Shown: piece by piece, positions 1-64,000 of the stretch | Layout of the letters: every line of letters begins with the position of its first letter | How positions within the stretch are numbered: position 1 is the stretch's first letter | The notes under the pieces: model-generated | The model's database searches: none | Told to the model about the DNA's origin: nothing | The model's input: the letters and a program-made list of their open reading frames with translations, nothing else | Assembly: GCA_040357565.1 (NCBI GenBank) | Contig: JBDODJ010000001.1 | DNA: 64,000 nt | Source: Cercozoa sp. M6MM | Lineage: Eukaryota > Protista > Endomyxa: Ascetosporea | Direction: 5' to 3' (one strand) | Translations under genes and position numbers: made by a program

Positions 1-2905
1 ACTGCAGGCTCTGGCACCGCTCGAGTTGAGCGACCTCGGTGTCTGCCACACAGATGCACGTACATGGTATGCGACACATGGTAGACTGAGGCAGTACCCG
101 GGCGGCCCATCTTGACATAGTCGCCGCAGTCGTGGCCCCACACGCCAAACATCATCGAGCGCATGATCGCACCTGCACCATTGGTCCACATATATACATA
201 TATACTCAGTACACACACTCACACCCACACCCACCCCCACAGACCAGCAATGCAATGTACCCAACGAGAAGGAGTCCGATAAGGCAGATCGCATGCCGAG
301 TGTTGCTGCCTCGGGTGCACTGTAACCTGGGGTGAAACCTGTATCACCACACACACACACACACACAAACATACGCACACACAAGACACAAAAGGCATAG
401 GAGAAGGTAAGGGCACAGAGTAGTTGCGAGTGCGGCGATGTCGGTCGGCACAGTTGTTGCAGCACCTTCAACAGTGCCTGCTCGTGCGAAGTGCTGCACA
501 CACACACAAGCAAAGTACATGCATGTGTACACACAGGGCACACACACAACATACATGCATACAGTATACACACAGAGCACACAAAGAAGAGGGAGTGTGC
601 TACTCATGGAGCAAACGCGCCTGCCGCAGCTGTCGCACAAAAAGCCGAGCACACGTGGAGTGCGAGGCCAACGTAGATGCTACCGGACAACCCTGCCGAC
701 ACACGAAGCAGATACACATGGACAGACAGAAACAGACCAGGACTACCTTGGGATGCAACCGCGAGCATCCTTGCAGTGACGCCTCGCCGTAGTCAATCAG
801 CACAGCGTACACGCTGCCTAGTTCGACCTGCAACAGACATAACATGTTTGAGCACACATGTGCACAGACAGACACGTGATACCTTATCGAAAAGGTCGTA
901 CATTTCGCCAAGTGAGGCACACGCCTCGATTTGCTCGCAGACCGCAGTGTCGTTCGACGAGAACATGAGATTGCCTGGCGATAAATCATTGTGAAGAATG
1001 CCGCGCTTGTGAAGACGTGTTAGTAGTCGGCACAGTGGCGTCAACAAGGACACTGTGGCTCGTGCGGCCTGTCGCAACTCGTGCTCGTGCCCTGTGCCGT
1101 ACATAATATACAGAGACACATGATACATGCAAATGTGCACACACACACATATGCATTGCTTGCAGAGAGCAAGGGTACCAAAGGGAGCAGTGTTCTCCAA
1201 CAACTGCCCCAGCGAGCAGCCACGCACTCGCTCCACCACGATGGCGGTGTCAGTGTTGGCCTCAACAGCAGCAGCAGTGGGGCACAACTTGACCGCTTCG
1301 ACCGGCAACTCTTTCTATTGCAGGCACACAGCACAATACACACTACCTAGGCCTGACAAGTGTGGAAGGAAGAGGGAGAAAGCTGCCTGCCGTTCGAGGT
1401 AGGCCAATTGCGAGCAGAGATCACCTTGCGGCAAGATGCTCGTGGGCAGCACAGGAACTGTGCCCACTGGGCTTACCGTGTGCTGCCTGTGTCATCCACA
1501 CACACACATACACAACATATAATACACACACACACACATACATATACACACACAAATGACAGAGAGTCAGGGCACCCCAAGTCAGCACCGGCCACCTGCT
1601 GCACGGTCTTGGTGGCCTCCAACTCAAAAAGCAGTGAGTTGGAGGCCCTCGTGCCTGCTTGAGCCAAGTCACGCTGCCTACCCACACACATGTTAATGTA
1701 CATACACACACATATATAGACATAAATATATGTACAGGCAGTACCACTTCTCAGTGACGCGCTCAATTTCTATCCAGTGTGCTCGCATGGCGGCCTCGTC
1801 GGCTGATTTTGTAAGAGCACTTTCCGCACGCATGTAGCGCGCGTTGTGCTTTCTGATCAGACCACACACAATGTATGCATACAGACACATACAGTAGACA
1901 CACAGTACACACACAGTACGCACAGTACAGACAGACACAGACATAATCAAAAACACACAAGGTACCTGCTAGCGGTCTGTTGCGCCAGTCGTACATTTGG
2001 TGCTTTCACGATGCACCACGTGTCTTGCGCTACCATAAACACACAGACATATGCACATACCCATAGACACATGTGTGAGTGTGCGTTACACCTCTTTGGT
2101 TTAGTGTGCAGTAGTACCCTTGCAGTAGCGCAGCAGTGCCGATCGGTCTCGTTCATCGAGACCCCGTGGGTCGGCGTTGGGAAGTTCCATTGTCGTTGTT
2201 TCTCTCTGTGTCAAAACCAACATACCACAACACAAGCACTCACTCGCACCACAAGCACAGAGTAGTAGAGGTAGTACCAGTTCAACGGAGAGTGTTCTTG
2301 CTTTGTTTCACTTTGTTCTGCACAAGCACAACACAGAAAACTAATGCCTTGAGCCACACTCAAAGGACACACACACAGACAAAACACACGAGACAACAAA
2401 CACTCGAGACAACAAAAACAAGCACCGCTCCTCGCGATGCTCGCGGTCGGCGCTTGTGTTCTAGTACTTAGCACAGTCAGTAGCAGTGTCTCAACACTAG
2501 TCTAGTCAGTGTTTGGGGCGTATTCTGAGTTTCTGACCGAAACTCAGAACGGCGGTTTCTGGCACACTTGCACCGTTGATTTCTCGCTGTGCTGGCCACT
2601 AGGCCACGTGACACACACAATTCCGCGTGCAGTCTACTGCACCACGGCCTCTGATGCACTCAGCGCGGCGATCAGAGCAGCCCGGAGTCGCCTCAGTGCG
2701 CGAAAGTTTGAGCGAGCGATCAGGCCGCCAGACACTCGAGACACTGGGCGCCACGCTTCTCGCCGCTCCAAATCGCAACACACTACATACCAGCAAATTT
2801 GAGTGCACTTATCGTAATGCCACCTAATATTAGTGTGTACTGGTGCTGTCTGCAGCTCTAAATAGGGACTCTGCAGGCGAGTTGCTTCACACCCAAATAG
2901 CCATG
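1..2905 (-). CDS. Multi-exon non-RD protein kinase-like gene, copy 1 (3' end outside window; start approximate)
   Basis: Exons encode CIVKAP (beta3 Lys), LTRLHKRGILHNDLSPGNLMF (catalytic loop), VLIDYGEA (DFG-like) and GFTPGYSAPE...SDSFSLG (subdomains VIII-IX), separated by TG-rich GT-AG introns. Confidence 0.8.
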
Positions 2906-2925
2906 TCCCAGTGTCTCCGCCATTT
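1..2925. repeat. Left copy of a large inverted duplication (pairs with ~60575-63602); runs off the window start
   Basis: ORF-track entries mirror each other with constant coordinate sum 63557 (e.g. 793..1308- vs 62249..62764+, 1846..2265+ vs 61292..61711-). Position 1 aligns to ~63602; similarity fades near 2925/60575. Confidence 0.97.
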
Positions 2926-3179
2926 GCGGGCTGTTTTACTGCTTTTGTACGGCGTTAGTGTGTGCCAACTGTACAGTACGTACTAATGAAGCTGTCGGTG
3001 CTGATTCAGCCCTGCACCCGCGAAACTGTGACTTTCAGATGTGGACGAGCTCGTTGTACACTTTAAATTTATGTATGTCCTAATGGCTGTGATTACAGTA
3101 AGAACTGAAGACTAGCGAAAGAACTTGCCAGTTGTCAGTGCGTCGAACTGAAAATTGCAGTTTCACACCGTGGATATAC

Positions 3180-5225
3180 TTAAAGACTATGGTAGAGGTC
3201 CGGCAATCGCAGGCTAGACAAATTAATGTCGACAGCGTAGGCTAGCACGCAAGAGGCCACGTCAAGAGAAGCATACTCCATCAGCAAACTCATGGCCGCA
3301 GTCAGCTCCTCCTTGACCAGGGAACACGCACGGCTCAAGTGCGGTACGCCGTCGGTGCGCCCATCTTGATTGAGATTGAACGGAACACCACGAAGAATAA
3401 GGAAGTGCAGGATCCAATGCCACTTGTCCGGCGCATCGGCGGCGCGAAAGGCATCGATGTAGTTGGCCTGTGCCACAAGCACACGTGCCAAAGAATGAGC
3501 GGGCACGTAGTCATCATCGCCAGGCAGACAGAGTTGCGTCCACGTGCGCTGCATCTGTGTCATGACATGCAACTGATCCTCGAGTGCACTCCTGCAAGCA
3601 TTCAACATTAAGTACAAACACAAGGCAATGCGGAGGGGCATGCAGTACCCTGGAATTCGAGAAAATGGGGCATTCCAAGGCGTGTAGCAATCGGGCCACT
3701 CGTGCAGTAGCTCTTCTTCAGCCAACCGCAGCCAGCTGCAATGTGTTTCTTCTGTTGCTTCCTCTGGTCGCTGCACTGTGCTCATCAGCAGTATGGCCTA
3801 AACGCAGGGTCAACTATAAGGGCGAAAAACTATGCTGGTGAAAAAGGGTAGTATGTGTATGTGTAGGTGAAGTAGAAGGGAGGGTGACGATACAATGACG
3901 GTATGGAAGATGCGCTGTCGCACAGCTGTTGGGTACGGATCGAATCGAGTCGCCACAAGATGCAAGACCCACTGCAGCACGCCGTGTTTGTCAACCTGAA
4001 GCAGATGAATCACAAGGAAGGAAATCGAGGCCAGAGTAGAAGAGGGTATAGTAGGAAAGCACGGTACCTTGTTTGCACCGACAATGCACCTGTCCATGAG
4101 GAAGCAAAAGTCACGCAACGTGTTGAACGTGATGCCAATCAGGTGATCGTAGTCCAGACGCGACAGGAACAAGGCACCAAACACGTCGGCCGCCACAGGA
4201 AACACGCCTCGCAACACACTGCAGAACATGTCTGCGTTGCCTGCGTCGAAGCTGGCTTCAGGGAAGAATACTATTAAGGAGGAAAGGCAACGATGCAAGC
4301 AGAGTAGTTTACAAGAGAAAGGGTCCACGTGACCATCAAAGACGCTCTCGTACCAGTCGAAACACTTCATCGACCAGTCAGTCACTGGAGTTGTTATTCT
4401 GTCTGCACACAGTTTATCATATGCAGCCAAACAAATCGAATAGACAGAGCACATGTTAAGATCGGTAGAGACCACGAAAACGCAGGTCGGTGCTGCAAAG
4501 CAGCTGAGTGGCGCCGTACCACGCGAAGCGATTGCGCATGTCGGAGTGCCGCTGCATCGTCAATTGTGTCAGTGTCTCCAGCAACAATGTCCGCGCGGAG
4601 ACACACTCGCCCTGGCGCCGCTTTGGTACATACGAGCGAAAGACACTTTTTAAGATCGGAAACGGCATAGGGTCGCGCTGCAACCATGCACTGTCCCACC
4701 TACCCCAAGCACATTAAAAAATCCAGCACAAGTTTTACAGAACCAAGCAATACATGGCACAGCGCACGAGCAAGAGACACGCGTAGTCACATGTGGAGGC
4801 GCGCTGATTCATACACATAAGACCCTCGCATAAGACCCTCGCCCTTGCATTAACACGCTTTTTCGTACCTCTACAAGTACCGTTCGCCACTCGTCGCGAA
4901 CCGAACTAACCTGTGGCGTGATACATAGTCATTATTGTTCCCAAATTGACGTTGAAAGCATTCAACCAACCTGCTTGTGCCACTGCGTTACTGGATCAAT
5001 GTCGGTAGAGAGAAAATGTGCAAGCGCGACCCTGGAGATAAGGTTCTCAACAACGACACACAAGGAAAGTGTCACATACCACCTCTCATCGGTGCAAGTC
5101 GGCAGACGCGCAAACACCTCGTCGGCAGATGCAGATTGGAGAGCTCTCAGATCCCCCATAAGCCGACCAAGCTCCAAAGCATCATCTGTCATTATCTTCT
5201 TCTGAGCTCTGGACTGAGAACCCAT
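3180..5225 (-). CDS. Hypothetical spliced protein
   Basis: Consecutive minus-strand ORFs (4962..5225, 4394..4699, 3810..4475, 3180..3785) contain C/T-rich GT-AG intron-like segments; the last two join in frame (ATT|gtatcg...tttag|GCC ATA CTG CTG ATG). No family recognised. Confidence 0.4.
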
Positions 5226-5351
5226 GAATTAGCTTGGCACTGTAGCACATGCACTAGCATGCACGTACACACTCTGATTAAGGCTTTTACTCTCCACAGA
5301 AGGATTTATACTGTAGTCAACATCAACAATCAACGAGTAAGCTTTGACAGG

Positions 5352-5393
5352 GTTAGTTAGTTGAGTCTTTTATGAAGCCAACTAAGTAGTTCC
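5352..5393 (-). repeat. 42-bp dispersed hairpin repeat, copy 1 (copy 2 at 50890-50931)
   Basis: Reverse complement GGAACTACTTAGTTGGCTTCATAAAAGACTCAACTAACTAAC matches 50890-50931 at 39/42 positions; TTAGTTG/CAACTAA stem. Confidence 0.85.
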
Positions 5394-5417
5394 GAAACCG
5401 AACATAAACTACACGAC

Positions 5418-5957
5418 TCAGCTGGGCAAGTCGGGGCTCGACAGCTCGGCAAACTCGGAGCGCAAGACCCAGCGCGCCTCGCCTTGTCGCGTGCGTCGAA
5501 GCGTCGCCACTCGCCTCAGAATGTGTCTCAGCGTGAGTTTGTCCGAGTCGGCGACGAGACTCGACTCAAAGCGCCGCACGATCTGCTGTGACGTGAGCGA
5601 GCCGCCGCTGCGTCGCAGGAGCTGCAGCACGCGGTGCGCGAGCGAGCCACTGCGCGTGTCACTCGTGCCTCGGTCGCGCGTGTCGCGAGCGACCTGAGCG
5701 CGCTGTTCGCGAAGTCGCGCCAGCACAGAGCTGCCGGAGCTCTGACCTGTCGCCGAGGCCGCCGAGACTCGCTCGGCAAGCAGTGCATGAGCGGCGTGCC
5801 GTCTGGCTGCCCCGCTGCGTCTCAACTCGGCCACGGCTTTGTCCGCCTGCTGCTGCGCTTTCTGCTGCATCACACGCAGTGACGTTCCCAGCTTCGGTGC
5901 CTGCACACACTCGTTCCGTTTCATGCGAGTGTTCAAAGCACACACACGCACGCACGC

Positions 5958-6008
<51 letters not shown>

Positions 6009-6108
6009 NNNNNNNNNNNNNNNNNNNNNNNNNNNNNNNNNNNNNNNNNNNNNNNNNNNNNNNNNNNNNNNNNNNNNNNNNNNNNNNNNNNNNNNNNNNN
6101 NNNNNNNN

Positions 6109-6146
<38 letters not shown>

Positions 6147-9100
6147 GCACACAGAAGGAAGCTACCGCTTCGCTCGCAAGTCGCGAATGATCGAACGCAC
6201 TCGAAACGCCGCCGTGCGAAAGCAGCGCTTTCATCTACCAAACACAAACTCAGTTAGCCCAAGTTAACTCAACGTATAGCGACAAAGTAAAGCGACAAAG
6301 CAAAGCGACAAAGCAAAGCGACAAAGCAACGAAAAAGCAAAGCGAAATCGAGTGAAATCAGAAAAGCAAAGCGAAAAACAAGGCGCTACACTGTGCGTAC
6401 CACAGACTTTTCGGCAGAGTCGTCATTGTCCTCGTCGCCATTGTTATCGTCGCCATTGTTATCGTCGCCATTGTTGTCATCGCTGTCCTCAATGTCGCCT
6501 TCGACGAGAGTTTCGTTCTGCGTGTCGGCGTCGTCGTCCTGGTCGTCGAGACGCAGGAGGTCGGCGAGACTCGTCATGCGGAAGAAACGGCGCGCGTTCG
6601 GGTCCTTCATCACCTTGTCGGACAGGAACTGCTTGTACAACTGCCGCGTGTAGATCTTCTCCTCGATGGTGCCACGCGTCACGAGTCGGTAGATGTGCAC
6701 CGCTCGCTGCTGTCCACTGCACAGCAGTCCATATGGACCAGGCATCCCATCGCAGCCTTATCGAGAATTAAGAGCGGTACATGCGATGTGCTCGCTCTCT
6801 GGCTTGAACGTCCGTCGACGGGTTCCAGTCGGGCTGGAATGACAAGGGGGGTAAAGGGTGCAGTCTAGTCTGTACAGACAGGGGAATGGGTAGGGTATAC
6901 ATCGACGATAACGATGCGATTGGCGGCCGTCAGGTTGAGTCCGAGACCGCCAGCACGCGTGGTCATGAGAAAGACGCGCAGCGACGGGTCGTTGCGGAAG
7001 CGTGCCACCAGTTTGGTGCGCGTGCCGACCGGCGTGGCACCGTCGAGTCGCGCCAAGTGGCACGTGTGCTGCCCGGTGACAGCCTCCAGCAGCTGCTGCA
7101 CAATGTCGGCCATCTGGCGCGTCTGCGTGAAGACTAGGACCTTGTCGTCGGCCTGCTTGAGCCACTGGTGCAGCAGCACCTGCAGTGCCTGCAATTTGCC
7201 GCTGCGTTCCACGGCGCCAAAGTCCTCCGGCAGCGGCGTCGTTTGCTCCTGCCGCGTCTTGGCCGTCACATACCGCAAGTCGGCGTGGTTGCACACCTTT
7301 CGGAGCTGCGTCAGCACGCGCAGCATGTTGCCTCGGTTCGTGTCGCCTGTGCGCAGCACTTTCACCTGTGTCACATGGACGTATAGACATAGACATGGGC
7401 ATATAGACATGGACGTGGACATAGTGTACCACATCAGGCGTATCCAACACACTCAGGTAGGCACGGCGCTGTGCGGCTGTGAGTCGGCAGAACAGCACCT
7501 TCTCGGTCTTCTTGGGCAGAGCGAAAGAGTGGCGCAGGTCGTGCTTCGTGCGTCGCAGCAGATAGGGCGCCACCAGTGCCTTCAGTGCCTTGGCACACCG
7601 CAGGCCGAGTTCCACGTCGCCGCGCGAGGCGCCTTTCGATGCGCCGCGTTTGATCGGCACGCAGAAACGCGACTCGAACACTGCCAACTGCGTCACACCA
7701 AGTCTTTCCTCCTTCTCCCTCCTGTGGAGTTTCAACAAGTGAGACACACCTCGCCCAGTCGGCCAGGCGCGGCAAAGTCCAACAGACTCCAAAGCTCCTT
7801 CAGGTGGTTCTGCAACGGCGCTCCTGACAACTGTTAAAAGTACAGGGCAGGATAGGGTAGGGAGAGGTAGTGTAGGGTAGGTAGGGTAGGGTAGGTAGGG
7901 TAGGGTAGGTAGGGTAGGNNNNNNNNNNGGGTAAAGGGTAAAGGGTGAGGGATAAGGGTAAAGGGTGGGTGGATTAAGTAGGGTACCGCGTCAAGTCGTG
8001 CCCAGCAGAGTGATGCAGCACAAAGACACGAAACTCGGGCGCCCAGCGATGAAACTCACGTGTCCACTGCATACTGTTTCGTTAAGGGAGCAGACAGAGC
8101 CTATTTAGTCGAAGGAGCGCACACCTGAGCGAGCACAGAGGCCGGTGCGCAGATCAGCACCGGTCGCGCCAGTCGGCCCGAGTGTCGCAGTGCGGCCAAG
8201 AACGACACGGTCTGCACTGTCTTTCCGAGTCCCTACACTCCGCCTAGCAGTATAAACTGTACAAATGGACAGGACGGATGTACCATCTCATCCGCGAGGA
8301 TGCCACCGCAGCGTCGACGGTGCAGTGCGAATTGCCACTGGAGACACTGCCGCTGGTGCTTCAGTAGGTTGCGCCACAGGTCACGCGGCACTCGCAGTCG
8401 CCACGGCAGGTGGTGCGGTCTGCTCAAACACTCGGGTACAAACTGGAGCGTACACATGAACCCCGTACACATGGACCCGTGCATACGAACCGGGCACATG
8501 GACTCGAACACATGAACTCCAGACATAAGAAGTGGTACATGTTGCCGCTGCCGCTGCCTCGGCCTTGCGACGCCTTGTCGACCACGAAAACGTCCGGTCC
8601 GGCACGCGGTCGCTGTGACGTTGCCGGCAAGCGTTTCTCGAGCCACCGATGGAACTCCGCGTCCTCTCTGAGTCGCGACTCGACACGTGCACGTTTATCT
8701 TTGGACAGGAAAATATGGCAACAACAACAGCAACACCACCACCAAAAAGGAACACACCTTTATCCATCTGAGCGAGTTGCGATGCGAAGTGCTTGGCGTT
8801 CTCACGCATGCGACCCAAAGCGCGATCGCGCCGCGGTTCGAACACGTCGTCGTGCGTGTCGTCTTCAAAGTGGCTTTGCAAACGCCGCCGTTTCTTCGGT
8901 CGCTCCTCGGTCAGATCGACGACGTCGTCACCTGCTTCGTCGCTGCTCGCTTCGGCCTCGTGCGCTTCGTATCGCTCCTCCTCGCTCTCGTCGATCTCGG
9001 TTTCGTTTTCCTCCACGAATTCGTCGTCAACGTCATCGCTTTTGAGCTCGAACTCGACGTCGTCGTCGTCGTCGGCGCGCTGGTCTGTGTTAGAAATTTC

Positions 9101-9649
9101 GAGTCAAGGCGCAACAAAGCGACACAAAGCGACACAAAGCGACACAAAGTGAAACAAAGCGAAACCAAGTAAAACAAGAAAAAAGCCAGACAAAGCGAAA
9201 TAAAGCAAAGTAACGCGAAATAAAACGAAAAGCGAGCAAAACGGTCTGAAGACAACTGACCTTCTTGATCGGGAACGTACTCAGCGTCGCTGCTCTGCTG
9301 CTCGCTTGCATCGGCAGCCTGCTCTGCAGCCTGCTCGGCAGCCGCTTCATCGCGCACTCTAAGCAAATCCTCTCGCAAGCGACGCAGTCGAGTTTCGAGT
9401 CTCGTGCTTCGCGCCTTTTCGCTCTGAGACAGCGATCGGCGCGCTTCTTTCGCTGTGTCGAACACTGCGTCGAGCTCGGTGCTAGTTGCGCTGACCTGCG
9501 CCTCCAGATCGGCCACTTGGCGTTGCTTCAGTTGCTGCAGCTGTCCACACAAACAAAATTAACCTAGTATTGCAGCTGTGTCAAAAAAGTACCACATTGC
9601 GGCGCACTTGACTGGCGTCTTCTTCATCAAACACGGGTGGTGCCTCCAT
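5418..9649 (-). CDS. ERCC6: SNF2-family DNA translocase, ERCC6/CSB/Rad26 orthologue
   Basis: [15 protein letters not shown] (motif I), [95 protein letters not shown], and a C-terminal winged-helix-like segment [10 protein letters not shown]...LRHILRRVA. The motif II exon is not visible and probably lies in the gap at 7919-7928. Confidence 0.9.
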
Positions 9650-9859
9650 CACCAGGAAACTCCCGCGAAATTCAAGAAGAATTCGGCAGCAGACTCTAAC
9701 TGTCGGCAAATCGATAAATCATACACTACACACACGTCGACAATGAACGGCGAGTTAATTGGCGGTTGTTTTGTCAAAAAAATTTTTAAAAAAACTCTGA
9801 AGAAGTGTGATGACAGTACTGTAGACGACGATTGAGTGTGGAGACGTGTGTCAGTCACC

Positions 9860-10853
9860 ATGTCTCACAATCAGATCAGTTACTTTGCCCAGTTGCCTCG
9901 AAGGTCGACGCGGATTGCCAATGTCCATGCCGAATCGCTTCTCGCGCTGAAAGCTGAGGTGCTGCGACCTTTTTTGGGTTGTTTTTGTGATTTATCTGCG
10001 AACTTGCAAACTTTCGTTTAGGTTTGCCGTACCGAGGCAGCGATCGAAGCTGGCGAATACGAGCGGCCATCGTTGGATGCATTGAGACTACATGAGCGTG
10101 GTAGGCGACGCCGTGGTGCCGATCGGTACGCGAGCAGCCCGAGTACGCAGGGCCCAACCTCACTCGGCGCCAAAGACGAAGAACCCGGCTACTCATCGTT
10201 GGCCGAGCGACTTCGAGCCAAGGCATCGGTCTATCAGTCAATGTGTAAGCTATCAATCCACCCTCCTCCCGAGAGGCAGCTTTCGTTTTCTGTATCCCAA
10301 ACCCTTGTGCAGCGAGTGGCTCAGGGTCTGCGAGCGATGCACTCGTTGATTTCGATCGCAAGCGGCAAGAAGGCCTCGTGACAGAGAGCCCAGAGGAAGC
10401 TGACACCCCTGCCGGATGGTTCCGAGAGTGGATGCGGCTGTACACTGACCCCGACAGCAACCTTGGCGCTGTCGATGATGAGGAGGTTGCCGAGGATGTC
10501 TGGGCACAAGACGAGGATGTGCACCGACCCAAGAAGCGGCGTCGCACGCAAGAGAACGAGCCAGAACTGGCGCCGCTCAACACTGACGTCCTCGGCGCCC
10601 GTCACATCTGGAAGGGTACCGCCCATGTCCTTTATCAAAGCTATGTCAGGTGCACAATCATGTCCTCTGTGCAGTCAATGCCGAGCAGGTACGCGACGTG
10701 CACCGCGCCGAGAAGGAGGAGGCACGTCGACTGCGACGCAAGCAGCGCGCCGAGCAACGCGCCAAACGCAAGCGACTACTTGAGCTGCGGCAGCAGGAGG
10801 AAATGCGGCAAGAGGTACTTGATCGGTTGCTGGGCCTCGCCAAAGATGACTAG
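9860..10853 (+). CDS. CCDC174-like coiled-coil protein
   Basis: Spliced exons give AESLLALKAE, ERLRAKASVYQSM, ALVDFDRK and a basic C-terminal coiled coil, recalling the CCDC174/DUF4078 pattern (SLVDLKAE...KAKLYEKM...LVDF). Confidence 0.6.
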
Positions 10854-10936
10854 CTGTGACGTGAGCGTCGGGGTTCGTAAGTTACCGTTAGCCTAGATAC
10901 TGTATGCCACCCCGAACTGGGTGGGGTCTAAAAGAT

Positions 10937-10942
10937 AAAAAA
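10937..10942 (-). terminator. Putative RNA polymerase III terminator (T6)
   Basis: TTTTTT on the minus strand 7 nt after the discriminator of the outer tRNA. Confidence 0.7.
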
Positions 10943-10949
10943 CACAGCG

Positions 10950-11136
10950 CGATCCCGACTGGACTCGAACCAGTATCCACTCGAACTGCTCACAACTGCT
11001 CTTTGATATAGTCTTCCGCTCTACCACTGAGCTACTCGCCCGAGGGCGAGGCAGGGCTCGAACCTGCGACCTGAAGATTAGGAAATGATGGAGCCCCGTA
11101 GGGCAGGCAAGCGCTCTACCATTGAGCTACAGGATC
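10950..11136 (-). tRNA. Outer tRNA body (5' half 11136-11107, 3' half 10984-10950) whose anticodon region is replaced by ~120 nt containing a permuted tRNA
   Basis: Acceptor GATCCTG/CGGGATC plus G73; D-arm GCTC-AATGGTA-GAGC; T-arm ACTGG-TTCGAGT-CCAGT; A15:U48; anticodon stem CTTG/CGAG. Anticodon ambiguous (GCA or GCC depending on junction). Confidence 0.8.
11012..11077 (-). tRNA. Circularly permuted tRNA body (3' half 11077-11043 precedes 5' half 11041-11012), nested inside the outer tRNA
   Basis: 3' half TCTTC-AGGTC-GCAGG-TTCGAGC-CCTGC-CTCGCCC-T, a 1-nt spacer, then 5' half GGGCGAG-TA-GCTC-AGTGGTA-GAGC-G-GAAGA. Perfect 7-bp acceptor and 5-bp anticodon stems; G15:C48. Anticodon undetermined. 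Confidence 0.85.
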
Positions 11137-11736
11137 TAAACAACACCAAAAAGTCAGAAGGTTGTGCATGCGCATTTTCTTCTGCCAGTAGGGTTGTTCT
11201 GCCAGCTTATGGGTCAATTGCCTGTGGCAGGCTGGTGTGCTTTTCGATCCGTAGGTAAGCGAGTACTCGAGAAATACAGATTAGTGTTCCCTCATCATCG
11301 TTTAGAGACTTCGGCCAGAGAACGAGTGAGTCACTTAATTGACAATGGATCCGATTCCATGGTTGGAGCAGGTAGCGCTACTAGTAAGGAGGCGTCGTCG
11401 GCGGCGCCTAGGCATCGCGGCTCTCGTATCTCCACTCAATACTCTAAATAAACGCACACCTGGCCAGTCGGGAACCTTTTGTGACGGCTCGTTTTCTGCT
11501 GACCACCATCTGCGAGGCCGGGGCGGCACGGCACTGTGACTCGACTCGGCGGAACTACAGAGCAGTATCTGGTACCGTCGCGTACGCTATATTTAGTTCC
11601 TAGCGTAGTACAAGCACCCTTCCTGTTCGCCAGTGTTCAATCATGTACAAGTATGTCAGTGACGGATCGCATCGAAATTGCAAAATCGGCGGAAGTATTG
11701 ACGTTTCGTTCCAACCCCAAACGAGAGTGAAACGGC

Positions 11737-12388
11737 TCAGATATCGTCGAGATCGTCGTCCAAGTCAAAGACGCGTCGGTCGTGCATTTCGACATGAGTG
11801 CTCGTTGAGGAAGTTCGCGTTCCCGACACGGCCGACTCGACCTCTGCCGTCTGCGCTTGCTGATCTTCCTTTTCTAACTTCGTTTGCTCTTCTTCTTCCT
11901 CTTCAATACCTAAAACAACGAAACAATTTACACAGAGACAATTAAGCAAAGGAGACAGTCAGCAGGCGTACCAGCAATCTGCAGCAACCGGTCGACACTG
12001 CAGTGCAAAAGCGATCGCTCCATCAGAGACGGTTGCGGTGCTACCAAAGCATACAGTGGCACCACTCTGATCATACACATGCCAACTGAGGTACCTGGCG
12101 GTTGCACGGTCGCAACGAGGCCACTGGCGCCTCCGGGAGGATGTGCCGTCGACGCGAGTGACTCGGCCAGTTTCAGCACCTGCTCCACTGCCGCCTCATC
12201 TGCGCAAACTCATATTAAACTTCCCTCAATACAACACAGAACAGGCTCATGTAAAACTCACATCTTGGCAAGGGTCGATCGTGCTTGTCACGCATCCGTT
12301 GCGTGTCCTCGCGGAGAGCGATACAACGCACCTGCAACTCCAACATCTCATCGGCCAGCTCGGCCGCTGCTAACCTCACATCCTCCAT
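11737..12388 (-). CDS. Hypothetical spliced protein with acidic C-terminus
   Basis: Short exons bounded by GT-AG introns (MEDVRLAAAELADEMLELQ...), ending GIEEEEEE...FDLDDDLDDI*. Start approximate. Confidence 0.5.
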
Positions 12389-12563
12389 CTCTCACGTTCT
12401 GAAACAACAGAATGCGCCAACGTTGAGTCGGATCGCGTATTTCTGTCTCTAAGTTGCCTGAGATGCTGGTAAAAAGTGATGTTGTTTCAACAATTGTAGC
12501 CACTTGGTCGGAAAATGACTCTTGTGTTTTGCATTGTTGTCATTTGACTACTACAGTAGTGCA

Positions 12564-14110
12564 ATGTCGGCGCGTGCTAATTCGCTTCTTGTTGGCACAG
12601 GAGAATATGTGACCGGTTTCGTCAATGGCGCTGCGTCAGGCAGCGACAAGAGGTGTGCAGCTTCGCTTTCGCTTGCTGGTCGGGTGTGCATGCCAATGTG
12701 ATGGTTCAGGTGCGGCGTGGTCGCTCTCGTGCACTTTGACCTGCGTCGGCGCGGTCTGCACGGCGACGTGATCAAGATGTGCGGCACACAGGGCGGCAAG
12801 TTTCCGCAGATCCGCGCGCACCTGCGTGCCGCAATCGAGAACAAGTACCGCGACATGGACACGTCGTTTGAATCCTTCCCGAACGACGATGTTGAGCGTG
12901 ACACTTGTGCGTATGGTAAGCTTGGTGTTTCTTTGCTGCTTTGACGCGTATGGAGAAATGTGCGCATGCAGAGCGGGCGATCGAATCGATGCAGCCGGGC
13001 GACACGTGCACGATCTTCACGCCCGACTTCTGTCACTTTGACATCGCCAAGTGCGCCATGCAGCGCGGTCTGCACGTGCTGTTGACGAAGCCGCCGGTGC
13101 AAACACTGGCGCAGCACCGTGAGCTGGTGCAGTTGGCACGTGCCAAGTCGCTGCACGCGCAGGTCGAAGTGCACAAGCGCTGGGACCCGATCTACGCCGA
13201 CGCTGCCACGCGCATCCGCGCGGGTGAGGTCGGTGACTTGACCTACTTCCACGCCTTTATGTCGCAGCCCAAGAAACAGCTCGAAACCTTCCGTGCCTGG
13301 GCTGGCAAGAACGGTATCACTTCCCCTTTACCTCTTGGCTACCCTACCCCCTCGGGATAGGTTGCGACATCAGCTACTACCTGAACTCGCACCACGTGGA
13401 CTTCCTGTGCTGGGCACTGCGAGGTCGCGCACGTGCCGTGTCGGTGAGTGCGTCAGCCTCGAGTGGCGTCGCTCGGCGAGTGCTGCAGCGCGACTTGGCC
13501 GACTCGGTGACGCTGCTGGTGCAGTTCGTCAGTGCCACCGGCAACATGGGCACGGCCGTGTTCACCTCGTCGTGGACGGCCGCCGAGAGCGACGTTCACT
13601 CGCAGCAGCGTTTCTTCTTTCAAGGTACAATCCCTCCGCAGAGCGCTGCGTTTCTTGTAGTCGCTCTCATTGTGTGGTCACAGGAACCGAGAGCGACATC
13701 ACTGTGGATCAAGCACACCGTGGCTACACGATCGCTTCGCGTGGACTCGCGAGTGTCAACCCGCTGTTCATGAAGTACACTCCCGACGCACGCGGTCACT
13801 TTGCCGGACAGTCCGGCTACGGCTACAAGAGCATCGAGGAGTTCCATCGGGCTGTACAGTGGTACCTTTATACCTCTACCTTTATTCAGACTCTTGGCGA
13901 CCCCCCCCCCCCCCGCACAGCACGCGTGGTGGCGCGAGTCCCGAGGAGCTGCACGAGGAGCTGCCGACCCTTGCAGCCACGCAGCAGCTGACGGCAATCC
14001 TCGAGGCCGGTGCCAAGTCGCTCCGGGAGAACGGCCGGCCCGTCAAGCTCAAGTGGGCCTCGCCGGTTGCCACGCCACTCGACTGTGACAATGTCATCGG
14101 CTTTGAATGA
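12564..14110 (+). CDS. Gfo/Idh/MocA oxidoreductase, GaaA-type D-galacturonate reductase-like
   Basis: [93 protein letters not shown] closely follow fungal GaaA-type enzymes. Confidence 0.85.
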
Positions 14111-14202
14111 TAACTACGCTAATCGGGTGCGTACTGTAGCAGTAGCTTCATTTAACTTCGCACCGCGGTAAAAGTTCGTCGGTCTAGGTTCAGCGAAGTT
14201 GG

Positions 14203-15655
14203 TTAGGCGCTGGCAACCGTGGTCTTTTGGAGCACCTCGAGAAAGCCGGCAACACCGCTCTTGTCCGAGAGTGCAGCATCGAGGCCGAACTGCGCCATAG
14301 TCTCGTGATACCTGCTTGGGCTGTTAAGGAGCGACTGCATTGTTTGCAGACAGTTAACGAACTGCGGACAGCTGAGCGTGAAGATGAGCTCCTGCTCGTT
14401 CTGCGCGCCTTCCGGCAGCTGAATCAACAACAGATAGGTCACAACTCAGACAGCAAGCAAGCATCCCAATAGATACGTAATGCACCTGCTTGCACAGTTC
14501 TTCGGTGTTAATCTGTCCTTTTTCCAAAACGGCAGCAACACGCGACGAAGAAAGGCTACATTGTTAATACAGTGTTCAGATGTATTGACAAGCAACAATA
14601 AAAGATATTACACGTCAGTCAGCAGCAGAGGGTTCGAATTCATGAGAAACTGCTGCAGGTACTGGTGCAGCAGCTGCGCATTGGCGTCGCTGGGTGCAGC
14701 GGGTTGTGCGCCACCCGACTGGCTCGGGGCGTTGTCGCCTTGAGTGTTGTCACCGTCGTTGCTGTCGTTGCCACCTTGTTGCGTGTTTTGGCTGCCTGGT
14801 TGCGCTGGCTGGTCGTCCGCGTTGGTGTTGCTCTGCTCGCCGCTGTTACTGCCGCTGCTGCCATCGTTGCCGTTGCTGCCGCTGCCGCTGCCGCTCTGAT
14901 CGGTCTCCTCTTCCTCCTCCTCTTCATCAGAGTCGCCGAGCTCCTCGCCTCGGAGCAGCTTGTTCACCTTGCGCACAAAGGTTCTGTCTGACTCTGCACA
15001 CAGAAACACAGGCATAAAAATAAACATTTTTCAGCTGGCAGCAGAACGTACTCGCAATCTCCGCATCGGTTTGGTTGCGCGTGCTTTCCTGACTCCAGAA
15101 GAAGCACAGTCGGTTGTTGTCGACGAAACGAAGCAAGAACACGCGACCCGTTTTGCACTCAGGAATGGGTCCTTCAAACGTGACGCTCATTCCCGGGAAG
15201 ATCGTGAACTTGAGCGCATTGTTTTCTGACTCGGGCTGTTGCTCCTGTCGGCCGCGCATGCCGCCCATCAGCGCCATCATTGAGCTCATGTCCGGCTGGT
15301 CGTTGCCACCAACCTTGCGCTCCTTCCATTCGAACTCGACAAAGCCTAAAACAGGGGTATAGACATAAACAGTCCGTTTTATGAAACACAGGCTACAAAA
15401 ATCCATACCTTGCGGTGACTTGGAAACCGTCAGCTTGCCCTTTCGTGGATCGGCGTACACCTGACTACCGCGTTTCTCGCACACGCCAGCGTTGCGCGTC
15501 ACTGAGTTCGCCGGGGGACCGCCCAGGCCTAGTCCGCCCATGCCGCCGCCCTATTATAACAACAGTCTTGTATCTTTAGATAGCAAGGAACAATGCACGA
15601 AAGCGAAACACACCTCCATCAGAGCGGCAAGCAAGCTTGGATCAATTCCTTGCAT
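14203..15655 (-). CDS. RPN13: Proteasome ubiquitin receptor Rpn13/ADRM1
   Basis: Pru domain: NAGVC..VYADPRKGKL, FEWKER, IFPG, ECKTGRVFLLRF, FFWSQE. Low-complexity linker, then C-terminal LPE...PQF...FGL domain. Confidence 0.9.
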
Positions 15656-15913
15656 GATGTTTCCTGCTTCTTGAGATCAACGCAAACCGGTTTCCTGACG
15701 TGACTGGGGAAACAAAATTACACCAACACGCGTCTCAAACGTACGGCTTTGCAGCTAATCCACTGGGGTGGCTCTTTTAATTTCTTTATTTTTATTGCGT
15801 TGATACTGGAGGGGACAGAAGTTGGACAAATCTCGACTATGTTTACCGCACTCCCATGAAGTCTCTCAGTTGTATATTATGTTGACACAAACACACTAAG
15901 AAAAACGCGGAAT

Positions 15914-17050
15914 CTAGCACTTCCAGCGGTTTTTGCAGTTCATACACGTCACGAAGGTCGTCATCGGTTCGTCCGCACTGCGCGTCTGGGCCTGCTTGTA
16001 GGAGCACTTGCGCGAGCCACATTTGCCGCATTTGAATTCGTCTGTCGCGGCCACATCGGTCCTAGAAGCGTTAACCAGGCATATCGACAGTGGGACGGCA
16101 AGGAAAGGACGGTGTACGTTCGGTCGCCGCTTTGTTCTTCCATGATGAAATCGATCGCCTTACGACGCTTCTCCTGCATCTCTTCGCTCGCAAGCGATGC
16201 GCTACAAGCATTCGAGGTTTAAATAAACACCAAAAAGTGCGCGTGTTTGGTACGTGTCAGCGGCGACAAGGTCGGCAGCCGAGAGTTCGCCCGACAGCAC
16301 ACGTTGTCGCAGTCGCGGGTTGCTTGAGTCACCCAGGTTGAACTTGAGCTCGCGAAATTTGGTCAGATAGCTGCGTCAATGACACAGAACAAAATAAACA
16401 CACTTATAGCCTGCAAAAACTCAAACTACGAGCTATCGTTTTCGTCGGACCCACAGACAGCGTAAAGACACTTTTCGATCTCGAACGCTGCCCTCATCTG
16501 CACGGGAAAAGGGTTAAAAGAGGAAGTAGAAAGAGTGAAGGGAAAATGCACGTGTTCTTCTCCACCAAGTGCCTGTGCGAAACGCTCCATCACGCGATTT
16601 CTCTTGACGCTGCCAGCGTCGAACTTGGCTGTCTGCGGCGCCGCTGCTGACGTCTTCTTGGACGCCGCCGCGGCCTTCTCTCGCGCCTGCTTAGCCTGTG
16701 CCCGCCACTTGCTTAACAAGCGGGAGCTCACTTCTCGCAACTCACCGTCGCTGCCGGCCGTTGTCATCACTTTCTTGACTGTCTTACCCACACCTGTCTG
16801 CTTCATCTGTACACAGACAGGTAAACCAAAATCTCTATGCAACACAAAAATCTACCTGTGCAATTGAGACAGTGCAGGTCGTTAGGTTATCGCAAATTTC
16901 CTTCATTCTCGTCGCATCCTAGGCAGAGAAAATCGCACAGAAACCAAATTCCGCGGGACACGTCACCCCAACGCAAATTGGGAAATCACTTACCTTGGAT
17001 TTTAGAGCTGATTCCAGCTCCGAAGCGAGTTTGGGTACTATAGTTGACAT
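15914..17050 (-). CDS. TCEA1: Transcription elongation factor TFIIS
   Basis: N-terminal TGVGKTV...LLSKWR domain; C-terminal zinc ribbon [40 protein letters not shown]. Confidence 0.95.
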
Positions 17051-17523
17051 CTCCAGTCACTACACACACGCAAGCGCACACGTTGACGTCTTGCGCGCAA
17101 GCTCTGGCTACACATCATCACGCCAAAACTCAGAACTGAAACAAAAACGGTGGTCCATGTTTTGTTCGGTTGCAGCGCATAAACCTGCTTTAGCAGCTTT
17201 TTAAGGTATTAGGATGATAAATAGTACTTGCTTTCATACAATTTAGGCGATATAGGCAAATCTGAACTTTTTAATAAACGAAAGATGATGTGTGTCGAAA
17301 ACAACAATCTTGTCACGTCACGAAAAACAGAAGCCTGCAACACAAGAATTGCAGAGGGTTAGAAACGGAAAGACGTGCCTCGTAGTGTCGTACATACAGT
17401 CTGGGGATTGCTTTCTGCCAAAGCCGCGGCAGTTGAGCGTCAGTTGGTAACTTTGCTTCAACTTCGATAGATTCCCTATTGAGTTTCATTGCTACTTTTG
17501 AAAGCAGAGCGAAACGAAAGAAA

Positions 17524-19870
17524 ATGATTGAAGAGGCAAGTGCGTCACCGCCCGAGCAAGCTGCGACGGTTGCCGCAGACACTGAAGCCGAGCGAAGCAT
17601 CGAATCTTCAGCTTCACTTGTCGTTCATACAGGCAGCACAACGAGTGCCGCACAAGATGAGACGAAGGAGAACGTCGAACCGAACGCTGTTGAAGAAAGC
17701 AAAAAGCGTGTTCAAAACGGTGACTCACGCGAAATCGCCAGCGACAGTCAAAGAAAGCCGCTGCCGGAAAAAGAATGCGAAAGCAAGGTCGCAGCTGCTG
17801 CTCCCGGTGACCAGGAACCGAAGGAAGAAGTCAACGACAATGAAGATGATGAAGACTACATTTCTGAAGAAGAAGAAGTCAGTGAGCCTGTCAAGAAGCC
17901 AAAAAAGTCAACGGAAAAACAGAAGCAAAAGTCAGTGGTTGCGAAAGTGGGACGCGGTGGCAGACGCTGGTCACGCAAAGAGATCGCAGTCCTAACCTCC
18001 TTCGCCAAGCAGAACCCGTCCGTGCACTTCACTCTCAAAAAGTACGAATTCCTCTTTATTGTACTTGCATTGTGCTGACTGAACTACCTGAATTGCAGGG
18101 AGGTGAAAGAACTGATGAAAATGCTGCCAGCGCGGCGGTGGTCCTCCATCTACCACAAGCACTCCAAGATCCGCAACCCGCCGAAATCCCGCGCGACGCC
18201 GAAATCAGTTCCGCTGAGTGACGATGTGCGCGGCAGCTCGGTGCGACAAGCAGAGAAACTGTCGCAACTCACCCTGGTGCTTTCGCTTTTACGCTGTGCG
18301 CTTCAGTTTCATGTCGAACTAAAAAACCTTACTTTTTACCTAATGTACCAGACAAGCGCCAAGAAGAAAAAGAAGAATGCCTCCTCAGTCGCTCCACGAA
18401 GTGAGGTATAAATTAGTCGGTGTCTTCACAAGAGCTTTCGTGTTGGCATAAATCATCTTGATAACCAGGCATCGCACAAGTCAGGTAAAGGCATGTGGCG
18501 CGCGGAGGAAGATGCCGCTCTGGAGGAGTTTATGACTGCTCGTCTCTGGCAACCTCTTCCGACCAACCGTAAAATTTACGTACATCCAACAGCGCCATAC
18601 AACCATTGCATTTTTACCTTTGTCTCCGTCTCAGCGATTCCCGAGTTGAGTGCCAAGATTCCTAACCGATCTTGGAAAGCGATCGTGTCGCGTTCCTATC
18701 GCATGCGTCGCCTCAACTGCATCGATCCTGTGGGCGACACTGACAATGTCGTCCCGCGAAAGCGCTCTCGACCAGCAAAGAAACCAAAACCGACAAGTAC
18801 GGAAGATTCGAGGTAACCATACAGTAACAACAACAAACTGTAGTTTCAAGTTTTACCGGCAGTTTCTTCATGTATCGTTTATAAATGTTCAGTAGCGACA
18901 CATCTGTTCGCCCGGCAAGCTCATCATCTTCTTTTTCGGAGGTGAGTTTCCCTAACCGACATATGTCAGTAGATAGGTATGATTATGGTCACTAGGACGA
19001 GTTCTCCGAAGCACTTGAACCTGCACCGAAACGTCTGTGCGAGAAGGAGCCGAAACCTCGTTACGAAGAGTATGATGTTTCGCTAATTTAGTTTTCGAAT
19101 ACAAGCACAAGCTCCCCTTTGAGAACTTTTGCCTGCAGGCCGGATTGCGCACTTTCGGCGTCGCTGAAGCGCTGCGAGTGCGAGTTGTGGACGCTCTTTG
19201 CCGCAAAGACTACGCTGCAGAAGTACGCGCCCAACATTGGCATTCCTTCGGTGCATTTGCTTTTGCTTGTTTATTCCTGACACTTCGTTAATAGTTGTTG
19301 CAGAAGGAGCTCTCCGACCTCGAAAAGCCGCTGATGCAGGCCATGCGACACGTCAGTGCCGTGCGCCGTCGTCGCGAAGCTTTTAAACCAGTAAGTCCAC
19401 TTTAGTTGCTTTCTACTACGTTGAAAGGTAGATTTTCCACTGCTTGCTGGTTTGACTTGGGCAGTTGTTTATCGTCCGCCAACTCGCGTTGGTCTCTTTG
19501 GACTTTATTTCTTTTTTTCGAAAACACCGTCACTGCAAGCTGTGCGCAGTGTCAAAGTGCTTGCGAAACCCTTCGAAAGACGGCACGTGAGCAAAAGAAG
19601 AAACTGCGCGAGACAGAGACCGTTGGTGTCGACACTGTTTCGTCCGCTGCCTGGCAGGCAGCACTTGAACGTGACTCGGTACAGTATGTTTCTAGTTTGA
19701 AACAACAAGATACTACAACATGCGTTGTGAGGCTCAATTTTATGAGTATACTGATCTGCGCAGGCTCTGTCGGTTGCGTTGTCAGTATCTCGTCTTGTCG
19801 ACTTTGCCGTTCTGGATGGCCAACTGAAGTTTAACAGCGGCGAAGACTAGGAGTGACCACCTGCTGAAAC
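17524..19870 (+). CDS. Myb/SANT-repeat protein (boundaries uncertain)
   Basis: RRWSRKEIAVL...LPARRWSSIYHK and MWRAEEDAAL...IPNRSWKAIVSR resemble Myb repeats; further spliced exons continue to ~19870. Confidence 0.6.
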
Positions 19871-20010
19871 TGAGTGCTAGAACCGTGGCGGTAACATACT
19901 CTAAAACTGAAGCACTCACCTCTACGGTCCCATAGCGCTAAGCAGTGGCGGATCTAAATTTACCATACGATTTTACGAATCATCGCGATAGTCGTATATG
20001 TACATGTATG

Positions 20011-22371
20011 TCAATTGAATTCATACTCAGGCCAAGCGTTAGTGCCGGCGCTGCGGGAAGCTGCCTTGTAGTCCCAATGTCTGGCTTCTTCAACTAGCAG
20101 ATTGGGTTCATTGCGGGAAACAGACATGATTTCCTGCAGGTGCTTCCGTAGCAGGCTCAATGAAGCGTCTTCATGCGATGCCGGTTCGTAAGACCTCTGT
20201 GACACAAAGCAAAAAGAGTGATACGTATCTTTCAGTACACTTTGATGCAGGTGAGCGATACCACGGGATCAAACACCGGACTTCTCAGGAGTTCCTCGGC
20301 ACTACAGCAACACAGAGGCACGAAATTCGCGCGCACACTTGATTTTTGAGGCATGTTGGCAAACACACCTGTCTCGATCTTGTGGGTCGAAACGCAGCAT
20401 ACGGTAAACGACGGCGCCTAAAGCGGCCCAGTCGGCACTTCGAAACTTCCTGTGTGGCAGCATGTTGCCATTGGTCTTGCCGGTCTCGTACATTTGGTCG
20501 ACTGAGCAGATGATACACACACGTATGCAAATGAAAAGTTGCATTGCACATGAGAGTACCGGTCTCGTAGACCTGCTGCTGATAGAACTCAAATTCTTCG
20601 GGAACCATGCACTCACGCTCGGCTTCCAAGGTGCGATGCGCCAGTGCTCGAGCTTCCGCACGTGAAACATTGAGCTGCTGCTGTACCCGCAACAGAACAG
20701 CTTGCGACATTGCTTCTTCCGAGCTGCACTCCAACTGCATCAAACCGCAAGTGTAATGTTATAGTCTGAGAAGCAACAAGGCAAACTAACGAATTCATTT
20801 ACAGTGGGTGCAAACGGCGTTTTCCACGGCTTTTTGTCCCTGTCGAATTCGTCTGTTTTCGCGTATCGTAGCAGGTCGGCAAAGACCACCCCAAGAGACC
20901 TACCAGAGTGTTGTCATACAATTTAACTACGCATCTTGAAAACTGGTAGGTAGCTACCAGATATCAAGCGAAGTGCCGTAGCTCCGTAGGTGCAACAGGG
21001 ACTCGGGTGCTCTCCACCAGGCAGCCGTCACCGTGGCCGTGAGTGCACCACTGATGACCTGTGACTCGCGAATACGAGGCGGCGTTTCGCACATGTTGTC
21101 CTCTCTTCTATACATGCGGAAAAAACTGTTGGTTATGGGAAGGAGTGGGTGATCCTAAGGGTACCTCGGAAGCAAGGTGGCACTGCCAAAGTCGATCACC
21201 GTGGCACGCACACGCCGACTGCCGCGAAAGTTCGTGATGAGCACATTGCTCGTCGTGATATCGCGGTGCACAATTCCAACTGCGCGGGTGTAGTTTACAC
21301 TTAGACAATGAACCTACCCAACCTGGTTTCTGGTAGAGAAAGTATACTGGAATGGAGATCCCGTAACGCCAGTAGCATGTCGAACATTATCGCACGCACT
21401 GTGTCGAAGCTCGCCCTCACTTCTTCCTTGCTGGACAGGAGCATCTCTTGCTCCTGCACATGTACGACATGTCGTACAGTACTTTATCACGAAAAAAAAA
21501 CAGAGGCCAAAATACAATATGCGTCTGTAGTGACGGTCCCAGCAGAGTCGTGACCAAGTGCATGGTGACTCTGTCGTCGTTCCTTTCGAACAGCATGTCC
21601 TCCATGTGTGGCAGGTACGTCGTGTGCGGAAAGTGCTCCGAAACAAAGCGCAAAATGCGTGCTTCTCGCCACCTAAGCCATTAACATTGCTAAGCCTACC
21701 CCCCTTCCAGTCAAACAAGATGGTACCAGAAGAAGACTTCCTCACTTGCATCGGCAGTATCGAGTGTCATCTGAGAGACTTTGTCGGCCAGCAGGTGCTT
21801 TGAGTTCTATCGACACAAAAATGTCGACATCCTTCCCTTTCAATGCACAAAAGGGAGGTGTAAACATACTCCCACTGGGTGCACGGCAGACACGACGCCA
21901 AAGGAGCCACTGCCGATCAACTGGACCGGCACGTAGTGCTGCCCGAAGCGGCGCATCGGCGACGCCTTGGCAAACACCGGCGGTCGCTGCTTTACGCGAG
22001 TACCGTAGCACGGCGCACAGCGCTGCACGTATTCTGGCGTTGTGAGCGAGCTCTGCACAATGACAATTTTCACAAGGAGTCTAACGCTGTGGTAAGAGGA
22101 AAGCAACTCTTGTACCATGTACTGCAAGGTCTCTGTGCCGTATCGAAACGGCACATGCGGCACACCGCGGCCGTAGTGGAACGGGTTTCTTCGCGGTGCG
22201 TAGCCACGAAAGTACCCGTTGGCCACCGCTGCAGTGCACGTCAGCGACAACAACACCGTGTCGAACAGCACGATGTAGCCTGCATTGGGACATGTGTCAG
22301 CGTCATACAGTAGGCTCATTTCGTGAGCGAAGAAGCATCGTACCAATCAAGAGGAACACGCGCAACCACAT
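20011..22371 (-). CDS. CMGC-like Ser/Thr protein kinase with hydrophobic N-terminus
   Basis: LIGSGSFGVV (Gly loop), GIVHRDITTSNVL, VIDFGSA, VTAAWWRAPESLL..YGTSLDIW/SLGVVFADL. First exon MWLRVFLLI. Confidence 0.85.
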
Positions 22372-23463
22372 GCTACACTGGGTCATTGACGCGGCAACAC
22401 AAAACACCGGGCACCAACTGTAAAACAGCGAGCTGTGGCGCCTCCCCTAGCGATTCGAATCGCCGTGTGGTCACACTGCGGTCACTGTGTGCCCAGCTGC
22501 AGTGCCAGCTTGCTAGTGTGCTTTCTCTCGGGTCCACTGCTGTGAGTCGAGAGCTCAAGCACTAGCGAGCCGGGCTTTCGTGACGTGCCCGCGTACTCAA
22601 CGCTTCGTCTCCGGGCTTCGAGTTTTCGCCTTTCTCTTCCCCTCACGTCATGTTTGTTATGGCACAAGCGTTATGACTCGACTCAGTTTGCACGCGCTAC
22701 TTCGGCAGTATCTCTTGGCTTCGCCCACGCTGTCCCAAGCTCAAATAATAGACAAAGAAAAAGTAATTTTCTGTCGTGGCAGTTGTCGATTTCATTGCTC
22801 TGTGCTCGGTTCTGGTCCTGTAAACTTAAGGGTACGCCGGCGCCTGGACGCTGCGATAAGCTTCACAGAGTCCAGCTGCATTAATGCACGTACAGGTTGC
22901 TACTTTCGCGTGTGCCTGATTAAAGTTTTACATTCAGTTCATCCAACCAGCTGAACTGCACGAGTCAGCTGAACACGACGTAACGTGACGAAAAATCCGA
23001 GTCAAACTGGCCGCTTTAATTTCTTTGTTTCGTATGTATACTCAGACTAGTGCTATCGATATCTTCTACTCACTGTACCGTCGCCAGTGCTCGTCTATAA
23101 TGGTGAACGTGGGAACCCGCAGGGCCTACGACCCGGTCTGTCGTGAGTACTACCTAATATAATAACCACAGCATGCCGTCCGTCAGACTATTGAACTGGC
23201 GTGGCTGGTACGGCACATGGAGGGAAATCTAAAATTCTCTTTCCGGCCGTTGACTTCAGTCATTGTTTGTGTATGTTTGTTGTGCTGCCGGTCTTTCTTT
23301 CAATCAGCGAGCAAACATTGCGTCGAACAGTGCGCGCACGGGCAGCAAAAAGAAGCGAACCGTGTCCTATGCGTATCTCCTCTCATGGCGTGTTTCATGC
23401 AAACACACAGAAAAAAGGTGTACCGGAAGCAGCTCGTAGGGTGAGTGCCAGTCGAGTGCAAAT

Positions 23464-24709
23464 CTATCGTATACAAAGGTGTCGCCGCTTGCAATGGCCG
23501 CCAACACGTGTCGGTGTGTCAGCAAGTTCGCCAGTGTCACGAACACCGAAAAAAGCCCGAGTGTCAGCAGCATGTGGAACCAATCTAATCTCTTGCAGCC
23601 CCAGACCACCTGTACTCACAAACCGTATCTCATATACAGCCTGGTAAAACACTGACAGAAAGAGGAGTCACCTGCTTATCGCGACGTGGGTCACGAACGA
23701 GCAGTCCAGCGAAGGCGATGCATGCCGCACCGAACACAGCCGAGAAGCCCAGAGTCACGTGTCCCGAGAAAATCAACTTGGCACCCACCACTACACGTGT
23801 GTTCAAATGAGAAAAGGACAGAAGGGTAAAGGGAAGGGACAGAAACGAAAGACAGACGTACTCACGATTGGAACGAGAGCGATGGCGTTGATCACGATGC
23901 GCCAAATGACGATACTGAAGAACCAGGTTCCTACTGCCAGCACCAGCAGAATGTTGAACGTCGAGTTGAGCGCCTCTTCGTCCGGCGCGCCACGTCGCAC
24001 GTACTGCAGCAGCCAAAAGTGCAGGCTGCACACACAACACGCCAACATATAAGCAACAACAACAGCAACAACACAAAGCCAAAGGCACCCAATGAGCGGA
24101 ATGCCGACTTCGCCTCCGACCGCTGACAACAACGAGTGAACCACACGCAGAGATGGCATCTGCAAGTAACACAAGACACATACACATAGACATACACATA
24201 CACATACACACACGTGACAAGAAAGAAAGAAGGAAAGCGGACCACGCCGAAACGCAAAACGCCGACTGCAGCTGCCAGTGCGAGCAGCGTGAAGCCTGTC
24301 GCAGCAGGCATGGCCGACAGCAAGAGCGGTTCGGCGACTTCTTCTGACTCCCTCGCCTGTCTCAGCAATGGCCACATGCACAGCACGACATCAGAGCAAC
24401 AAAACAAAATGGCACTATTAGAGACACAGCGACGTCGTTGGCTGTCGTAACAAATTCACTGAGACGCCGCTGAGCGTAGGCACACGCGGCGGCAAGCAAC
24501 GCGTCACTGAGTGCACTCGACCATGAGGCCGACACGACACGCCGGAACCGTAACTGTGACTTTTGGATCGACTTGCGCAACTCAGCGAAGCTCAATGTTC
24601 CTAAACACACATTTTAGACTTCATTTATCCACGTTGGCCCAAGGAACAGCAACAACACAAAAGAAAAGACATTGTCGACAAGCGCGCAGTATAGCGATTT
24701 GCAGGGCAT
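23464..24709 (-). CDS. Hypothetical multi-pass membrane protein
   Basis: Several GT-AG-bounded hydrophobic exons (GFTLLALAAAVGVL; FNILLVLAVGTWFFSIVIW; LGFSAVFGAACIAFAGLLV). Start approximate. Confidence 0.5.
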
Positions 24710-24914
24710 AATCTACCGGGCACATCTGGCCTACGGACCATCCTGCCAACCGCAACACGATCCCACGCAGCTTTACAGCACGTGAGAGCTCGAAATGCGA
24801 TCAGGAGAATTAATGAAAATCACTGGAGCAGTTGAGAACCTCGGGCTCCAAGACTGACAGCTGAAGAAGCAAAAATACTCTATAAAATTAAGTGGAACTG
24901 AACAGCCACGTTTT

Positions 24915-28134
<3,220 letters not shown>

Positions 28135-28630
28135 CGCTTCCGTGTCGGTGGTTGTTTCGACATCCTTTTAACAAGAAACACATGTCAACTGCTGGGATCC
28201 GCCGGAGACATTTCTCCCACTAGTATCGATACCGTCCCACTGAAGTCGCCAAAAACTGCAGACCGTGCGAACTCAATTCCGGTCGATGACCCTATCTCGT
28301 CTGAACTGTGGTTAGACATCACTTTCTGTGGGGGACTTACACCAGAAACGTGCGCACTGTCTGCTGTACAAGGAAGGGGTGTATGTTTGATCATTTTCGT
28401 ACCTGTCCGCGCGGAATTCAGATTGACCAACTATCGACCACTTTTTGTCAGCATGCGCTGTGCTTGGCCTTAGCGAACATCCAAGGAAGCTGTGGTGTGC
28501 TTGTGTAGTACACGGAGTATAGTGCCTCGGACCGCGCGTAGGCCGTGCACGCCAAAAACGTGTCATTCTTGTTGGCAGAGAAGATCGTTTGCATTACCAT
28601 TTATAATTTGTCCTGGTGTTGCAGCGTCCG

Positions 28631-30153
28631 ATGCACTCGTCGGCGTACATGTACCTTGAGACCCTGAGTGGGAGTCTCGTGTGCTTGGCCTACCTCGTCT
28701 ACCGTCTCATCCAAAAGCGGCACGAGTTGCTACCAACGCTGGCCTGGAGTCGTTTGAAAAGTATGCGCTGTCTCAAGTAAGTGAAGCTGTATATATGTGG
28801 CTAATGTGTCTCTGTGCGCAGACGACGTGCGAACTGTCTGCGTTATCTTGATCTCTGTGTCGACGCTCTGTCTTACCATATATGCCATTCTCGGTGTACA
28901 TTGCACGCTTTTCTATCTCACTGGAGTAAGTGACTCCACATGCGTGTGTGTGCGTGTGTGTTCTCTTCCTCTGGGCAGAGTTTCGTGAAATACAGCGAAG
29001 GTTACTCGTACAATGTTGAATGCAATGACACCAACAACTGCAGTGTCACAAAAATTCGTCCAAAACACCCGTGTACCCCACATGGATTTGATATGGCCTT
29101 GACGATGTATATCTATATATGCGCATGTCTTAATTTTTGTCGCAGCCGAGTTCAATCGTACCAACGTGCGACTCATGCGAGCTGCGCACTTCGTCGCCAA
29201 TCTTTCCTTCACGTAACAACCTCTTTGTTAGTCGAACTGATGCATATTGTGTGAGTAACACCGACGCAGATGCAAAACCTCAACTGTGTTTCTCTTGTCC
29301 GCACTGCTTCATTACGTACGCTCTGATTACCTGTTGCTACTGTCCGCTCTTGCATACCGTATCTGCTTTCGTCAGGTCACAATGGCAGACTGCGGTTTCC
29401 GTACCTTTAACGAAACTTGGCACGCCAAAGCGGTATTTGTTTCAATCGATGGTTGGTGTGGATTTCGACTACTGACACGTGTGATGACGTGTGTTTGCGT
29501 ATTTCCTCTAGGTGACGTACTGGTCGATGTTCTCGCTGCTGCTCTACCCAACGTTGCAGCTGGCGTTTCAGTCGCTCGAGGATGACGGTCTCGTGCTGCC
29601 GCTCTTTGTGTACTGCGCCGAGTTGGTGCTCGCGATTTTGCTGATTCGCGCCGTGGTGCTGCCGCGTCTGTTCTCGCTGCTGAACACGGCGTCCTTCGTG
29701 TCGGATGACGCTCTGTCTCGCACCGACAGCGCTGTGTAGCCTTGCTATTTCGTATGTATGTGTGCGCGCGTGTGTGTGTGTTCATGTAGTTCCTCTTACT
29801 CGCTTTTATTTTTAGCGACGGTCAGTACGCTTTGTCGCCGCAACTCCGCTACAGATTGCTCAAGTTCGCCTTTTGGTTGGTGCCGTCAGTCAAGTGCATC
29901 TTAAGTTGGTTTTACAGAGTGTATCGGTGCTGCAGAACTTACTATGGTACTCGCTGCTGGTCGAATTAATCGCCGAGACAGTGTTCCACGGGTGTGTTTC
30001 TCTCTTTGCCTTTGCCTCAATATCAAGATTCAGCTTTGTGTGTAGCGATGCCTTGTCGGATACGGGATTGCTGCCAGAGTACACATACGTGCTTGACAGT
30101 GCCGCCACTGTACAGAACTGGGCCAGAGCCGCCTCTTTCTGTACGTTGTGCTG

Positions 30154-30203
<50 letters not shown>

Positions 30204-30303
30204 NNNNNNNNNNNNNNNNNNNNNNNNNNNNNNNNNNNNNNNNNNNNNNNNNNNNNNNNNNNNNNNNNNNNNNNNNNNNNNNNNNNNNNNNNNNNNNNNN
30301 NNN

Positions 30304-30352
<49 letters not shown>

Positions 30353-30920
30353 GTAGTAGAAACCACCGCTTTTGTAGTCTTCATATTGATGGTGCTGCTG
30401 CCATTCAAGACTGGACCAACATCGTCGAACTGCACGGCTACTACTCTCCCGCGCAGCGGCAAAACCTCAGCTTCACCAATGCTCACTACTACCAACGGAC
30501 CCGATGTTGTCACTGTGTACGCCGACTCGCCTGGCATCTCGCATTCTGACATATACTGATGACCGCCTCTCGTGGCTGGGATGACACAATCGAACTCATC
30601 GCTCCCAACCCAATGACTCCGATCTTGACCCGTGGCAATGCATCGACATGCTTGCGCATTCATTAATTGATTGAACCGTACATACGCACGGTTCGAATTT
30701 ACGTTATACTCAGTGATATATCGATACAGCAGTGCCGTCGCCCGTACTACGCTAGTACGTTTAATTATCCGATTCCACCCCAGCTGCAGGATTGGTACAG
30801 GGGAATTACAGAGTTGAAACATCCGATTGCGTTGCGCTCGGCGTTTGGCAGTCAGTTAGACGGACGAGTTTTCAGTTTTGTCCGGAAGGCGTCGCTCGGC
30901 CTACATTGTGCTTTTGTTTG
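28631..30920 (+). CDS. Hypothetical multi-pass membrane protein
   Basis: Spliced hydrophobic exons (VCVILISVSTLCLTIYAIL; VKYSEGY; WSMFSLLLYPTLQL; LFVYCAELVLAILLI; TTAFVVFILMVLL). Boundaries approximate. Confidence 0.55.
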
Positions 30921-31019
30921 AATCAACTGCGTCACAGCTTCCGCAACTGAGAGAGCGTCTCACTCTTTGGAGAGAGAAAAAAATCTACAGTTCGCCTGGC
31001 CCGCTCAACCGTCAAACTT

Positions 31020-32220
31020 ATGAAACTGGTGTTTTCCGTGCTGCTCGCAGTCGGTGTGACGGCTCAGCTGTCGTCGTTTCCACCTGCAGAAGACTGTCCA
31101 GGTGGCCAGGTAGTGCACGCTAGAGTCTTCTTGCTTTGAGCTTGTGTTGAATATCAATGTTAGTGCAGTGGGAAAACCGTCAGCCTTGCCATATCAACGG
31201 CGAGTGTGACAGAATCGATCGTACTCCAGGCCTTTAGCTTTCAGTTTGCGTACAAAAATTGGCGGATCTAGGCACTACATACTGTAGGCTGTTCTTCGAC
31301 TGGCCAACTAGTACTCAGCAGCTGCCATCCGACCGAGTGCCCAGGCGCACTCGTATGTATCGGCACTGAACTGAGTCTCGCGGATGCCATGTGCCTTGAT
31401 CGCACGGCGTACCTCAACGCGGACCGCAGCAACTTCGCCACTGGTCCGTTCGGAGACGATCCGATGTGTGCAGCTTTGCAACGCTTCAAGTGTTACAATC
31501 TCAACGATATGGCGGACTACGACGGACCAATCAGCGACTGCAATATGGGCACTGGCTGTCCACCCGTGGTGATTGCATGCGCTGATGGCAGTTGCCCAGG
31601 CATGCCCCCGCCACCTCCGCCCCCGATGACCACAACACCAGCACCGACACCGAGGCCGACACCGGGACCCACACCGGGACCTACACCCGTGCCGACACCA
31701 GGACCCACACCGAAGCCCACACCGAAGCCCACTCCAGACCACGACTGCCCTCATGGATGGAAGCCAGTGCACGGCTGCCATCTGAACGGCAACATGTGTC
31801 AGCGGGTCGAGAAGTGCCCTAATATGTATACGCCTCGTTTCCGCACAGTGCCCTGCGAAAGCAGCGAGTGCTCGAGTTACAAGTGCCGTCCTTGCGAGAT
31901 CGAACCAACTTGCGCTGACCGTCGCGGCGCGCCGGACGTTCGGTACGTCGGAGGCGATGGCAGTTGCGCCATCTTACAGCACTTCAGGTGCGTCAGCAAA
32001 GCTACCAACCAAGTTGAACCAGACCACTACTGCAATGACGGGTAGGCCGAGGCGTATAAATTTACGGTACCCCTGCTACTGTTTACTGATGCCGTGTGAT
32101 GTAGAGAGGGCTGCCAGCAGCAAGCGCACCAGTGTCTGGCATCGCTGTGCGCGAATGGATATCATGGTTCCTGGATGGTACAACATCATGACAAACCCCA
32201 AAAATGCTGTGTGTGTGTGT

Positions 32221-32273
<53 letters not shown>

Positions 32274-32283
32274 NNNNNNNNNN

Positions 32284-32333
<50 letters not shown>

Positions 32334-32458
32334 TACCTTGCGCTTTGTTCCAAACAGATCCGACGAATCCCGGACATAATCGAATAACCCAACTACTTGG
32401 CACCGACCTGCGAAAGGAAGCTCAAACATGCCAGTCTTCCCGATTTGAATACAACTAA
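31020..32458 (+). CDS. Secreted cysteine-rich protein with Pro-Thr repeat linker
   Basis: Signal peptide MKLVFSVLLAVGVTAQ; Cys-rich modules flank PPPPPPP-(PTPG/PTPK)n; HFRCV...DHYC motif. End approximate. Confidence 0.75.
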
Positions 32459-32656
32459 GAATTTTTAGACTTCACCTGTAAGTATCGCAATGTAATGCAC
32501 ACACGGTGAACTAAGTTCAGATACAGCAACGACACCGATAACCCACATACTGTCACCCGACTGGCCCGGGGTTGGCAGCACCCCAATTGTCTTTGACAAT
32601 CCGATACTTGTCAGTCGTAAGCATCACTGCTTTTTTCAAGCGAAACTGACATTGTA

Positions 32657-35600
32657 ATGGACTCACGTTTCATCGGAGGCATGCTTCTCGCAGCTTACAT
32701 TGGATACCATCTGGGGTCTGTCAAGGTTTTCAGAGTTCGGCTTTCTCAACCGACGATTTTTTGAAACAGGAGAAGCGCAGTGCGCGAAGAACGGCAAGCT
32801 GAGGCGGCTCGAGAAGAACACGACGCGAATGAATCGAGGGTGACTCTCTGTCAGCAGGGAGCCGAGGCGGCTCAAGAAGAAAGCACCACTCGCGCAACAC
32901 CTGAGGATGAGCTTCAAGGTCTCACAGAAGAACGTCTCCAGTATATCCCACAAGAAAAAATTAGAGTCGTCCGAGCAGGAGAGGTAAATATAATCATTTG
33001 GCGTTTCACAAATCTTGTCAGACTTGCTTTTCGTAGCATGATCGAACGCCTCTGTTGCATACGCACGGCGGAACTACTGTAACCTCAGAAAGGCGTCCAT
33101 AGTATTCGACTGGCGAACCCAATGACCTTGTGATGAAACATCAACAATACTACCTCCTCTCCTGCTCAGCACAACTTAGGCCAGTAGCTGCACACACCAG
33201 CTGTGTGCCCTGCGCAAATAGAATCGCCTGGGCACGCGTGTTGCGGGCTCTAGGTTGACTTCAGCGCTGGGCGAATAGGTCCAAAAGGGGTGTTGCGGTG
33301 CCCGAATTTCTGACATGGAGAGCAGCGGCAGTGTGCATTTTCGAACGCATTTGGCGCGCGAGACGGACATCGAAACCCTTATTGCACGTCTTGACGCGTC
33401 GAAAAAGACCTACGGTATGTTCCTCCTGTTTGACACAATGTCTTCGCGCCGGTACACAATCTCCGGCAGATGCGCTGGAGAGACTCGCGAAGGAGCTAGC
33501 GGCAGGCGAGAAGAGTCTTGGAGTTTCCCAGAGAAAAGCTGTTCGCAGTGTTGCGCATGTTCCGCAACTGACCCGCTTCTCGCTGGCCTCTGTCACCGAC
33601 GGATTGCGTGGTGTGCTTTCTCTTGTGTTTGTTTTCGGCGTTGCATGTTGATACAATGTACTCGATTTAGGCGCGCTCGATCGCGTAGCTGCCACAGCCG
33701 ACGTTAGTGCAGCGGATATTGTATGTTCTCACTGTTGCCATGCGTTTTATGAGATATCACTGTTTATTTTGGGCAGGAACGAGCGGTGCGTGCTCCTCTG
33801 GCGTCGAGTGGCAAGGAATATCGACAGAATGCGCAGCAGCTACACAGTGAAATCAACGGCATCCTAAATGTTCGAAAACAAGTGCACAAGAGCGTCGCTA
33901 CGGCACGCCGCGAGCACGAGAAAGCGACGCAAGCGCGCGACAATGCTCTGGCGGCGCTCGAGCAAGAGCAGGCGAATTCGCAGCGAGCCGGCTACGATCC
34001 TGCCCCACGCCGTTCTGGCATGCTCTCTGGTTTCTTCACGAGCGATAACTCTCCAAATTTAACAGAGGTAAAGTTCGAATTCAATCGTGTGCTTTAGCAG
34101 AAGATTACGTGTCCTGCAGGTGCAACGACTCGAGCAGCAGTATCGCAATACGACGCAGCGATTGCACGCCTGCGAGGACGCTCACGTAGAAGCCGTGAGT
34201 GCGGCACGCGAGAAGCGTCGGCTCATCGACGAAGCACTTCGCAATGCACTCGATAAAGTGGAAGAACTCGAATCGCATCGACTCCAGTCACTCAAGCAGC
34301 AGGTAGCGTGGACGCCTTGTGTGACTACAGCCTGTCCTGTCATGTTTGATTGTGCAGCTGTTGACGTTGGTGAATACGCAGCGAAGAGCAGCACAGGAGC
34401 GCGTTCGCATTCTCGACACACTCTACACGCAGGTGCAGCTGCTGGGTCCGGAGGAGGACTGTCGCGCCTTCTGTGAGAGTGCGTCGAGTGCATGTGGAGA
34501 CCCACCATTGCCAATCTTTCCCGAGTATCGCACGCACGGCAACACTGGCAAGTCGAGTGGCCTTCTCGAGCAATATGAACACTTCGTCACAGGTGCAACG
34601 ACTCTTCCTTCCTCGCCTTCTCCGTCACCGACACCGACGCCTGATGCACTCGACTCGCAGTTTGATAACTTCCTGGTATGCTCCGGAAACCTGGGTTCCT
34701 TCAGCTCCCGTTGCACTTGTATTGTGACTCGACCTTTAGTTTGACCTTTCGTTTAACAGGAGGCCGTACTAGAGCCGGCGAAAGCGAGTGACTCCAGGTT
34801 CAACGAGATGCGTCAACAAGTGCGGCAGGAGGACCTGTCGAACAGCGACACGAGGAGTCGCCTGAGTGCCGCTTTGACGCGTGTGCGACGAGGCAGCGGA
34901 CGGCACTTCCAAGTGCAGGCGGCACGAGCCTCCGAATTGGTGCATCTGCTACTGCGGCAGCTGGACGCATGTGCCAAGACTCGCGACATTCGCGCTGCTT
35001 CCGTGTTGATGATCTTCACCCAAACCGTCTTTGTTCTCGAGGTAGCAGTCTTCCTCTTGTGCTTTCGATTGGATTTGCTTTTGCATGGGTTTGATAGGGT
35101 GATCGCAAATGCTTCCTGCAAGGCGATATTAAACACCACGCGTTGTGGAAGGACCTTCGTTTCTGGGAAGAGTGCTTTTATGACGCCTACGCACGCGAGC
35201 TGCAAAAGTTTCCACCAACGCGACGTTGGCTCGCGCCGCACGAGAAACGTGCGCTCACCGAACGCGACGCCTACGTGTTGGTTGCGCAGCTGTGCGCGTG
35301 GACGCACAACATGCGCGAGTTCGACCTTTCTCAGGTACAAGCTTAGTGTCCTTGTGGCTTAATGCGATACAATTTGTGCTACTTAAGTAGTCGGAGGTTC
35401 TCGCGTTCGCCTCGAGAGCGTGCGATCTGAACAACATCTGCGGCGACAAGCGCGACATGGTGCTCCTGCCGCTGATGACACCCGATGATGCTGGCACAGC
35501 GCACTCGACATCGTCTGACATTGTCGAGACTACTGACAGTACTCTTCCACGCGAAAACCTGCCAGCACGAGCACCACCGAAGGCTCCGCCACGACCGTCC

Positions 35601-35751
35601 CGACCCGTGTACCATGTGTCTCTGTCTAACACAGGTGTGTGTGTGTCTGTGTGTCTGTCCAATGTGCACGTGTGGTAGCCCACTGGCACCCGTCCCGCCA
35701 AAAGCACCGCCTAGGCACACGCCGACGCCACCTGCAATGTACACCGTCTGA
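32657..35751 (+). CDS. F-BAR-like protein with SBF2/DENN-associated C-terminal domain and proline-rich tail
   Basis: Long helical region ending KVEELESHRLQSLKQ (F-BAR-like); LQGDIKHHALWKDLRFWEECFYDA...QLCAWTHNMREF (SBF2-type); PPKAPPRPSRP and PPKAPPRHTP tail. Start approximate. Confidence 0.65.
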
Positions 35752-36129
35752 AAACAGATGCAACTTGTTCATTGCGTCACGCGTGGTGGATGTTTCAACA
35801 GGCCGCCTCCCGGAAGGCCCCCGAAGCTCGCGCACAGCTGAGACAGTTTTTAGTATCATCGGGTAAGTTTGATCATGTAAGGAACGGTTCGAATTTGGGC
35901 GTCTGCGGAGCTAAATTTGGAATTCGCCCTTTCAGATGGAAGACGAGATGCCGTGTGCGTTCGGTTTGTATTATTGTGATCGGTTGAAACTTGAAACGAG
36001 GCGGAGCCTGAGATGCCTGCACTGGCAAGTGGCATGCGATGATCGTATTTGGACATGCATTTGGTTCTACGCCAGCGCTAGCGAAGCTTATGGATAGACT
36101 GTAACATACGACACGTCAGCTCAGCTCAG

Positions 36130-37111
36130 CTAGCATTGCGTAACCGGGTTGAAGTCATTGGCCTCTTCTTCCTCGTCTTGTAGCGCACTGCGGGCGACGA
36201 CCCCGCCGGGTTGGCCGCCTTGCGTCGCCAGTGTCGCTAGAACACGCATGCTTTCCTCCTGCGCCAGACGCGAGGTTCGCTGTTCCTCGTCGCTGTCGTT
36301 GCTGGGGCTTGCCCTGTTGCTTTTGGAGGCGTTTGACTTCGAAGGACTCTTGTCCTGTTTCGCTTGTGCCGTTTTGGCCTGTTTTGACTTGGCTTGTTTC
36401 TGCTGTTGAACAATGTTGTTACTGGCTTGCTTTTGGACATTCTGGCGTCTCCGCAATTCTGCCGCAGCAGCTGTCGAAAGATAAGATATTACAGACAGAA
36501 AGCGGAAAACACAAGGTCGGCAGTACCCAGAAGTCGCTGTTGTCGCTGTCGCTGTTCAATGGCAACAGCCAGGTTCTGCTGCTCGAGAGCCAGACGCGGT
36601 CGCTTTCGTGGCGGCTCTCCCGAAGCAGTGGTTTGCGCCGTCAACAATGGCGGCGCATTTTCGGGCAGCGTTTCTTCCACCTGTTGTTGCTGTTGCTTGT
36701 GGTGCTGTTGTTGGTGCTGCTGACGCTGTCGGTCGTAGGCGGCGTGCACGACACGTAGCTGCTGTCGCTTGCGAAGGAGACGCTGATCAAGTGACTGAAC
36801 TTCGTCGACGTAGCTCGCGGCCGTCGGAGCTGATGCAAAGAAGACTTCTTCCAGCACTGCCGCGCACACCTCGGTGAGCTCCTCCACTGACATGGCACGC
36901 CGGCTCAGGATGCTTCGCAACTGCAGTCGCTGCTGCAGACGCTCTTCCACGCTACAGACACGCACACAGATAGACAAACACTGTGTCGGTCGACGAATGG
37001 AATGTACCTGATGTTGGCGCGCCAGTCGGAGGCCAGCACAGAGCGGGACGTCGTGCTTGCGGCTGACGCATGACGAGCAAAAGCCGGACTCATCGACGGC
37101 GGCTGACTCAT
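36130..37111 (-). CDS. Q-rich protein with putative N-terminal KIX (Med15-like) domain
   Basis: SDWRANI...RLQQRLQLRSIL...LEEVFFASAPTAASYVDEV followed by poly-Q. Confidence 0.5.
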
Positions 37112-37443
37112 GTGCGCTGGCGTGTGTGTCTGTTGATTTATGCCGTACAGAGAGCAGAAAATCTACTGTGTACCGTACTGTAAAGTTCTCAAGACACGAA
37201 ATTCTGAAATTGTGCGTGTGGGTTTTCCCTGTTCGGCAAGTTCATTGAACGTTCCTACTCCTGGCTCCATTTCGGGCTCATTTGATTCCATAACCAGTAC
37301 TCTCGAAAACCCACGCGCTCAAAGTGTCTTAAGGTGTGTTGGCGTGTGTGTCACATCTTTTATAGGTGTAGCTAAAGGCCAGGAACACTGCCCAAGGTCG
37401 GTCGGTCAAGGAACTTTAGATATTTCTGCCTTGAGGCCGGAGG

Positions 37444-40400
37444 ATGTCGTCTCTGGCAGCGTTTCGCGCGAAGCGAGCCGCACGAAAGGCGGCAGCTGAG
37501 AAAGCGCGCGCAGATCTTTCGCTCGAAAGCGTGAAGGAGCACCAAATCATCCGTGACGATGACGAGGAGAATGTCAACATTGGTGTGCTGCGACAGGAAG
37601 AGCAGGAGAAGGTAGTTTGTTTCGTTTCACCTCCCTTCATTTACCCTGACCACTTTCTATGTGCCGATTGTAGTCCACGCAAGTGGTGGAACAAGAGAAG
37701 CGCGAGAAGTCGCTCATGGAGCTGCGAATGGAGCTCGAAGAGACCAATCCAGAGTTGGTCGATCAGGTAATAACTTTTTGTTTGAAGTGTTGTTTGAGCA
37801 TGCGATGAAAGCAAAAACATCTGTGCTTGCAGAGTGAAGAAGCCAGACGCAGACGAAAGGAAGCTGAGTTGAAAGCGCAACTCGGCGCCGATCGAGCGCC
37901 GCTCGAAAGTGCTCGTCAGCGCGCGTAAGTTTTTGGTTTTCTTTCAGTTTCTTGCTTCGTTCAGTTTTTTGCTTCTATTATGTGACTGCTTTAATTGTCA
38001 ACAGAATGAAAGAAGACGTGCCGGTGTACATTGAAGAAATGCTCGCTGTTCGCACGAGTTGGCGAGCTCCAAGGTGCGTTTCTCTGTGCCTCTTTGACAT
38101 TGCGAAACACGAGTGTACATAGAGTGTTGGAGCGCCGCACCGAAGCCGACAATGACGAGATTCGCAAGCGTCTAGGCATCATTGTGCACGGCGAGAAGGT
38201 AGTTTTCAGGCGTTCTTTTCGTGCTTTGTTAACGGAAGGGTATCCATGTGTGTATATGTAGGTTCCGCCGATCTGCACGGATTTCGACTTCATGAAGCTG
38301 CCGCCTGCCATCATGGCGCTGCTTAAAGCGAAAGGCATCACGAAACCGACCTACATTCAGCAGCAAGGTCTGCCAGTGCTGCTGTCGGGTCGCGACATGA
38401 TTGGTACTCTGCCCTTTCCTTCTGCTCGACTTTACCTGTTATCCTTTACCCTTTGGTACCTCCCTGTTAGGTATTGCAAGCACGGGTAGCGGTAAGACTC
38501 TGGTGTTCGCGCTGCCGCTGGTGCTACGCGCCATGGAAGCCGAGCTGAAGGAACCGCTCACGCAAGGCGAGGGTCCGATCGGCATCATTCTGGAGACGTC
38601 GCGCGAACTGGCTGTTCAGACGCAACAAGTTGTCCAGGTACTCAGACTGTATGTTTGTACTGTTTAGTGATGCTTGTCCAAAGGAACTGTGCGACGCGTT
38701 GGCGGAAGGCGGTGTGCCGGCGCAACTGCGAGAGGAACTCGCCAAGGAGAGAGTAGTTTTGTCTGTCGTTTGCTATGAACTCCAAAGTGTGTTATATCGT
38801 TTTGTAATGCACAGGAGAAGAAACGCCGCGTGCTGGAAGCACAAGGTGGCGAGGCTTCCGACAGCGACGACGACGACATGTGGGATCCCGACATGACCGA
38901 GGAGGAGCAACACCTGTTGCGTCTTAAGAAGCAGAAGAAACGCCGCAAGGTACACTTGTGCAACCTTCCCCTTCCTTCCCTTTCCCTTTTCTTTCCCTTC
39001 CCCTTCCCTTTCCCCTTCCCTTCCCCTTCCCTTCCCCTTCCCTTCCCCTTCCCCTTCCCTTCCCCTTCCCCTTCCTTCTCCGAACGTAAGTATTCGTGAG
39101 GACAGGAGGAACGTCGCCGAAAGAAGCGGCGTCGCAAGGAGATGTCACGCAGGAAGAGTGGTCGCGGCAGCAGTGGCAGCAGCGGCAACAGCTACAACAA
39201 CGACTCGGACGAGTATGACAACTGGGAGGACCGGCGTTTCCGACCACTGCCGGCGCTGCGTTCCATCTGTGCTGTGGTACCTTGCTCCTTGCCCAATATA
39301 CGCCTGTTCCCTTTACACCTACTCTGCACTTGTACTCTATGCTTGCAGGGTGGCGAGTCAGTCGGCTCGCAGTGCCGTGCCCTGGAGCAAGGTGCGCACA
39401 TCCTCGTCGGTACGCCGGGCCGTATCAAGGACCTGTTGGCCCGTGGTGCACTCAAACTGCGTCACTGCGAGTACCTGTGTCTTGACGAGGCCGATCGTCT
39501 CATCGACGTTGGCTTTGAGGACGACATCCGACGCATCCTGGACCACTTTCCTGTGCCCGAGACCGGTATATCCCCCACTTGCCCACCCCCAGTAATCCCC
39601 TATCTGCGCCTTTATCCCTGCCTGCGTAGAGAAGGATCCCGAGCGACGTGAGGCACTGCAGCGACAGACTCTGTTCTTCTCGGCCACGATGCCGAAGAAG
39701 ATCGAAGAGTTCGCCCTATCGGCCATGCGCAAGCCTGTGGTACCCTTGCTACCCCCCCTATCACTTGGTGATATGACCTCTGTCACTCCCTTGGGTACCC
39801 CCACAGGTAGTGAACGTCGGACGAGCCGGTGCGGCGGCACTGAAGATTCGACAGGACGTCGAGATTTGCGTGGACGACAAGCGCGTGCGACTGGAGCGAA
39901 TGCTCGCGTGTCTCAAGAAGACGCGGCCGCCGGTGATTGTGTTTGCCACACACAACTCGGTACCTTTGCGCTTCGCTGCCTCATGTTACGCTCTGAATTT
40001 TGTCATCGTATGTCATTCTTCATTCTTGACAGGACGTGGACGATGTGCATGAGTTTCTGCTACGTGCCGGTGTGGACGCCGTGTCGATCCACGGCAAGAA
40101 GTCGCAGGAGGAGCGACGTGAATCTGTAGCTTTTTGCCTTCTGTCCTCTCTACATGTTAACTCTACCCCCCCCCCTCTATGTACACAGGTCAAGCGATTC
40201 CGCGGAGGCGAGGCTGATGTGCTCGTTGCGAGTGATGTAACGCTTTCCGTCCCTGTTGCCATATGTTTGTGTGGAAACAATACCGCTGTTTTTGTAACAC
40301 ACAGGTGGCAGGCAAGGGTCTCGACTTCCCGCGCATCCGACAGGTGATCAACTTCGATATGCCCAAGGAGATCGAGGATTACGTGCATCGCATCGGTCGT

Positions 40401-40808
40401 ACCGGTCGTCGTGGCCAGAAGGGCGTTGCTTCCACGCTGCTCACTGTCACTGGTGCCGTTCTATCTCTCTGTGTGTACGGTGTATTGTACCTTCTTCTTT
40501 CATACGCACACAGGTGTGCCTCACACGACACTGCTCGATCTCAAGCACCTGCTGCGCGACGCCAATCAGAAGGTGCCGGACTTTTTGCTCGAACTCGACG
40601 ATCCTACCGAAGGCGCCGACGCCATCAAGGAACCGGTAGCCTCCCCTCCCCTCTGCTGTCTATCCTGTGTCTACACTCCTTTTCTGCCTATCTGCAGTGT
40701 CTGTACTGCGGTGGTTTCGGTCATCGCTCCACCGAGTGTCCCAAGTTGCGAAGCGCCAACCTGCGCCGCCGCACCGAGAGCGTCGACGTTGCTTTCGGCG
40801 ACATGTAA
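37444..40808 (+). CDS. DDX41: DEAD-box RNA helicase DDX41/Abstrakt
   Basis: [93 protein letters not shown], and a C-terminal zinc knuckle [17 protein letters not shown]. Confidence 0.95.
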
Positions 40809-40961
40809 AGCGCGAGTGTCACGGCGGTAGTGTCACGGCGGTACCACGGCTCGGAAGACCTTCCTGCGATGGCACGTGTACGTATTCGGTAATGGATACG
40901 ACGCGATAGTTACAGTCAGTATAATTGGTAGCGAACTGCACTAACCATTAAGTCGACTTAG

Positions 40962-42132
40962 TTGTTACAGACCGAGACTGACTCAAATTATGCAGTCTTC
41001 GCGGGGATAAACCCAGACAGACCAGTTGGTCTTCCATCATTTGAAGCAAAAGAGAAAGAAGAGTTAAGAGTTTGTGGCTCTGCGGTACTACTGCCTATAG
41101 AGCTGTGACTGGACCTGTCTGAAAGCCTGTTCCTGTAGATTGAGCCTGCTGCCAGTTGGCAAAGAGAAAACCTCATCTACTTGGCATCAGCTGGTCAGTT
41201 GCTCTGCAGTTTGTACTGATATCCACCTCTACAAGTAAGCATTGGCTGCTGTAGAGAGAAGGGGGTTTTTCAATCTTCTCACGATTTTCCCCGTGACGGA
41301 AAAATCCGTCTACAACTCCGTCTAGTTTGACGTAAGAACCCAGCTAAACTGACTGAGGATATTAGATTCGCGTCGAACTGAATTCATAACCCACATCGTT
41401 TGTCAATTCAGTTGATACTGAAAAGAACTAAATAAAGAAGTAAGTCGTCAATTTGACGACGCGAGGGAATCAAATTATTCACTTTGAAAAGCGAACGGAA
41501 GTTAAGAATTACCCCAACTGGGTTCTTGCGTCAAAGGAGACGGAGTCGTAGACGGAATCGTCCATCACGGGTATTGGTGACGCTCTTGCCGACATCTCGG
41601 GCCGCTGTCAGGTAATCAACACAACAGGGGCAGAGAGGGCTGTTGGGGCATACCTGTGCCGTACTCGTCACCGTACTATGTGTGATGCTAAATCAAAAGA
41701 GTAGTAAAACGGAGGCGCAGGAAGAGGAACCAAAGTGAACGCTGAACGATACACATCAGCAGTTGCCTCAGAAGTCTCCTTCAGCACGTTAATGCCTGCC
41801 GCTGCCGCACTCTACCACGAACACTGTGTGCATTCATTTAGTGCTGACAACGTTTGGTACCTCGTAGACCGTGCCAACACCCAGAACGAGTGACTGCGCC
41901 ACAGCTACAGACCGACAACCCATTCCTTCCCAAGGAAAAATCTTGTAGAAACCCCCTTCTCTATCCAGATGCCACGTAAATGAGGTTTTCTATTATGCCA
42001 ACTGGCAGGCTCAATCACAGAGCCACAAACTCTAGCCTCTTCTCTCTATTACTTCAATGACAGTAGACCAACTGGTCGGCCTGGGTTCATCCCCGGAGAC
42101 TGCATAATCGAATCTGAGTCAGTCTGTGACAA
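40962..42132. ncRNA. Candidate long fold-back (hairpin) RNA locus with nested inverted repeats
   Basis: Outer arms 40962-41270 / 41945-42132 and inner arms 41279-41345 / 41516-41580 are imperfect reverse complements. The left outer arm has two extra GT-AG segments (41085-41138, 41194-41254). No convincing ORF. Confidence 0.6.
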
Positions 42133-42171
42133 AGTGCATCAACGCTGAGCGAAGCGAAGATCCAACTCAAG

Positions 42172-42753
42172 TTATTCCTCGAGAACCCGTCGCTCAGCAG
42201 CGTCCATGAGCCGACGCGCTTCGTCCATGCGTGCTTGTTGTTGCCTGTATCACACGCAAAGGCATTCCCCGCACAGTCCAAGGAAGGAAACACTCGACAG
42301 AACAGGCAGGGCAGTACTTGGCAGCCTTCTTTTTCAGGGAGGCGAGCTTCTTGCGGCGGTTCTGAGCGCGGCGAGCAGCGTCGGTGGCGAGCTTCTTCTC
42401 GGCGAGGTTCTGTCGCAGGTGCGCGTGCTGCTGCAGTCGCTCTTCCGAGAGGTTCGACTGCATTTCTGCACAAGCATACGACATGCATATATAAATATAT
42501 ATAAATATAGATATATATGCAAAAGCAAGCCTACGGATCTGCTTTCGCCACTCGGAAGCGATGCGTTCTTGCTCCTCGGCGTCAGCCGTAGCGTCCTCAT
42601 CAAACTTGGGCAGCTTCGCCTTGTCGCCGTCCCAGTTCGTGGCCAGCTGCGCGTGCAGGTAGTGCTCGTCGACGCCGCCCTGTCGCCAGATGTCGTGGAA
42701 GGCCACGAAATCACCGAACCGTCTGGCACCCCTGTACAAACACAATTAAAGAA

Positions 42754-42798
<45 letters not shown>

Positions 42799-43154
42799 GT
42801 GTACTCAGCCTACTCGTGCAGACGCTCCTTGATGTGTTTCGGTGAGCGCAAGTCGGCGAAGCGCTCGAACTCGGACCGCGTGGCCTGCCAGATCGCCTGA
42901 CTCTGCGGACCACGGCCGTAGAACTTGAGCGCCCAGCGCAGGCAGCTCCGGTACAGCGAGATCGGGTCATCCGGCGCAATGTTCGAAGTCGGGTCGATCG
43001 ACGTGGGAGCACCGCTACCAGTGACGGCTTCGAGCGAACCCTTCTGCACGGAAGCGCCGCCAAAACCTCCAGCAGGGAAGCCGCCGAAAGCACCGCCACC
43101 CACGAAACGCGCCCTGCGCGCCCTCACTGTTCTGCACAAAGCACGTGCCTGCAT
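42172..43154 (-). CDS. Mitochondrial LYR-motif (Complex1_LYR-like) protein
   Basis: Arg-rich transit-like start MQARALCRTVRARRARF; ISLYRSCLRWALKF...RSEFERF; C-terminal coiled coil. Confidence 0.7.
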
Positions 43155-43479
43155 GCGTCTCCTCTTGTTCTACGCTGCACACGCACACCACTGAGCAGCA
43201 CACACGAGTCTTAGAGCTTGATCGACGTTGCCTCAGGTGTCAACTGGATTCTCGCTGATGATTTTCACGCTCAAACAATGTAACACACTTTCAAGTTGTT
43301 AACCAACTTTGTATGTTGTCTTGTTATCCAACTGGCTACGCAGATTCCCTGCTGCTAGCCGAACCAATGGTTTATTTTATTTTGGTATTTTTATCAAGTT
43401 AATTCACTTTGGCTGCCACAGCGTGCGTCAGCGGCAACGCTAGTGGCATCCTCGGTGTACGTGCAGTACCTAGTTTACC

Positions 43480-44153
43480 ATGCCAGAGCAGCAGGAGCAG
43501 CAAGAGGTGCAACAGGGCCAGGAGGCCGTCCATTTGGAGTCGTTGAGCTTGGAGGAGCTTGTTGGCTTGCGGAAGAACTGTGAGACAGTACGTCTCTGCT
43601 TTTTGTGATACCAGAAGCATAACCCATTTTTATGCAGAGCCTGGAGATGCTGTCGACGCAGCTGAGTGCACTGCGTGGCGCTGCCGCACGCTTCACCAGT
43701 GCCAGCAAGGCTGTGGTCGGTCTCAGAAAAGTAGGACACACTTGCTTTCGTTCTGCCTGTAAGAAGCTGTGCATCGTTTAACGCTGAGTAGGCCCCAGAG
43801 AGCAGCGAGATGCTTGTGCCAATGACGACGTCACTGTTTATGCCGGGCAAGGTTGCTGATGTCGACGAGCTGCTGCTCGATGTCGGCACCGGCTTCTTCC
43901 TTGGCAAGAGCACCGAGGATGCGCAAGAGTACCTCGCGCAGCGCATCGCGATTTTGCAGGACCGGTACAAGTCACTTGACCCATTGCGTTAAACTTTCAC
44001 AGACGGGCAACTAACTGCGTGTGCAGGATAAAGGGCTGTGCCGGCGAGCTGCAGAACAAGCAGTCGCTCATGGCCAAGATCGACGAGCTCGTCGAACTGC
44101 GCTGGAAGGAACGCCAGCAGCAGCAACAGCAGCAGCAGCAGACCGCCGCCTAG
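43480..44153 (+). CDS. PFDN5: Prefoldin subunit 5 (alpha)
   Basis: LESLSLEEL..., EMLVPMTTSLFMPGKVADVDELLLDVGTGFFLGKS. Confidence 0.93.
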
Positions 44154-44471
44154 TTTCAGCGGGTTAGCCGGCCTGAGAGCTCTTCAGTTTAGTATTCATC
44201 ATCGCATTTCACTTGACGTTAACGTAAACTTTCACGTCATTTTATGTCGTAGGTCAGTCAGTCGGCAGTTCGGTCAGGTTCGGTTATCTGGAGCCGAGGC
44301 CAACTAAAAACCTTTAAAAGCTGGGGAAAAAAGAAAAAGCTGGGCAGATTGCGCTTTTAGTGACACATAGACGTGAGCTTGACGAGTTTTACATTTGTGA
44401 GCACAACGTGAACTGCTTTAGACCTCGCGAAACACAGTGTGCAGCTGGCGCAGAGATTTGATTCGTCCGAA

Positions 44472-46970
44472 ATGCTATTCGCACTCTTGCCAGCACTGGT
44501 GTGTTTTCGCAAAGCTCACAAATGTGATCTTGGGAGGAAAGAGTTATTTTGCTTTCTGGATAGGCACTGATGCTGTGTGCTTTGGCGACGGCGCAGCGCT
44601 ACGAGTTTGAAGACGGTCTCGTGGTGTTGCGTCGCGACGACGCCGCTGGACTGAGGTTTACCCGTCCCGCAGTTCAGTTAAAGGGCGACTCGCTTTAGTA
44701 TACCTGCCTTCGACTTCCTTTTGCTTCATTAGAGGGTGTTTGCAGTATTCAAATCGACGTGGAGGATGACAACAATGACGTGGTATCCTCGTATGTGAAT
44801 ACTGTATGTGATTTACTTGCGGTGGTTGCAGACTCTTCCGACAGCTTTCCGCCGCTGGTTCGGCGCAGGAATTTCTGCGAAATGGCAGCAACTTGGTCTT
44901 ACTTCGCTGCGGTACTAGTTCTGCTTTGTTTGTTTGGCAACAAGTAAAATGACTGGGCCCACAGGGTGTCGGTGCGCTCGGTTGGTTTCGAAGATCCGGT
45001 GCGGCCTGTGTTTGCTGTGGCCGAGTCCGATGAGATCCAAGTTCCCTTCGACTCTTTCGAGCACATTCCCGAGAACTCCGAGTTCGCGTACACCCACTTT
45101 CTTGTGCCAACTATGTGCACACACGATTCGGTGTGATTGCAGTCTCGAGTTCGGTGAGATGCGCTTCACTTTGCCCGCGAGCTTCAACGACGACAACGAA
45201 GGTGTGTTTCCCTTGCGCCCTTGATTTTGTTCTCTTACACCCCTTGTGTTTGTAGTGCGTTTCTCCAAGTTCTTTCCGTACACATTGAGGGATGCGAATG
45301 CGCTGACTCAACACGCACTCGATCTCAAGGAGGGCGATAGCTTCGTATGTTGTGCTTTGTTTGTCTCGTTTCTCTGTATTTGTTGTGTACATCCAGCTGT
45401 TTGAGAGCACGGAGGTTGGCGAATCGACGCAAAAGCGTTTGATTCACATGCTGAGCACTTCCTCGGTAGGTCAGACTTGAGTTAAAGTTGACTCATAGGA
45501 TTGATTCTGACTGGGTTGCAGGAGAAAGCCAAGACGTCAGTGTACATTCACGCCGGCATTCACCCCTCAGAATCGACATCTTACCATATGTAGGGGACTT
45601 TGTTTCACTGTTTCTGCAAGTGTGTTTTTGATCTCTTTTGATAGCATGCGCGGCTTCATGGACGCACTGCTGACGGAGCAGGGCAAGCAGCTGCGAGAAC
45701 GCAGTCTGGTGCACCTGGTGCCGCTTTGCAACCCGGACGGACTGGCTGCTGCCAACTACCGGACCACCTCACTGGTACTACGCTCACTCAGTGCCCACGT
45801 GCTTTGTGCTCACGTGCTCGGTGCTCACGTGTTCGGTGTGGTTTAGAGCGAGAACCTCGAGGTCGACTGGCGAGCGAAGCCCAACGAGTCAGCCACCGTA
45901 GAGGTGCAGGCACTGCACACCAACCTGGAACGACTCATGGAAAGCGAACGACCTCCTAGTGTAAGTCCTTTACTTTTACCCCTCTCCCCTTCACCCCCGT
46001 CTCGACAGGTTGTGCTGAACCTGCACACCACGCACGATTCAGAGTTTGGCGGTTTCTTTGTTCACACGGCCACCGACGATGTACGTTTGTCCCTGGTGTC
46101 ACTTGTTTATTTGTGACTATACATAATAACTCTGTCCAGTGGAAACCTGGCATGCCTGGCGTCCGCGCTGAAGTCAACTTGGCCGAATTGCGTTTCGTGC
46201 GTGCCTGGCAGCATCATGTAATTCTGACTGTGTTACTGTTGTTAGCCTTACTCCCTTCACCCCTCCTGTCCTGTAGAGCAAGCAAATGAAAGCTAGCGAA
46301 ATCTGGCGATCAACACTCGCGACGCATCGCAACTACCTCGAGGCTGTTGTGCATGACAGGTAGTTCCTACCCCGCACACTGCATGTTATCTCTATTCTTG
46401 TAGGTGGTCGACCGCAAAGAATCCAATCGTTGCCATCACGATGGAAGGGTGCTCAAACCTTGTGCTGTTATAACCCTTGTCTCTCATAGACAATATATGG
46501 CAGTGCCTACATGAACGACGCCGAGACCGGCACTTTGGCAACGCCCGAGACCTGGCGCACCGTGGGTGCACAGCTTGTGGTACCTTGATCTCTTTTCTGT
46601 TATGTCCATGTCGGTTAGTAATGTGCCTCGCGTACAACAGCCTGCCATGCTCGAGTACCTGAAAGAACGTGAGCCGACGCCTCTCAAGCGAAAGACCGAC
46701 TTCTCGCCCTACCTTGTATACGTCCCTCCCTTTGGCCATTAGTCTAGATGTGTGTGTTGTGGTCGCTAGGTGGTGTTGATTATTTTCGCCTTTGGCATCA
46801 CCGTTGGCGTGTCACCCTTCCTACTCAGCTTGTGCAAGCGCTCGCGCTCGCAGGTACAGTGTGCTCAGTCTGGCCTCTGATTTGACTTTTTCTGTGATTC
46901 GGCTCTTGTTCAGAACCCAGTGCAGCAGCCACTGATTTCGTCGAACATCAACAGCGACGCTGAGGACTAA
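44472..46970 (+). CDS. M14 zinc carboxypeptidase with signal peptide and C-terminal TM helix
   Basis: MLFALLPALV start; IHAGIHPSE (HxxE), LVPLCNPDG, ENLEVDW, VVLNLH, AITMEG; C-terminal VVLIIFAFGITVGVSPFLL. Confidence 0.8.
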
Positions 46971-47118
46971 TGCGACGGACTTTGGTTTCAGTTCGACGCA
47001 TCCGGTCAGCTGCAGTTTGTTCATGGTTACGTGAGTCCGAGCGAAGCTTGGCCATGGACATAACGTAAAATTACGCCCTACGGCACGGTAAATCTCAAGC
47101 AACGGTCGTCCAAGAGAG

Positions 47119-48010
47119 TTATAGCACGTCCCAGTGCAGCTCGAACGCGGTGCAGACACGTGTGCAGAGCGTGCTGGGCGCGAGTTCGTAGTGCGAGACC
47201 TGCAGCGCACCTTCGGTCCACTCGGGCGCTGTGTCATTACACAGCATACAGGTATACATACGGAAGCAGCAGAGAGGATGGTTTCTCGTGAGATGTGCAG
47301 GCAGGTACCATCGCCCGAAGTGGACACCTTGGCGGTGCAATCAATGGACACGCAAACCGGCGTGTTGGTGGCGTGCTCCTGGGCAAACGCCGGCAGCTTG
47401 GTCAGCTCTTCCTCCTGCTGCAGCGAGGCGGCAACGAAGAAGCGCCGGGCGGCCGCCGGCAGGTGCCGTGTTACGGGCGACTTGACCACCTTGAGCAGCG
47501 TCTTTTGCGCCTATGCATAGTGAACATACATAGATGTTGTCGATATTGACAACTTTAGAAAGAGTGAGGTAAGAAGGCACAGTCGGGTCGGAATTGTTGC
47601 CTCCAGTGGCCTTGATCTTCATGCGGTGCAGCAGCTGCACCATCAGCATGCAGAAGCGGTCGAACGTCGGCGGGATTCGACAGTGCGGTGACACCTCAAT
47701 CAGCACGTTCTACGCATAACGGTGTTGTGCTATACACATACCGACACCACCCAGACACGAGAGACACGAAAAGTACGTTGACGGTGTGAATGTAGATCTG
47801 CAGTTTGCCGGCTTGGTTCAGCGGAGAATCTGACAGCGCCAACAGGGTCTGCACACACCCCCAAAATAACCGTCAGCAGACTAGCCTATCTCGGGTGTTA
47901 TATGGCCCACTTACCTGGTGCACAATGTCAGGTCGGTACTTTTGCGGGTCACGCGAGTGCTTTGACAGAATGCCTTTGTGCTGGTCGTGCTACAAACAAA
48001 CAAACAACAC

Positions 48011-48078
<68 letters not shown>

Positions 48079-48327
48079 CAAAGTAAAGGAGACACACGAA
48101 CAGGCGGGATATTGTGTTGGTACCCTCAAAAGCTCGTAACCCTTCTTGCTCTTCACTGTTTCGAGACCAGCGTTTGTCAGTACAATGTACAACTGCACAC
48201 AGAGAAGTATTATTGGGCACTGATTACACTTGAGATAGAACACGCGTACCCGCGGCGTCTGCTCCTTGTCGGCCGCCTGCACCGGTACGCGCGGACGCTT
48301 CGGTGGATCAAAAATTGACGCGCTCAT
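47119..48327 (-). CDS. EMG1: 18S rRNA pseudouridine N1-methyltransferase EMG1/Nep1
   Basis: YIVLTNAGLETVK, YRPDIVHQ, DSPLNQAG, LIEVSPHCRIPPTFDRFCMLMVQLLH, FELHWDVL*. Confidence 0.95.
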
Positions 48328-48497
48328 ACGAAACTAACGACTTTAGTGGCACGCACACAGTACACTGCCAGCACAGGGCACAGTCGCCAGTGCTAACGAT
48401 ACTCTAACACCCCCCCTTAACAAATAGTCACCACAAAGGCCAGTAGTTTTGTTTAGACCTTTGTGCTGCCATCAGATACTTGGTGCAGTACAACCAT

Positions 48498-50697
48498 GTG
48501 GTTACGAAAATCGATCGAGAAATTGATCGGTAATGCTTGGTGGGGAGGGCGTTCCGAGTCATTTCTCGTGTTGCTGCGTCGCGCCTGCCATGTTCGAACA
48601 CCCAACGCAGAAGAGCAGGAGTTTCTGCGCGTTCTGGGTTTGTGATTCTTAGTTTTTTGTTCTGTTGCAGTATCTTCTCTGTCCGCAGCTCGCGTCTCCA
48701 AAGCGGTTGAGACCTGTCTCACCGAAAAGGCATCTGCTACGGAGTTGGCTGCCTTGACGCTGTTGCTGTTGATTCTGGAACACATTCGATGCAGAGGCAG
48801 AAGTGTGTTGCTTTTTGAAGTTGTTATTTGGTCTGTTCAAGTTAGTCTTGAGACTGCAAAATTGTAGGCACATATCGGATGAACGTTCGCGCGGGCAACT
48901 CGTTTCTACTTTCTGTATGTCCAGATAACTATCTCTATATTCTAAGCTTAAAAGGATATTTTTTGTAGTGCCAAAGAAAGATGTCCATAGTGCCACTGGC
49001 TACGCCGACCAACGACACGTCTGAGTTTTGTGACGATGTCGGGTCTGAGACTGAGGCTGTAGATCTACTCGCTAGAGCGTACGATAAATTTCTTGTCCAT
49101 TCACTGCAGCGGTTTCGTGTCTGAGTTTATCGCGTTGACTGCGCCTTCTTAGAGCCGAGATCACGAACAGCTGGTCATTGTGGCAAAGGTGGTCGTTCTA
49201 CGAAATGTTTCGTGAGCAGTCAGCGCACTTGCTTCCTCTGTTCCAGCAAGTGTTCCTCGCGCTCATTTCGGCTCCACCGTCGCGAGCTACGACAACAGTG
49301 TGTGCCATACTCAGCGTGATGCCCGCTTTCCCTCTTGAAGAAGATCCTATGGGTAAATCATTCATGTCTGTGTTGGTTTCGTGTTGGCTTTGATATGACT
49401 AGTTGCTTTGATACAATTTTTAATGATAGATCAAGCCAATCTTGCAAGCACTCAACTGTTCCTTGAAACCTCAAAAGCCATCCGAACGCCCGATGATGAC
49501 ACGCTACTTTTCACGATTCGAGCTCATTGCCTCAAGCATGTTACTGTACGTTTGATACTTTCTTTTTGATACTTTCTGTTTGTTTGATGCTACCTCAACA
49601 CATACAATGCGTTGTCGTAGGACGATGCAATCGTCTCTGCCTTGCAAAACGACAGCCAAAAGGATCGCTTGTTCCGTGTCCTGATTGAAGCCGACCCGAG
49701 TCTGTGTGTTCATGTGAACACAGTACATGCACTACACACCAGAATCGTGATTTTTGGTAGACTCGGGCCAGAGAAAGTGACGACGTATCTGCCGTGGCTG
49801 TGCCGAAACCCGTCACTCGCGGCACAAGCGCTGTCGCAGGACTTTGGTTCGAGAAGGTTTATTATTGTTGCTGTTGTTGATGTACATGTTGTATGTGAGA
49901 TATTGTTTGCAACGAGCAGAACTCGGCTCCAGGACACTTTGAAGAGACACGCAATCCTGAGATGCGAGCTTTTGATTCCCTCTGAGGTAAATTTATGGTC
50001 CTTCTGGTACACGCAAGTTTTACGGTGCAGCTTTGACGCAGACTCTGGAGTCGCGCAACGATGAGAAGAAATTCGGCGTGCTGTACGAAATCGATCGGCT
50101 TTTACACCAGTTCTTGGAGACACAGCGTCTGCCCTTTCGCACATCGCATCGCATGCGCTCGAGTCGTGCCGCCGCCTGCTATCTTGCGCTCTTCGGGAAC
50201 GAACCCCTATTGGAAGACCAAGGTCTGGACGCGTCCATGGCTCGCAGCAAGTGGACTCAAGCAGTGCAGCAGGAAGTATTTCCGTTGGTTCGGGCCATGA
50301 AGCCCGATCTCTACGAGGTAACCCTGCCCGTGAACGCAGTTTGGTCTGTATGTCACATTTCTATTCAAACTTTAGGACGTGTGCTTTCGCATTGCCGAGA
50401 TGGCATGCGGTGATTGGCAACAGCTCTTAAGGTTTCACAAAGCCGACGACGGCCTGGGCAATACATTTGCGGGCCTTTCCATCGGGTACAGTATGTACAT
50501 TCACCTAGTCTTAGCGGTTCGTGCTATGGCTGCTGTCGTGTGTACAGAGATCCGCATGCAATCGCAAGAAAGCATGCGCAGTCGAAAATGATGCAACGCA
50601 TGCAAGCGCTTTGGGAGAAGCAGCAGCAGCAGCAACAGCGACTTGAAGAATAAAATCAATCGTGCGGTGACCCGGGTGACGCAAAGCGAAGCACTGA
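48498..50697 (+). CDS. Hypothetical helical-repeat-like protein
   Basis: A series of Leu-rich GT-AG-bounded exons ending QRMQALWEKQQQQQQRLEE. No family recognised; boundaries approximate. Confidence 0.45.
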
Positions 50698-50889
50698 TGA
50701 TAAAATTCAATATTGACATCTTTAATCACTAGACACGTACCACCGACTGCTGGAGTTCAAGGTAACGGAAGATTAGAATCAGCTACCTGCCCCAACATGA
50801 AGTCGACTTCGTTGTCTGGGAGCGGCAAAAGGGGAGTTCTATGGCCCTACCCTAAGCGAGCGGTAGACACCACCCCAGACTGGTGGAGG

Positions 50890-50931
50890 GGAACTACTTA
50901 GTTGGTTTCAGAAAAGACCCAACTAACTAAC
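50890..50931 (+). repeat. 42-bp dispersed hairpin repeat, copy 2
   Basis: GGAACTACTTAGTTGGTTTCAGAAAAGACCCAACTAACTAAC; 8-bp stem TTAGTTGG/CCAACTAA; 39/42 identical to the reverse complement of 5352-5393. Confidence 0.85.
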
Positions 50932-51142
50932 TGATATCTTTTATCATGTAAAACTGAAATGCAAGGTAAATCCAGCTCAGCGCCTTCTGTCTTGATACGA
51001 AAGCAGTACAGTACAGTACTTCTTGTTCTTGTAGATTTTTTAAATTATTTTATAGACCAACAAGACCGTTCCCGGCACTCCGTGCAACCGCGCACTGACA
51101 CCAAACGCAGGCTGGCGTGTTTCACACGGGTGTACTTTAAAG

Positions 51143-52542
51143 ATGTTCGCTAAGGCAGGCACAGGCCTCATCTCAATGGTACAACTCGCTGTGCTTGGGC
51201 TTTCTTGCCGAAAAGCCGGCTCCATAATGCATCGGATTGCCCCGGCGTGCTGCTTCCGTGCTGTCTGGAACTGCTGTGCTCTGCGGCGTTGCTGTTTGGC
51301 ATGCGCGGGAGAGTTTGTGTTGCTTTTGTTTTGCATCAGCTTTGATCAGTTGTTTTGTTTTTTTTTTGTTTTGTGTACGAGCAGTGTTGTGCAGGGCGCC
51401 GTGGCGGCGCTCGGTATGATGGGCGCGGCGCAGCTGGCAACGCCGACCACGTCGGTCCGCGCTAGCGACGATGCTGCTAAGCTCGCTGCGTACCCGTGGC
51501 CGCACGACGGTGCACTCTCGGGAATTGACTACGGCGTGCGTTTCATCACAGCCATGCACACATACTGCTGCAGTGTAATTTCCGCGATTTTAGGCTGTGC
51601 GTCGTGGCTTCCACGTGTACCGCAACGTGTGCGCCTCGTGCCACCACGTCCAATTCTTCCGTTTCCGCCACCTGACGGGCAAGACGCACACCGCCACGCA
51701 GGTGCGTTTTGATACACAATGCGACACGTGGCAGCTGTACACTTAAATGCGAGAGCAGGTCAAGGCCATTGCCGCTTCGTACGATGCCGAGGACATCGAT
51801 GACGCCGGTGAGCCCATCATCCGACCCGCCAAGCCGCACGAGGGCATGCCTGCCCCGTACAAGAACAAGGTACGGTTGCTCGATATGTGGGAGGGGGTCA
51901 GCTTACCGACCCTACGGTTTCTGTAGACGGCCGCTGCTGTGGCCAACAACGGTGCTGCCCCGCCTGATCTGACGCTTATGACGCGTGCCCGCTTCCACGG
52001 CGCTGACTACGTACCCCCATCGTCATGCCTGGATTTGTTGCTACATGCATTTGGTTGCTCGCAGGTCTTCTCGCTGCTCACGGGTTTCTGCGAACCGCCG
52101 GCCGGCAAGTCGCTCAACCCGGGTCAGTACTACAACCCGTACTTCCCGGGTGGTGCTCTTTCGATGGCGCCGCCGCTGTCGGACGGCCAGGTTGACTACG
52201 AGGACGGCACCAACAACACGCAATCGCAGCTCGCCAAGGACGTGACGACGTTCATGTTCTGGATCGCCAACCCGACGTAAGTCACAGTGCACCCGCATAG
52301 ATGCAGCTTGACTCTTTGTATGTTCCCATGGCAGGCACGACGAGCACAAGCAGTTCGGCATGCGCGCCCTGCCGCTCATTGCCGCTTGGGGCATTGCCCT
52401 TGGCTGGTACAAGCGCTACATCTGGTCCGGCTTCCGCTCCACGGTACGACTTCTCTGCACTTTCGCCGCACGTTTCGCCTTCCCTGTGTTAACGTTGATT
52501 ATTGGACAGACCATGAAGCGCGTGCCCAAGATGCCGTACTAA
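51143..52542 (+). CDS. CYC1: Mitochondrial cytochrome c1
   Basis: [23 protein letters not shown] (CxxCH), [41 protein letters not shown], and a C-terminal TM. Confidence 0.97.
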
Positions 52543-52705
52543 ATGTGCTGCGGCGTTCGCTTTTTTCCTTTGTGCTGAGTCACCGCCTTGACCGCAAGTG
52601 CATCCTCAGCCCCGGCGCTTTCTGCTCGCTCCAACATTTTAATTTACTAAAAAGTCGCGATCGTACATTGCTGTTCTATTCATTCGATTGTAGATGCAGC
52701 GCAGT

Positions 52706-55560
52706 TTAATCGTCCAAGGTGCCGGCAACGTTGGCAGTGGTGACGCGCACACTGTAGGTCACTTGTCCAACGACGCGACTTGCGAGTGTGAGGGGCGCAC
52801 TCACACAGGGCACGGAAGCACCCGTGGCATCGACACTCGTGAGAGTCACCGGGAGCACAGTCTCGCCAAAGAGGTCGTCGAATTCCTCGAGTGAACTGTC
52901 GCTCAGCGTGACAGCGATGCCGCGCAACAAGAGTTCTCGCAGCGTGCACTGCGGTCGCAGTGTCACCGTGTTGGACCAAGCAAAGACGCTTTCGTGGTTC
53001 AGTAGCTGAGTGGCACAGTCAAGAAGTACACACAAAAGGCACCACCCAGCCAGAACCAAGGGTACCTGTCGCGAAAGGCGTCCTTCGTCTGCGAAAGCGC
53101 GCGAGTCGGTGCCGGCAGTGACAAAGAGCGCCGGCTCCATCAGTTCGTCGAAACGCCACTGCGTGGAGCGATCGAAAAAGTTGCGCGGCGCATCGGAACC
53201 GGCGAAAGAAACAGCGACGTTGCGCAACTCGATGCGAGTGACACACCGATCGTGAAAAACGCTCGTGTTGTAGTCGAATCGAAGAATGCCACCCACAGGA
53301 ATATGGTCGCTCACGAGTGCTTCCCTTTGGGGAAGCGAGAAATACTCCAAAGGCGTGCAACGATGCAACGCAGAAAGTCGGCAAGCAAACAGAACGCGAT
53401 CGCAAAACGAAGGCAATCGCTTCTGCGAGAAACGAGTGGTCTCGAGCCACTCGCTTCGTTCGCTTTCGGTTTCGCGCTCAGGAGCTTCCAGTGCTTGTGC
53501 AGCCTCCTGGCGCTGCGGCTTGTATTTGTAACTCGGCACAAAGTCGATATCTTGTGGCTCCTGCAATATTTGGGTGATTAAAAGAATGCCAACAAGGTTG
53601 TTTTCAAACAAGGCTGTTCAAAATTAAAAAATACAAAATAAGAATGGGTAGTACCTTGAAACGAGTTAGAAGTTCATTGCTGCGACGCGCAGCGTTGAGT
53701 TGGTCATATTCGCGAGCCAGCAGGTCGTAGTGGCAGTCCCGCACGTGACTCTCGATCTCGGCCACGGTTGTGCAGGCGCTGTGCTGACTCAGGTCGCGCG
53801 ACTCGAGTTCGTTCGACTCAAGACTCCGATCGGTCGCAACGAGCGTGTCACGTGCATTAAGTCGAAAGTTAAGGTCGCCAAAGAAGAAGGTTGCGTTGGG
53901 AGTGTGCTCCAGTGAGAAAGCCGCCGTGTGAACGGCATCGTCGCCAGAAGCGAAATCGAAACTCGCTTTGCTGGAGCGAAGCAACTCGCGACTCTCCTCG
54001 TCGCCAGAAGTAATGCTGCTGTCGTCTGCGCCGATCGCTTGGCGCGCGAAACTCGGTCGAAGCTTGTTGCAAGACTGAAAGATGAGCGCAATGTCCTTCT
54101 GCCGCTTGCGGAAGAACTGTTCCTTCTCGTGCGCCGCCAGGTGAGCACCAACAAAGGCGAGGTCGAGCGTCTCGTCGAGCCAGATGGCACTACATACAGC
54201 ACAGACCAGACAAACTCAAGCGACTCTAGCTACACACGTATCAGTCAAATAAGACACAAGAGTAGTACGCAGCCACGGCGCCCTTGTTGTGCCAGATGTT
54301 GCCGACGCCAGTGGCTTCGCTGTCGGTGCGCACGGCATCGATGCACAGGCCGCGTTTCGCCACCAGCAGCATCGCCAACTAGACCCAAAAAGACAGGGTA
54401 CACAGATAGACAGGTATAGATATAGATATACAGATAGACAGAAGATACCGAGCCACGTGGAACAACGGTGACAGTGGTCCAGTCGGTGCCGCCCAACAAG
54501 TCGCACAAACCGTCGCTCAAGTCGCGCAGCTTCTCGCGATTCGCACTGTCGAACTCTTGCATCGCCAGGGCGAGGAGTTGCACCTACAAGGTGCGGGGGT
54601 GGCATAAATTGAGTAGAGGAACAGATGAGATAAGAGTAAGACCTTATTATCATTGATCTTGCGGTGCACGAGTCGGTGCAGCAGACGCGCCGAGACGCGC
54701 ACCTTGTTGACGTTCCAAGTGAGACACATTACGGTGACACTGGCGTTCATTTCGACCGGTGCGTCATCACTCAGAACGTGCTCAATTGACGAGCCTTTGA
54801 CAGCGTACTGATGGTCAGGACTGTTGTCATCGTCGGTGTCGTGCAGGAGAGCGTCGTGTGGTCGCATCGGTCGGTACTTCTCCCGCCAGGCGCGTCGCAC
54901 ATTGGCATCCGTCAGGAACAGCACCGCCTGTAACAAAGGTCTTATACCGGAAGTAACTGGAGTGAGGGAAAAACCACAGGAGAAACGCACATTGACAGCA
55001 CCAGCGAGCGGCGAGAAGAGCGCATGAAGGAACGAGAAGAAGAACAGGTCGTCGTGCGGATAGATCAGGTCAGTGACACGGTCCAACACAGCCGGAATGC
55101 GCAGCAGCACAAAACACCAGGCGAACAGCGCGAGCCGACTTTGCGAGGCACGCAGAGAGTACTGCAGTGTGTCTGTGTGTTGTTTTCTGCTTGTACTCAA
55201 AAAAGAAGCTACATGCACAAGGCGTCGATCGTGTCGTCTTGATACAATCGTGAGAACCAGAAGCACCAAGACCATTGTGACAAAAGTCGGCACATGCAGG
55301 AACACCAGACGAGAGGCCTGTCACGCAAGTAGGCATTGTATCCCAATGCTTGAAAAAAGAAACAGAGTACCTGGTATTTGCGAGGCACCCAGCACCACAA
55401 AGAGGTGCGTCCAAAGTGACCCAAGGCAGCCAGAGCAATCACTGTGAGCAGTGGCACACCCCAGCACAGCAGGTGCATTAGCGGCTCAAACTTCCACAGT
55501 ACGCGGCCTTTTTTGAGCGAGATCAGCAACAGCACCACCGAGATGCAAAGGACCCACATC

Positions 55561-55610
<50 letters not shown>

Positions 55611-55710
55611 NNNNNNNNNNNNNNNNNNNNNNNNNNNNNNNNNNNNNNNNNNNNNNNNNNNNNNNNNNNNNNNNNNNNNNNNNNNNNNNNNNNNNNNNNN
55701 NNNNNNNNNN

Positions 55711-55756
<46 letters not shown>

Positions 55757-56359
55757 CGAATCGTTCCAAGTGTCTTCCATTGACCTTCTAATATCTCATA
55801 CAGTAACTTACCTGAACTCAGTGAGAACATTTGCCGAGCCATCGCTTGCACAATGCATGCGGCGTCGCTTGTGTCCGGAATATCGTCTGGCTTGCCAAAG
55901 GCAAAGTCCTGCACAGACTCAGCTAACCGCACCTTTTTATCGAGCTCAAAAACGAAGTGTACATCATCCAGGAAAAGCGACAAGGCGGCTAGCATGTCCG
56001 AGCATGCCAATGCAAGCACCAGTCTCACTGAAAACGACCGGGAAACCCGCTTGTACAGCAGCGCATATGTCAGACAGACACCAAGCGTTGCTACGAGCGA
56101 AATACCGCCTGTTACCTAAGCCCAACATTGTCGCAAGGTGGGATAAAAGGGGTGAAGGGATAAGTAAAGTGGGTAAAGGGGTGGGAACAAGGAGGTGAAC
56201 GGGTGGGAACAAGGGGTAAAGGGGTGGGAAAGTTAAAGAGGTAAAGAGTGCCCGGGGGGGGGGGGGGGGTAAACAAAACCCAAGCTTTCAAAACTCAATA
56301 CAACCTGAACCCACCACAATGAGCAAGCGCAAGACTTGCAGCTCTTGGTCTGTGTTCAT
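52706..56359 (-). CDS. 7TM cAMP-receptor-like GPCR fused to an inositol polyphosphate 5-phosphatase, with a C-terminal C2-like region
   Basis: GPCR: RLVLALACSDML, ACIVQA, LCWGVPLL, LWCWV, FLHALFSPLAGAVNAVLF. 5-phosphatase: LTWNVN, AMQE, FVGAHLAA, FFGDLNFRL, YDQL, FVPSYKY, PSFCDRVLF, SDHIPV. The last TM and TWNV lie in one reading frame (54517..55305). Confidence 0.88.
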
Positions 56360-56579
56360 TATGACTGCATGAAACGGTATTAGCACTCCACTGCATAGAT
56401 TAGAATGTCTCGTCACTCAGCCTGAGCTTAAGCTTTTTTTTTTGCTTTTCTTCACTAAAAGTCGGTCAGGAAGCTACATTAGTATGATACGTCATCACGT
56501 CAGTGAGCAAGGGTGAAAACACTTCATCTGATACGATAGGTAGACTTCACATCCTGTGAGTTCACGTCTGTCACGTCAG

Positions 56580-57620
56580 TTAAACGAGCTTCTTGGATTG
56601 GAAGAAAGTCTTGAGCGACCACAATTGGAAGGCGCCGCTCGCCACGAGCACTGTCAACCGAAAGCCTTAAAAGGCACAGGGTAGGCAGAGTGAAAGGACA
56701 CAAGAGAGTACCGATAGTTTGGACGATCGAGAACCAAACGACACGCGAGTTCGTCGATTCTGACGTGTTGCGGAAACGCTCCTCGCGACCCTACAAAAAG
56801 TTGTCCATGATGAACTAAAGCAGAAAGGCACAAAGTCAGCAAGTACCTTCTGGTAGGCCTGTTCCTGTCGGATGTCGCGCACCTTGTCGTTCAGCTTGCG
56901 GATTTCGACCTCGATAGCCGACAGGTGCTCGACCTGAAAGCATAGTGCACCTGGCACCTGGGGACACAGGGGTTCTATACCTTGGCCATCTCTTCGTAGT
57001 CAGTGGCCTCTTCGCCGACTTCGAGACCGAGTTCCACTCTCTGTAAAAAGGGAAATGAATCACACAGGTGGTTACAGCAAAGCGCGGAGGCAGTACGAAT
57101 TCGCGGTTCTGGCCGAACCAGTGCGACGTCGTGGTCGACACGCAGACGGTGTGCTCGCCGCCGCTCTCGCTGGTGAAAGCCACCTTGCCTGCGAGATCGA
57201 GAGCTGTATTGACGCACTGAGAAAATAGAGAAAGCTCGGCTACCGGACTCCCTCGTGGGCTGCTCGTGAATCACTTGGTTGCGCGGATTGCGCACAGTCA
57301 CCTGTGTCAGACATCACAATATGGTCTTAGAGAGAAAGACAAAGACTAGTGGTGCACGGGAAAGGTACAAGGATCTGCGAGGCCTGCTGACCACCGGCGG
57401 CCTGCGAAAGCATCATCCAGTCGAGGTTCTTGTAAGTCGCCACCACCAGGGTCTCGGCCGGCACTTCCTGTTGCGTGCAATACGCACGAAATCAAGCGCT
57501 TGACACCAATAGTGTGTGGTCATCTCTCACCTCGATGAAGCACCGTTTGGAGCCCTCAACGACCTTAATGTAGAACGCTTCTGTCGCGGCAACGCATAGT
57601 GCCAGTAGAAGCAACAGCAT
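56580..57620 (-). CDS. p24/emp24/gp25L cargo receptor, alpha subfamily (TMED9/4-like)
   Basis: Signal peptide, KRCFIEE, AFTSESGGEHTVC (GOLD), coiled coil, FRNTSESTNSRVVWFS, and C-terminal FFQSKKLV* (KKxx). Confidence 0.92.
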
Positions 57621-58078
57621 TCTACACAATGAACCAGATATAACTCAAAAAAAAGTACATGTTTCGACAGCAAATCTTACTGCAAGGGTGAGTGTGTTCA
57701 GCAGTATGCCTTTGCAGTACACGTCCCTCTTATCGGCCGCAAGCCCGCTACAGTGTCGATTTTCACACGTGCGTCCATCGTATTGTAGCCACTGTTTGGA
57801 GGAGGGGCGTGCTGTGTGCTCTTTTGCCGATTTCATTTCTCTTTGCGTGTAATTTTCACGAAAGAACGGTCTTTTCTCGGCATAGAGGATTCTACTGCTG
57901 GTGTGTGCTGGCGCGCGGGCATACCGAAAGTCCGAACGGCGCGCGGTACAAAAAATGTGGAGTCTTGGCGCGGCGCCAGACTCTAACTTCGCACAGCCGC
58001 AGCGCATTTTCTTGTGGTTGAGTGTGCGTACAAAGCGAGTCTGAGGCCAAGCCGTTCAGAACACAGCGATTATCAAAA

Positions 58079-59365
58079 ATGAGTCCTTTCGAGATTGACA
58101 CCACAGCGAAGCGTCAGAAAGATGTTGAGCTCAAGTTGTCCTCCCGTGGCAGCATGGTCCGGGCGATACTGTTGGTGTTGAGCAACGTTCTTGGTGCGTC
58201 TGTGCTGAGTGCACCTCAACGATTCGCCGACACTGGCTTTATTAACAGGTGCCACTGCTAGTGTCTGGGGGGGGGTGTTGTTGTTCAAAACGACCGTTGT
58301 GTAAATTTACTTTTGCGCAGTCTCGTGGCCATGTTTCTACTGCTCGTACTTGCGGACGGTAGAATTTCTCATGTGTACTTTTTGAAATTGTGTCGACTGA
58401 TGGAGGAGCATGGTTGTTTGTGTAAATTTAGTGACAATGCGGCAGTTGTTGGCACTGGGTGATAGGACCAAGTCGTCATCTTACGATGCTCTGTAATTTA
58501 AGTCTTTCTTTCCGTTAGTATGGTTCCTAGCGAGTGTCGATATCTGCAGCATGGCGTCTCAATTCGGAGCGATTGGAGTGTTGTTGCTGTCGTTGGTGGC
58601 TGCAGTGTTTGATTTGGGCTGCACTTGGACCGTACGCAGCCTACTACTGATTGCAAAGTTATCCACTTGGTTTACTTGGTATTCGTTCTTCAGTACCTCG
58701 TCTCATCGGTCGAATTGGCGATGCCGGAGTTCCACCACCTAATAACTGACGCTCTATTTGGAAGCAAAGGTACCTGTTTATAATTGTACTTACGCACAGC
58801 CTGTATGTATTATCATAGGCTTCGTGGAACGAGCGCTGTTGCTATTGATCATGTGCATTTTCGTCTGCGTACTACTGTTGTTTTCGCGTGACATGCGGAA
58901 GCTCTCCTATGTTTCGGGAGTCTCTTCTTTGGTAAAATGAGCTGTAAGCATAAGACACGACAACATTTGGTGTATTTTTGCAGGTCATTGCAGTGGCAAT
59001 GCCGGTCTTATTGATTCGCGCGGCGCAGTTGACACCGGACATTCGGGATACAAGACATGTCGAGCATGACTTCCAGTGTACGCTAGCCCAGAACCAAGCA
59101 GCGTGTGCTTCAATCTGCGTTCCTGCAGGGTCGACGGGCAACTTGATTAACGTGTTTGCCGTGCTGATGTTCACGTTTACGTACCACGAAAGCGTCTTTG
59201 GCATTCGTCGGGTAGTACCCGCAACGGTGCGTCATAGCGACGCAGAGGCAGGACACGCATCGGTTTACGGTGCGCACCTCATGCTTTCATACATGTTGAG
59301 TGTCGATGCAAGTTGGGTGTGCTCTAACAGAAGTGCACGACAGCGATCGAACGCCAAAGTTTTTG

Positions 59366-59419
<54 letters not shown>

Positions 59420-60399
59420 CCAATGAGGGTTTGAAGCGGGTGTGATGGGATGCAGTTGGCCAATCGAATCGGTTTGGGAATTGCATTTGCCGTTATGGCC
59501 ACGTGGGGTGCGCTCTGTTCTTTTCTTCTGCGCGGTGAATATCAGGGAAAACGCATCCTCAATCAGGTATAGTATGTATTTTTAGAAAGATGGACCAGTC
59601 AGTTTACTTTCCGGCCTGCACCTTTCTGAGTAGAACGTCTTCTTGTCGCTCTCTTTGCGAGACGACGTCACGATGCGCGTGATCCGACTCATGTGTGCCG
59701 CCAACTTCTGTACCTCTACACGCACGTTCTTGACCCACTCAACCTAGTACCTTTCAGCCTAATACCCATGTTTTATTTGCACAGTGTTGGTGGCAGTCGT
59801 TGTCGCCTTCTTTGCGCGCGAATACTTGGTCTCGTTGGTTCAGGCTTTGCGGGTAAAGTTCTCGTCCACCGCGCAGCCAGTGTAAACCCTGTCTTCAGTC
59901 TGCTCTGAGCCCGCTGTCACTGACTCTTGCCAATGCGAACAGCTCCTTTGCCGATACGCGCACAATGCCGAAGCGCGTGTTTGTGGCTAGCACCTTCGTT
60001 CTGACGGCAGTGCTGTACGCGCTGTGTCTATCACCGCTGCCGAGTGACGCTATCAATGATTTGTATGGCCGAGAACATTTTTGTTGCCTCGTTTATGAGC
60101 ACCTAGGATTTCGTTGCACGGCACAGGTTCGGTTTATTGTGCGGCGTCGCGCTTGGCCTCTTTTTTCCGGTATTCGATTTGTAAACTGTAGTTCCAGCAG
60201 TTCTGGAAGCAAAACTGACTGTATAAAATCTTGATGCCTTGTTCTACAGGTGGCCTTGTACATCAGTGTGCACCGTGTACCACTACAGAAGGCGGCGCTG
60301 TCGTTTGCACTGTGCACAGCATTTGGAGTCGGTGTACTCGGACTCGCCTTGGGCTTGTACACCTGGGCCACGGACTACCTCACTAGCTCTCATGATTGA
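58079..60399 (+). CDS. Amino-acid transporter (Aa_trans / AVT-SLC38-like)
   Basis: SNVLGASVLSAPQRFADTG, RDMRKLSYVSGVS, FTFTYHESVFGI and multiple TM exons. End approximate. Confidence 0.82.
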
Positions 60400-60574
60400 C
60401 CACTCACAGTATGACGCGAGTATTGTTGCTACTGAATCGAATATATTCGCGTCATACTTGCTAGATGCCCTCACCCTATGCGGGAGGTAAAGTACGGTTA
60501 TCGGACGCCAATCCGGTTACTACTGTAGCTGCTTGTACCGTACTGTACTTGTACAGTACAGCAAGAGGGACAAA

Positions 60575-63475
60575 ATGGCGGAGACACTAGACATGGCTAT
60601 TTGGGTGTGAGACAACTCGCTTGCAGAGTACCTATTTAGAGCTTCAGACAGCACCAGTACACACTAATATTATGTGGCATTACGACAAGTGCACTAAAAT
60701 TTGCTGGCATGTAGTGTGTTGCGTGTTCGAGCGGCGAGAAGCGTGGCGCCCAGTGTCTCGAGTGTTTGGGCGGCCGGCCTGATCGCTCGCGCCAAAATTC
60801 GCGCACTGAGGGGACTCTGGGCTGCTCTGATCGCCGCGCTGAGTGCATCAGAGGCCGTAGTGCAGTATACTGCACGCGGAATCGTGTGTGCCACGTGGCC
60901 TAGTGGCCAGCACAGCGAGAAATCAACGGTGCAATTGTGCCAGAAACCGCCGTTCTGAGATCTGTCAAAACCCTCAGAATACGCACCAAACACTGACTAG
61001 ACTAGGGTCGAGACACTGCTACTGACTGTACTAAGTACTAGAACACGTGCGCCGACCGCGAGCATCGCGAGGAGCGGTGTGTGTTTTTGTTGTCTCGTGT
61101 GTTTGTTGTCTCGTGTGTTTGTTGTCTCGTGTGTTTGTTGTCTCGTGTGTTTGTTGTCTCGTGTGCTTGTTGTTTTGTTGTGTGTGTCTCTTGACTGTAC
61201 TGGGACAAGGCATTAGTTTTCTGTGCTGTGCTTGGGCAGAACAAAGTGAAACAAAGCAAGAACACTCTCCGTTGAACTGGTACTACCTCTACTACTCTGT
61301 GCTTGTGGTGCGAGTGAGTGCTTGTGTTGTGGTATGTTGGTTTTGACACAGAGAGAAACAACGACAATGGAACTTCCCAACGCCGACCCACGGGGTCTCG
61401 ATGAACGAGACCGATCGGCACTGCTGCGCTACTGCAAGGGTACTACTGCACACTAAACCAAAGAGGTGTAACGCACACTCACACATGTGTCTATGGGTAT
61501 GTGCATATGTCTGTGTGTTTATGGTAGCGCAAGACACGTGGTGCATCGTGAAAGCACCAAATGTACGACTGGCGCAACAGACCGCTAGCAGGTACCTTGT
61601 GTGTTTTTGATTATGTCTGTGTCTGTCTGTACTGTGCGTACTGTGTGTGTACTGTGTGTCTACTGTATGTGTCTGTATGCATACATTGTGTGTGGTCTGA
61701 TCAGAAAGCACAACGCGCGCTACATGCGTGCGGAAAGTGCTCTTACAAAATCAGCCGACGAGGCCGCCATGCGAGCACACTGGATAGAAATTGAGCGCGT
61801 CACTGAGAAGTGGTACTGCCTGTACATATATTTATGTCTATATATGTGTGTGTATGTACATTAACATGTGTGTGGGTAGGCAGCGTGACTTGGCTCAAGC
61901 AGGCACGAGGGCCTCCAACTCACTGCTTTTTGAGTTGGAGGCCACCAAGACCGTGCAGCAGGTGGCCGGTGCTGACTTGGGGTGCCCTGACTCTCTGTCA
62001 TTTGTGTGTGTATATGTATGTGTGTGTGTGTGTATTATATGTTGTGTATGTGTGTGTGTGGATGACACAGGCAGCACACGGTAAGCCCAGTGGGCACAGT
62101 TCCTGTGCTGCCCACGAGCATCTTGCCGCAAGGTGATCTCTGCTCGCAATTGGCCTACCTCGAACGGCAGGCAGCTTTCTCCCTCTTCCTTCCACACTTG
62201 TCAGGCCTAGGTAGTGTGTATTGTGCTGTGTGCCTGCAATAGAAAGAGTTGCCGGTCGAAGCGGTCAAGTTGTGCCCCACTGCTGCTGCTGTTGAGGCCA
62301 ACACTGACACCGCCATCGTGGTGGAGCGAGTGCGTGGCTGCTCGCTGGGGCAGTTGTTGGAGAACACTGCTCCCTTTGGTACCCTTGCTCTCTGCAAGCA
62401 ATGCATATGTGTGTGTGTGCACATTTGCATGTATCATGTGTCTCTGTATATTATGTACGGCACAGGGCACGAGCACGAGTTGCGACAGGCCGCACGAGCC
62501 ACAGTGTCCTTGTTGACGCCACTGTGCCGACTACTAACACGTCTTCACAAGCGCGGCATTCTTCACAATGATTTATCGCCAGGCAATCTCATGTTCTCGT
62601 CGAACGACACTGCGGTCTGCGAGCAAATCGAGGCGTGTGCCTCACTTGGCGAAATGTACGACCTTTTCGATAAGGTATCACGTGTCTGTCTGTGCACATG
62701 TGTGCTCAAACATGTTATGTCTGTTGCAGGTCGAACTAGGCAGCGTGTACGCTGTGCTGATTGACTACGGCGAGGCGTCACTGCAAGGATGCTCGCGGTT
62801 GCATCCCAAGGTAGTCCTGGTCTGTTTCTGTCTGTCCATGTGTATCTGCTTCGTGTGTCGGCAGGGTTGTCCGGTAGCATCTACGTTGGCCTCGCACTCC
62901 ACGTGTGCTCGGCTTTTTGTGCGACAGCTGCGGCAGGCGCGTTTGCTCCATGAGTAGCACACTCCCTCTTCTTTGTGTGCTCTGTGTGTATACTGTATGC
63001 ATGTATGTTGTGTGTGTGCCCTGTGTGTACACATGCATGTACTTTGCTTGTGTGTGTGTGCAGCACTTCGCACGAGCAGGCACTGTTGAAGGTGCTGCAA
63101 CAACTGTGCCGACCGACATCGCCGCACTCGCAACTACTCTGTGCCCTTACCTTCTCCTATGCCTTTTGTGTCTTGTGTGTGCGTATGTTTATGTGTGTGT
63201 GTGTGGTGATACAGGTTTTACCCAAGGTTACAGTGCACCCGAGGCAGCAACACTCGGCATGCGATCTGCCTTATCGGACTCCTTCTCGTTGGGTACATTG
63301 CATTGCTGGTCTGTGGGGTGTGTGGGTGTGGGTGTGAGTGTGTGTACTGAGTATATATGTATATATGTGGACCAATGGTGCAGGCGCGATCATGCGCTCG
63401 ATGATGTTTGGCGTGTGGGGCCACGACTGCGGCGACTTTGTCAAGATGGGCCGCCCGGGTACTGCCTCTGTCCGG

Positions 63476-63531
<56 letters not shown>

Positions 63532-63602
63532 CATACCATGCATGTGTATCTGTGTGACAGACGTCGAGGTTGCTCAGCTCAAGCAGTGCCAGAGCCTGCA
63601 GT
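60575..63602. repeat. Right copy of the large inverted duplication (pairs with 1-2925)
   Basis: Reverse complement of 1-2925, with an identical core and diverged flanks. Confidence 0.97.
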
Positions 63603-63902
63603 TGCCGATGTGGGCTCGCCTCCTGCACGTGGACGGCGCTGCCTCTGCGATAGAGGAGGAAGTGCCTGCTGTACACTTCTTTTATGTATCGATGCATGCC
63701 TGTTTGTGTTTGTGTTTGTGTGTATGTCTGGTCTGGTGTAGCTGCCACCATCGTGGCTGTGGTATGACTGCATTCCAGGCGACACTCTGGCACTGCTGCA
63801 GCGACGTGCCCCTGACCTCTTGCGAGTGCTGGATGCGCTGCTGGACCCGCGGCCTCTGTGTCGAGGCACTGTCGCCGAGACTATGGACCAGTTCGCCTGG
63901 TA

Positions 63903-63947
<45 letters not shown>

Positions 63948-64000
63948 GTATCGTGTGTGTATGTGTTGTGCTGTCCAGTGCACTGTGGCACGAGGACTCT
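60593..64000 (+). CDS. Non-RD protein kinase-like gene, copy 2 (runs off window end; start approximate)
   Basis: Same motifs as copy 1 (HNDLSPGN, IDYG, GFTQGYSAPE, SDSFSLG), plus a later exon LLRVLDALLDPRPLCRGTV (subdomain XI-like). Confidence 0.8.
61085..61165 (+). repeat. 16-bp tandem repeat (TTGTTGTCTCGTGTGT, ~5 copies) in a kinase intron
   Basis: Direct reading; the paralogous intron at ~2384-2415 has only ~2 copies. Confidence 0.85.

Follow-up and report, generated by a model that had tools for sequence, protein, structure and literature searches.

A circularly permuted tRNA nested within the anticodon loop of a second tRNA at one nuclear locus of Cercozoa sp. M6MM

A 187-nt unit in contig JBDODJ010000001.1 (assembly GCA_040357565.1) of Cercozoa sp. 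M6MM contains the arms of two tRNAs, here termed A and B, joined by two linkers, and raises the question of what it encodes: two decoding tRNAs, and by which cuts, or one tRNA-shaped RNA. A preliminary description of the locus had left both options standing. M6MM is Lemnamoeba sinaloensis, a member of the Apofilosa with a genome of 27 Mb (PMC13746701), and the Apofilosa have been placed next to Retaria (PMC11069148). The window (the whole stretch of DNA analyzed, 64 kb in length) is eukaryotic nuclear DNA.

The unit is a nested arrangement, in which the circularly permuted tRNA B lies within the anticodon loop of tRNA A at a single minus-strand locus. The following elements were distinguished in 5′-to-3′ order on the minus strand (Table 1): (i) the 5′ half of A, with the 5′ strand of the acceptor stem, a D arm with A15 and U20, the 5′ strand of the anticodon stem, C32 and U33; (ii) linker 1 (29 nt); (iii) the 3′ half of B, with the 3′ strand of the anticodon stem, a variable loop with C48, the T arm, the 3′ acceptor strand and U73; (iv) a single C; (v) the 5′ half of B, starting with GGG, with a D arm carrying G15 and U20, the 5′ strand of the anticodon stem, C32 and U33; (vi) linker 2 (27 nt); (vii) the 3′ half of A, with U39 facing C31, a variable loop with U48, the T arm, the 3′ acceptor strand and G73; and (viii) a T6 run. 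The C31-U39 mismatch of A and the GGG...CCC-U73 body of B, whose acceptor ends are joined by 2 nt (U73 and one C), had been described before and were confirmed.

Table 1. Features of the nested tRNA unit, with coordinates in the 64-kb window and the basis of each assignment.
Feature	Coordinates	Strand	Basis
Whole 187-nt unit	10950..11136	-	sequence, constrained folding
tRNA A, 5′ half (positions 1-33)	11105..11136	-	fold; Rfam tRNA 26 bits over 11130-11050
22-nt insert 5′ of the proposed Arg anticodon, putative intron	11083..11104	-	first part common to second locus
CCU + A37, proposed Arg anticodon of A (of B in the single-junction alternative)	11079..11082	-	junction modelling
tRNA B, 3′ half (positions 38-73)	11043..11078	-	fold
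One C linking U73 to G1 of B (intervening sequence), CCA not encoded	11042..11042	-	sequence
tRNA B, 5′ half (positions 1-33)	11010..11041	-	fold; Rfam tRNA 28 bits over 11041-10950
20-nt insert 5′ of the proposed Cys anticodon, putative intron at 33/34	10990..11009	-	junction modelling
GCA + G37, proposed Cys anticodon of B (of A in the single-junction alternative)	10986..10989	-	junction modelling
tRNA A, 3′ half (positions 38-73)	10950..10985	-	fold
T6 run 8 nt past G73, likely Pol III terminator	10937..10942	-	sequence

In the swapped order 23 of the 24 acceptor and anticodon stem pairs form (acceptor stems 7/7 and 7/7, anticodon stems 4/5 and 5/5 for A and B, respectively), and none of 500,000 shuffles reached this number, the best of them giving 20. 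The plain tandem order gives 10/24 (acceptor stems 3/7 and 4/7, anticodon stems 1/5 and 2/5), and the 15:48 pairs (A-U in A, G-C in B) are compatible with the swapped order only. Permuted B folds into a full cloverleaf (acceptor 7/7, D 4/4, anticodon stem 5/5 and T 5/5 pairs, with G15-C48). A contig of sequencing run X1 (depth 523), possibly the source data of the assembly, spans the unit with no differences. The crossed-order pairing, the 15:48 pairs, the shuffles and the identical X1 contig together show that the nested layout is real. Plain tandem tRNA genes were rejected on the stem pairs, and ARAGORN called neither of the two; an assembly error is unlikely given the X1 contig, which may be the source data. 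The unit is also not a split (trans-spliced) tRNA with halves at separate loci, all four halves being located within 187 nt. The longest U run inside the unit is 3, and in the absence of an internal run of at least four U residues, a single Pol III transcript is likely; for A, the A box and B box (the D and T arm motifs) are followed by the poly-T terminator in the expected order. A palindrome around GCATGC (11163-11174) is located at roughly the distance from A (30 nt upstream) at which one might look for a TATA-like element; the 64 nt upstream of A contain no TATA, and a T5 run sits closer than this palindrome.

The linkers had been described as one continuous helix joining the two elbows, and an intact dumbbell-shaped mimic of tRNA had been offered as one possible outcome. 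The sequences of both linkers were quoted correctly, and the three complementary blocks can pair: CUGC/GCAG (11106-11103 with 10989-10986), UACGG/UUGUG (11100-11096 with 10995-10991, three of the five pairs being G-U) and GCUC/GAGC (11094-11091 with 11001-10998). The continuity did not hold: the 13 pairs are split by internal loops of 1x2, 2x1 and 1x2 nt, and a 13x10-nt open loop (11090-11078 and 11011-11002) separates them from the anticodon stem of B, so that the elbows are not joined by one helix. With both elbows fixed, the 13-pair linker fold is the best fold (gain of -13.8 kcal/mol); equally good folds were reached with shuffled linkers in 299 of 1000 mononucleotide and 199 of 1000 dinucleotide trials, and at least 13 inter-linker pairs appeared in 549 and 376 of 1000, respectively. 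When linker 2 only was shuffled, 335/1000 did as well, and the linker duplex alone was equalled by 141/1000 mononucleotide and 81/1000 dinucleotide shuffles. In the unconstrained fold the linker pair probability is at most 0.01, a weak test in which the D, T and anticodon arms score low too, and whole-RNA folding is no better than that of shuffles (z = -1.13). The linker helix gives no support to an intact RNA.

The topological likeness of the proposed mimic to YrlA (Rfam RF02553; bioRxiv 10.1101/312249), a bacterial Y RNA-like tRNA mimic, is real. Like YrlA, the unit has D and T arms, a Levitt pair, a loop-closed acceptor stem and a long stem replacing the anticodon arm, and B is a tRNA-like domain with a closed acceptor stem. 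Three sub-threshold Rfam matches were obtained in the window, all of them at the unit: YrlA (45.2 bits, gathering score 69) and tRNA (28 and 26 bits, cut-off 29). The long stem here, unlike that of YrlA, ends in a second tRNA body, the host is eukaryotic, and the match covers model positions 23-88 of 114, i.e., the tRNA-like part without the model ends. It is rather unlikely that the product is a non-decoding RNA (either the whole 187-nt dumbbell or A and B still containing their inserts) acting as a tRNA-shaped scaffold or decoy, in which B would resemble the closed-acceptor domain of YrlA. Selection does seem to target the elbows and acceptors, no plain anticodon is present, the linker pairing is the best constrained fold, the 2-nt acceptor loop looks hard to open and a splice motif is lacking. 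However, this pairing is neither above shuffles nor continuous, the YrlA match is partial and below the gathering score, and no use would be made of the words composed of a valid anticodon and purine 37 at the linker ends or of the full 7-bp acceptors and their fitting discriminators. Quite unlikely, too, is a unit that was never split, i.e., a eukaryotic double-elbow YrlA-like mimic derived from two tRNA genes, with one open and one sealed acceptor, of which a second locus (see below) would be a one-elbow family member.

If the unit yields two tRNAs, the cuts have to be placed, and all 16 single-junction products were modelled. Splicing at 37/38 leaves pyrimidines at position 37 (C37 in A, U37 in B), and other single junctions give GCA or GCC in A and CCU, ACU, AUU or AUA in B, as the preliminary description had stated. 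A canonical 37/38 intron in A as written would combine C37 and a Gly anticodon with an acceptor that is not of the Gly type; a normal 37/38 loop is obtained only after removal of the putative insert. In B, the 37/38 junction gives U37 and AUA, Arg(CCU) is valid, and Cys(GCA) is valid with an extra insert removed. The anticodons AUA (Tyr), AUU (Asn) and ACU (Ser) in B would be open to misreading through inosine 34. These assignments are disfavored, Tyr identity requiring C1-G72, A73 and G34 (PMC9976931). According to the same source, Cys tRNA requires U73 and Gly tRNA requires C2-G71 and G3-C70, while the Arg elements are C35 and U36, with U20 accepted in yeast and stramenopiles, position 73 being A/G or free (it is ignored by yeast ArgRS) and A38 listed (PMC9976931). 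The acceptor of A, with G73, A2-U71 and U3-A70, conflicts with both the Cys and the Gly rules. Non-canonical splice positions are the likelier of the two outcomes proposed before, but not in the form given, in which every single-junction product of A violates the identity rules (PMC9976931).

A scheme with one non-canonical junction per tRNA, and thus four cuts, would give B as Arg(CCU) at 31/32-33/34 and A as Cys(GCA) at 33/34-35/36 or Gly(GCC) at 36/37. It has the fewest steps, all its loops have the valid form Y32-U33-NNN-R37, and B as Arg satisfies U20, C35, U36 and A38, position 73 being free in yeast (PMC9976931). At 34/35, the best junction of A, 8/10 bulge-helix-bulge (BHB)-like pairs are formed. 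This value, however, is equalled by 266 of 5000 shuffles, and the best loop junction of B (6/10 pairs) by 4349 of 5000. Moreover, G73 of A violates the Cys rule and its acceptor the Gly rules (PMC9976931), and the second locus links the Arg word of linker 1 to an A-like variable loop. We consider this scheme unlikely.

Both linkers start with CU and end with NNN-purine-N, and a Y-U start combined with a purine at position 37, counted from the 3′ stem, occurred in both linkers in 824 of 200,000 shuffles. Linker 1 ends with CCU-A (Arg), adjoining the 3′ half of B with the Cys base U73, and linker 2 ends with GCA-G (Cys), adjoining the 3′ half of A with G73; an Arg anticodon and GCA, each with a purine, at the two linker ends were found in 77 of 200,000 shuffles, by a criterion picked post hoc. 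Each of these anticodons suits the body that supplies the 5′ half upstream of its linker (Arg-CCU for A with G73, Cys-GCA for B with U73). If each linker is assigned to the preceding 5′ half, A becomes Arg(CCU) and B becomes Cys(GCA), with a crossover at 36/37 to 38/39. The explanation that we prefer, tentatively and with somewhat less than even confidence, is that a single Pol III precursor, in which B lies back-to-front in the anticodon loop of A, may be cut into tRNA-Arg(CCU) and tRNA-Cys(GCA).

From the observed layout, the two bodies and the terminator we infer processing in four steps. First, the inserts of 22 nt (linker 1) and 20 nt (linker 2), each just 5′ of an anticodon, would be removed by a route that we leave unnamed. 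The strands would then carry the full loops CU-CCU-A and CU-GCA-G, on which the 37/38 ruler of the splicing endonuclease, applied from either body, would mark the same two bonds (11079/11078 and 10986/10985), with nothing left over. Ligation would produce a linear A of 72 nt, not counting CCA, and circularization of the excised piece would yield pre-B as a 73-nt circle. Finally, RNase P and RNase Z would open the acceptor loop of this circle, and CCA would be added. The boundary of the 22-nt insert could lie anywhere from 31/32 to 33/34, and the crossover could equally be at 36/37 or 38/39. On this explanation the pairing of the linkers is incidental.

Among the schemes tried, both products of the Arg(CCU) and Cys(GCA) scheme would conform to the identity rules (U73 and GCA for Cys; C35, U36 and U20 for Arg), and a purine at position 37 would be restored in both tRNAs. 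The bodies look intact, with irregularities in the loops only, and the A-like second locus again seems to have an Arg anticodon 3′ of the insert. ARAGORN accepts both modelled products as tRNAs, which does not discriminate between schemes, since all 16 single-junction products were accepted too. Parts of the proposed route have precedents: excised tRNA introns are circularized by RtcB (PMC10275265), permuted tRNAs mature via a circle (PMC3978253), some permuted tRNA genes carry an additional intron (PMC3728597), and introns common to dissimilar tRNA bodies have been reported, as have tiny introns whose mechanism of removal is not known (PMC4090602).

Several features count against this explanation. 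Six cuts are needed, more than in the alternatives, and the insert junctions have no BHB motif; a strict BHB was found neither at the inserts nor at the crossover (central helix of at most 3/4 pairs). The anticodon-intron pair, in which position 32 pairs with the antepenultimate purine of the intron (PMC10275265; PMC4090602), is C-C in both A and B in register; in A a C32-G pair is present 2 nt out of register, and a cut defined by it was rejected on inspection (3/5 stem pairs, 3-nt variable loop). In A the C31-U39 mismatch stays, and U38 replaces the listed Arg element A38. The 1-nt spacer of B, without encoded CCA, is below the 5-85 nt of algal permuted tRNA genes, and the archaeal 1-nt case has CCA encoded (PMC3218864). 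The genome paper reports a “full set” of tRNAs, with 461 genes detected (PMC13746701), so that neither product may be needed.

A second locus is represented in run X1 by another contig (798 nt, depth 503 versus 523), which aligns to positions 11087-11130 over 44 nt with 4 differences, matching the D arm and anticodon stem of A and the first 20 nt of linker 1. Its assignment to the same genome rests on the depth. The locus is known from 104 letters, the T arm not being among them. The 30 letters upstream contain a different acceptor strand, with four of the first six bases changed relative to A, and by eye this strand pairs with the 3′ strand of A at only five of seven places. In the 30 letters downstream, also judged by eye, an echo of the end of linker 1 is followed by CU-UCU-AC, five bases and UGGA, which resembles the variable loop of A and not that of B. 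This locus looks like A without B, i.e., an Arg gene with the same insert start 5′ of an Arg-UCU anticodon; alternatively, CUCCA and its UGGAG could be the two strands of a hairpin. The start of linker 1 appears either to predate the acceptor difference or to have been copied across it, and the two loci may represent a tRNA gene family characterized by inserts 5′ of the anticodon. The exact pattern of the second locus had no matches in prokaryote genomes and viral contigs. The 22-nt insert opens with a hairpin, GCCC-UACG-GGGC (11104-11093, minus strand), that begins directly after U33 of A, within the part common to both loci. This hairpin competes with the linker pairing (-7.2 kcal/mol alone, 5 kcal/mol worse in context), and its C-UACG-G tetraloop is a candidate processing signal.

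The same insert contains the word CU-ACG-G, and two Arg tRNAs could be derived from the unit if linker 1 lost 5 nt at its start, turning A into Arg(ACG), and B became Arg(CCU). Linker 1 has two Y-U-NNN-R words, both Arg, the conserved insert start at the second locus would be accounted for, and 3-nt introns are excised in a nucleomorph (PMC4090602). We regard this derivation as very doubtful, as it demands a 5-nt intron without a motif and leaves unexplained the GGG/CCC-U73 body of B, the GCA-G word and nine conserved bases past the would-be G37.

A minor possibility, to be taken somewhat more seriously, is that the unit is a relic or dispensable copy of once cross-folding tandem intron-bearing genes or of a former nested pair, with loops scrambled (e.g., by slippage) and no useful product. 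The genome is rich in simple repeats, with the full tRNA set reported (PMC13746701), both loops contain short repeats, including an 8-nt direct repeat in linker 2, no splice motif is present, C31 faces U39, and no homologue was found in the metagenome, viral and prokaryote scans. Against decay, the stems have stayed intact over approximately 130 nt, as have the conserved loop bases and both 15:48 pairs, with irregularities restricted to the loops, and the start of linker 1 is retained at the second locus despite the changed acceptor strand. The copies of the exact 8-nt repeat (11001-10994 and 10991-10984) lie 10 nt apart and yield two GCA-G words. The T-loop word of A is also found twice, in the 10991-10984 region and at 10970-10963.

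The homologue scans used exact patterns, and the metagenome, viral and prokaryote collections hold few rhizarian nuclei, so their empty results say little. Metagenome contigs had no match to the 5′ pattern of A, and their two matches to a permuted Cys-type pattern were both ordinary tandem tRNA arrays. Three pattern scans of viral contigs gave 0, 30 and 0 matches; the 30 are D-arm look-alikes in plain order, not homologues, with the anticodons GUU (15), UAU (6), UUU (3), GUG (2), GUA (2), GAA (1) and GAU (1), and all seven of them that have the CUUGC strand of A carry G39, not U39. Two pattern scans of prokaryote genomes gave no matches each. In runs X2 and X3, from two other organisms, contigs match 11018-11035 and 11050-11073, i.e., B-like D and T arms, in a tRNA-like gene of plain order; by eye, this gene has a 16-nt anticodon loop without the canonical Y32-U33 start, an acceptor of apparently 6 bp and a long poly-T directly 3′.

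The unit appears to be intergenic, between an ORF on the plus strand ending at 10853 and an ORF on the minus strand ending at 11737, neither of them with a Pfam match. Neighboring genes include an intron-rich SNF2-family helicase (~5600-9550, minus strand; piece 6901-7368 matches Pfam Helicase_C and is 100% identical to an NCBI protein labelled Cercozoa sp. M6MM), which we take to be ERCC6/Rad26-like, and a Gfo/Idh/MocA oxidoreductase (12941-13360, plus strand); no connection of either to tRNA processing was seen. A motif scan of the whole window revealed no further tRNA arm pair, and ARAGORN with default settings reported no tRNA genes in the 64 kb. With a relaxed threshold, it labelled the unit Leu(CAG) with a 106-nt intron, a call rejected because of U37, G73 and the class I D arm. 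Automated tRNA counts for the M6MM genome may include mislabels of this kind. In the four supplements of the genome paper, the terms tRNA, anticodon and splicing endonuclease gave no hits (PMC13746701).

Among known systems, B resembles in layout the type II permuted tRNA genes (37/38 junction) of Cyanidioschyzon merolae, prasinophytes and the Bigelowiella nucleomorph, in which the 3′ half likewise precedes the 5′ half on the same strand, a spacer joins the acceptor ends, the body is normal and, in some cases, an intron is also present (PMC3978253; PMC3728597). Unlike in these genes, the leader and trailer here are the halves of a second tRNA, the junction has no BHB, the 1-nt spacer is without CCA, and the host is the nucleus of a non-photosynthetic rhizarian, a source of none of the 34 genes reviewed in the available text of PMC3978253. 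Since B has neither a BHB nor a relaxed BHB, it was not filed as a plain permuted tRNA gene. Permuted genes have been suggested to originate from cross-folding of tandem intron-bearing tRNA genes (Tocchini-Valentini 2012, cited in PMC3978253), and there, too, the inner 3′ half and the next 5′ half form a permuted tRNA; that transcript was artificial, whereas at the M6MM locus a tRNA is formed by the outer halves as well, and the diverged stems pair only when crossed. Excised tRNA introns are also functional or circular RNAs in the archaeal pre-tRNA-Trp, whose intron holds a box C/D RNA, and in the tRNA intronic circles made by RtcB (PMC4090602; PMC10275265), with the difference that the cargo here is a tRNA. 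In its available text, a 2026 review (PMC13578239) mentions no permuted genes outside archaea, algae and a nucleomorph and has no hits for “nested.” A search by title and abstract start gave nothing on rhizarian nuclear tRNA structure, and no description of a tRNA within a tRNA intron was found in the searched literature, whose coverage leaves out most subscription papers. In layout the locus differs from the disrupted tRNA genes described there.

If the Arg(CCU) and Cys(GCA) reading is true, the intron of one tRNA would be the precursor of another, one pair of cuts would yield two tRNAs, and in a non-algal nucleus, inserts lying 5′ of the anticodon would be excised without the help of a BHB motif. 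The locus would be an example from nature of tandem cross-folding, the route by which permuted tRNAs are proposed to have originated, and unlike lone permuted genes it would keep the A and B boxes in normal order. M6MM is cultured and a chromosome-level assembly exists, which makes this reading directly testable. Since standard tools miss or mislabel this locus, rhizarian tRNA sets may hide more of its kind.

Follow-up and report, generated by a model that had tools for sequence, protein, structure and literature searches.

A circularly permuted tRNA housed in the anticodon-loop insert of a tRNA-shaped gene in a cercozoan genome

Introduction

Can the halves of two tRNAs be interleaved within a single gene, and what might a cell make of the transcript? 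The question is raised by a 187-nt gene on the minus strand of a 64-kb stretch of DNA (64,000 nucleotides, analysed as a whole and hereafter called the window) from Cercozoa sp. M6MM, in which a tRNA-shaped host, A, bears an anticodon-loop insert that houses a complete, circularly permuted tRNA, B. The genome (23.6 Mb, 2,235 contigs) is that of an intron-rich eukaryote, with HSP70 split by introns, and the locus sits deep within a contig of >300 kb. Permuted tRNA genes as such are known, and the literature describes introns within permuted tRNAs; a permuted tRNA inside the insert of another tRNA was not encountered in the reviews and papers searchable, in agreement with the original prediction, which knew of no earlier nested case. 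With no published precedent found, it is the nesting of the permuted tRNA that appears new, on the evidence of one locus in one genome.

Architecture of the interlocked unit

Read along the minus strand from 11136 to 10950, the unit consists of a 5′ part of A (32 nt), a 22-nt linker, the 3′ part of B (40 nt), a single C, the 5′ part of B (32 nt), a 20-nt linker and the 3′ part of A (40 nt), followed by 7 nt and T6 (Table 1). The order 5′A, linker, 3′B, one nucleotide, 5′B, linker, 3′A, T6, as originally predicted for the minus strand, is correct base for base, and the cross-pairing stems, Levitt pairs and canonical D and T arms claimed along with it were all recovered in place. The acceptor of A pairs GATCCTG (11136-11130) with CGGGATC (10957-10951), 7/7 positions being paired including one U-G; that of B pairs GGGCGAG (11041-11035) with CTCGCCC (11050-11044), 7/7 Watson-Crick; and the anticodon stem of B pairs GAAGA (11016-11012) with TCTTC (11077-11073), 5/5. 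The Levitt pairs are A15:U48 in A and G15:C48 in B, and the D and T arms are canonical in both. A and B are broken at the same position, 33/34, giving a symmetric layout (32+22+40 and 32+20+40). On joining in silico at 33/34, the 5′ part of A, ending CTTGCCT, meets GCAGTTCGAG at the start of its 3′ part, and the 5′ part of B, which starts GGGCGAG and closes with GGAAGACT (ending GAAGACT), meets CCTAATCTTC; the 3′ part of B ends CTCGCCCT at U73.

Default ARAGORN and Rfam at gathering thresholds returned no matches anywhere in the 64-kb window. The claim that a tandem reading of the pieces is poor against a crosswise one was borne out: read in tandem they reach only 28 and 26 bits with RF00005, below the threshold of 29, and cross-joined in silico A and B are each accepted as a tRNA by ARAGORN, B being called tRNA-Arg(CCT). 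With introns allowed, ARAGORN finds A as one gene across the full 187 nt. Throughout the 23.6-Mb genome, the pattern of a B box followed by an A box within 14-44 nt gave seven matches at six places (reversed control, 0), permuted at this locus only, the others being ordinary close tandem genes or fragments. From the base-for-base match and this genome-wide pattern search, the interlocked layout is confirmed far beyond chance, and B is the sole permuted tRNA found in the 23.6-Mb genome. Pol III features are present (A and B boxes, no internal T4, a T-run terminator), and the predicted topology stands: a permuted tRNA in the anticodon-loop insert of a tRNA-shaped gene, within one terminator-free Pol III-type unit.

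Folded as a whole, the unit has an MFE structure that does not resemble a tRNA and whose stability does not exceed that of shuffles (z = -0.93). Constrained to a double cloverleaf, the unit folds at -59.9 kcal/mol versus -68.5 kcal/mol unconstrained, 8.6 kcal/mol above the MFE, a gap that would probably not be out of the ordinary for tRNAs.

A tandem 10-nt duplication, GAGCAGTTGT / GAGCAGTTCG (window 10980-11001, minus strand), lies directly upstream of the 3′ part of A; absent from the paralogues of A, it gives the CTGC of the A anticodon loop two alternative pairing registers.

Table 1. Coordinates of the interlocked unit in the window, its paralogues and the canonical tRNA clusters
Feature	Position	Strand	Basis or remark
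Whole 187-nt unit, G1 of A to G73 of A	10950..11136	-	No internal run of >=4 T; ARAGORN with introns; model R1 132 bits
A 5′ part: acceptor strand, D arm, G26, anticodon-stem 5′ strand CTTGC, C32-U33	11105..11136	-	18-mer TAGCTCAATGGTAGAGCG exact at six loci
Linker 1, 22 nt	11083..11104	-	Hairpin 1 plus pyrimidine-rich rest
Hairpin 1, GCCC-UACG-GGGC, UNCG-type tetraloop, directly 3′ of U33	11093..11104	-	Kept in 6/6 family members; compensatory change
Linker 1 remainder, pyrimidine-rich	11083..11092	-	Homologous to CT-rich portion of paralogue inserts
B 3′ part: C34-C35-U36-A37-A38, TCTTC, variable loop AGGTC, T arm, CTCGCCC, U73	11043..11082	-	Covered by sub-threshold YrlA-like match
Lone spacer C between U73 of B and G1 of B	11042	-	Sequence
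B 5′ part: acceptor GGGCGAG, D arm, G26, anticodon-stem strand GAAGA, C32-U33	11010..11041	-	Sequence; ARAGORN on joined halves
Linker 2, 20 nt: first copy of tandem GAGCAGTT duplication plus most of GTGAGC (10993-10988)	10990..11009	-	Sequence
A 3′ part: G34-C35-A36-G37-U38, TCGAG, variable loop TGGAT, T arm, CGGGATC, G73	10950..10989	-	Register as in RF00005 alignments of the paralogues
7-nt trailer plus T6 Pol III-type terminator	10937..10949 (T6 10942-10937)	-	Paralogues all end T4-T7 within 7 nt
Paralogues of A: L064 (C30), L065/L066 (C35), L067 (C55), L068 (C119)			C35 holds two copies in opposite orientation
Canonical tRNA clusters (L042, L055, L043, L056)	C314:8100-15000 and C53:65990-68900		C1320 (L054) is a near-duplicate of part of C53

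Canonical tRNA set of the genome

The canonical tRNA set is complete, nearly non-redundant and clustered on two contigs, part of one of which is duplicated on a third (Table 1). The clusters comprise ~50 tRNA genes, 10-200 nt apart, for all 20 amino acids with both initiator and elongator Met; they are without Arg-CCG and Gly-CCC only, and Arg-CCU, Cys-GCA and Tyr-GUA are present. Given this complete set, neither A nor B is needed for decoding. The only intron found in the cluster tRNAs is one of 18 nt in Tyr-GUA, the sole canonical tRNA-Tyr gene, with a textbook bulge-helix-bulge.

Outside the clusters, tRNA-Val(TAC), the sole canonical isoacceptor found as dispersed copies only, occurs in several identical copies (C86, C439, C1125, C1835), C86 carrying two at a distance of 437 nt. 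Truncated tRNA-Leu fragments are also dispersed (L070 on C8, L072 on C133, L080 on C1409, L078 on C988), some running from a 5′ half into unrelated sequence and others having lost the anticodon arm to an internal deletion, the one on C988 adjoining a long (CA)n; tRNA pseudogene debris is thus present in the genome.

A family of six tRNA-Tyr-like loci

The D-arm 18-mer of A, TAGCTCAATGGTAGAGCG, recurs exactly at six loci, namely C1 (A itself), C30, C35 (twice), C55 and C119, and a genome search with a covariance model (R1) built from these six returned the known loci only, with no further members. All six have a 55-115-nt insert after C32-U33 and a T-run terminator with no internal T4, the five paralogues of A carrying structured inserts of 55-82 nt after U33. 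From 5′ to 3′, the family design comprises a tRNA body; the anticodon-stem 5′ strand followed by CT; a 4-bp hairpin, G[YC]CC-NNCG-GG[RG]C, with the loop UACG, UUCG or CUCG; a pyrimidine-rich stretch; and a variable middle. On the 3′ side follow the block GTG[GA]G-N4-NCG[GA]G-[CT]GGAT, the T arm, the acceptor strand, the discriminator and the T-run. The variable middle is empty in C30, holds a GC-rich hairpin in C35, C55 and C119, and is occupied by tRNA B in C1, alone among the six in having a tRNA inside its insert. The nested layout originally predicted was found in the C1 copy only. RF00005, applied to four of the paralogues (C30, C55, C119 and C35a, of which C35b is a near-duplicate), gave 45-52 bits (cut-off 29) and put the insert in the anticodon loop.

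Both-sided changes affect 4/7 acceptor pairs, 2/5 T-stem pairs and 1/4 hairpin pairs, the last being a compensatory U-A / C-G change at the second pair of hairpin 1; in the covarying stems 96-100% of cells are paired, versus 28-49% with the partners slid. The differences between the acceptor and T stems of A and those of its paralogues are fully compensated. The covariation proposed as a check is thus found in the acceptor, T stem and hairpin 1 of the family of A. Two metagenome pattern scans for relatives gave 0 matches. Among prokaryote genomes, a loose normal-order pattern of B gave a single match, an unrelated bacterial tRNA-Asn.

Anticodon stem and identity of the host

The anticodon-stem 5′ strand of the family has two competing 3′ partners, a proximal GTGRG and a distal NCGRG. 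With its next base, the proximal strand forms a 6-bp pairing with G26-C31 that is perfect in all members (100% of cells); it would make the variable region 14 nt long and unstructured and put a pyrimidine at position 37 of 4/5 distinct members. The distal strand, which is Infernal's choice, pairs with an AxC or CxU mismatch (80% of cells paired) and gives a normal 5-nt variable loop; the CU plus 5 nt preceding it make a proper 7-nt loop, with U33 and purine 37, in 5/5 distinct members. For A itself, the predicted anticodon stem CTTG/CGAG is present, but it has just 4 bp, one of them G-U, is flanked by a C31xU39 mismatch and has a better-paired rival in GTGAGC (10993-10988), the proximal partner, which is kept in all paralogues.

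Joined in silico, four distinct members have the anticodon GUA with A73, and A has GCA with G73. The products of the paralogues are nearest canonical tRNA-Tyr (54-55/72), and one of their joined loops, CTGTAAA, is the canonical Tyr loop of this genome. The family is read as tRNA-Tyr derivatives broken at 33/34 because of these distal-pairing loops, the GUA anticodon and the Tyr-like bodies; since the first one or two bases of the insert are also those of the 3′ part, the junction could be placed anywhere up to 35/36. Were the cut at 37/38, position 37 would be C, and proper loops come solely from a 33/34-35/36 junction. The paralogues carry G1-C72, and eukaryotic tRNA-Tyr carries C1-G72; the GCA of A together with G73 we take to match no known identity set, Cys requiring U73. 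Position (not 37/38), G1-C72 and the lack of a consistent bulge-helix-bulge argue against the insert being a simple intron.

The nested module B

Module B runs through variable loop, T arm, acceptor hairpin and D arm and is closed by the 5-bp anticodon stem. All of its stem pairs (21/21) are Watson-Crick and every standard tertiary position is intact. With the nearest canonical tRNA (Lys-CUU or Cys-GCA) it is identical at only 53/72 positions (73%), and was therefore not recently copied from any gene of the assembly; with A it is identical at 44/72, the D arms matching at 17/18 and the T loops being alike. Full pairing despite such low identity argues that the structure of B has probably been kept by selection. 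Joined at 33/34, B has the loop CTCCTAA, the canonical Arg-CCU loop of this genome; its discriminator is U73, where canonical Arg tRNAs have G73, and its D loop is not of the A20 type, which all four canonical Arg tRNAs share.

The 7-bp acceptor predicted for B has 7/7 pairs, but a 7-bp stem cannot be closed by a 'loop' of only 2 nt, U73-C, so that the end is equally readable as 6 bp with a CUCG tetraloop, the hairpin 1 loop of C30 and C55. The match of Rfam YrlA (RF02553, with a T arm, a closed acceptor and a D arm) spans exactly B (window 11011-11075) and scores 45.2 bits, below the gathering threshold of 69. Bacterial YrlA has the same module order as B, with the remainder of the RNA attached at the anticodon-stem position, and in Mycobacterium smegmatis a YrlA whose acceptor stem has 7 bp is cleaved by RNase P and then acquires CA (PMC4201824). 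By analogy, the spacer C could act as an encoded C74, since an RNase P cut 5′ of G1 of B would leave ...U73-C. B differs from YrlA in belonging to a eukaryotic genome, in its sub-gathering score and in lying inside a tRNA-shaped host; a Ro-binding motif was not found, and Ro60/TROVE (PF05731) gave no match in the genome with a method that does detect the 85-position PF01974 domain.

Junctions and processing machinery

The junctions of the unit lie at 33/34, in contrast to the canonical eukaryotic 37/38. Strict and relaxed scans for a bulge-helix-bulge found none at the junctions of A or B, the strict scan yielding scattered chance matches only, and none consistent across the family; as a control, the textbook motif of the canonical tRNA-Tyr, GTGGA CTGT [AAT] TGGT versus ACCA GCAG [ACA] TCCAT, was recovered. 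In the relaxed scan, a half motif (helix, UU bulge, CTGC:GCAG) occurs in the C1 copy alone, by way of the first GAGCAGTT repeat.

A relaxed-scan motif in three paralogues was rejected, as it needs the D stem melted and the loop would be without U33. One continuous helix of the linkers is not supported as special: the duplex reaches -13.2 kcal/mol, versus -10.6 +/- 2.8 kcal/mol for shuffles, 182/1000 of which were equal or better.

A tRNA-splicing endonuclease domain (PF01974) is encoded in the genome. RtcB was not detected in the genome by the search method that finds this small endonuclease domain, and RNA_lig_T4_1 gave no match in a genome search that missed its controls as well; a Trl1-type ligase could also circularise RNA.

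Proposed mechanism and alternatives

The explanation that is preferred, and that tentatively, places the locus in one Pol III-type unit of a Tyr-derived six-member family, with permuted B occupying the cargo slot of the insert, the host body and the structure of B kept by selection, and the insert removed with B as a passenger or mimic. The insert, with its UNCG-type hairpin, pyrimidine-rich stretch and variable 'cargo' slot, would be removed as a non-canonical intron, leaving a 72-nt tRNA-shaped RNA with the anticodon GCA for A and GUA for the paralogues. B, leaving with the insert, would be a tRNA mimic that RNase P may open 5′ of G1, turning the spacer C into C74, and would serve as a passenger or processing handle, not a required decoder. 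In favour are the shared design, the covariation and the Tyr-type loops of the family, the intact structure and YrlA-like topology of B, the lack of an internal T4 and the endonuclease domain. On the host side, A with GCA and G73 and the paralogues with G1-C72 count against this explanation, as do the non-canonical splice position without a bulge-helix-bulge, the better proximal pairing and the sub-gathering YrlA score.

Of the alternatives, the one that fares best, unlikely as it is, has the unit remain unspliced as a stable 'double-headed' tRNA-like non-coding RNA, in which the host body is a scaffold, the insert is functional (for example, in binding tRNA-recognising proteins) and neither part decodes. 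The missing canonical splice signal would be expected of such an RNA, and of the helices other than the acceptor, the one conserved best pairs G26-C31 with the proximal GTGRG[YC] (100% paired), a strand inside the supposed intron; the 6-bp stem and CUCG tetraloop readable at the end of B, shared with hairpin 1 of two paralogues, its YrlA-like topology and a canonical tRNA set that is complete without these genes point the same way. The perfect Tyr-type loops (CU plus 5 nt) in all members would nevertheless be left unaccounted for, no Ro60 gene was found in the genome, and the fold of the whole unit is not above shuffles (z = -0.93).

Rather doubtful is a functionless accident, in which a tRNA broken at 33/34 and joined at its ends (for example, as an RNA-ligation product copied to DNA) was inserted in a decaying or redundant tRNA-Tyr derivative. 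The uniqueness of the locus in the genome, the mismatched identity of the host (GCA, G73), the local 10-nt tandem duplication and the scatter of tRNA fragments and pseudogenes are consistent with such an origin, and the spacer C may be seen as the start of a CCA tail. An accident sits poorly, however, with a B that keeps 21/21 stem pairs and all tertiary positions at 73% identity to the nearest tRNA, with host stems that differ from those of paralogues by compensated changes, and with an intact terminator and no internal T4.

It is improbable that the unit is a single Pol III transcript of two interlocked tRNAs which both translate, freed by four 33/34-type cuts without a bulge-helix-bulge, with endonuclease and ligase yielding linear A plus a circle, and RNase P, at the encoded C74, and tRNase Z opening a permuted or circular intermediate to an aminoacylatable, decoding B (CCU, Arg-CCU-like). 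This reading draws on the acceptance of cross-joined A and B by ARAGORN, the match of the B loop to the canonical Arg-CCU loop of the genome, the shared 33/34 break with its symmetric layout and no internal terminator, and the endonuclease domain; in C. merolae, moreover, maturation of permuted tRNAs via circles is established, and T. pendens provides a case with an intervening sequence of 1 nt (PMC3978253). The original prediction proposed that one splicing reaction could yield linear A and a circle that is itself the intermediate of B, and this is not supported as stated: cutting at the exon borders of A alone leaves a linker of ~42 nt in the anticodon loop of B, so that four cuts are needed; no junction has a bulge-helix-bulge; the linkers pair like shuffles; the breaks are at 33/34; and the tRNA set is complete. 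Against decoding by B in particular, it is the sole permuted tRNA found and Arg-CCU is already supplied, whereas the permuted genes of the known lineages fill gaps in the tRNA set; it has U73, not G73, and no A20-type D loop, and RtcB was not detected.

A misassembly in which two adjacent tRNA genes of ordinary kind had their halves shuffled, as the likeness of the D arms (17/18) and T loops of A and B might suggest, has next to no probability, because the shared words are far below assembler k-mer size, two normal genes could not give rise to the 3′B-C-5′B junction, the linkers share homology with paralogue inserts on other large contigs, and the locus is deep in its contig.

Relation to known systems

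Like B, the permuted tRNA genes of Cyanidioschyzon merolae, prasinophytes, chlorarachniophyte nucleomorphs, Auxenochlorella and Thermofilum pendens place the 3′ half ahead of the 5′ half on one strand, with very little sequence between the two (1 nt in T. pendens; PMC3978253), and have a break in the anticodon loop and a canonical cloverleaf once joined. Unlike them, B has no bulge-helix-bulge, is single in its genome, fills no gap and is without flanks of its own. In split and tri-split tRNAs (Nanoarchaeum, Caldivirga) and yeast dimeric precursors, halves likewise have to meet through acceptor-stem pairing across other sequence or more than one tRNA-shaped unit is present per transcript; here, by contrast with split tRNAs, all four halves are interlocked in one 187-nt unit, not at separate loci, and there are no leader/trailer bulge-helix-bulge helices.

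Eukaryotic tRNA-Tyr genes carry introns as a rule, and the canonical Tyr gene here also has one. The host family resembles intron-bearing nuclear tRNA-Tyr in its GUA anticodon, A73, D and T arms and Pol III terminators. It differs from nuclear tRNA-Tyr and from red-algal atypical introns in its 55-115-nt insert at 33/34-35/36, not 37/38, in the absence of a bulge-helix-bulge, and in having G1-C72, a UNCG-type hairpin after U33 and two rival 3′ partners. Scored as intron-type tRNAs by covariance, the four paralogues covered reach 45-52 bits (cut-off 29); the A locus gives the 28- and 26-bit tandem matches and is spanned by ARAGORN with introns and by R1 (132 bits).

Implications

Were both tRNAs produced, B would be the first permuted tRNA in the intron of another tRNA, and the first to be the only permuted tRNA of its genome. 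If the unit is expressed and processed, the halves of two tRNA genes can interleave and still be sorted by the cell, a eukaryote handles 33/34 junctions without a bulge-helix-bulge, and the insert excised from a tRNA can be a tRNA or tRNA mimic in its own right. Under the same condition, the locus would be a natural counterpart of the 'tRNA scaffold' of RNA engineering and a test case for the origin of permuted and split tRNA genes by RNA-level ligation of halves. Even with B a mere passenger, the six-member family, Tyr-like with structured inserts of 55-115 nt, would constitute an undescribed kind of Pol III gene.

Further features of the family loci

Several smaller observations concern the surroundings of the paralogues. 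The two C35 copies lie within a 725-nt duplication that is 92% identical, and C30 and C55 share ~560 nt of downstream flank at 73% identity. On C119, at a distance of ~1.2 kb from the tRNA-like gene, a tract that is AT-rich and (TG/TA)n-like (L068 2690-3005) has sub-threshold matches to mir-297/mir-466, and a microRNA there was rejected as a low-complexity artefact. Downstream of the C55 gene (L067), the acceptor-strand end and trailer, GGCACCGCG followed by T-rich sequence, occur four times, every ~35-45 nt, in repeats that resemble stuttered copies of the 3′ end and terminator of the gene.
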